This document shows, piece by piece, positions 1-34,258 of a stretch of DNA of 34,258 bases. A program made the translations under genes and the position numbers. The first letter of the stretch is position 1. Each line of letters begins with the position of its first letter. Below the pieces are notes generated by a model. The model was not told the DNA's origin. It worked only from the letters and a program-made list of their open reading frames with translations, and ran no database searches. The DNA is from a virus, in IMG/VR virus record IMGVR_UViG_3300045988_139348, positions 1-34,258 of that record. One strand, written 5' to 3'.

Positions 1-55
1 TAAGTAAAAAGGTAAGTAAAAAGGTAAGTAAAAAGGTAAGTAAAAAGGTAAGTAA
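1..55 (+). repeat. 12-nt tandem repeat GTAAGTAAAAAG (about 4.5 copies here), coding (KKVS)n; same repeat as 34192-34258
   Basis: Direct reading: taagtaaaaag + 3x gtaagtaaaaag + gtaagtaa. The period of 12 keeps the ORF in frame. Confidence 0.95.
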
Positions 56-554
56 TAATATATATAATAATAAAAATAATATATATAAAACAGAAACAGA
101 AACAGAAACAAAAGAAAGTAATACTAACGTATTACTAAAGAAAGATGATTCTTTTTCTTCTTTAGAGCGTATTAATTATCAAAAAATAAAAGATGATTAC
201 AATACAATGTTTGCGGGGATATTGCCAACGGTGTCTACACTAACCGATAAACGGAAATCGGCGATCCGGGCGAGAATATTAGCACATGGCATTGAATCGG
301 TTCAAATAGTTTTCGATAATGTCCTAAAATCCCCCTTTCTTTTGGGGTATAAACATAATTGGAAATGTAATTTCGATTGGATTTTCAATCAAAATAATTT
401 TTTAAAAATATTAGAAGGTAATTATGTACAACAAGGGAATAGCAACACAACAGGGAATAGAGGTTATAGTACCTCGGACAAAGCAGCAAGCCGTAATGCT
501 CTTGAAAAAGAAGCCAGCCGAATACTTCAACAATTTGCAGCCGAAGACAGTTAA
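1..554 (+). CDS. Replication initiator / DnaD-like phage replication protein, 3' part; it continues the ORF that starts at 33904, so the gene spans the window junction
   Basis: The frame is stop-free from base 3 to the TAA at 552-554. Translation reads SKKVSKKVSKKVSKKVSNNIYNNKNNIYKTETETETKESN...LTDKRKSAIRARILAHGIESVQIVFDNVLKSPFLLGYKHNWKCNFDWIFNQNNFLKILEGNY, which resembles the conserved C-terminal domain of phage DnaD/replisome-organiser type proteins. The repeat and reading frame match those at the window end. Confidence 0.7.
   Translation, partial: SKKVSKKVSKKVSKKVSNNIYNNKNNIYKTETETETKESNTNVLLKKDDSFSSLERINYQKIKDDYNTMFAGILPTVSTLTDKRKSAIRARILAHGIESVQIVFDNVLKSPFLLGYKHNWKCNFDWIFNQNNFLKILEGNYVQQGNSNTTGNRGYSTSDKAASRNALEKEASRILQQFAAEDS
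53..110 (+). repeat. 38-nt pure A/T tract (53-90) followed by (ACAGAA)x3.5 (90-110), inside the initiator gene linker
   Basis: Positions 53-90 contain no G or C. Positions 90-110 read acagaaacagaaacagaaaca and code TETETET. Confidence 0.9.
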
Positions 555-1029
555 CAACGTATTCAGTTCATTTTCTCCGAGTATTTCCGAAATAGGTAAA
601 ATTTTCGGTGAAGCGATAGTTAATGCAAATATGGTGATTTGGTTTAACCAATTTGTTTCTTTTTTCTCGACAAACGGCACAATGAACGATTCGCAAATAG
701 CAATGACTATCTCACTAATTCGTGAAGAATATCCGCATTACAAGCCGGATGATTTAAAACTTTTTTTCAAAATGGCGATGAAGGGAATGTTTGAAAAAGT
801 ATATGGACGGATTGACGGGGAAGTAATAATGCGCTGGCTTCATGAATATGATAAAATTAGGGATAAAGCTGCACAGGATAATTCCATAAATGATTCAATT
901 AAATTTAAAGAGCGTTCTACTGAGGTTTTTAGTTTTGAGGGATCTGTAGGATTTGCAGAATACAAAAAAATAAAGGAACGTGCTGAGAAAGGAGATAAAG
1001 AAGCCATAAAGCTATTACAGAAACCATGA
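424..1029 (+). CDS. Hypothetical protein of the replication module; start uncertain (ATG at 424, 496 or 631)
   Basis: 201-codon ORF with protein-like composition. Its stop overlaps the start of the next gene (ATGA at 1026-1029). Its 5' end overlaps the initiator ORF, so an internal ATG is likely the true start. Confidence 0.6.
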   Translation: MYNKGIATQQGIEVIVPRTKQQAVMLLKKKPAEYFNNLQPKTVNNVFSSFSPSISEIGKIFGEAIVNANMVIWFNQFVSFFSTNGTMNDSQIAMTISLIREEYPHYKPDDLKLFFKMAMKGMFEKVYGRIDGEVIMRWLHEYDKIRDKAAQDNSINDSIKFKERSTEVFSFEGSVGFAEYKKIKERAEKGDKEAIKLLQKP

Positions 1030-1997
1030 ATACCCAAGAAAAATATGTTTATCACGGTTCTTTGTTCAGCGGCATAGGCGGGTTCGATCTTGCTGCCGAA
1101 TGGATAGGTTGGAAAAACGTATTTCATTGTGAGATAAATGAATTTTGCACTAAAATATTAAACTATCATTTTACTAATGCAGAACACTATGCAGACATCA
1201 AAAAGACAGATTTTACAAAATGGAGAGGTAAAATCGATGTTCTTAGCGGAGGATTCCCATGCCAACCTTTCAGCGTCGCAGGGAAGAGAAAAGGAACGGA
1301 TGATGACCGTTACCTCTGGCCGGAAATGTTGCGAGCAATACAAGAGATACGACCGACTTGGATTGTTGGTGAGAATGTTGCTGGGATCATATCGATGGTA
1401 CAGCCCGGTAAAGAGGTTGAAATGGGTTATCAATACTCTATATTCGGAGAAGATAACAGAAAAAGAGTATTGTTGCGCCAAGAATATATCATTGAAACAA
1501 TCTGTAAAGATATTGAACGAGAGGGTTATCGCGTCCAACCGATTGTTATTCCGGCTTGTGCCGTCGGGGCGACCCATCGAAGGGACAGGGTTTGGTTTGT
1601 CGCCAACCGTACAGATACAGGGGTTGAAAGTATGCAACAAGAAATGGAAGAAGATAAAAAGGGCGTCAGGTCAGATATATTCCGCAAAACTGAGGGATTT
1701 GTCGGTAAGCAACCTGTTACCCACACCGAAAGCACAGGATTGTCGGCATGCGTTAAGAGACAGAGGGAAAAGCAATCTTGGAGAAGAAATGAGCGAACTT
1801 GCATTCCTCCAAACTGGAGAGACTTCCCGACTCAATCCCCTGTTTGTGGAGGAGATGATGGGTTACCCTCCAAATTGGACGGCATTACCTTTCCTAAATG
1901 GAGAGAAGAAAGTTTAAAAGCATATGGGAATGCGGTTGTTCCACAAGTGGTATACGAGATATTCAAGGCTATTCAAGAAACATATTATAAACTGTAG
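1026..1997 (+). CDS. dcm: DNA (cytosine-5)-methyltransferase
   Basis: Motif I is LFSGIGGFDLA. Motif IV is GGFPCQPFSVAGKRKG. Motif VI is VGENVAG. Motif VIII is HRRDRVWFVA. Motif X is KAYGNAVVPQV. Confidence 0.9.
   Translation: MNTQEKYVYHGSLFSGIGGFDLAAEWIGWKNVFHCEINEFCTKILNYHFTNAEHYADIKKTDFTKWRGKIDVLSGGFPCQPFSVAGKRKGTDDDRYLWPEMLRAIQEIRPTWIVGENVAGIISMVQPGKEVEMGYQYSIFGEDNRKRVLLRQEYIIETICKDIEREGYRVQPIVIPACAVGATHRRDRVWFVANRTDTGVESMQQEMEEDKKGVRSDIFRKTEGFVGKQPVTHTESTGLSACVKRQREKQSWRRNERTCIPPNWRDFPTQSPVCGGDDGLPSKLDGITFPKWREESLKAYGNAVVPQVVYEIFKAIQETYYKL
1177..1917 (+). other. 246-codon +1-frame ORF embedded in the C5-MTase gene, with methyltransferase-like motifs; candidate overlapping (dual-coding) gene or frame-hopping segment
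   Basis: It has no stop for 740 nt. Composition is protein-like (W, C, P, G, charged residues), unlike the S/L/I/F-rich shadow ORFs elsewhere in the window. It contains LLPTPKAQD (1714-1740) and RLNPLFVEEMMGYPPNWT (1828-1881). Confidence 0.45.
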
Positions 1998-2044
1998 AAT
2001 ATTTTGTGAAACTTAAATAAGAAAATGATGAAAGGAGTTTAATA

Positions 2045-2713
2045 ATGGGAAAATCATTTAATAAGGAAAAACTTCTCAATTTATTTGTTGGTACAGATGA
2101 TCTGAAACTAGGATATAAAAAACCTTATACAAAAGACGGATATGTTTACGCTACCAATGGACGCATATTGTTAAGAATTAAGGATGAAATTCTTAGTAGG
2201 GAATATGAACCAATTAATGGAGCAAATATAACAATACCAAAAGAAAATTGTAATTATCTGATTACCTACAAAGATATTGAGAAAGCTCTTGCAAGCGTTC
2301 CGAAAGATGAGGAAGTTATCGAAATCGAAGAAGATACAGACTGTCCGGAGTGTTACGGAAGCGGTGTAGTCGATTGGGAATATACCGATAGAAACGGCGA
2401 ATTTTACGAATATGAATATGATTGCCCTATTTGTAATGGAACAGGGTATGTTGATAGAGCCCAGAAAAAGACTGGAAAGATGATACCTTGGAGGGATTCA
2501 TCTATAAAATTCAATAAAGAATGTATAAGGACATATGAAGTTCAAATCTTATTTGAAGCAATGGAAATAATTGGAACTCATGATATACATCTTGTTGCAC
2601 AAGACAATAAAATAAGCGTTTTTAAAATTGATGAAAATATACAGATTATCATATGTAATTATATACAAGTAGCTGATTACGTTATGCCCCAAATGGAAGG
2701 AGGTAAAAGATGA
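2045..2713 (+). CDS. Hypothetical protein with two DnaJ-type CxxCxGxG zinc-finger motifs
   Basis: CPECYGSG and CPICNGTG lie 27 residues apart. AGGAG lies 8 nt upstream of the ATG. Confidence 0.7.
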   Translation: MGKSFNKEKLLNLFVGTDDLKLGYKKPYTKDGYVYATNGRILLRIKDEILSREYEPINGANITIPKENCNYLITYKDIEKALASVPKDEEVIEIEEDTDCPECYGSGVVDWEYTDRNGEFYEYEYDCPICNGTGYVDRAQKKTGKMIPWRDSSIKFNKECIRTYEVQILFEAMEIIGTHDIHLVAQDNKISVFKIDENIQIIICNYIQVADYVMPQMEGGKR

Positions 2714-2979
2714 TAATAACTAAAATTCTTGAATGTAAATATAAGGTTTTACTTGCCGTAGATAAACCTTTTTCAAAATTCGGAGTATATCGCAAAAATA
2801 GAGAACATTTAGGTTTCCCAGTAGAAAGACGTTGTTTTAACTGCGATCATGAGTTCAACGATGACGAAGATATTTATCTTATCTATGTTGAAGATATTGA
2901 TAACCGTTTTCTTTGTGAAAAATGTAATAATATAGCTGTAAATGATTTGAATAAAGAAAAAGAAAATGACTTACAATGA
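2710..2979 (+). CDS. Hypothetical small protein, possible zinc ribbon (CFNC...CEKC)
   Basis: 89-codon ORF whose start overlaps the previous stop by 4 nt. GGAGG lies upstream. Two CxxC pairs are present. Confidence 0.6.
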   Translation: MIITKILECKYKVLLAVDKPFSKFGVYRKNREHLGFPVERRCFNCDHEFNDDEDIYLIYVEDIDNRFLCEKCNNIAVNDLNKEKENDLQ

Positions 2980-3128
2980 ATTGTTTTCATCTTTATGAGT
3001 TGTGATACATAATTTAAATTCTTAAAAATGAACAAAGAAGATTACGTTAGCTTAGAAACAGCTAAATTGTTAAAAAATAAAGGGTTTAAGTGCAAAGAAT
3101 ATTTGGGGTAATATTTAAAATAAATACA

Positions 3129-3299
3129 ATGGACACAAACATAACTTTAAATGAAATTGAAATAGCATTGGATAAAAATAACAATAATATTTGCGGTAAT
3201 TGCGATGCTTTTTGTGAATGTAGTTTGGGGAATAATGGTGCAAAACATGATGATCCAGCTTGTGAATATTTCGATGATACTGTATTGAGACAATTATAA
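3129..3299 (+). CDS. Hypothetical Cys-rich small protein (ORF track starts at 3090; ATG 3129 preferred)
   Basis: Translation MDTNITLNEIEIALDKNNNNICGNCDAFCECSLGNNGAKHDDPACEYFDD. The earlier ATG overlaps a 27-codon upstream ORF. Confidence 0.45.
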   Translation: MDTNITLNEIEIALDKNNNNICGNCDAFCECSLGNNGAKHDDPACEYFDDTVLRQL

Positions 3300-3311
3300 A
3301 CAATAAAAAAT

Positions 3312-3875
3312 ATGAAAGATATAAATTTTAATTTATTACGTGATAAGGCTTATGAAATAGCAAAAAATAGCGGCCTTTACGACGAAGAAGTTAGCGATAT
3401 ATCCTATTTGATACTTGTTATTAGAGAACTTATGGAAGCATTAAAAGCCTATAAAATAGGGAATTATACATATGAAAATACAACTTCATATAATATACTA
3501 TTAAATTTAAAAAAATTGAAAAATAGAGGAACTCCAACGTTTAGAAAATACTTTGAAATATATATAATAGATTCATTTGAAGATAAACTTGCAGATACAG
3601 TTATACGGCTTTTATCTTTTGCAGGGTATAGAAATTTTAATGTTGTTCCGGAATGTTTAAAAACAATAGATATCCGAAATAAATCGATACCAGAACATAT
3701 TTTTACAATGATATCAAAACTTTCATCCAATTTTTATTTGCCATATAGGATCGATTATTGCATTAAATATATATTTAATTTATGTGAATGTTTAGGTATA
3801 GATATTCTTTGGCACATTGATGTTAAAATGAGTTATAATAGATTACGAGAATACAAACATGGAAAAAATTTTTAG
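3312..3875 (+). CDS. MazG-like / all-alpha NTP pyrophosphohydrolase family protein (tentative)
   Basis: LILVIRELMEALKAYK and FEDKLADTVIRLLSFAG resemble the paired helices with E..E and E/D..D of MazG/dimeric-dUTPase-type phage proteins. Confidence 0.5.
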   Translation: MKDINFNLLRDKAYEIAKNSGLYDEEVSDISYLILVIRELMEALKAYKIGNYTYENTTSYNILLNLKKLKNRGTPTFRKYFEIYIIDSFEDKLADTVIRLLSFAGYRNFNVVPECLKTIDIRNKSIPEHIFTMISKLSSNFYLPYRIDYCIKYIFNLCECLGIDILWHIDVKMSYNRLREYKHGKNF

Positions 3876-3877
3876 AT

Positions 3878-4357
3878 ATGAATATTAGTTTTGAAAGATC
3901 AAAAAATACAACAATTGAATGGTACACGCCCAAATATATAATAGAGGCATTAGGGGATGGTTTCGACTTAGACCCGTGCGCTCCATGTAATAATTGGTAC
4001 ACTGCAAAAAAATCATATACAAAAGAAGATAACGGGTTGTTGAAAGAATGGTTTGGACGTGTATTTCTTAATCCCCCTTACACTAATCCTATATTAAAAG
4101 AATTTGTAACACGTCTTGCCGATCATGGTAACGGGATAGCTTTATTATATGCAAGAGTAGATAATAAGATGTTTCATGAGCAAATATTTAACAGAGCAAC
4201 ATCTATAAAGTTTTTATGTGGTAGAATCAAATTTATTCGTCAAGATGGGTCACTTGGTAATTCTCCGGGATCTGGTTCTGTATTGGTTGCATACGGAAAA
4301 GATTGTGATAACATATTGAAAAATTGTTCCTTAAAAGGAAAGTACATAAAATTATAA
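3878..4357 (+). CDS. dam: Phage-type DNA N6-adenine methyltransferase
   Basis: EWYTPKYIIEALGDGFDLDPCA is followed by the catalytic NPPY in VFLNPPYTN. This is typical of the small phage Dam family. Confidence 0.85.
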   Translation: MNISFERSKNTTIEWYTPKYIIEALGDGFDLDPCAPCNNWYTAKKSYTKEDNGLLKEWFGRVFLNPPYTNPILKEFVTRLADHGNGIALLYARVDNKMFHEQIFNRATSIKFLCGRIKFIRQDGSLGNSPGSGSVLVAYGKDCDNILKNCSLKGKYIKL

Positions 4358-4428
4358 TTACAAATAATATGACATGAAAGAACTTTATTTTATGACTGTT
4401 CTTGTAAAATTAAAAATGATACGATAAA

Positions 4429-4671
4429 ATGATAGTTTTTGTAACTGAAAAATGTGCTGTCAATATAGATCATGTAGAGAGCATTGAACATGACAAACAG
4501 GGTGGGAAATTGATATTCAATATGATTAACCACAATAAAATAGTGTTTGAGGGTTGTTCAAATAATGATTTATTTGATTTTGTTGACCGGATAAATAAGG
4601 AGATGAATGGAATCGGTAGAAGAAACAATAAAAGAAATACTGAAAGGGAAAATAGCGAAATTGGTTATTGA
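4429..4671 (+). CDS. Hypothetical protein
   Basis: 80-codon ORF in the early operon. Its last 65 nt overlap the next ORF. Confidence 0.45.
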   Translation: MIVFVTEKCAVNIDHVESIEHDKQGGKLIFNMINHNKIVFEGCSNNDLFDFVDRINKEMNGIGRRNNKRNTERENSEIGY

Positions 4672-4831
4672 GAATAAAGAATATTATATAGCTAAATGGA
4701 GACCTATATACAAGATATACCGCCCTAAATATGATGTACTGTTTGTAGAAATATCTGAAAAAGATGTTGATAAAATATCAAATATGATAGGGAAGATAGA
4801 AAATTTAAGAATAGAAATTTTAAATAACTAA
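4607..4831 (+). CDS. Hypothetical protein
   Basis: 74-codon ORF. AAGGAG lies 4 nt upstream of the ATG. It is in the +1 frame relative to 4429..4671. Confidence 0.5.
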   Translation: MESVEETIKEILKGKIAKLVIENKEYYIAKWRPIYKIYRPKYDVLFVEISEKDVDKISNMIGKIENLRIEILNN

Positions 4832-4852
4832 CAATTTTAATACATTTGCGAT

Positions 4853-5137
4853 ATGGGAACGAAAATTTTAAAATGCAATATTACTTTTGCAAATATCCCG
4901 GAAAGTAAATTGAAACATTTTACAAGGAGAGACGGGAGAGAAGATACAGGGTTAAATCTTTCTATCGTTAGAATGAGAAATAAAGATAAATTCGGTAATA
5001 CACATACAATCTATGTTTCACAAACAAAAGAAGAATGGGAAAGGAAAGAACCGAAAATATTTATAGGGAGTGGCAAAGTTTTAGATTTTAAAGAATACTG
5101 TGCACCAAATAATAATGATGATGATGATATACCATAA
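4853..5137 (+). CDS. Hypothetical protein with an acidic C-terminal tail (NNNDDDDIP)
   Basis: 94-codon ORF. The acidic tail is reminiscent of SSB-type tails, but no OB-fold motif was recognised. Confidence 0.5.
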   Translation: MGTKILKCNITFANIPESKLKHFTRRDGREDTGLNLSIVRMRNKDKFGNTHTIYVSQTKEEWERKEPKIFIGSGKVLDFKEYCAPNNNDDDDIP

Positions 5138-5148
5138 AATATACTATT

Positions 5149-5571
5149 ATGGAAATAAACAATTTAGATAAAATTTTATGTTCTGCAAAATGTTCATACG
5201 GGAATATCAAAGGTAGACATTGGTTAGTATATGGAGAGAAATTCATAACCTTACATAAAACTTTCGATAAAATAGCTGATGTATTAAATGAATTAGCAGA
5301 TAAATGCGCTGAAAGAATCGTACAATATAATGAAATACCCTCTCATACATTCGAACAATTCTTGGAAAATTCAATTATAGATCAAGACCCTATAATAAAA
5401 GATTGGGAATCAATGTGTTCAGATACATCAAAAGAATTAAAAAATATTTATGATTATATCAATAAATGTTTTGAATTAAACAGTTTTGACGAAACAACGA
5501 ATAATATGCTTGCTACTTATACGGAAAAAATGGAATTTTACCGTATGGAAATGGATAGGATGTTAAAATGA
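5149..5571 (+). CDS. dps: Dps-like ferritin-superfamily protein (DNA protection during starvation family)
   Basis: GRHWLVYGEKFITLHKTFDKIADVLNELADKCAERIVQYNEIP matches the Dps signature HW.v.G..F..lH......e..D..AER...lg..P, including putative ferroxidase His/Asp/Glu positions. Confidence 0.75.
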   Translation: MEINNLDKILCSAKCSYGNIKGRHWLVYGEKFITLHKTFDKIADVLNELADKCAERIVQYNEIPSHTFEQFLENSIIDQDPIIKDWESMCSDTSKELKNIYDYINKCFELNSFDETTNNMLATYTEKMEFYRMEMDRMLK

Positions 5572-5671
5572 TTTGGTTAGTAAATAAATAATTTTTATTT
5601 TTGCATAGGATATAAGCCTATATATACGTTAGTTTTGTTTCCTCAATATGCGGTTTGTGAAAATAGCATAT

Positions 5672-6076
5672 CTAAAAACATTCTTTATAACACATATTAT
5701 TCTGCAAAGCCTCTAAGAGTAGAGGCTTTTTTATTCCCCTATTATCTTCTATATCTATATGTATGATTTCAAATTGTATATATTCTTCACCTTTAGGAAC
5801 TATATGTTTTTCAATTATATAAGCATATATATATCTATCATTTATATCATATTTTTTTTGTAAACAATCTTGAAAAGGTTTTACAAAATTATCTATATCG
5901 CTTTGGACGTTTGAATATCCGACATAATAAATTATAAGCCAATTTTTAGGAGGAATGGTTATTTTAGGCAATAAAAGCATAATATTAGCCTCATATACTT
6001 TATATTTTGAACTTTTAAATCGCCTGCCTTGCCAAGCCTCATTTATCGATAGTGGTTTTATATTTATCTTATTCAT
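5672..6076 (-). CDS. rusA: RusA-family Holliday junction resolvase
   Basis: KPLSINEAWQGRRFKSSKYKVYE ... SDIDNFVKPFQDCLQKKYDINDRYI matches the RusA pattern (pLS.N..w; D.DN..K...D.l....DD..i). Confidence 0.8.
   Translation of the reverse strand: MNKINIKPLSINEAWQGRRFKSSKYKVYEANIMLLLPKITIPPKNWLIIYYVGYSNVQSDIDNFVKPFQDCLQKKYDINDRYIYAYIIEKHIVPKGEEYIQFEIIHIDIEDNRGIKKPLLLEALQNNMCYKECF
5706..5735 (+). terminator. Hairpin plus T-run, candidate terminator of the early arm; lies inside the 3' end of the convergent rusA ORF
   Basis: aaagcctct (5706-5714) / aagagt loop / agaggcttt (5721-5729), followed by tttattcc. Confidence 0.5.
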
Positions 6077-6090
6077 AATATTTTGTATAT

Positions 6091-6120
6091 AAAAATGCCC
6101 CGAATTTCACAATTGGGGAC
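6091..6120 (-). terminator. Candidate intrinsic terminator after the lysis cassette
   Basis: The minus strand reads gtccccaatt-gtga-aattcggggc followed by atttttat. The stem has one mismatch and one G-U pair. Confidence 0.45.
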
Positions 6121-6148
6121 ATCGTGCATTACTCGAAAAAAATGAAAC

Positions 6149-6655
6149 TTAAAATCGTATGAAATTGTATGAAATACCTATCCCTATAAACGGACTGAAA
6201 TTTTTACCATAAATATTATACCCACATCCGGCCTGAATACCAATACCAAAAAGTTTATCTCTCTCAAATTTCTCTACATATTCAGTCCGGACAATATTAC
6301 GATATACTGTTTTCGGATAAACTTCTATTCTATTCATCTTAACGTTATATCCTTCTGCATCAATGAAATATAAGCTATCCTTAAATGTATAATTGTATAT
6401 GGGTATATTTACAGGAATATATATCGTGTCCCTATGATTAACAGTGTCATGTATCATAGGGATATATATCGTGTCATAATGCGTAAATTCTTTCGTATTT
6501 TCAACTTTATCGGTGTATGTGGCACTATCTATCACGTAAGTAATTATCGTGTCATTTTGGGGCTTATTTTGGCTTTTAATTCGATTATTACTTACCGTAT
6601 ATCCAAAGATAAACCCTATACAGAAAAATGCAACTATTACCGGCAACGTTTTCAT
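6149..6655 (-). CDS. Membrane-anchored lysis-cassette protein (spanin-like / outer-membrane-disrupting candidate)
   Basis: It has an N-terminal hydrophobic anchor (LPVIVAFFCIGFIFGY). The C-terminus GIGISYNFIRF ends in an aromatic residue like OM beta-barrel signals. It lies immediately downstream of holin and endolysin with a 4-nt overlap. Confidence 0.5.
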   Translation of the reverse strand: MKTLPVIVAFFCIGFIFGYTVSNNRIKSQNKPQNDTIITYVIDSATYTDKVENTKEFTHYDTIYIPMIHDTVNHRDTIYIPVNIPIYNYTFKDSLYFIDAEGYNVKMNRIEVYPKTVYRNIVRTEYVEKFERDKLFGIGIQAGCGYNIYGKNFSPFIGIGISYNFIRF

Positions 6656-7086
6656 ACTTTAAACAAATAAACTTTCCCTTTGTTCATATCATACACATCT
6701 AAATGAAGCCATGATACATTATCTTCTAATCTGATAGGATAAGGTAATAGAACTTGATTCTTTATGATAAGATTCCTCGCTTCTTCCGCCGTCATCCCTT
6801 GCACAGTAGCATCGATAGCCTTCCCGAAATTATGTGCCGACATATATATTCTACCTATATCTGTTTTGCTTTTTACAAGCTGGCAAATATTGCACCGAAG
6901 TCCTCTTTGGGTATAACCTCCCCCTGAAGCCCAATTATTTATTACCATAGGCCGACATAATATCTTTTCCCGGACTATATCAAGAGTCTCTATCAGTCTA
7001 TGGTCTATAAACATCCATGCCTGATCCCCGAATTTATTATAAACATCCGGGCATACAAGCTCTTTTATATTGAAATATTCGCTCAT
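6652..7086 (-). CDS. Peptidase M15 family endolysin (zinc D-Ala-D-Ala carboxypeptidase / L-Ala-D-Glu peptidase-like)
   Basis: SAHNFGKAIDA and VSWLHLDV supply the H..G.A.D and H.D zinc ligand motifs. A strong AAAGGAGG lies upstream. Confidence 0.8.
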   Translation of the reverse strand: MSEYFNIKELVCPDVYNKFGDQAWMFIDHRLIETLDIVREKILCRPMVINNWASGGGYTQRGLRCNICQLVKSKTDIGRIYMSAHNFGKAIDATVQGMTAEEARNLIIKNQVLLPYPIRLEDNVSWLHLDVYDMNKGKVYLFKV

Positions 7087-7565
7087 TTATCCTCCTTTTT
7101 ATCTTTGATTTCGTTGAACCTTTTCAATATAGGATACTTACTGAGTATTTCAAAGCTCAATACATAATAAATGAAATTTATGGAGTTATTATTTGGCATT
7201 AAAATACTTAAATTGCGGAATATGTTTACAGCATAATAATATATTACAATGAACATTATTCCAGACGCACATTGTATAGCACCGTCCGGTTTATGAGTAA
7301 ATTTCCCCACAGCGTAAATGCTCGTTATAATGATGAAATATACCATAATGTCTATCAAACACCTCCTAAATTTAGAGAACTTGAACTTTTCGTTATTAAC
7401 CAATATGCTTGAAATCAAGCCTGCAAGGAAATCTAACAGGAATACGATTGTCAGAGCAAAAATATAATCTGTTATTGGAGCGAAAAAAGAGCATATCGCT
7501 GAAAACATTCCTACAAATAAAATTCTAATATCATTAAAACCGTTCATATATGTTAAATTTATCAT
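7083..7565 (-). CDS. Holin-like multi-pass membrane protein
   Basis: About four hydrophobic helices and a charged C-terminal tail (KDKKEDK). It lies directly upstream of the endolysin. Confidence 0.6.
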   Translation of the reverse strand: MINLTYMNGFNDIRILFVGMFSAICSFFAPITDYIFALTIVFLLDFLAGLISSILVNNEKFKFSKFRRCLIDIMVYFIIITSIYAVGKFTHKPDGAIQCASGIMFIVIYYYAVNIFRNLSILMPNNNSINFIYYVLSFEILSKYPILKRFNEIKDKKEDK

Positions 7566-9337
7566 GGTAATCCTTCTATTGAATAATTGAATCCCCCAAG
7601 TGCGGTATTACCGCACTTGGTACTATTATCTGATGATGCATAACTATTTAGATATACATCTACTTCTGCTACACCATTGGCGGAATATAATACATTATTT
7701 GTTACTCCATGACTATTTTCTATATAGGTTATAAGTGGAGTATCGCCTAATATATACATGTTTTGAACAAACATGCATTCATATATTACTTTCAACATAG
7801 GAATAAGATATGAAGAGCTTGTATTGTTTAATTTAATAGTACCTGAACTTATATTTTTACATAAATATACTAAATATATCGTCTCATTATTTATGGAATC
7901 ATATCCGTAATTATCTACTGATATATTAAAATCGGAAATGTTATTGGTAGTTTGAAAAACATTAATCCACCTTGTTGTGCTTACCGGGAATTGTCCAGAG
8001 ATAGATATATCTACTTTGGACACATTTTTACACAACATAAAAAATGTAATATACTTATTTACCGGAGTCGTATTTATTTTTACGTTAGAGATGTTATTAC
8101 AAGTATCGAATATCCTGATATATGGAGGATTATTTGAAGATACTTGAGGTTTAGATATGAATATATTAGATATATTATTACATTCTCTAAATATTACTTC
8201 CGCTTTCCCCGATTGAGTACTTGAATAAGAAGTGGATATTAAATCTATTGTAATATTAATAATATTACAACTATTTGATATACATATAGTCGAGGTTTGT
8301 GTAGTGGTAGGATTCAGCGGTAAACATAATATAGAATCATATATACCGCTGAATCCTGCTATTACCGAATGAGGATTAGTGGTCTCTCCACTTTGATAAA
8401 TTGCATTTATTTTACCTCCATGTAAAGTCACTCCTCCTGACCCGGAATCTCTTGTTACAATAAAATTAGAAAGAACATTAGTAGATAAAAATCCATTTAA
8501 AACTACTCCGGGATCGCAATATATGTCAACTTTGTTGTTAGATGAAGTATTGCCTAAATTGTATGATTGTGTGATATTGTATTCTCCGGCAAGAATCCTT
8601 ACTTTATATGATCCTCTCGAAAGTATATTATTGAATACAGTGCCAAATTGCGAAATGTTAGATATGGTGTAATCAAAGAACATCCCGTTAACCTCACTGA
8701 CATTAAGCTGATCCGTTCCGACAGCCCCATTGGCTATTCTATCTGAAGTAACGCAATAGTTGGCCAATTGGCCAGTGCCAACAGACCCCCCTGCCAATAT
8801 ATCTTCAGCATCTACTGGAATTTCAAGCAAATCAAAAGTAAATGATTTAGGCATAGGATAATTCCACCCGTATTGCTTCATTAATTCAGGTATAGTTAGA
8901 TTTGCCGGTACACTTAGAGTCAGCTTTGACCCGGAGAATGAAGTGGTTTGAAAAAAATAATCCCGGTAAGCGATATAATTACTACCGCTCTCATTTACTC
9001 TTTGGGTCTCGTTATACCCTACATATAAATTAAATGCAGAACCTTGATTGATGGTAACGACGTTACCATTGTATCTGCAGACGGCTATCTGATCTGAATC
9101 TACTATTGTAGAAGAACTTGTACCGTTGTAATATATCAAAAGAGACCCTTTTGTTATCTGTATTGATGTACCACTTACTGCAATACCGAATATTTTGAAA
9201 ATCCCTGAATTAGTAGCTCCTGTTATACCCATTCCACCTCTGAATATCTCCGTATAAACATTAGCCCCATATTGTATATCTTCGGCATACATCCTGTTGC
9301 CTGAAGTAGTATCTACCTGCATTAACTGTGTCTTCAT
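7562..9337 (-). CDS. Tail fibre / tailspike receptor-binding protein with a beta-helix-like repeat region
   Basis: It is the last large gene of the baseplate block. GSVGTGQLANYCVTSDRIANGAVGTDQLN is a fibre-type motif. Six periodic C-[NK]-N-[IV]-S-x-[hydrophobic]-x-I coils are present. Confidence 0.7.
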   Translation of the reverse strand: MKTQLMQVDTTSGNRMYAEDIQYGANVYTEIFRGGMGITGATNSGIFKIFGIAVSGTSIQITKGSLLIYYNGTSSSTIVDSDQIAVCRYNGNVVTINQGSAFNLYVGYNETQRVNESGSNYIAYRDYFFQTTSFSGSKLTLSVPANLTIPELMKQYGWNYPMPKSFTFDLLEIPVDAEDILAGGSVGTGQLANYCVTSDRIANGAVGTDQLNVSEVNGMFFDYTISNISQFGTVFNNILSRGSYKVRILAGEYNITQSYNLGNTSSNNKVDIYCDPGVVLNGFLSTNVLSNFIVTRDSGSGGVTLHGGKINAIYQSGETTNPHSVIAGFSGIYDSILCLPLNPTTTQTSTICISNSCNIINITIDLISTSYSSTQSGKAEVIFRECNNISNIFISKPQVSSNNPPYIRIFDTCNNISNVKINTTPVNKYITFFMLCKNVSKVDISISGQFPVSTTRWINVFQTTNNISDFNISVDNYGYDSINNETIYLVYLCKNISSGTIKLNNTSSSYLIPMLKVIYECMFVQNMYILGDTPLITYIENSHGVTNNVLYSANGVAEVDVYLNSYASSDNSTKCGNTALGGFNYSIEGLP

Positions 9338-9846
9338 ATTACTATAATTTTATAGTTTATTCCATATAATAATAGAGATCTTATAACCTTAAGGAAATAA
9401 GAATAATCCTCCGTGTTATTTTGAAGTTCCGGAGGAATAATTATATTGACTACTTTAGATGTAGTGTGATTAGGCATATAAAACGCACTGGCAGAAGTCT
9501 GGCTTAATGAAGGCATGAATACCTGTGAACCGTCTGACTGACTTTGTGAATAAAAGAATTTACCGCCTTCATCATCCCCATATTGGATAACTATATTAGG
9601 ATATTTATCCCCGAAAATATCTTCTATGACTTTTTTTACTGCATAATTCCCATATCCACATCCGGCTATTTTGTAATATTCCACCCTCTTTGAATTAAAA
9701 TGGGACAATAAAATTTTTATAGGATAGAACATACATGATAGAAGAATATATAAATAATTCAATTTACATTCTGAATCTACCAAATAATTAGCCCTGAATC
9801 TTTGGTAAATAAATTTAGATATGTCGAAATCACGAAACCGCTTCAT
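9334..9846 (-). CDS. Hypothetical baseplate / fibre-associated protein
   Basis: 170-codon ORF translationally coupled on both sides within the baseplate block. Confidence 0.5.
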   Translation of the reverse strand: MKRFRDFDISKFIYQRFRANYLVDSECKLNYLYILLSCMFYPIKILLSHFNSKRVEYYKIAGCGYGNYAVKKVIEDIFGDKYPNIVIQYGDDEGGKFFYSQSQSDGSQVFMPSLSQTSASAFYMPNHTTSKVVNIIIPPELQNNTEDYSYFLKVIRSLLLYGINYKIIVI

Positions 9847-10627
9847 ACTTGAATGTATTCTGTGTGCCTTCTTTAAAATTGAAATATCCGGACACTAAAT
9901 TTATTTTATTTGATGTAGTAGTTGTTGAACTATCTGCTGTTATCTTAACACTACCTATATACACATTTATAACCCCGTCAACTTCCATTAGTTGAGAAAC
10001 AATATCATTAATATAATAGGTATTCCCTAATATTACATTCTGTTCTATTTCATCTAATTTATCTGAAATGTTCTGTTTTAATTGGTCTAAAGAAATAACA
10101 GAATCATAAGAAATAAGATTTTGAGAACTATCTATTTCTATTACATCCGCTTCTTCTGATTTTATATTCACCGGGAGTCCGAATGCCGTAAAATTTTCAA
10201 AATATGAAGAAAAAGAAGACAGCTGATCGGGAGTTAAAGGGATTAGATTATTATTTGAGTCTGTAGTAGCTACATTAAGAGTGATAAAATTATCTTGAAT
10301 AGATACTGAAGCTTGTTTTATGATCTGTTTAGAAGTATCTATTTGTGCATATCCTAATTTATGCAATGTAGTATCTATTTCTATTAGGTCTACACCTTCC
10401 TGATATTCCTTCGCTATATCTACATAATAACTCTGGTTTAACACTCTATGATTTAAAGCTGCATCGGATATTATAGTTTCAGTATTTGATAATTCAATAT
10501 TGATAATATCTATAATATCACTTGCGAAAGTGGCTATTCTATACCATAATGCACTCGCACTTTGATTAGCAAACCCAAAAAATGATTGGATATTAGCAAT
10601 AATCGAATTTTTATATTCTCCAGCCAT
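9830..10627 (-). CDS. Hypothetical baseplate wedge protein
   Basis: 265-codon ORF. The call rests on its position between hub/spike and fibre genes. Confidence 0.5.
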   Translation of the reverse strand: MAGEYKNSIIANIQSFFGFANQSASALWYRIATFASDIIDIINIELSNTETIISDAALNHRVLNQSYYVDIAKEYQEGVDLIEIDTTLHKLGYAQIDTSKQIIKQASVSIQDNFITLNVATTDSNNNLIPLTPDQLSSFSSYFENFTAFGLPVNIKSEEADVIEIDSSQNLISYDSVISLDQLKQNISDKLDEIEQNVILGNTYYINDIVSQLMEVDGVINVYIGSVKITADSSTTTTSNKINLVSGYFNFKEGTQNTFKYEAVS

Positions 10628-10629
10628 AA

Positions 10630-11652
10630 TTATATACTCGTTTTTTCAACTGTAATAGTTCCAGAAGTGGGATTATAAGTTATAACTTCACTATATATCT
10701 TATTTATTCCTGAATCAAAGAATGCTATAGTCCATTTGACATTATCACCTCCGACACTTTCACCCCAAAATGTCAAACACTCTGTTAGACGTCCGGCACT
10801 ATCATTTATTGTAAATCTCGTACCGTCATAGGCACTCATTATAACGGATTCATCATAAGTGCCGAAAATGTCTGATAGCCAACCGTTCATATTCTCATAA
10901 CTATCTCCTGTATTATATACTAAAATAGAATTATCAATATTTATAGTAATATCACATATTCCATTTTTATATAAAAAGGATGTTATATTTAATGTACCAG
11001 ATTGTAATACACAATATATTATTGTTCCATAATCATATACTGATGTATATCTGTGATAACAGATTTGTAAGACAGTACCGGCGGTATTAGTAGATAAATA
11101 TAATGGGGTATATACTCCATTGTATAGCATATATAGATTGCTTTTACAAGCATTCTTTAAATCATCTGCATCTTTAAAATTCGAAGTTAGCCATTCTTGT
11201 ATTTCTTCTTGTGAGGACAAACCTACTAAGGAAGGGACATTACGGGACAAATTAAGGTCTGTTCTTTGAACTCTTAGTTTATAATTAGAATCTGATGAAT
11301 CTCTTGTAATAGTTCCATTAAATAATATCGAACCATTTTCATTAGCCCCAGTATCATTATAATAAATACAACTATAATTTAAAGTGGTCTCACTGATATT
11401 TATAGATATGGCACTTTGAACTCCTGTAGTTTGGCAGTATAAAGTATGATTTTCTGTAGTTAAATAATTATACAGATCGTCAAATGTAAATCCACATAAG
11501 GTAAATGTTTGTTTAATATCATCGCTTTTATCTGTATTCCCTAACTCATTTAAAATATATATAAATACTGAAAGTGATTTTACTATATTTTCTGTCGATT
11601 GCTTTAATGCAGCCTCGATTTGATCAAATGTATAACTTAAAGTTTTAGCCAT
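10630..11652 (-). CDS. Hypothetical baseplate structural protein
   Basis: 340-codon ORF in the baseplate block, rich in N/T/S/Y. Confidence 0.5.
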   Translation of the reverse strand: MAKTLSYTFDQIEAALKQSTENIVKSLSVFIYILNELGNTDKSDDIKQTFTLCGFTFDDLYNYLTTENHTLYCQTTGVQSAISINISETTLNYSCIYYNDTGANENGSILFNGTITRDSSDSNYKLRVQRTDLNLSRNVPSLVGLSSQEEIQEWLTSNFKDADDLKNACKSNLYMLYNGVYTPLYLSTNTAGTVLQICYHRYTSVYDYGTIIYCVLQSGTLNITSFLYKNGICDITINIDNSILVYNTGDSYENMNGWLSDIFGTYDESVIMSAYDGTRFTINDSAGRLTECLTFWGESVGGDNVKWTIAFFDSGINKIYSEVITYNPTSGTITVEKTSI

Positions 11653-12010
11653 TTTTAGAATATAAAAGGTTATTAGTATTATCTCTTAAAGGTATATTGT
11701 CGGAAGACGATAAATATTCTGTTGAATTATTTATCTCATCCAAAGAATCCCATATTTCGGATATATTCGATTGTAAAGTGTTAATATCAATGGACTCATT
11801 GGCGAAAGGATATTTCTCTGCACGCAAAAGAGCCTCATTATTACTTTTCTTTATATCGGTAGTATTAAGAACCTGCCCTACTGCTAAATCAGGAGTATAA
11901 GAAGTTATATTATTAAGTTCAAGTAATAAATCTATTTCTTGAATATCTCCGGATATACATAACATACAATCATATATATTCTGTCCGTGTTTTACAACAT
12001 AACTACTCAT
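11645..12010 (-). CDS. LysM-like tail protein (P2 gpX-like, tentative)
   Basis: YVVKHGQNIYDCMLCISGDIQEIDLLLELNNI....DLAVGQVL follows the LysM pattern Y.V..G.....ia.......ll..N.l.....l..Gq.l. Confidence 0.45.
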   Translation of the reverse strand: MSSYVVKHGQNIYDCMLCISGDIQEIDLLLELNNITSYTPDLAVGQVLNTTDIKKSNNEALLRAEKYPFANESIDINTLQSNISEIWDSLDEINNSTEYLSSSDNIPLRDNTNNLLYSKNG

Positions 12011-12335
12011 TTGTTATCTCTTGTTTATATTTTACAGATAGATCATATTCATATTCTCCGAAATTTTCCAGAACAGTTATATTTATGTTAGCTGATTGCG
12101 CCCCGTCATTATATAGTTGATCTACACATTCGGATGAAAGTCTGTTAGCTTCATTTTGATTGCATAATATCCCGATTTCTTTAAACCCTATTCCTTTGCC
12201 TGCGTTATTAAGGTCTACACAGCTTTTAGAAAAGAACATAGCCCCGTTCTGTAATGAACATGGATCGGCTATAAACAAATCATGTTCATTAAACTTTATA
12301 TCATTATTATCAAAATCGAAATATATATCCTGCAT
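12003..12335 (-). CDS. Hypothetical small baseplate protein
   Basis: 110-codon ORF just after the spike gene. No motif recognised. Confidence 0.45.
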   Translation of the reverse strand: MQDIYFDFDNNDIKFNEHDLFIADPCSLQNGAMFFSKSCVDLNNAGKGIGFKEIGILCNQNEANRLSSECVDQLYNDGAQSANINITVLENFGEYEYDLSVKYKQEITNE

Positions 12336-12383
12336 ATATATATTGTTTTATACAAACTTACTAAATTAATAATAAAAAACAAA

Positions 12384-12965
12384 TTAATGAGTTATTTTTT
12401 CATCTTGATAATCCGTTTCATCAAAATCCTTCGCTGTACCCGTTATTTTGGGGGAAGGCATATCACTCGTTCCTTGCGGGACAATATGTGTATGATTGTT
12501 GAATGTAGATATAATATCATTTACCGTACTTACAAGCTCGTTAAGTTTTGAAGTAAGTTGTTCTATATAGATCAAAGGGGAATCCCCACCATTAAGAACG
12601 ATTTTATCATTGGTAATTGAAACGGTAGAATTACCTATTGTAATGTCCGCCTTATCCAATTGGGTAAAAAGGATAGGGAAAGCAAGTGACGGATCATTCT
12701 GAACAAATCCTATTATTACAAGTGAGCCTATTGTAGGGGTAACGATAGTAGAGGTCTCAATACCTTGAACACCTGTTAACGGTATGTCTCTTATCTCACT
12801 ATCCTCTAATGTGGATAAATCGAATGTTTTTTCCTCTATATTTACTGATATAACCTCTCCATACATGAGGGATATAGGCCTCATTTCGGAAATAGCTATA
12901 GAAAGACTATTCCCTATTTCTTGCATAGCTGTTTCGAATTTCAGTCCCATAATATTACCATTCAA
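12384..12965 (-). CDS. Baseplate central spike protein (gpV / Mu gp45-like)
   Basis: The pattern YGEVISV...IRDIPL...PTIGSLVIIGFVQNDPSLAFPI is typical of the OB-fold spike N-domain. It lies after the hub gene. Confidence 0.55.
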   Translation of the reverse strand: MNGNIMGLKFETAMQEIGNSLSIAISEMRPISLMYGEVISVNIEEKTFDLSTLEDSEIRDIPLTGVQGIETSTIVTPTIGSLVIIGFVQNDPSLAFPILFTQLDKADITIGNSTVSITNDKIVLNGGDSPLIYIEQLTSKLNELVSTVNDIISTFNNHTHIVPQGTSDMPSPKITGTAKDFDETDYQDEKITH

Positions 12966-14055
12966 ACCTGTTATCCGTAACCGTTAAAACTCTTCTGTAG
13001 CCATTTGCCCCTAAACTTATTCTTATTCCAATAACATAAAAATTATTGTTCAGTTCAGGGAGCAAATTATCTGTATATTCAATATAATCGAACATTTTAA
13101 TATCCGGATAAAGCAATGTAGTTATAGTTCCGGAATTTGTAGTTGACCTTAATCCATTCCAAGCATTTATGGCTATTTCTTTAAGACCTTCTTCCGTCTG
13201 GATAGGTTTATATCCTAAATTTATCCTTCTCGATGATGCCTCTTTATCTCCTGCAGTAGCTTTAACTCGTTTGCCATTTATATAGGCATTAGCCTCGACA
13301 TAATAATCTTCAAACATCCCGTTTACAGGTTTTATGTCCCTATCTATTACATTAACTTTAGTGTCCAATTTTATGGTTTCTTTATCCGGGAACGTACTTC
13401 CTGTACCCATATAAAGATTCCCTTCTTTATCTATCCCGGTAAATATTTTGAACATATCCATTAATCTTTGGCATACTTGAAACGGAGATGCACCCTTCCA
13501 TACTTTCATGTTAAATTCAGAAGTAGCCGTTTCAGATGAAACGGCTAAGGGTTTATAAGACGATGTGAGACCTTGACTGTCACGATATTTTGAAAATGCC
13601 TCATTCCCTATTTTACAGCAATATTCTAATCCTTCTGTTAATGGAGCTTTTTGAACCCATTCTTTATTTACCTTTCCGAATCTCAATATAAAGGCCCTAT
13701 CTTCCAATATCAAAGTAGTAGGGAATCCGGAGATTATCTGTTTTATGAACCCGTCAAATATCAATAGAGGTTTTCCGAATTCTACCTGAGCTATATCTTT
13801 ATATTTTGCTTTTACTTGTATTTGCGCACCGACTTTTATATTATATTTGGCCAAGTCTACTATTGTCATACCTGTAATTATGTTTCCGGTATTATCGAGT
13901 TTGGCTACTGTATGTATAGGTATCTTCAATTCTCCCCTTTCTGCAAGATGATCTCTTGTATTGTTGGATTCAAAAGATACGAAGTTGAGTATTTTCCTAC
14001 CTTCTACCCATACCTCATTTTCGCATATAAAATAATTTAATCGGCAGTTAGGCAT
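12955..14055 (-). CDS. Baseplate hub / late-control gpD-like tail protein
   Basis: 366-codon ORF. Size and position, two genes after the tape measure and before the spike, match P2 gpD / Mu gp44. Confidence 0.5.
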   Translation of the reverse strand: MPNCRLNYFICENEVWVEGRKILNFVSFESNNTRDHLAERGELKIPIHTVAKLDNTGNIITGMTIVDLAKYNIKVGAQIQVKAKYKDIAQVEFGKPLLIFDGFIKQIISGFPTTLILEDRAFILRFGKVNKEWVQKAPLTEGLEYCCKIGNEAFSKYRDSQGLTSSYKPLAVSSETATSEFNMKVWKGASPFQVCQRLMDMFKIFTGIDKEGNLYMGTGSTFPDKETIKLDTKVNVIDRDIKPVNGMFEDYYVEANAYINGKRVKATAGDKEASSRRINLGYKPIQTEEGLKEIAINAWNGLRSTTNSGTITTLLYPDIKMFDYIEYTDNLLPELNNNFYVIGIRISLGANGYRRVLTVTDNRFEW

Positions 14056-14056
14056 A

Positions 14057-14809
14057 TCAATTTACAAATAATGTTTGTGTTGTTAAATCCACTTCCATTA
14101 AGGTTAAGTTTATCATAGTAATGTCAGACCCTTCCGTAGGGATTATATTGTATCTTGTTAATGTACAATATTTTATACCTAAATCTTTTGTGATATAGGG
14201 ATTAGATACTTCAAAAATAGGCTGATCTTTTCTGATGTATTTCAAGAAATCTCCCAATCTGGCTACAGAACGATCCTGTTGCATTATAAAAGACATTTCA
14301 TCTGTCCCCGTTTTTGCGTCCCATTGCCTACGTTCCATCCTTATTCTCATTTCTATAATTTGAGGCTCATAGAAAGTGTTTTCGAGTATCTGAATGCCTC
14401 CTACCAATTGCGATTTTACTATATTGGTAGTGCCGGAAACGGAAAAACTAAATGAAAGCGGCAAGAAATAATCTCCGCATTGAAATATATAATCATAATT
14501 CGTATTATATAATTCCTTATTGGAATTATCATCTTTCTTGTATAATCTATCGGAATATGAAACGTAACGTTTTTTCTCTTCCAAACCCTTAGAATATTTA
14601 CTTTCTTCGGATTTTACGCCTCTTACAGATCTTATTATACCTACAGTTGAGAATGTAAGTTTCATAAGATTATTTGCAGTATCTATAACTTCATTCCCAC
14701 TTCGAACTACATCTCCTATCTTACTTAATGTAGAAGCTCCGGCATTAGATACGAGTTCACCGAATGACGGTACAGAACTATTGGCTGTATAATCTTTTTT
14801 TTCTTCCAT
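14057..14809 (-). CDS. Hypothetical tail protein following the tape measure
   Basis: 250-codon ORF. Call is by position only. Confidence 0.45.
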   Translation of the reverse strand: MEEKKDYTANSSVPSFGELVSNAGASTLSKIGDVVRSGNEVIDTANNLMKLTFSTVGIIRSVRGVKSEESKYSKGLEEKKRYVSYSDRLYKKDDNSNKELYNTNYDYIFQCGDYFLPLSFSFSVSGTTNIVKSQLVGGIQILENTFYEPQIIEMRIRMERRQWDAKTGTDEMSFIMQQDRSVARLGDFLKYIRKDQPIFEVSNPYITKDLGIKYCTLTRYNIIPTEGSDITMINLTLMEVDLTTQTLFVN

Positions 14810-14815
14810 ATCCTA

Positions 14816-16711
14816 TTATTGACTTGAAGCTGTTAATGTGGCATTATTAAAAGCTATATGCAACCCTCTTGTAACAGCATTTTCAGCAACTTCCTCCATT
14901 TCCTTTAACAAGGATTCCGTATCGTTGGGTTGCATATTATTTATCATTTCAACAATAGACTTGTTGAAATTTATTATAAGAGCTCTTGATCCCCTTGTGA
15001 GGCTTTGAAGTTTCCCTGTTTCTTCATCACCTGAAACTCCCTGTATTTTAGGATTATAATTATCCATACCGGCCAAAACTTCTTTTATAGTCTGTTCTGT
15101 ACCTACACCTCTTAAAAGATCAAACCCCATTTGATTTAATCTCTTTGACCCGAAACTCAATTTTTCAGCGAGTTCCCCATATTCTGCATTTGTGAGCTTT
15201 ATTTTAGTAGGGGCATTATTTACACTTGAATATCTCAATTTCCCTTCCTTATCGCGGAATAATGATGTAGATGTAAAGCCGATTTTGGTAAGAAGGGTTC
15301 TTGAAAAACTATTATAATCATAAAATTTAGAAAATAATGCTCTCTGTTCAGGACTATATTTGTCCGGGTCTTTGAATCCTCCATACAAAGTCCCGGCTAT
15401 ACCTCCTATTCCTCCACCTATTGGTCCTCCTACAGCATAACCGGCCACAACCCCTTTTGCTGCATTGGAAATAATATTCTTTATTCTTATAAATTCATCG
15501 GATTGTAGGAACTTTGCAAAGGAACTTCCTATGGATATAATACTCATTACAAAATCCTCGAAAGTATTCAATAAAGGTTTAAAATCTATCTTCCCTATTT
15601 CAGTAAATAGTCCTTCCAATGCTTTATTTATGCTTACTGAAAGATCGGCTATTGCAATATAGAATTTTTCAAGGGATTTCGTTTTCGACATAGATAATTC
15701 TTCTTCCGATAACGCTACCCTTCCTCTTGCTACGGCCACGTCAGGCAAATTATAGGATTCGGAAAATTTAGCGAAGGCATCTATAAGAGATTGCGGATTA
15801 TTGCGGATAAAACTATATATATCCTCTCCTTTATTCTTTGATTGCGCCCTTAAATCGAATACATATTTTTCTATTAAAGGAACTGACTTGAACAATTCCT
15901 TCATATCTATTCCCTGCCAAGTAGTTAGTAATTGTTGTAAGTTCAACCCTACAATTTGCATATCTCTACCCGATACGGCAGAAATACGTGATGCCACATT
16001 TGCGAAAAAATTAGCGTCCCTATCGTTTAATTTTGTATTACCTACCGTAAGACCTGATAAGGTATTTAATAAAGATACTGTGCCTGAACGACTCGCCCCT
16101 GTTTTTGTGGCTATATCCGAAGCATTCTTATATATATTCTCAAAATCGCTTCCTCGTGTCAGCCTAACCATATCATAGGTTGCGGTATTTTGAATTGCAG
16201 TAGTTACGCTTTCCCCCATTAAAGAGCGTTTCCCGAATTTGTATAATAATCCGCCTCCTACTACACCAATGGCATTAATCCCTATTAACGCTCCCATCCC
16301 TGTAACAAATTGTCGGAGAATAGGAATTGTTTTTAATACAACTTGTGAGAACTCATTAAACATATTCAGGAAATTCCCGAAGTTTCTTCTTGCTCCTGAA
16401 ATAGAAGTAGCATTCGACCAAAAATTCTGTTGGAATCTTCTTCTGGCTCTTTTCGCATCTTCCAGTTTCTGGAAAGTCTGTGAGAAATCGAAAAATTTGT
16501 TATGCCTGAATTTATAGTTTAAATATCTGAATTCTCTTTCTGTTTTAGAATCTATAATATTGCGTGAGGCAGAGGAGGAAAAACTTCCTGAACCTCCGCC
16601 ATTCACACGCACATTCCTCGCCTTTCTATTAATATCTTTCAGCTTATCGTCTACTAAATTAAGCTTTTCTAATATATTCCCTTTGAGGTCTAAAACAACA
16701 GAATAATTCAT
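14816..16711 (-). CDS. Tail tape measure protein
   Basis: 631 aa, helical and low in complexity, with a Gly-rich hydrophobic segment VVAGYAVGGPIGGGIGGIAGTLYGG. It lies directly after the chaperone frameshift pair. Confidence 0.8.
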   Translation of the reverse strand: MNYSVVLDLKGNILEKLNLVDDKLKDINRKARNVRVNGGGSGSFSSSASRNIIDSKTEREFRYLNYKFRHNKFFDFSQTFQKLEDAKRARRRFQQNFWSNATSISGARRNFGNFLNMFNEFSQVVLKTIPILRQFVTGMGALIGINAIGVVGGGLLYKFGKRSLMGESVTTAIQNTATYDMVRLTRGSDFENIYKNASDIATKTGASRSGTVSLLNTLSGLTVGNTKLNDRDANFFANVASRISAVSGRDMQIVGLNLQQLLTTWQGIDMKELFKSVPLIEKYVFDLRAQSKNKGEDIYSFIRNNPQSLIDAFAKFSESYNLPDVAVARGRVALSEEELSMSKTKSLEKFYIAIADLSVSINKALEGLFTEIGKIDFKPLLNTFEDFVMSIISIGSSFAKFLQSDEFIRIKNIISNAAKGVVAGYAVGGPIGGGIGGIAGTLYGGFKDPDKYSPEQRALFSKFYDYNSFSRTLLTKIGFTSTSLFRDKEGKLRYSSVNNAPTKIKLTNAEYGELAEKLSFGSKRLNQMGFDLLRGVGTEQTIKEVLAGMDNYNPKIQGVSGDEETGKLQSLTRGSRALIINFNKSIVEMINNMQPNDTESLLKEMEEVAENAVTRGLHIAFNNATLTASSQ

Positions 16712-16712
16712 A

Positions 16713-16973
16713 TCATTTCTTTTCGTGAAAAGGAGCTAAATCTATGTTATATATCATCCAATACGCCCCAATAGCATAATCGCTTATCTCTTTAGCTGAT
16801 AATCTTTCAGTGACCTGATCTATCGGGATATTGAAATATCGTGAAATTAAACATTTCTGAATAAAAAGGCAATCTCTTTTTAATATTTCTTTTACATCTT
16901 CATCTATTATTCTTGAATAGTCTTTTCCTCGCTTCCGGATATTCCCATTTGGCGAGAAATGATGATAAAAAAA
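16713..16973 (-). CDS. Tail assembly chaperone -1 frameshift extension (long product = 17293..16967 joined to the -1 frame through 16713)
   Basis: Frame-0 codons GAT TTT TTT form a T_TTT_TTT heptamer. The -1 frame is then open for 84 codons (YHHFSPNGN...IYNIDLAPFHEKK). It fills the otherwise ORF-less 196-nt gap and stops at TGA 16715-16713, one nt before the tape measure ATG. Confidence 0.6.
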   Translation of the reverse strand, partial: FFYHHFSPNGNIRKRGKDYSRIIDEDVKEILKRDCLFIQKCLISRYFNIPIDQVTERLSAKEISDYAIGAYWMIYNIDLAPFHEKK

Positions 16974-17293
16974 TCGGCTATATCCTTCTGAACTTCTTCG
17001 GATTGGAAAATAGTCAGACAGGCGAAAGCGTCTTTAGATATCTCCTCTCTTAATTTAGGGTCTACTATACATAATTTGGCATATTTTACAGCATCATCCA
17101 TAATTGCATCCATATCCATATCCCCGTTTCTGTTAAGACCGAATGCGAATTTAGAATGCGCCAAGTTAGTCCTTTGAAGTTTGAAAATCTGCAAGTTATT
17201 AACCTCTTTTTCCGTTTCTATCATTTCAGAGGTTTTAGGGTCTGGTACTGCCGACATATATTTTAAGTTCGGCAATTCGAAAATATTTCTCAT
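16907..17293 (-). CDS. Tail assembly chaperone (short, frame-0 product)
   Basis: 128-codon ORF between the tube and tape measure genes. It contains the slippery T7 run at 16967-16973. Confidence 0.65.
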   Translation of the reverse strand: MRNIFELPNLKYMSAVPDPKTSEMIETEKEVNNLQIFKLQRTNLAHSKFAFGLNRNGDMDMDAIMDDAVKYAKLCIVDPKLREEISKDAFACLTIFQSEEVQKDIADFFIIISRQMGISGSEEKTIQE

Positions 17294-17311
17294 TTTGCGT
17301 GTGATTTTTTA

Positions 17312-17340
17312 ACCGGGAACTCCATTAAAAAGTTCCCGGT
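17312..17340 (-). promoter_or_regulatory. Perfect 10-bp stem hairpin between the tube and chaperone genes
   Basis: accgggaact (17312-17321) / 9-nt loop / agttcccggt (17331-17340). No downstream U-tract on the minus strand, so this is probably an RNA-stability or attenuation element rather than a canonical terminator. Confidence 0.45.
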
Positions 17341-17346
17341 AGTAGA

Positions 17347-17832
17347 TTAATTAGTTGTAGCTGGTAATACAGTGGTATTTCTTATAATACCTGTTCCTTG
17401 AAATTCAAGGCTTATTATTGTTTGAGGATCGTTAGCAGTAATACTCCCGTTTTCGTCAGAGAAAATGACATTCGTCCATGTAGTAGTAGCTGCATAAGGC
17501 TGGATCGGATTTCTATGATTGTAAGTCACCGAAATAGAGAACTTAACGTTACTGTTTATTAATGAAGCTACCGGGTTAGTATGAGTAGCTGCATAATTAT
17601 TAAGTATGGCATTCCATTCTCCGGATTGTATATCCAAAGACCCTGTATATGAAGCGTTTATCGCCTTTATTGAAATAGGGTCTTTATATGATATGGCATA
17701 TATGGGATTAACGGACTGCGACAGTCTCCAGTTCATAGAAGCACCGGTTTCAATCTTTATAGGTGTCCCGCCTTCGAAAGAAATATATATATCCACATCG
17801 GCAGAGCTTACGATATATTCTGATTTATCCAT
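17347..17832 (-). CDS. Tail tube protein
   Basis: 161 aa, directly after the sheath gene and before the chaperone. Call is by size and position. Confidence 0.6.
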   Translation of the reverse strand: MDKSEYIVSSADVDIYISFEGGTPIKIETGASMNWRLSQSVNPIYAISYKDPISIKAINASYTGSLDIQSGEWNAILNNYAATHTNPVASLINSNVKFSISVTYNHRNPIQPYAATTTWTNVIFSDENGSITANDPQTIISLEFQGTGIIRNTTVLPATTN

Positions 17833-17841
17833 GATATAATA

Positions 17842-19119
17842 TTATAAAGATGAAACATAAAAAACATTTACATATCCTTGTTCCATAGCAGGAGAAGGCA
17901 ATATTTCAACTGTACATTGTATCGCTTTGGATTGTACGTAATTACCGTCCTTTTCAGAGAAAGTAACCCGTATGTCCGAAGCCTGACCGGCATTCAAACG
18001 AGGCTGTATATATCTCGAATAAAAATCCGAAGACATAGACGACTTGTATGAAGCGAGGATTGTCCCGTCACTTTCAACCGGGATATTCACATTAAGATAC
18101 AATGTCAAGAACTGTTGTGCATCATCACATACTGCATTGCCTACACGTACCATTTCAAGTTTAGAAAGTGCATTTGTAGACAAATTGCATGTTGATCCGT
18201 CATTGTAGAAAAGCCCTGTAATCATAGGTCTCGTTCTCAAAAAGACATATCCTTTTTCACCGATAATATCATTCTTTGCATTGTTAAGTTGAGATACCGG
18301 TGTGCCGGATTTGTAGGTAATAGACCCTGAAGTATTCTTTACATTAGTAAAGTATGCTTTTTGCACCGTGCTTCCCAAAGAGACATTACCTATTGAAGCC
18401 TGTATATTCCTCCCGGAAAGTATTCCACCCACATGTCCTGTACTTGATATTCCGTAACCGTGAATATCGGTGATATTATACCCTACCAATGGAGCATTAA
18501 GACCGGACGCATCCGTTAAGTTCGTGACATCGATAGGAGTAGTTGCGGGGTTAAGGAAAGCCCCGTCATATATACCGCACATACGAATGGAATTGTCATT
18601 AGACATATCCTCCAGAAAAGTTTGGAATGCAGCAATATCCGTTAAATCATAATCGCAATTCAACACACTACTTGTATATTTTGTACTTGCTGCGGCTTTC
18701 TCACCTTTACAAAGGATAAATATTCTTGGTCTCAAAGCATATCCGTTTTCTACGGTCTGCATAACGGCATCCGCTACTTTACCGGAATAGAACGAAGCCT
18801 GTGAGAGCGAACCGGATTCGCCGTACGTGAATGTAGTACCGCATATCCACAATTTTGTCCCTGAACCGGCATTGGCATAGAAATCTGCGATATGTGTGTA
18901 TAATCGTGATCCGGATGAACTTAATTGCTCTGTTTCCCATTCTTGGGTAATCCCCAAAGCGGCGGCATCCTGAAGTCCGGTAATCATATAGGCTTTATCT
19001 TGCAGAAAAGTGCTTGAAATAGCAGGGGCATCCGCAAAAATCATCGCAATAGATTCATCGCTCTGGTTATTACCTATCTGGCTATCGGATAATGATACAT
19101 AAATACCTGTTTTAGCCAT
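17842..19119 (-). CDS. Contractile tail sheath protein
   Basis: 425 aa, first gene of the sheath-tube-chaperone-tape measure series. No motif-level confirmation. Confidence 0.6.
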   Translation of the reverse strand: MAKTGIYVSLSDSQIGNNQSDESIAMIFADAPAISSTFLQDKAYMITGLQDAAALGITQEWETEQLSSSGSRLYTHIADFYANAGSGTKLWICGTTFTYGESGSLSQASFYSGKVADAVMQTVENGYALRPRIFILCKGEKAAASTKYTSSVLNCDYDLTDIAAFQTFLEDMSNDNSIRMCGIYDGAFLNPATTPIDVTNLTDASGLNAPLVGYNITDIHGYGISSTGHVGGILSGRNIQASIGNVSLGSTVQKAYFTNVKNTSGSITYKSGTPVSQLNNAKNDIIGEKGYVFLRTRPMITGLFYNDGSTCNLSTNALSKLEMVRVGNAVCDDAQQFLTLYLNVNIPVESDGTILASYKSSMSSDFYSRYIQPRLNAGQASDIRVTFSEKDGNYVQSKAIQCTVEILPSPAMEQGYVNVFYVSSL

Positions 19120-19124
19120 AACAT

Positions 19125-19472
19125 TTAATTTTTAATTGTCTTTTCAGCCTTCTTTCTTTTTTTTATTTCAGCTTTTGCAGCTTCAATATCTACTACAGGG
19201 GCATCGACTTTCTTAACTTCGTCATTATCCACATATTTTTCCATTAAAGAAGTAAATGCTTCATTGTCTAAAGGGCAATTGTCTTTTGTTATTTTAGCCC
19301 ATTGCATAGTCTTTTTACCTTTAGAACGTTCGAAAGTATCTTTGCACCTGTCAGTAGCATCGACTTTTGTACGGAACATATTACCGTCAGAAGTAACATA
19401 TAAAGTCTCGAAAGCAGTGACAAAAGCAAGAAGTTCTACAAAGAAAGAATCTTTAAATTCAGTTGTTTTCAT
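19125..19472 (-). CDS. Hypothetical protein with a K/A/E-rich C-terminal tail (ORF track starts at GTG 19514; ATG 19472 preferred)
   Basis: MKTTEFKDSFFVELLAF... The GTG start at 19514 lies inside the post-capsid hairpin. Confidence 0.5.
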   Translation of the reverse strand: MKTTEFKDSFFVELLAFVTAFETLYVTSDGNMFRTKVDATDRCKDTFERSKGKKTMQWAKITKDNCPLDNEAFTSLMEKYVDNDEVKKVDAPVVDIEAAKAEIKKRKKAEKTIKN

Positions 19473-19504
19473 AATGATTGTTTTTTTTGTGCGTGTAATA
19501 ATAT

Positions 19505-19530
19505 ACTTAGTCACATTTCTGTGACTAAGT
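19505..19530 (-). terminator. Perfect 10-bp hairpin immediately downstream of the capsid gene
   Basis: acttagtcac / atttct / gtgactaagt. On the minus strand it is followed by the A/T-rich atattatta. This is a typical position for a partial terminator or stabiliser after the major capsid gene. Confidence 0.45.
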
Positions 19531-19540
19531 AAGATAATAT

Positions 19541-21619
19541 TTATCCTGCATTTTTTGCAGCAGGTACAATCAATCCAGTTCCTACACCGTCCTCACGGGC
19601 TGCACCGCAACCTGTACGGAAATCCATTGAGAACATCCAACCGTAACGGGTCGGGTCTTGTACCATGTGTACATGAGTATTACCGATACCGATAATAACC
19701 TGTGACGGGAAAAATCCGATACCCAATCCGTATGCAGTAACTGCCAACGTAGGCGGATTGTATGATGCAGGAATATTCCCGTTAGATTCCAAAGGAATAC
19801 CATATAATTTCGGGTCTACGATAGCAGAAGTTGCCGTGTTCCATAAAGAAGTGATTGAACGTGCATGAATTTCGAAATTATATGCTGTAGTACCCATTGG
19901 ACGGATGCTTTCTGTCGGTCTGTTCAGCAAGTTGACAAATGAAGAATCCGCAATCAATTGGTTGTAATATACCGAATCCAATATCACTTCAGGATATTCA
20001 TAATCGAAATTGAAATTCTGATTACGGAATAAAGAACTGAGGTTCAAGATATCTGTAACGGTAATTTTCGTTATATCTCCGGCAGCTGAAGTGTTGGCGG
20101 GGAACATTCCTGCAGAAGCGAAATATTCTGTTCCTGACATGGTAACTTTATTATCTGCAGCAGCTGTAGCGATAGTTTGAAGATAGTAATTATGCGCTGC
20201 ATTACTAATTACTCTCAATGCTTCCGCCATACCCCAACCTCGTTTGTCATAGTTGAGCATATCATCATTCGCCTGTTGGAATAAAGTAGGTTGTAATGAG
20301 AATACCCGTGTAGGGATTGCTATAGCTGCATCATCGTACGAATACGGAGTAGCCTGACTTGCAGGTACGTTATTCCCATAATATACGGCAGGATTATATT
20401 TGCTTTGTACATGGATAGTACCAGCCTGTGTAGATGAAATACGGGGGATTCTGTCTGCAAAAGTATTCACCGGGAATAACAGACGGAAAAACAGACCGAT
20501 CCAATTTACAACGGCCAGATCAGGGTCTCCCATAAACGGATATGTCTTTCCTCCGGCCTGTAACATTTCATGATCGTTTACGATAGCCGTAAGCATTTCG
20601 TTAAGACTCATTTCTCCCCGTTTAGGGTTTGAAATTCTTATCTGTCCCAAAGCGGACATTAATTTTTCGTCATTAAGCATTACAGACGAAATTTCTTTCA
20701 AATCATCCTGTACTGAAAGCAATTCGGAATCTGTAGCCTTTGCAGAAAGGCGAGTCATTCTAACTACTTTCGAGGCTTTTGATTTATCTGAAAGATAATC
20801 GTTTAAAGATGTGTAATTCGCCATAATTTGATTTGATTTGTCAAAAGATAAAGTTTTTTCTTCTGGATTGATAGCTAATTTTTCCTGTTCGGGTTCTTTT
20901 TCGATTTCGGATGAAAGTTTTTCCTTTTCATCTTCTTCGGATTCCAATTTCTCCTCTTTTACCGGATTCTGATCTTCTTCTTTTTTCCCCAATAAAGAAG
21001 AAAGTTTTTCTTCAAAACGAGAAAGAATACCGCTTAATCCGGATGAGAGATTCTCTTTTCCCTGCACCTCTTGTTGGATTTCTTCCTTTTCAGGAGCTTT
21101 TTCTAATTTTTCTTCTTTTTCTTCCATAGATAAATAATTATTTATTTCAGTTTCGAAGTCGGCACTAAGTTGTTCGACCTGTTGGGATTCGGTAATGCAG
21201 AACTCTACCGGCAAACATCCTAACTTAGCGTTTTTCTCTCTTATGGCCACGGCATCTTCATTAGACGGAATTGCTACCAATGAAATTTCATATACTTCAA
21301 ATTTGGTAGTGAATTTTTTCCCTTTACGTTCTGCAAATTCTACTTTTCCCGCTATTGAAACAGCATTATAAGAGCCTTCTTCATACATTTGTTTATATTT
21401 CTGTCCCTCTTTTGTAGAAGCGAATACGAGAATGCCTTCCCATCTCTTTTTCTTCGTATTCAGCTTTATGTCCTTAACACTCCCGATAGGATTATCCCAT
21501 TGGAAATGCTGTAGCATCAAAACAGGATTTTTGCGGTATCTTCCCCAGTCTATGCTGTTGTTCATTACCACATAACCCCTGTCATTCACAGATTCATTTG
21601 ATAATACTTGTACAATCAT
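19541..21619 (-). CDS. Prohead protease - scaffold-like linker - major capsid protein fusion (HK97-type)
   Basis: The N-terminal region NDRGYVVMNNSIDWGRYRKNPVLMLQHFQWDNPIGSV...YEISLVAIPSNEDA matches the HK97 prohead protease pattern. Residues from about 165 to 260 are an E/K-rich coiled linker. The C-terminal part of about 400 aa has capsid-like size and position. Confidence 0.7.
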   Translation of the reverse strand: MIVQVLSNESVNDRGYVVMNNSIDWGRYRKNPVLMLQHFQWDNPIGSVKDIKLNTKKKRWEGILVFASTKEGQKYKQMYEEGSYNAVSIAGKVEFAERKGKKFTTKFEVYEISLVAIPSNEDAVAIREKNAKLGCLPVEFCITESQQVEQLSADFETEINNYLSMEEKEEKLEKAPEKEEIQQEVQGKENLSSGLSGILSRFEEKLSSLLGKKEEDQNPVKEEKLESEEDEKEKLSSEIEKEPEQEKLAINPEEKTLSFDKSNQIMANYTSLNDYLSDKSKASKVVRMTRLSAKATDSELLSVQDDLKEISSVMLNDEKLMSALGQIRISNPKRGEMSLNEMLTAIVNDHEMLQAGGKTYPFMGDPDLAVVNWIGLFFRLLFPVNTFADRIPRISSTQAGTIHVQSKYNPAVYYGNNVPASQATPYSYDDAAIAIPTRVFSLQPTLFQQANDDMLNYDKRGWGMAEALRVISNAAHNYYLQTIATAAADNKVTMSGTEYFASAGMFPANTSAAGDITKITVTDILNLSSLFRNQNFNFDYEYPEVILDSVYYNQLIADSSFVNLLNRPTESIRPMGTTAYNFEIHARSITSLWNTATSAIVDPKLYGIPLESNGNIPASYNPPTLAVTAYGLGIGFFPSQVIIGIGNTHVHMVQDPTRYGWMFSMDFRTGCGAAREDGVGTGLIVPAAKNAG

Positions 21620-21622
21620 AAT

Positions 21623-21844
21623 TTATAAATTTTGCCATTCGTCTAATTTAAGAAGTTCTTCAAGTGCATCACCATAGTATAAAGGATAATTGTTGCTGCC
21701 TTCATACAAAGTTACGGGCACTAAACGCTCATATTCTTCTTTATGAATAAGAGTCTTACTCCCGTCAGCGTTTCTTCTTCTATACATTAAGTCCTTATCG
21801 AAAGGGACTAATTCTATTGTAGGTACTACATACATAGCTATCAT
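21623..21844 (-). CDS. Hypothetical small protein
   Basis: 73-codon ORF coupled to both neighbours. Confidence 0.5.
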   Translation of the reverse strand: MIAMYVVPTIELVPFDKDLMYRRRNADGSKTLIHKEEYERLVPVTLYEGSNNYPLYYGDALEELLKLDEWQNL

Positions 21845-23763
21845 AATGTCATTCCGTTATATTGCAAACTCGCTTTATAGTTATGCTTTATTTCTTCTTC
21901 GGTTAACTCCCTGTTATATATTAATGCATCATATATTTTCTGTTTACATGCGTAAATAGGGGAATTATTTATTGATCCTAATGTAATCCCGATTACTTTG
22001 TTTTCTTTTCCGCCATTAAAGCATCCTACAACGAATATCTCTTTTCCTTTATTGGAAATATTAAAGTTTGTATTACTAACATTGCCATTCATTATATATC
22101 TATTCTCTGACGAAAAACAAATACCCTTGTTTATTCCTAAATAATAGCTACTCCCATAAATAAGTCCGCTCCAACTATTACCGGTTAATAATTCAACATC
22201 ACTAATTGTAAAAAGAATTGTAAAATCTATATTGGTCATTGCTTTTACAACACTTGAAAAGTCATCTACCCCGTCATATTGGATATAACCGTCTCCGTAA
22301 CCCGATTCCAGCGTATATGCGAAGTTTTTATTTTCAAGGTCGTTCCCGTTGCCGGATAGATCCGGAAGAATGTTTTTATTCTCATCCGTGTTGCTTCGTC
22401 CTCGACCGGTATAGTAACCGATCAGACCGTCTCTGATATAATCTAATATTTCCGATACTTCACAATCCATTACGATACGAGGATTTACATTCTCTTTTTT
22501 AGTGCTTATCCACGTTTCATTAGAATATGTCGGTATGTTTTTGAGAGCTATATTAGCCTCGATTTCATCTTGAAGGGCATATATATAAACAGAACTTTCA
22601 TCTTCGATCATTTTTTTAAGATCATCTTCTGTAGGATAATCATTTACATCATAAACAAGGTAAAAACCATATCTTAAGGAATTGGTATATACTCCATATA
22701 CATTATTCCACTTATTGGATGTGGAATCTCCTGTATAATAGAATTTATTGCTGTAAAAATTTTGTATTGAAGCGTTTACACTTCCTTGTTTGACACTCCC
22801 ATTTATCCTTACAAATCTTAAATTACCATTTGATTCTTGTTGTGTAAAGGAGTTAACAATAAATCCTCTGGATATTCCCAATCTCTTGTTCAGAATACAT
22901 TCATTGGTTTCATTGTTATAATTAACATCATCCCTTAATACTCCTATCGATCTTAAAACACCGTCATATCCGGCATCTTGAATAGCCTTTTTTATATCTA
23001 TGGTATGATTTACAGACTCCGGACTGTATCCTATCTGTAATAACAGAGAATTATCCCCTACAGATTGTATCTCTACAGGAGCGAGAGGAGTAGGAGTTCC
23101 GCCCTGATAAGATCTCCCGTGAATGGACAAGCTTTTTACCTTATCGGATGCCTTAACAGAGTTCCATATAACGAATTTTTCTCCTGATGCCCGGACAGTC
23201 TGGAATGTAGGTTCGGGGGTTTCCCCATGCGCCCCCTCCAGAGTAATAAAAAACTCTTCGAGAGGCACAGTAGGGAAATTGAGAAGTTGGTCTGAGAACA
23301 AGTTACACGAGAAAATAAATGAAAATACGTCAATATCCTTGCTAAGGTTTTCGAGTACCCCTACCTGCGTATATGTAGACATGCCTTTATACATGATATT
23401 CAGTCCGTTAACATTCATGAACTGTTTAAAATACGAACTTTGCTTGCCATTCCACAGTTCATCCCTTAACAGATACGCCCAATTTCTTCTTTCCTCATAT
23501 ATGCCGTCATCTTCCGACATGGTATAGTTAAGAAGATCATCCATATACCGGATGTGTATAATTATACTGTCCAATATATTACCGGATATGAAAACGGTAG
23601 GATTTTCAGAAGGTGCTACAGTCACAAGTATAGCCGGCAGAGAAGTATTTACGGTGAATCGTCCCTCTACGGTGTTCGCCGTATATACGGGTATGTTGTT
23701 TTCTTTTACTACCTCCGTATTTCTAAGAAATTCCGCTATACATTTTGTAAGAGACCCTATCAT
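21841..23763 (-). CDS. Large virion-module protein with a C-terminal LamG / concanavalin-A-like lectin domain
   Basis: DLSGNGNDLENKNFAYT...GYIQYDGVDDFSSV...ALIYNRELTEEEIKHNY follows the LamG_3 pattern (D.SgnGn.g.l....g...FdG.ddyv...aLs..Ei..ny). Confidence 0.6.
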   Translation of the reverse strand: MIGSLTKCIAEFLRNTEVVKENNIPVYTANTVEGRFTVNTSLPAILVTVAPSENPTVFISGNILDSIIIHIRYMDDLLNYTMSEDDGIYEERRNWAYLLRDELWNGKQSSYFKQFMNVNGLNIMYKGMSTYTQVGVLENLSKDIDVFSFIFSCNLFSDQLLNFPTVPLEEFFITLEGAHGETPEPTFQTVRASGEKFVIWNSVKASDKVKSLSIHGRSYQGGTPTPLAPVEIQSVGDNSLLLQIGYSPESVNHTIDIKKAIQDAGYDGVLRSIGVLRDDVNYNNETNECILNKRLGISRGFIVNSFTQQESNGNLRFVRINGSVKQGSVNASIQNFYSNKFYYTGDSTSNKWNNVYGVYTNSLRYGFYLVYDVNDYPTEDDLKKMIEDESSVYIYALQDEIEANIALKNIPTYSNETWISTKKENVNPRIVMDCEVSEILDYIRDGLIGYYTGRGRSNTDENKNILPDLSGNGNDLENKNFAYTLESGYGDGYIQYDGVDDFSSVVKAMTNIDFTILFTISDVELLTGNSWSGLIYGSSYYLGINKGICFSSENRYIMNGNVSNTNFNISNKGKEIFVVGCFNGGKENKVIGITLGSINNSPIYACKQKIYDALIYNRELTEEEIKHNYKASLQYNGMTL

Positions 23764-23816
23764 TTATTAAATAATTAATATGCCACTAAAATAAGTATAA
23801 AAACGAATAAAAAAAA

Positions 23817-24305
23817 TTATTTAAGATATTTTTTTATAGTTCTATTTATCTCTTTTTCAACCTCTATCATGGTTTTAGTGCCTATTCCTGCGTGTTTTCT
23901 GGCAGGAATACGTGGGGCAGGTCTGTCTATCTTGTATTTTTCTTGAATCCACCTTCCTTTTGTCTGTCCACCTTCATTCTGCACTTTTGCATAAGGGACA
24001 TCGGACTGTACTCCCACCCTGATATTGAATCCTCCGAACCTTTTGATATAAGGTTTGTAGCTGTTATACAGCCTTCTCGTTCGTAAGAGCTTCTTATATC
24101 CGAGTTTTATCCCTGCCGGAGTTTTTAAGACATCATATCTTCTGTCCTTCCACCGTTCGAATTTTCCGTCATTGGTATATCCTTGTGCACGAAAGTTCCT
24201 TCGTGTCTCTTTTACCATATTTTCGGCAATTCTTTGAGGCAATTCGAATCTTAGAGCCTTCCCCAATTCCTTTAATTGCGATAAAAGGTCATTTGTCGTT
24301 CTCAT
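23817..24305 (-). CDS. Virion morphogenesis protein (Mu gpG / P2 gpS / HK97 gp10-like)
   Basis: VKETRRNFRAQGYTNDGKFERWKDRR and RVGVQSDVPYAKVQNEGG resemble the nF...g.p.g..W and vgs..pYA...neGG motifs of this family. Confidence 0.5.
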   Translation of the reverse strand: MRTTNDLLSQLKELGKALRFELPQRIAENMVKETRRNFRAQGYTNDGKFERWKDRRYDVLKTPAGIKLGYKKLLRTRRLYNSYKPYIKRFGGFNIRVGVQSDVPYAKVQNEGGQTKGRWIQEKYKIDRPAPRIPARKHAGIGTKTMIEVEKEINRTIKKYLK

Positions 24306-25584
24306 TCGTCTTTTCCTTGTTGAAAATATCCCCTATTTTTGCCATTGCAGAAGAATACCATGACTTATTCTGCACTTTAGGATTGAAATCGCTTTTATCC
24401 AGACCTACTCTCTCAAAGAAAGCACGTGACAGTCTTATACCCTGTTTGCTGGCAGCATCCGAAATTATCTTGAATTTCTCCATTGTAATAGACTTATCGG
24501 GGATTATATCTACATATTTCCCGGAGAGATCGATATTCGATATAAGTCTCCTGAGCTTAGGCATGTATATAGTACGGAAAGCGGAAAGACATCCGTTAAT
24601 ATCCTCTCTTTTCTTATCCTCATACAGCTGTAAATGGGCCTCAACGAGATTCTCCGAATTGGTGTTCTTTTCCGTAGAGCCTAATAACGTACCTCCGGTT
24701 ACGAGCTGCATTATTTCACTGAAGCGATTCATGATATTCTCCTTGAAAGTACGGAATGCTTCCGGAGCGGCATTTATCATATCGCTTTTCATTTCCACAT
24801 TGTACATCCTCTCTCCCTTATTGTATTTGTTCGATTCATAAGGAGATATAAGGATAGTAGTAGGATTATCCAACTGTCTGGCAAGATCAAAGGCAAGATT
24901 CTTCGATATTTCATTACCGGACTGATACCCGAGAGTAGTACGAGGATATGAACTCCGTGTGGCGAAGATAGACCAGTTCATGTAGGATTGCTGTATGTCG
25001 ATCATCGCCCTCGATATTTGGAGGAGCATTCCGAACATAAAATCCTGATCATCATTGGGCTGTATGAAAAATGTGTTAGCATAGTCATCTATATCGGCCA
25101 CTTGATCGTAATCGTATGTCATGCTTCTCACCGCCCTGTTCTTTATGTCTATATTCCTTAACGGGAAATCCGCCACCCGGTCATTCTCTATGTCTATCTG
25201 AGGGACTCTGATACCATAGAACAAAGACATGCCGTATGATCTTACAAGGAATCTGAACCATTTCGTATTACATATCATCCCCGTAGCATAATCATCTATT
25301 GTGCCGTCCTCATTCCGTATGACAAATTCATGATTCATAAGCGGGACAATACGTTTGTCTATCTGCGAAACCACAAAAGGCGAGGATTGAACCACCCAAG
25401 AATATAAAGTGTCGAGATAGGTCATGTCAGAATAATTCATCGCCCTGTTATACGCTTCTCTCCAATAACGGGGTGTGAAACGGAAATCATAGAAATTGGG
25501 GAGGTACTGACTCTCTATCCCCGTTATACCCACTTCATAGGGTATCTGTATCGGATTAATATCCGGTTGATGAAATTTTGTCAT
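24289..25584 (-). CDS. Portal protein
   Basis: 431 aa, second gene downstream of the large terminase. Call is by size and position. Confidence 0.6.
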   Translation of the reverse strand: MTKFHQPDINPIQIPYEVGITGIESQYLPNFYDFRFTPRYWREAYNRAMNYSDMTYLDTLYSWVVQSSPFVVSQIDKRIVPLMNHEFVIRNEDGTIDDYATGMICNTKWFRFLVRSYGMSLFYGIRVPQIDIENDRVADFPLRNIDIKNRAVRSMTYDYDQVADIDDYANTFFIQPNDDQDFMFGMLLQISRAMIDIQQSYMNWSIFATRSSYPRTTLGYQSGNEISKNLAFDLARQLDNPTTILISPYESNKYNKGERMYNVEMKSDMINAAPEAFRTFKENIMNRFSEIMQLVTGGTLLGSTEKNTNSENLVEAHLQLYEDKKREDINGCLSAFRTIYMPKLRRLISNIDLSGKYVDIIPDKSITMEKFKIISDAASKQGIRLSRAFFERVGLDKSDFNPKVQNKSWYSSAMAKIGDIFNKEKTNENDK

Positions 25585-25587
25585 AGC

Positions 25588-25992
25588 TTAACCTAAATAA
25601 GTGTTCTCATCCGTATATACTATGCCGTATGCGTCCGGAGATTCCTGCTCGGGAGCATTGTACATGACCGAAGTCCCATTCTTCAAATCTTCCACAATAC
25701 CGCATACCTGCTTGTACTCATTGTACAAAGGCTCACTGATGTTGGAAGAAATACCGGCAAAATAAAATGAAGTAAGAACTACAACAATGTAGTATAAGGT
25801 CGGATCGAAATCTTCCGAATCCCTCTGCGCCTTAAGAGCATTGTCTATATCCCATTTACCTTGTAACTCACGCTTTAAATAACCTACCGCATTCAAATAG
25901 GCATTGTCTAAAGCATTCGGATTCATAGCCTTCGTATTCTTTATCGTTATGGGCTGAATCCACGTCTGAATGTCCGTCTCTGTTATAAACAT
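25588..25992 (-). CDS. Hypothetical head-tail adaptor-like protein (Mu gp36/DUF1320-like, tentative)
   Basis: 134 aa between terminase and portal. ITETDIQ...LDNAYLNAVGYLKREL resembles the gp36-like N-terminus. Confidence 0.4.
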   Translation of the reverse strand: MFITETDIQTWIQPITIKNTKAMNPNALDNAYLNAVGYLKRELQGKWDIDNALKAQRDSEDFDPTLYYIVVVLTSFYFAGISSNISEPLYNEYKQVCGIVEDLKNGTSVMYNAPEQESPDAYGIVYTDENTYLG

Positions 25993-25995
25993 GGC

Positions 25996-27399
25996 TTAAA
26001 CTTTAATTAATTGTCCGTCAACAACACAATATATGTCAGATATCTTCTTATCCGAAGAATGAGTTATCTTATACCTGTTTATTAAAGATGTACCCTTGGC
26101 TACAGCATCCGGAATATCATCCTTTTCAATAGAGCTGTATGAAAAATTAATGAACTGATCTACAGCTAAATCCCCCATTTCCGTGTCCCTCATCTCTTCA
26201 TTAAAGAAAAAACGATGATTCCTGAACATGGGCTCTAACGTAGACTCAATATTCAAAAACTTGTTGCCATTGTTCCTGTTGTCTTTCTCTATAGGGAAAA
26301 TAACCCCCTTCTCCTCCTCAAATGCCGTTATCGTATCTTCAAAATCAAAAGGTATCTGCTTGTTCTCTATAACTATGTCAGGCGGATAAGGAGGCATCAT
26401 GTACAAATCATATAACCCCTCCAACATCTCATATGTGCTCCCCTGTATCGCATGTACGCCTATCAACCATACACTGTTATTCGTTATCCCTAACAATACT
26501 ACCGCCTTGTAATCATTCTTCGCAGTTTCCTTAGCGGAAGGGTCTATGTATATCAACAACTTCCTGAAACTCTCCCATGAAGGGAGAGTTCCCCACGGAA
26601 TACACGTAAATATCTCTCCCTCACTCTCATCATAATAATCCCCCTCCAAAAACCGCTTCCTGTCTGTCCTCGAAGCATTAGCTAACGTAGCCCTGTATTC
26701 AGACGATATGTTCCCCTCATTATCTCCTATGTTGAACTTCATTATATAAAACCTGTCCGTTATCTCCTTAGGCAACTTCTTATTCGTCCCTATCTCCTCA
26801 TGCCTGAAAAACCGCTTGTAATTCCAATGACTCTTTAACGAAGGATTCAACGCAAACAACATATAATTGGGAAAATTATCCGTCAATAACTGACATAACC
26901 TCGAATATAACTTACTTATCGGCTGCCATGTCAACTCACTTATCTCATCCGCAAATATATGACCCCACTCCGTAGATAAGATCGTATCATACTTGCTCCC
27001 ACTGTCCTTTCCCCCATGCCCTAACATGCTGAAAAACTTTATGTAATGTCCATTGTAAAAAACCAAACTCTGCTTGTTCCCTATATACCTGCAAAACTTC
27101 GCCCCATTTACTCGCAACATTTCAATACTGCTTATCCCGTTATGCTTCGCTATCGCTCCTAATACCGCCGGTACTGTCTGACTCAACATCCCATCCAATA
27201 AACTCTGAAACGTCTTCCGCAATACCAAACAATTCGCCCCATAAACTATACACTGTACTATCAAAAAATATACTATCACAAACGTCTTTCCACTCCTCGA
27301 AGCCCCATAAAATAAAAATTCCCTATAACGCCTCGACATCAACATGTTATACATCTGTACCTGCTTCGGCTTTAACGGTATGTTAAGATCTATCCTCAT
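25996..27399 (-). CDS. terL: Terminase large subunit
   Basis: Walker A in FYGASRSGKTF. Walker B-like HIFADEISE. The C-terminal nuclease-domain size is appropriate at 467 aa total. Confidence 0.85.
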   Translation of the reverse strand: MRIDLNIPLKPKQVQMYNMLMSRRYREFLFYGASRSGKTFVIVYFLIVQCIVYGANCLVLRKTFQSLLDGMLSQTVPAVLGAIAKHNGISSIEMLRVNGAKFCRYIGNKQSLVFYNGHYIKFFSMLGHGGKDSGSKYDTILSTEWGHIFADEISELTWQPISKLYSRLCQLLTDNFPNYMLFALNPSLKSHWNYKRFFRHEEIGTNKKLPKEITDRFYIMKFNIGDNEGNISSEYRATLANASRTDRKRFLEGDYYDESEGEIFTCIPWGTLPSWESFRKLLIYIDPSAKETAKNDYKAVVLLGITNNSVWLIGVHAIQGSTYEMLEGLYDLYMMPPYPPDIVIENKQIPFDFEDTITAFEEEKGVIFPIEKDNRNNGNKFLNIESTLEPMFRNHRFFFNEEMRDTEMGDLAVDQFINFSYSSIEKDDIPDAVAKGTSLINRYKITHSSDKKISDIYCVVDGQLIKV

Positions 27400-27785
27400 C
27401 TCTCTATCTTTATGTCTATCCCATCTACTTCTATTTCTCCATCTTCTCCCGACTTCTCCTCCTTGCTTATTATGCCTACCCCCATTTTATTTACCGTATC
27501 ACTCGAATTCTTATATAACGTAACTATCTTGTTATATACATCCAACTTCTTACTGATCCTCTGTATCTCCTTCTCATTGTCACTCAATATCAACAGCTTC
27601 GTTAACCTGTTTACCTCTTCATACAAATTCAAACATTGCAACATACTCGCACTCTTACCAAACTTGTTGTAGAAATCTCGCTTCTCTTCTTCACTGATCT
27701 CTATCTTCGGTAAGTCAGGCAAACTTCGTAACTGTAACTCCCGCTCTTCTGCCTTCTGCTTTAATAATACCTCTTGTGCACTCAT
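27396..27785 (-). CDS. Putative terminase small subunit (ORF track starts at GTG 27791; ATG 27785 preferred)
   Basis: First gene of the late arm, with a 4-nt overlap with terL. It is helical and charged. Call is by position only. Confidence 0.4.
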   Translation of the reverse strand: MSAQEVLLKQKAEERELQLRSLPDLPKIEISEEEKRDFYNKFGKSASMLQCLNLYEEVNRLTKLLILSDNEKEIQRISKKLDVYNKIVTLYKNSSDTVNKMGVGIISKEEKSGEDGEIEVDGIDIKIER

Positions 27786-27790
27786 ACCCA

Positions 27791-27821
27791 CAAATATAAC
27801 TATTTTTTTTTATCTTACAAT
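27791..27821 (-). promoter_or_regulatory. Candidate late-arm promoter of Bacteroidota type (-7 TAtaTTTG, -33-like aTTG)
   Basis: The minus strand reads attg-19 nt-TATATTTG-tgggt-ATG. The box sits so close to the ATG at 27785 that the mRNA would be nearly leaderless. Confidence 0.3.
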
Positions 27822-27841
27822 AGCGGAGGGAGATTAGTAAG

Positions 27842-27868
27842 CCCAACACCCCCACCCCTGTTTACCCC
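27842..27868 (-). other. Canonical G-quadruplex motif on the minus strand (C-rich on plus)
   Basis: The minus strand reads GGGG-taaaca-GGGG-t-GGGGG-tgtt-GGG: four G-runs of at least 3 with loops of 6, 1 and 4 nt. Confidence 0.6.
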
Positions 27869-27957
27869 GAAAATTAATTCATCAAACAAACATCCTCGCT
27901 CGCTTCGCTCGCTCGTCCAATTTTGCGCTCAATCGCAAGTTCTTTCGCCTTCCTCGC

Positions 27958-28042
27958 ATCAAAGTTTTCCCAACGCCCTATCAACGTTTTCTCAGAGCTT
28001 CAAAAAAAACTTTGCAAACGTTTTCTCAAAGTTTTCTCAACC
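27958..28042. repeat. Cluster of four GTTTTC[CT]CA motifs embedded in two nested imperfect direct repeats
   Basis: Copies lie at 27964-27972, 27986-27994, 28020-28028 and 28031-28039. AACGTTTTCTCA[GA]AG[CT]TT occurs at 27983 and 28017. CAAAGTTTTC[CT]CAAC occurs at 27960 and 28027. Confidence 0.8.
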
Positions 28043-28120
28043 CCTCAACAAATTAACAGAGTTAAGTTAATCGCTATCTCATTTAACAATTATCCTCTAT
28101 GCACTTAATCGTACGTTACC

Positions 28121-28150
28121 GCTATTATTTCATTAAAATGAAATAATAGC
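28121..28150. repeat. Perfect 14-bp inverted repeat with a 2-nt spacer
   Basis: gctattatttcatt-aa-aatgaaataatagc. Confidence 0.9.
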
Positions 28151-28157
28151 TATAGCG

Positions 28158-28178
28158 TATATATATATTATATATATA
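28158..28178. repeat. (TA)5-T-(TA)5 alternating tract
   Basis: tatatatatattatatatata read directly. Confidence 0.9.
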
Positions 28179-28239
28179 GGGTGTCATTGCACCTTACGCC
28201 AGCAATAAGATAGCGGTGCAGAATTCTAATCAAAAAGTT

Positions 28240-28262
28240 AAAAAAAAAAAGAGAGAGAGAGA
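28240..28262. repeat. Homopurine tract A11(GA)6
   Basis: aaaaaaaaaaagagagagagaga read directly. Confidence 0.9.
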
Positions 28263-28475
28263 TTTTATTGAATACTCCAGAAAGGACAGCTACGTTAATA
28301 AGTTGGAGGTCTCAAAAGTTAACAGATGTTGCGCAATAAATATAGTGCATACTGATACGCAATAAGTTACGGAAACCTTAAGTTAAAATATAGTTAAATG
28401 CGTAATAATATTAGTATATAACAGATGAATAAAGTACATTTGTATATACAAAAAAAGGAACAAAACTAAAACGTA

Positions 28476-28549
28476 CAATATAGATATAGAGCGGGAAAAC
28501 AGCTCTATTTGTGGCGCTAAAAAGCAATATAGATATAGAGCGGGAAAAC
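28476..28549 (+). repeat. Two perfect 25-nt direct repeats CAATATAGATATAGAGCGGGAAAAC (28476-28500 and 28525-28549), each followed by a related AGCT..TATTTG(T/G)GGCG tail
   Basis: Direct reading. Spacing is 49 nt start to start. They lie about 130-200 nt upstream of ardA. Confidence 0.9.
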
Positions 28550-28675
28550 TTTAGCTACACTTTTATTTGGGGCGGATATAAAAGGCTCTTTAACGACTCT
28601 ACGGAATTAAATAACTACATTTTATACACTTTAAATGAGATAAAAAAATAACTAAAAATTAGGAGGAAACAAAAC

Positions 28676-29206
28676 ATGAAAAATTTTAATTTAAATGATG
28701 CGAAAGTGTACGTAAGCACTTATAAAAAGTATAACGAAGGGTCTTTAAATGGCGGATGGCTTAACCTTTCTGATTATTCCGATAAAGAGGGATTTTATGA
28801 AGCCTGCCGGGAGCTTCACAAGGATGAAGAAGATGCAGAGTATATATTTCAGGACTGGGAGAACGTGCCGGCAAACCTAATCGGCGAAAGCTGGATTTCC
28901 GAGAACTTCTTCACCTTGCGGGATGCGGTGGAAAAGTTGGGCGAAACCGAACAGGAAGCCTTTTTCGTGTGGTGCAACTACAAAAGCCATGATTTGAGCG
29001 AGGAAGATGCGGAAGACCTTGTACGGGACTTTCAGGACGAATATCAGGGACAATATGACGATGAAGAAGATTTTGCCTACCAAATCGTGGAAGAATGTTA
29101 CGACCTGCCGGAGTTAGCAAAGACCTATTTCGATTATGAAAAGTTTGCCCGTGATTTGTTCATGTGCGACTACTGGTTTGATGACGGGTTTGTATTTCAA
29201 AGGTAA
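28676..29206 (+). CDS. ardA: ArdA-family antirestriction protein
   Basis: AKVYVSTYKKYNEGSLNGGWLNLSDY..., a highly acidic sequence, and the C-terminal YFDYEKFARDLFMCDYWFDDGFVFQ match the ArdA family pattern. A strong AGGAGG lies 8 nt upstream of the ATG. Confidence 0.85.
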   Translation: MKNFNLNDAKVYVSTYKKYNEGSLNGGWLNLSDYSDKEGFYEACRELHKDEEDAEYIFQDWENVPANLIGESWISENFFTLRDAVEKLGETEQEAFFVWCNYKSHDLSEEDAEDLVRDFQDEYQGQYDDEEDFAYQIVEECYDLPELAKTYFDYEKFARDLFMCDYWFDDGFVFQR

Positions 29207-29210
29207 AAAT

Positions 29211-29504
29211 ATGGCTTATTTATGTGTAAATAAAAATGGTGAAGAATTGATTTGCCAGAATTTGCCAAAACGATATGGATATATAAAAAAATACATTAAC
29301 TCGTGGTATGGCAAAATAGACAATAATGGCAATAGGTATGAAGAGATATTGCAGCAAGATGAAAATTTAGACCATTGGCGAGATCAAGAATATTTAAACA
29401 TGGGCGAATATTGCATTAATTACGAAATATTGCTCCCACATGGAACAATAGAAAAAATAATAGGTAAAAAAATGAATTGGGAAAATGACCCGGTAGAAAT
29501 TTAA
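29211..29504 (+). CDS. Hypothetical protein (ATG 29211 preferred over the ORF-track start 29136, which overlaps ardA)
   Basis: MAYLCVNKNGEELICQNLPKRYGY... starts 5 nt after the ardA stop. Confidence 0.5.
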   Translation: MAYLCVNKNGEELICQNLPKRYGYIKKYINSWYGKIDNNGNRYEEILQQDENLDHWRDQEYLNMGEYCINYEILLPHGTIEKIIGKKMNWENDPVEI

Positions 29505-29516
29505 ATAATATAAACA

Positions 29517-30248
29517 ATGGAAAAGAAATTTGAACTTACAGAAGAATTTATAATCAATAATTCAGGAATTAAGCTGTACAGGATAAAAGCATTAAAAGAT
29601 TTTTCCGATGTTAAAAAGGGTGATTTTGGGGGATACGTTCAGCAAGAGCGTAATTTGTCGCAATTCGGTAATGCGTGGGTCTGCGGAAATGTGCAGGTTT
29701 ACGGCAATGCGCAGGTTTACGGTGATGCGCAGGTTTACGGCAATGCGTGGGTTTACGGTGATGCCCGAGTTTACGGAAATGCGCAGGTTTACGGAAATGC
29801 CCGAGTTTACGGAAATGCGCAGGTTTACGGAAATGCGCAGGTTTACGGCAATGCGTGGGTTTACGGTGATGCGCAGGTTTACGGAAATGCGAAAGTTTAC
29901 GACAATGCGAAAGTTTACGGAAATGCGCAGGTTTACGGCAATGCGTGGGTTTACGGTGATGCGCAGGTTTACGGAAATGCGAAAGTTTACGACAATGCGA
30001 AAGTTTACGACAATGCGAAAGTTTACGACAATGCCCGAGTTTACGGAAATGCGTGGATTTACGGTGATGCGCAGGTTTACGGAAATGCGAAAGTTTACGA
30101 CAATGCCCGAGTTTACGGAAATGCGCAGGTTTACGGAAATGCGTGGATTTGCGGCAATGCCCGAGTTTACGGAAATGCGCAGGTTTACGGAAATGCTTGG
30201 ATTTTAGGCGATGCGAAAGTTTTTGAAAAATGCGTAAATATTATTTAA
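29517..30248 (+). CDS. Hexapeptide-repeat protein: 50-aa N-domain followed by 31 uninterrupted G-[ND]-A-x-V-Y repeats (predicted beta-helix)
   Basis: N-terminal region KLYRIKALKDFSDVKKGDFGGYVQQERNLSQFGNAWV, then GNAQVYGDAQVYGNAWVYGDARVY... The V at position i and A at i+4 fit the [LIV]-x-x-x-[STAV]-x left-handed beta-helix pattern. Confidence 0.8.
   Translation: MEKKFELTEEFIINNSGIKLYRIKALKDFSDVKKGDFGGYVQQERNLSQFGNAWVCGNVQVYGNAQVYGDAQVYGNAWVYGDARVYGNAQVYGNARVYGNAQVYGNAQVYGNAWVYGDAQVYGNAKVYDNAKVYGNAQVYGNAWVYGDAQVYGNAKVYDNAKVYDNAKVYDNARVYGNAWIYGDAQVYGNAKVYDNARVYGNAQVYGNAWICGNARVYGNAQVYGNAWILGDAKVFEKCVNII
29667..30224 (+). repeat. 18-nt tandem repeat array (31 units, consensus GGAAATGCGCAGGTTTAC) with a 90-nt higher-order repeat
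   Basis: Units differ almost only at codon 2 (aat/gat) and codon 4 (cag/tgg/cga/aaa). A 90-nt (5-unit) block starting near 29823 recurs near 29913. Confidence 0.95.
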
Positions 30249-30263
30249 TTAAAAAATGACATT

Positions 30264-31151
30264 ATGAAAAAGAATGAGTCGAAATACACAGAAACAAAAC
30301 AAATAGGTAAAAATACATTCGTATATGTAGAAATAGGGTTAAGATATATAGAAAATAACGGCTATTCTTATTTTTATGCAACTGGAGAAAAATACGACCT
30401 TAATGGAGGTATAAAAAATATTTTGGAGTCAGGATGCATTCACGACGAAATCTTAAAATATTTTCCAGAATTTAAGATATTTGTTAATATACATGGAAAT
30501 AACTCTTATGGAATGCCGACGTACATGATTTCAAATCTAAAATTTTATATAGACAATAACAAAATAGATGCAATTTGTAGAACTCTGCACATATCTAAAG
30601 GAATGGCCAAAGAAATAATTTGTTGGGGGGAGGATATAGATTATATAAAATATTTCTTAGAAGAAAATAATATCATTTTTTCACTGCGGCGAAAGGCCAA
30701 AAAAGCTATTAAATTATTAGAGAAATTAACGGGTGATGAGTTCGAAAATCCTGACATATTGGGCATTTACGATTACATCCCATTGTGCAAAGATGTAAAA
30801 TACAGGATAAAAAAAATGCATGAAAAAGGCTATTTTAGTAGGGATAACGTTGCAAAAAGACGAAATGAAAAAATAAGAGAAATCCAACTGCAGAGGTTAG
30901 AGAGCGAAAAAAAGAAATTAGAAAGCGAAAAAAAAGAAATAGACAACGAAATACAGGTGCTGCAATATCTATTTGACAGAGGGATAAAAATTGATTGTCA
31001 CGCATATTTGCGCTCGGTAAATATTTTGGCGATAAACTTATTAAAAAATGGAGACGGCGTAATGACTGAAAAGGAATATAAGGATTTTATAGATAGTGTA
31101 GATTATTCAAAATTGCCGAAGAACATAAGTTTTGAATTTAATAAAATATAG
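30264..31151 (+). CDS. Hypothetical protein with a central coiled-coil (RLESEKKKLESEKKEIDNEIQ)
   Basis: 295-codon ORF. No family recognised. Confidence 0.6.
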   Translation: MKKNESKYTETKQIGKNTFVYVEIGLRYIENNGYSYFYATGEKYDLNGGIKNILESGCIHDEILKYFPEFKIFVNIHGNNSYGMPTYMISNLKFYIDNNKIDAICRTLHISKGMAKEIICWGEDIDYIKYFLEENNIIFSLRRKAKKAIKLLEKLTGDEFENPDILGIYDYIPLCKDVKYRIKKMHEKGYFSRDNVAKRRNEKIREIQLQRLESEKKKLESEKKEIDNEIQVLQYLFDRGIKIDCHAYLRSVNILAINLLKNGDGVMTEKEYKDFIDSVDYSKLPKNISFEFNKI

Positions 31152-31155
31152 AGTT

Positions 31156-31479
31156 ATGAAAATAAATGAGGCGTATATATATCATTTAACTTTTTCTGAT
31201 TTTGTAGGCGGATCGACAGAAGAAGAAAAAAAAGAAATTTTATCGGGTAATATAAATCTATTTAGATCCGATTTCGATAAAGATTTTGGGCAGGAAACCA
31301 TCCAAATATGTTATGAATTACATTTCGACAAAAAAGGGAAATGCTATAAGATTAAATATGAAATATATAATCTTTATGGAGATGAAGAGATAGAAATAGA
31401 AGACTCAGAGAAGGGGTGTACAGAGATGTTTAAAAAAGAAATTACAGACTTTTTATTGTGTTATTGGTATGAAATATAA
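31156..31479 (+). CDS. Hypothetical protein (ATG 31156 preferred; ORF track 31132)
   Basis: MKINEAYIYHLTFSDF... begins 5 nt after the previous stop. Confidence 0.5.
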   Translation: MKINEAYIYHLTFSDFVGGSTEEEKKEILSGNINLFRSDFDKDFGQETIQICYELHFDKKGKCYKIKYEIYNLYGDEEIEIEDSEKGCTEMFKKEITDFLLCYWYEI

Positions 31480-31594
31480 AATAATTATTCTTTTATTAAT
31501 ATTCATTTTGGGTATGTATATGGATAAAATATACAACGAAGAAGAATGCAATAATAAAATAGAGGGAATTTACGAGTGTGATATTTACGAGTGA
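31469..31594 (+). CDS. Small (41 aa) membrane or secreted peptide candidate, below the ORF-track cutoff
   Basis: MKYKIIILLLIFILGMYMDKIYNEEECNNKIEGIYECDIYE has an N-terminal hydrophobic helix. It fills the 31480-31615 gap and its start overlaps the previous stop. Confidence 0.35.
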   Translation: MKYKIIILLLIFILGMYMDKIYNEEECNNKIEGIYECDIYE

Positions 31595-31615
31595 TCAATT
31601 TAAAAAAATATAATT

Positions 31616-32389
31616 ATGGACATAAAAGAATCCATTTCCAAAAGCACGGAAACACAAGTTAAAAGGCCGACATTAAAACCTTTTGAACTACTTAAAAAGA
31701 GCCTTACAAAAGGCTCTTATAAAGATAGATTTATCGACATATTAGGTGAAAAAAAAGGTATAGCAATGTGCCAAAACATAATATTAACCGCTTACTCAAG
31801 CGCGGAACTACAAAAGGTCGATCCGCTTAGTATAATTTATTCGTCGCTCTGTGCGGCGGTGACTGATTTGTCTCTTGATAAATCATGTGGTCAATCAGCG
31901 ATAATACCGTACAAAGGGCAGTGCCAGTTTCAAATAATGAAAAATGGGTACATAGAATTGGCCTTAAGATCAAATTTGCTTCAGACAATAAACGAGACAA
32001 GAATATACGAGGGTGAAATAGAAGTAAATAAATTTACAGGAGATGTAACGTTTTTAAAACAACTGAACGACGGGGTTTATGCCGGAAACCTTGCTTTCAT
32101 AAGATACAAAACAGGCTTCGAGAAGTTTAAGTACATGTCAAAAGAGGAAATTATAGAACATGCGAAAAAATATTCGCAGTCTTTCAGAGCTAAAAGGGGG
32201 CTGTGGGTGGATGATTTTAATGTGATGGCAAAAAAAACGGTATTAAAATTATTGTTGAAGGAATTTGCAGCAAAAGCCGACATGAGAGACGCTGTTTCTC
32301 CCCTGGAATTAGGATTGAAGTACGACCAATGTACACCTATAAATGAAGAATTAACGCAAGTAGAATATTTAGACAATAATTTGTTATGA
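31616..32389 (+). CDS. recT: RecT-family single-strand annealing recombinase
   Basis: DPLSIIYSSLCAAVTDLSLDKSCGQSAIIPYKGQCQFQIMKNGYIELALRS...RIYEGE...MAKKTVLKLLLKEF matches RecT family blocks. Confidence 0.85.
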   Translation: MDIKESISKSTETQVKRPTLKPFELLKKSLTKGSYKDRFIDILGEKKGIAMCQNIILTAYSSAELQKVDPLSIIYSSLCAAVTDLSLDKSCGQSAIIPYKGQCQFQIMKNGYIELALRSNLLQTINETRIYEGEIEVNKFTGDVTFLKQLNDGVYAGNLAFIRYKTGFEKFKYMSKEEIIEHAKKYSQSFRAKRGLWVDDFNVMAKKTVLKLLLKEFAAKADMRDAVSPLELGLKYDQCTPINEELTQVEYLDNNLL

Positions 32390-33339
32390 TAAAAAAAATA
32401 GTTTTTAAAAATAGGGAAGAATGGCTAAAACACAAAAACGAGTCATTTAAATTAAGTTCATCGAATATCGGGATAATTTTAGGATATAGTGAATACATGA
32501 CACCTTTCCAATATTGGGATAAGATAAAAAAAGGAGAAATAACAGAAAATACAAATACAATAAGAGGAAATTTGTTTGAAAATTCTATCGCCGAATATTT
32601 CGAGAATGTGAGCACGGAAAGAGTTGTGAAGAATACGCAAAAATACTTCGTTTTAAGGCGTGATGATCTCCCCGGGTATATAGAAGTATCACCCGATAGG
32701 GAATTATTCAAGAGAGAGCGCAAAAATAGGGTTATCCTTGAAATAAAAGACACAAAGAGGCATATAGACATTTACAACGATGATGAATTACCCAAAGAGT
32801 GGTATTGCCAAATTCAATTTCAAATGTATGTCGGAGGATATGATACGGCCGTTTTGTGCGTTTATGATGGGAATAAAACGATACAATACCGGTACTTTAA
32901 TTTGGACAATGATTTCGCCGAGGATATTATAAAAAGGGGAATAGAATGGACAGAAAAGTATATTTTCGGGGATGATGTCCCGGAATCCGAGAATTTAGAA
33001 GACGTACAAATGAAATGTATGCACCCGGATAAGGGGTCTTGTAGTGATGCTGAAGACTCTTTCCGAAATGTGATAGAAAGATACAACGAGTTAATTAAGA
33101 GCAAAAAAGAAATAGAAAAAGAGATTGAAGAATATAAAAACATGGTAGCCGTTAAAATAGGCGAAAATGAACGGTTAAATATCGGGGGAATAGAGTGTGC
33201 GACATTTAAAACTGAAAAAAGGTCGTTTTTCGATAAGGATAAATTTTCAAAAGATCATCCGGATGAATATAAGAAATATGTTATCGATAAGGAAATGAGA
33301 GTATTAAGAGTAAAAAAAATATCATCATGGGAGGATTAA
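32386..33339 (+). CDS. YqaJ-type (lambda Exo-like, PD-(D/E)XK) recombination exonuclease
   Basis: EWLKHKN...SSSNIGIILG...TPFQYW...GNLFENSIAEYF...SPDRE...ILEIKDT...YCQIQFQMYV follows the YqaJ domain order. It is coupled to recT by a 4-nt overlap. Confidence 0.8.
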   Translation: MIKKIVFKNREEWLKHKNESFKLSSSNIGIILGYSEYMTPFQYWDKIKKGEITENTNTIRGNLFENSIAEYFENVSTERVVKNTQKYFVLRRDDLPGYIEVSPDRELFKRERKNRVILEIKDTKRHIDIYNDDELPKEWYCQIQFQMYVGGYDTAVLCVYDGNKTIQYRYFNLDNDFAEDIIKRGIEWTEKYIFGDDVPESENLEDVQMKCMHPDKGSCSDAEDSFRNVIERYNELIKSKKEIEKEIEEYKNMVAVKIGENERLNIGGIECATFKTEKRSFFDKDKFSKDHPDEYKKYVIDKEMRVLRVKKISSWED

Positions 33340-33587
33340 TTATTTTATTGGGAGTTGTGATTATTGGTTACGCTTTCCTTCTCGCCATATTTGTGATAAT
33401 ATGCCCGTATTTAAGTTATAAAGCATTTTCTTTCTTTGTGAAGAAATGCAATTTGATAATGATACCGGCAATATTATTAAGCGTAACTATTTATGAAAGA
33501 AACGATTTACACAAAATATTGGATTATTCAAATAAATATATAGACGATGAAAAAGAACGTTACAAAAAAGAAAGAAAAGGAGAATAA
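33327..33587 (+). CDS. Small membrane protein (two hydrophobic helices)
   Basis: GGLIILLGVVIIGYAFLLAIFVIICPYL and LIMIPAILLSVTIY. Confidence 0.5.
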   Translation: MGGLIILLGVVIIGYAFLLAIFVIICPYLSYKAFSFFVKKCNLIMIPAILLSVTIYERNDLHKILDYSNKYIDDEKERYKKERKGE

Positions 33588-33729
33588 AAAGGCTGAGGTA
33601 ATCCGTTGTACTGAATGTGAAAATCATTATGGAGAAGTGAATAATTATATGGTATTCTGCAAGAAGTTTGGTTTTAACAGATCTACAGCCTTAAGAACTT
33701 GCCCGGACTTTGTAAAACTTAAAAAATAA
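33547..33729 (+). CDS. Small basic Cys-containing protein (possible zinc finger)
   Basis: KKKEKENKK...CTEC...C...C. It has a 41-nt overlap with the previous ORF. Confidence 0.4.
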   Translation: MKKNVTKKKEKENKKAEVIRCTECENHYGEVNNYMVFCKKFGFNRSTALRTCPDFVKLKK

Positions 33730-33823
33730 AAATTATATGCTTACGTATTTGATAATTAGAAATTAAATTGCATCTTTGCAATTGTTGACTACCACCAGCA
33801 GAAAAATATTTGGGTTAACCCTT

Positions 33824-33875
33824 AACTATCGGGATGTTTTATGTGTGGTAGCGTAAAATGTCCCGATAGTTTTTT
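33824..33875 (+). terminator. Hairpin (11-bp stem, 26-nt loop) plus T-run, 29 nt upstream of the initiator gene; terminator or attenuator candidate
   Basis: aactatcggga (33824-33834) pairs with tcccgatagtt (33861-33871), followed by ttttat. An alternative pairing is ctaccac (33789-33795) with gtggtag (33845-33851). Confidence 0.4.
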
Positions 33876-33903
33876 ATAATATTTCCCTTATATATACTTA
33901 CCT

Positions 33904-34258
33904 ATGAACTATATACAATTAATAAACCTTTTTTGGCAAACACGACGTGAAGTGCGAATAACCAGTGTGGAGGCCGACCTCTACTTCTTCCTTTTGCAAG
34001 AAAGCAATAATCGGAACTGGGAGAATCCCTTTGAGTGTCCCAACGGGTTAATCTGCGTCACTATCGGCGTCACAGAAAAGACTATGATTGAAGCACGCAA
34101 CAGATTACAGCAAAAAGGTCTAATAAAATTTGATCCCGGTAAACGTAAAACGAAGTCACCTGTTTACACAATTTTAAACTGTAATATTTACAGTAAAAAG
34201 GTAAGTAAAAAGGTAAGTAAAAAGGTAAGTAAAAAGGTAAGTAAAAAGGTAAGTAAAA
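33904..34258 (+). CDS. Replication initiator / DnaD-like protein, 5' part (winged-helix N-domain); the ORF runs off the window end and resumes at base 1-3
   Basis: MNYIQLINLFWQTRREVRITSVEADLYFFLLQESNNRNWENPFECPNGLICVTIGVTEKTMIEARNRLQQKGLIKFDPGKRK... has no stop before the window end. It ends in the (KKVS)n repeat. Confidence 0.7.
   Translation, partial: MNYIQLINLFWQTRREVRITSVEADLYFFLLQESNNRNWENPFECPNGLICVTIGVTEKTMIEARNRLQQKGLIKFDPGKRKTKSPVYTILNCNIYSKKVSKKVSKKVSKKVSKKVSK
34192..34258 (+). repeat. 12-nt tandem repeat GTAAGTAAAAAG (about 5.5 copies), identical to 1-55
   Basis: The longest exact suffix/prefix overlap between the window end and window start is 45 nt. Overlaps of 9, 21 and 33 nt also match because of the 12-nt period. 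Confidence 0.95.

What the first reader, a model, noticed from the sequence alone, without database searches (positions are those of the whole stretch)
29667..30224. 31 uninterrupted hexapeptide repeats (G-N/D-A-x-V-Y) encoded by near-identical 18-nt units with a 90-nt higher-order repeat
Seen directly: 558 nt of perfectly phased 18-nt units, with variation confined almost entirely to codon 4 (Q/W/R/K) and codon 2 (N/D). A five-unit (90-nt) block recurs, and the array is about 50 % G+C in an AT-rich genome. This level of nucleotide identity between units implies recent expansion or ongoing unequal recombination, so copy number is probably variable between isolates and hard to assemble. The V/A spacing fits a left-handed beta-helix of about 10 turns in which only the outward-facing x position is diversified. 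The gene sits two genes downstream of ardA at the head of the early arm, where phage anti-defence genes commonly cluster. A beta-helical decoy or DNA-mimic role, by analogy with pentapeptide-repeat DNA mimics, is pure speculation. The N-domain motif GGYVQQERNLSQFGNAWV looks like a widespread uncharacterised family.
Basis: partly seen in the sequence, partly recalled or inferred. Interest (0 to 1): 0.65.

Follow-up and report, generated by a model that had tools for sequence, protein, structure and literature searches.

The report
Length-variable YdcK-like beta-solenoid phage gene
A dispensable gene near the start of a gut phage's plus-strand (probably early) gene block encodes a rod-like protein built from 31 six-residue repeats; it belongs to a very large family of unknown function, and its repeat number changes quickly between closely related phages.

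Summary
ORF 29517-30248 (243 aa) contains 31 in-phase 18-nt units (29667-30224). Identity at offset 18 is 0.785, against at most 0.32 in 1000 shuffles. "Near-identical" overstates it: mean pairwise unit identity is 78.5%. The 90-nt "higher-order repeat" is one exact tandem duplication.

The protein is a phage member of the YdcK-like cap-plus-hexapeptide beta-solenoid family (Pfam PF18836, PHROG 7964/5070, PDB 2F9C/2PIG). The family is huge and nobody has characterised it.

Relatives with an almost identical N-cap carry 5, 9, 24, 31 or 32 repeats. One relative lacks the gene precisely. Another keeps an ardA::repeat fusion as a deletion scar. Against its closest ortholog the array has lost all positional identity while the flanks stay 90-95% identical. 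So the predictions of copy-number instability and turnover are supported.

The DNA-mimic idea is not supported: pI is 8.2, and an ortholog has pI 4.1. An enzyme role is unlikely: there is no histidine, no insertion loops, and the length varies.

My best reading is a non-enzymatic rod that binds or scaffolds something during host interference. That function is inferred, not shown. It is a new member of a known kind, of moderate interest.

The parts
29517..30248 (+). Complete CDS (243 aa plus stop) of the YdcK-like cap-plus-beta-solenoid protein
   Evidence: ORF list. Pfam PF18836 1.9e-40 in 15 stretches. PHROG 7964 1e-122 and PHROG 5070 2e-101. PDB 2F9C E = 6.4e-22 over residues 17-225.
29517..29666 (+). 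N-terminal cap domain (residues 1-50), homologous to the N-terminus of YdcK
   Evidence: Aligns to YdcK residues 23-57. PHROG 20149 matches residues 1-53. Residues 1-56 alone retrieve 5,961 representatives at E<=1e-3. The MSA-based AF2 model gives pLDDT about 80 with three beta-strands. Between the window and L081 there are 15 nt differences but only 3 aa differences, which indicates purifying selection.
29667..30224 (+). Array of 31 in-phase 18-nt units encoding hexapeptides G/D-N/D-A-x-V/I-Y
   Evidence: AF2 shows an 'EE----' pattern every 6 residues, with pLDDT 83-97 over residues 71-210 in the single-sequence model.
29829..30008 (+). Two identical tandem 90-nt blocks: units 9-13 (29829-29918) and units 14-18 (29919-30008). 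This is the most recent duplication in the array.
   Evidence: The five-unit blocks are 100% identical, and the longest exact direct repeat is 97 nt at offset 90 from 29823.
30225..30248 (+). Short non-repeat C-terminal tail EKCVNII plus stop. There is no C-terminal domain, unlike about 72% of family members.
   Evidence: In the family census, 142/197 members have more than 40 aa after the last repeat and 26/197 have 15 aa or fewer. Close relatives also lack a C-terminal domain.
28676..29206 (+). ardA (antirestriction protein), two genes upstream. Context only.
   Evidence: PF07275 E = 6.7e-33. pI 4.05.
28694..28711 (+). ardA codons 7-12 (AATGATGCGAAAGTGTAC, N-D-A-K-V-Y), which resemble a repeat unit. 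This is the left junction of the deletion seen in relative L088.
   Evidence: Nucleotide comparison of the L088 mini-ORF with the window's ardA 5' end and the array 3' end.
29211..29504 (+). Small ORF (97 aa from the MAYLCV start) between ardA and the solenoid gene. It is conserved in L085. Context only.
   Evidence: No Pfam or PADLOC hit.
28319..28346 (+). Only plus-strand sigma-70-like promoter candidate upstream of the ardA-to-solenoid gene block (weak evidence)
   Evidence: Matches 10 of 12 consensus positions, but the number of sites in the region is no higher than in shuffles. No terminator-like site lies between ardA and the solenoid gene.

Best explanation
The feature is a protein-coding tandem array. 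The gene encodes a 50-residue YdcK-type N-terminal cap followed by 31 hexapeptides. By homology to the YdcK crystal structure, the hexapeptides wind three per turn into a beta-solenoid of about 10 turns (inferred). G1, A3 and V5 form the core and corners, and N/D2, x4 and Y6 face the solvent (inferred).

It is an accessory gene in the same-strand block that starts with ardA and runs into the recT/yqaJ recombination genes. Placement suggests this block is early, but timing was not measured (inferred). The gene is dispensable, because a close relative lacks it precisely.

At the DNA level the array gains and loses whole 18-nt units by slippage or unequal recombination (inferred from the comparisons). 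As a result, copy number and unit sequence turn over much faster than the flanks (shown by comparison).

At the protein level it most likely acts without catalysis. I read it as a rigid rod of variable length that works by stoichiometric binding or scaffolding inside the infected cell, most probably in host interference or anti-defence (inferred). It is not a DNA mimic, an acyltransferase or a virion part.

Confidence in identity, fold family and array instability is about 0.9. Confidence in the proposed mode of action is about 0.3.
For: Family and fold: PF18836 1.9e-40. YdcK 2F9C/2PIG E = 6.4e-22, including the cap. The AF2 model is a regular solenoid. YdcK is the only significant Foldseek hit.

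Constraint at protein level: Gly codons vary synonymously (GGA 14, GGC 6, GGT 6). The core positions are conserved. In the cap, 12 of 15 differences to L081 are synonymous.

Instability: 5, 9, 24, 31 or 32 units behind nearly identical caps. Positional unit identity to L081 is 0.74, about the same as random between-array pairs (0.73) and below within-array identity (0.785 and 0.79), while the flanks are 0.90-0.955 identical. Position 6 is Y in 27/31 units here and in 1/32 in L081. Codons are linked within unit types: R is always GCC-CGA and D-N always GAC-AAT. There is an exact 97-nt duplication. Relatives show a deletion scar and an empty site, and an HMP assembly has a gap here.

Non-enzymatic: the protein has no His and no insertions in 31 repeats, and its length is variable.

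Context: the gene lies on the same strand as the ardA, recT and yqaJ genes and opposite the structural module. In relatives it sits next to DNA methyltransferases. In S. thermophilus phage Sfi19 the homolog is the first sizeable gene after cro, about 1.3 kb downstream of AcrIIA6 and just upstream of Gam/Sak4. Annotated neighbours across the family are mostly recombination, replication and methyltransferase genes.
Against: There is no experimental or literature evidence for any function. Linkage to anti-restriction genes is weak outside this lineage: 21 of 69 loci have a methyltransferase or ArdA within 6 kb, and 6 of 150 immediate neighbours are methyltransferases. Charge and exposed residues are not conserved even among orthologs, and the variable residues show no face-specific pattern. 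That argues against a specific conserved binding surface. Most family members carry a C-terminal domain that this lineage lacks, so the solenoid may normally be only a spacer. Expression timing was not measured. TM-score to YdcK is only 0.31, and the handedness of the model was not checked.
Confidence: 0.5

Rival explanations
1. The gene is decaying or near-neutral accessory cargo. This lineage has lost the family's usual C-terminal domain, and the array drifts in length because selection on it is relaxed. The protein would then have little or no function in this phage.
For: 142 of 197 family members have a C-terminal domain, and this lineage has none. The gene is absent in L085, reduced to 5-9 units in L089 and L087, and deleted to a scar at this site in L088. 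Charge and surface are unconstrained.
Against: All five same-cap copies keep an intact, in-frame ORF. The cap is under purifying selection, with 12 synonymous against 3 non-synonymous differences. Core positions G1, A3 and V5 are conserved, with synonymous variation in the Gly codons. 26 of 197 family members also end straight after the repeats. The window and L081 keep 31 and 32 units despite complete sequence turnover.
Confidence: 0.17
2. The protein is a self-assembling filament or scaffold, bactofilin-like. The C-terminal end of the solenoid has almost no cap, so rods could associate end to end or side by side through the Tyr ladders and build an intracellular structure during infection.
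For: The Pfam Bactofilin hit scores 37.6 bits, above the 27.9 cut-off. NCBI names homologs 'polymer-forming cytoskeletal protein'. Y occupies position 6 in 27 of 31 units, on all three faces. The C-terminal tail is only 7 residues.
Against: The bactofilin hit is much weaker than the YdcK hit (133.7 bits) and probably reflects the shared solenoid periodicity. The cap is YdcK-type. The Tyr ladder is replaced by F/C/S in the ortholog. No polymerisation data exist. To my knowledge the bactofilin helix is right-handed and YdcK is classified with left-handed helices.
Confidence: 0.13
3. The protein is a DNA-mimic decoy that blocks restriction or other DNA-binding defence proteins, analogous to ArdA/Ocr or to the pentapeptide-repeat proteins Qnr and MfpA.
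For: It lies two genes from ardA. The rod would have roughly DNA-like width (inferred). The ortholog in L081 is strongly acidic, with pI 4.07 and 35 D+E against 15 K+R. The family median net charge is slightly negative, at -0.22 per hexapeptide.
Against: The window protein has pI 8.19, and the net charge of its repeats is +1. Same-cap relatives range from pI 4.07 to 8.19, so charge is not conserved. The period is 6 rather than 5. There is no similarity to known mimics. Acidic residues show no face-specific ladder.
Confidence: 0.06
4. The protein is a hexapeptide-repeat (LbH) acyl- or acetyltransferase that modifies a host or phage molecule, as some database names suggest ('putative acyltransferase', 'trimeric LpxA-like').
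For: The Hexapep PF00132 hit scores 39.7 bits, above the cut-off of 27. There are weak matches to LpxD, LpxA, GlmU and NeuD models. Several phage records carry such names.
Against: The protein has no histidine. The 31 repeats are uninterrupted, with no loop insertions. Repeat number ranges from 5 to 32 behind the same cap, which does not fit a fixed active site. All enzyme-model scores are far below their cut-offs.
Confidence: 0.03
5. The array works at the DNA level, as iterons or a replication origin, a recombination hotspot, or a mis-called CRISPR-like array, and the reading frame is incidental.
For: The 18-bp units lie in a gene block that includes recombination genes. Iteron-bearing origins inside genes exist, lambda O being an example (my own knowledge). 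One public record annotated a homologous array as CRISPR spacers.
Against: Conservation is at the amino-acid level. The Gly codon's third base varies freely, while homologs in many phyla keep the peptide pattern with different DNA. There is a solved protein homolog. The units are contiguous with no spacers, so it is not CRISPR.
Confidence: 0.03

Closest known systems
YdcK (Salmonella/E. coli; PDB 2F9C, 2PIG; Pfam PF18836 B_solenoid_ydck; NCBIfam NF040481)
   Same: It shares the N-terminal cap: query residues 17-50 align with YdcK 23-57, including the G-G-[YW]-V and L-S-Q-x-G motifs. It shares the solenoid repeat type. YdcK is the only significant structural hit for the MSA-based model. Both are of unknown function.
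   Different: YdcK is a 326-aa chromosomal protein with irregular, diverged repeats. The phage protein has 31 near-perfect repeats, scores 109 bits against a 350-bit cut-off, lacks the C-terminal third of YdcK, sits on a mobile element and varies in copy number.
PHROG 7964 / 5070 / 20149 phage proteins of unknown function, e.g. S. thermophilus phage Sfi19 orf229
   Same: Cap plus hexapeptide array (1e-122, 2e-101, 1e-21). In Sfi19 the homolog sits just after cro and upstream of the recombination genes, a placement like the window's.
   Different: Most members, Sfi19-type proteins included, carry a C-terminal domain of about 65 aa with a G-C-F-x-G motif that has no Pfam model. The window lineage ends 7 residues after the last repeat.
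Left-handed beta-helix acyltransferases (LpxA, LpxD, GlmU, and the prophage-encoded NeuO)
   Same: Hexapeptide periodicity and the presumed triangular solenoid. NeuO of prophage CUS-3 is also an LbH gene carrying a copy-number-variable tandem repeat (PMC3046976).
   Different: There is no His, no active-site loops, and the repeats are perfect. NeuO's variable repeat is a 7-nt phase-variation tract at the 5' end (my own knowledge), not the solenoid itself.
Pentapeptide-repeat DNA mimics (Qnr, MfpA) and ArdA/Ocr
   Same: Repeat-built rod or elongated shape. The gene is a genomic neighbour of ardA.
   Different: The period is 6, not 5. The protein is slightly basic at pI 8.19, whereas ArdA is at 4.05. 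There is no sequence relationship.
Bactofilins (PF04519)
   Same: Solenoid with about 18 residues per turn, a Pfam hit above cut-off, and shared automatic annotation.
   Different: The hit is much weaker than the YdcK hit. The cap is YdcK-type. Bactofilin helices are right-handed with disordered tails (my own knowledge). Polymerisation is untested.

Membership tests
YdcK-like beta-solenoid proteins (PF18836 / PDB 2F9C) | YdcK-type solenoid repeats detected above the curated threshold | tested here: met
   PF18836 scores 133.7 bits against a cut-off of 30, in 15 stretches.
YdcK-like beta-solenoid proteins (PF18836 / PDB 2F9C) | N-terminal cap homologous to that of YdcK | tested here: met
   phmmer aligns query 17-225 to 2F9C 23-218, E = 6.4e-22. 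The cap alone finds 5,961 representatives.
YdcK-like beta-solenoid proteins (PF18836 / PDB 2F9C) | Full-length equivalence to chromosomal YdcK (NCBIfam NF040481 equivalog cut-off) | tested here: not met
   109.2 bits against a cut-off of 350. It is YdcK-like, not a YdcK ortholog.
YdcK-like beta-solenoid proteins (PF18836 / PDB 2F9C) | Single-stranded left-handed beta-helix geometry, three hexapeptides per turn | tested here: inconclusive
AF2 gives a regular solenoid with pLDDT above 90.
LbH acyltransferases (PF00132 Hexapep; LpxA/LpxD/GlmU type) | Hexapeptide repeats | tested here: met
   PF00132 scores 39.7 bits against a cut-off of 27.
LbH acyltransferases (PF00132 Hexapep; LpxA/LpxD/GlmU type) | Catalytic general-base histidine and loop insertions forming the active site | tested here: not met
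   The protein has no His, and 31 repeats run without any insertion. Enzyme family models score 17-37 bits against cut-offs of 150-666.
LbH acyltransferases (PF00132 Hexapep; LpxA/LpxD/GlmU type) | Trimer with inter-subunit active sites | not testable with these tools
   No multimer prediction or experiment was available.
Bactofilins (PF04519) | DUF583 domain match above the gathering threshold | tested here: met
   37.6 bits against 27.9 in 3 stretches. The YdcK model scores far higher, so this is probably a cross-hit.
Bactofilins (PF04519) | Right-handed helix and nucleotide-independent polymerisation | not testable with these tools
   Handedness was not measurable, and there is no biochemical test.
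Pentapeptide-repeat / acidic DNA mimics (Qnr, MfpA, ArdA, Ocr) | Five-residue period, or a strongly acidic DNA-like surface | tested here: not met
   The period is 6. pI is 8.19 with 22 K+R against 20 D+E, while ArdA has pI 4.05.
CRISPR array / iteron array (DNA-level repeats) | Repeats separated by unique spacers, or conservation at the DNA rather than the peptide level | tested here: not met
   The units are contiguous. Third-base variation in the Gly codons, together with conservation of the peptide pattern across phyla, points to protein-level constraint.
Known anti-phage defence proteins (PADLOC) | Match to any defence-system model | tested here: not met
   No hit at E<=0.01 for this protein or its three unannotated neighbours.

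The most novel reading that the evidence does not exclude
The YdcK-like cap-plus-solenoid proteins could be a large, unrecognised class of phage host-interference or anti-defence factors. Their working surface and length would be re-drawn continually by unit-wise recombination of the coding array. That would be a built-in, VNTR-driven arms-race mechanism, functionally comparable to diversity-generating systems but needing no dedicated machinery.
Probability: 0.18. Interest if true: 0.7.

Novelty: new member of a known kind. Interest (0 to 1): 0.4.

Why it matters
The family is very large. The cap alone finds 5,961 clusters at 50% identity, and 347 IMG/VR stretches matched from six short peptide patterns. 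It occurs in phages and prophages of many phyla, including cultured phages of dairy streptococci, Bacteroides fragilis and Liberibacter. In the window lineage and in Sfi19 it sits near the start of the plus-strand block that runs into the recombination genes. No function is known.

This window and its relatives form a compact natural experiment. The same cap appears with 5 to 32 repeats, the gene occupies two alternative insertion sites, and there is one empty site and one deletion scar. That could guide experiments on whether rod length or surface matters.

In practice, the array breaks short-read assemblies and produces recurrent annotation errors: 'glycerol kinase', 'CRISPR spacer', and overlapping alternative-frame ORFs.

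Tried and rejected
- Foldseek of the single-sequence AF2 model against PDB and BFVD gave no significant hit. This is probably because the 3Di string is repetitive, and I did not treat it as evidence against the fold.
- megablast of the 7-kb region against INPHARED phages found nothing.
- The exact protein is not on record in the contig index.
- TerL has no relative in 185,579 representative genomes, so the host stays unknown.
- The polyvalent-protein paper (PMC5512222), which I recalled as a possible source of the Pfam family, does not mention YdcK or hexapeptide solenoids. That lead was dropped.
- Seven literature searches on YdcK, PF18836, phage solenoids and Sfi19 orf229 found no functional study.
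- Domain fusions in ten large cap-containing proteins showed only further solenoid modules and one HTH domain.
- The C-terminal domains of other family members have no Pfam family.
- The neighbour census gave mostly unannotated small genes.
- The promoter and terminator scan was no better than shuffles.
- I rejected the DNA-mimic, acyltransferase, CRISPR/iteron and virion-protein readings, for the reasons given under the rival explanations.
Full report
**Observation.** The ORF at 29517-30248 (+) encodes 243 aa. After 50 non-repetitive residues come 31 uninterrupted hexapeptides, encoded by in-phase 18-nt units from 29667 to 30224, followed by a 7-residue tail, EKCVNII. Tandem Repeats Finder reports period 18, 29.5 copies, 80% matches, no indels and score 565. 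Self-identity at offset 18 is 0.785. Offsets that are not multiples of 18 give 0.10-0.33, and 1000 shuffles give at most 0.32. Array G+C is 0.489, against 0.347 for the window; this follows from the repeated codons GGN-AAT-GCG-CAG-GTT-TAC. First, the units are similar rather than near-identical: mean pairwise identity is 78.5%, and there are 16 distinct unit sequences. Second, the 90-nt block is one exact tandem duplication (units 9-13 equal units 14-18, with 97 nt identical at offset 90), plus a weaker copy at offset 198. It is not an array-wide higher-order repeat.

**What it is.** The protein matches Pfam PF18836, the YdcK beta-solenoid repeat, at 1.9e-40 in 15 stretches. Weaker hits above threshold go to Hexapep and Bactofilin. 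It matches PHROG 7964 (1e-122) and PHROG 5070 (2e-101), and the cap alone matches PHROG 20149; all three are of unknown function. It aligns to the solved structure of Salmonella YdcK (2F9C/2PIG) with E = 6.4e-22 over residues 17-225, and the alignment includes the N-terminal cap. It scores only 109 bits against the 350-bit cut-off of the NCBIfam YdcK equivalog. It is therefore YdcK-like, not a YdcK ortholog.

AlphaFold2 without an alignment gives a strictly periodic solenoid, two strand residues in every six, with pLDDT 83-97 over residues 71-210. With a 67-sequence alignment the cap becomes confident at about 80, and YdcK is then the only significant Foldseek hit in the PDB (2pig_A, E = 9.9e-4, prob 0.98). 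The TM-score is only 0.31, however. I could not access coordinates, so left-handedness and the 18 residues per turn rest on family homology. YdcK is, to my knowledge, classified with the single-stranded left-handed beta-helices.

**Family size and spread.** The 56-residue cap alone finds 5,961 representatives at 50% identity (E<=1e-3) and 481 at E<=1e-10. The cap often occurs several times, or internally, in proteins of up to 2,114 aa. In IMG/VR, 347 matched stretches encode relatives. Representative genomes from Clostridia, Bartonella, Pasteurellaceae, Saccharibacteria, Bacteroidota, Actinomycetota and others also carry it. Eighty-one cultured-phage records carry it, under the labels hypothetical, putative acyltransferase, polymer-forming cytoskeletal protein, glycerol kinase, or, in one Vibrio phage, CRISPR spacers. 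Seven literature searches found no functional study. In a census of 197 members the median was 30 hexapeptides (range 12-68). 142 members have more than 40 aa after the last repeat, and 26, like the window protein, end within 15 aa. Several classes of that C-terminal domain exist, most sharing a G-C-F-x-G motif, and none has a Pfam model.

**Close relatives show that the array is unstable.** Anchoring on the flanking genes and on the cap DNA recovered relatives of this particular phage. Genes with a nearly identical cap (47-50 of 50 residues; 90-97% nt identity) carry the following numbers of hexapeptides:
- 31 in the window
- 32 in L081
- 24 in L088
- 9 in L087
- 5 in L089

Between the window and L081 the cap is 90% identical in DNA and the downstream gene 95.5%. 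The unit-by-unit identity of the arrays, however, is 0.74. That is about the same as random pairs of units taken between the two arrays (0.73), and lower than the identity within either array (0.785 and 0.79). Position 6 is Tyr in 27 of 31 units in the window and in 1 of 32 in L081, which uses Phe, Cys or Ser. This is concerted evolution, meaning turnover of the array by duplication and loss of units.

Codons are linked within unit types, which shows that units spread as blocks: every R unit is GCC-CGA, every K unit GCG-AAA, and every D-N unit GAC-AAT. The free third base of the Gly codon (GGA 14, GGC 6, GGT 6), and the 12 synonymous against 3 non-synonymous differences in the cap, show that constraint acts on the protein.

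L085 has ardA, the small ORF and the downstream 295-aa gene, with only a 21-nt gap where the solenoid gene would be. In L088 the site holds a 38-codon ORF, MKNFDLNDAKVYGNAEVC...GNAKVFWK. In it, the first codons of ardA, which happen to encode N-D-A-K-V-Y (window 28694-28711), are joined in frame to the last units of the array. This is the scar of a deletion between ardA and a repeat unit, and it removed ardA, the small ORF and most of the solenoid gene. In one HMP sample, one contig ends at window position 29525 and another starts at 30154, so the assembly broke across the gene.

**Context.** The window appears to be a complete, circularly permuted genome. The structural module, from terminase to tail, is on the minus strand (5672-27791). 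A plus-strand block, probably early, starts near 28200 and wraps around the window ends. The gene order is ardA (28676-29206), a 97-aa ORF, the solenoid gene, a 295-aa ORF, a 115-aa ORF, recT and yqaJ. There is one weak promoter candidate upstream of ardA and no terminator before the solenoid gene, and the promoter scan was no better than chance. Co-transcription is therefore inferred, not shown.

In L087-L089 the same-cap gene lies instead beside a C5-cytosine methyltransferase or between two methyltransferases. In L081 ardA is replaced by other small genes. In S. thermophilus phage Sfi19 the homolog, orf229, is the first sizeable gene after cro. It lies about 1.3 kb downstream of AcrIIA6 and directly upstream of the Gam, Sak4, helicase and SSB genes.

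Across the family the link to anti-restriction genes is weak. 21 of 69 viral loci have a methyltransferase or ArdA homolog within 6 kb. Among 150 de-duplicated immediate neighbours, most have no Pfam hit. Those that do are recombination proteins (RecT, ERF, PD-(D/E)XK, YqaJ), replication proteins, and six methyltransferases. No PADLOC model matches.

**How it most likely works.** By the usual geometry of hexapeptide helices (established knowledge, not measured here), G1, A3 and V5 form the core and corners, and N/D2, x4 and Y6 face outward. All three outward positions vary within or between arrays. The variable residue x shows no pattern by helix face. The protein has no histidine and no loop insertions, and its length varies six-fold behind the same cap. 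That argues against an LbH acyltransferase. Its pI is 8.19, against 4.05 for ArdA, and same-cap orthologs range from 4.07 to 8.19. That argues against a DNA mimic.

The gene lies on the strand opposite the structural module, in the same block as the recombination genes, so a virion role is unlikely. The remaining reading, which I adopt at about 0.3 confidence, is a non-catalytic rigid rod that acts by binding or scaffolding in the infected cell, most probably in host interference. The main rivals are near-neutral decaying cargo (0.17) and a self-assembling filament (0.13).

**Novelty.** The family is already catalogued by Pfam, PHROGs and a structural-genomics entry in the PDB, so this is a new member of a known kind. 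What this work adds is comparative evidence: the coding array behaves as a fast-evolving VNTR, the gene is dispensable, it occupies two alternative sites, and a deletion scar is mediated by a chance repeat-like sequence in ardA. I score interest at 0.4. The result is not surprising in kind, but the family is very large, is carried by phages of many phyla and has never been studied.

Noticed in passing
window 1-55 and 34192-34258: A 12-nt tandem repeat (TAAGTAAAAAGG) at both window ends encodes (KKVS)n inside an ORF that runs across the window junction. The homologous 276- and 284-aa proteins of L088 and L089 have 3 and 5 KKVS copies. The window therefore looks like a circularly permuted complete genome, cut inside a second coding VNTR.
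   Followed up: partly
L088, reverse-complement coordinates 6248-6364; window 28694-28711: A 38-codon ORF fuses the start of ardA (codons encoding N-D-A-K-V-Y) in frame to the last solenoid units. It is the scar of a deletion between ardA and a repeat unit that removed ardA, the small ORF and most of the solenoid gene.
   Followed up: yes
L085 (reverse-complement coordinates 9730-9752), compared with window 29505-30263: A related phage has ardA, the 97-aa ORF and the 295-aa ORF, but only a 21-nt gap where the solenoid gene would be. This is an empty site, so the gene is dispensable.
   Followed up: yes
L081 2084-3170, compared with window 28491-29371: The ardA position is a variable slot. The closest complete relative carries unrelated small ORFs there instead of ardA.
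   Followed up: partly
L087, L088, L089 (reverse-complement coordinates 2571-2906, 12619-13239, 5116-5400): A solenoid gene with the same cap sits at a second genomic site, after a C5-cytosine methyltransferase or between two methyltransferases, with 9, 24 and 5 repeats. The window has the C5 methyltransferase (1026-1997) but no solenoid gene after it.
   Followed up: partly
L082 and L083 (IMG/VR 7000000171 contigs _000170 and _000221): In one HMP sample the phage assembly is broken exactly across this gene. One contig ends at window position 29525 and the other begins at 30154.
   Followed up: partly
window 29608-30207 (+); NC_000871.1 27279-27668: The repeat keeps a second reading frame open (199 aa, MRRFTE-type), which is an artefact ORF. 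The same artefact is annotated as orf129 inside orf229 of phage Sfi19. Other public records label homologs 'glycerol kinase' or mark the array as CRISPR spacers (Vibrio phage 1.139.A).
   Followed up: partly
L001-L080; P0121-P0267: Nine of 73 viral loci carry extra solenoid paralogs next to the first. The cap also occurs 2-4 times, or internally, in proteins of up to 2,114 aa made almost entirely of solenoid modules.
   Followed up: partly
window 30897-30951: A 21-nt repeat (2.6 copies) inside the 295-aa ORF encodes LESEKKK/LESEKKE. This ORF and the 115-aa ORF after it have no Pfam or PADLOC match but are conserved in all close relatives.
   Followed up: no
window 2045-2713, 3878-4357, 5149-5571: The plus-strand block also encodes a protein with a DnaJ-type CXXCXGXG zinc-finger match (below the Pfam cut-off), a Dam-like N6-adenine methyltransferase and a ferritin-like protein.
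   Followed up: no
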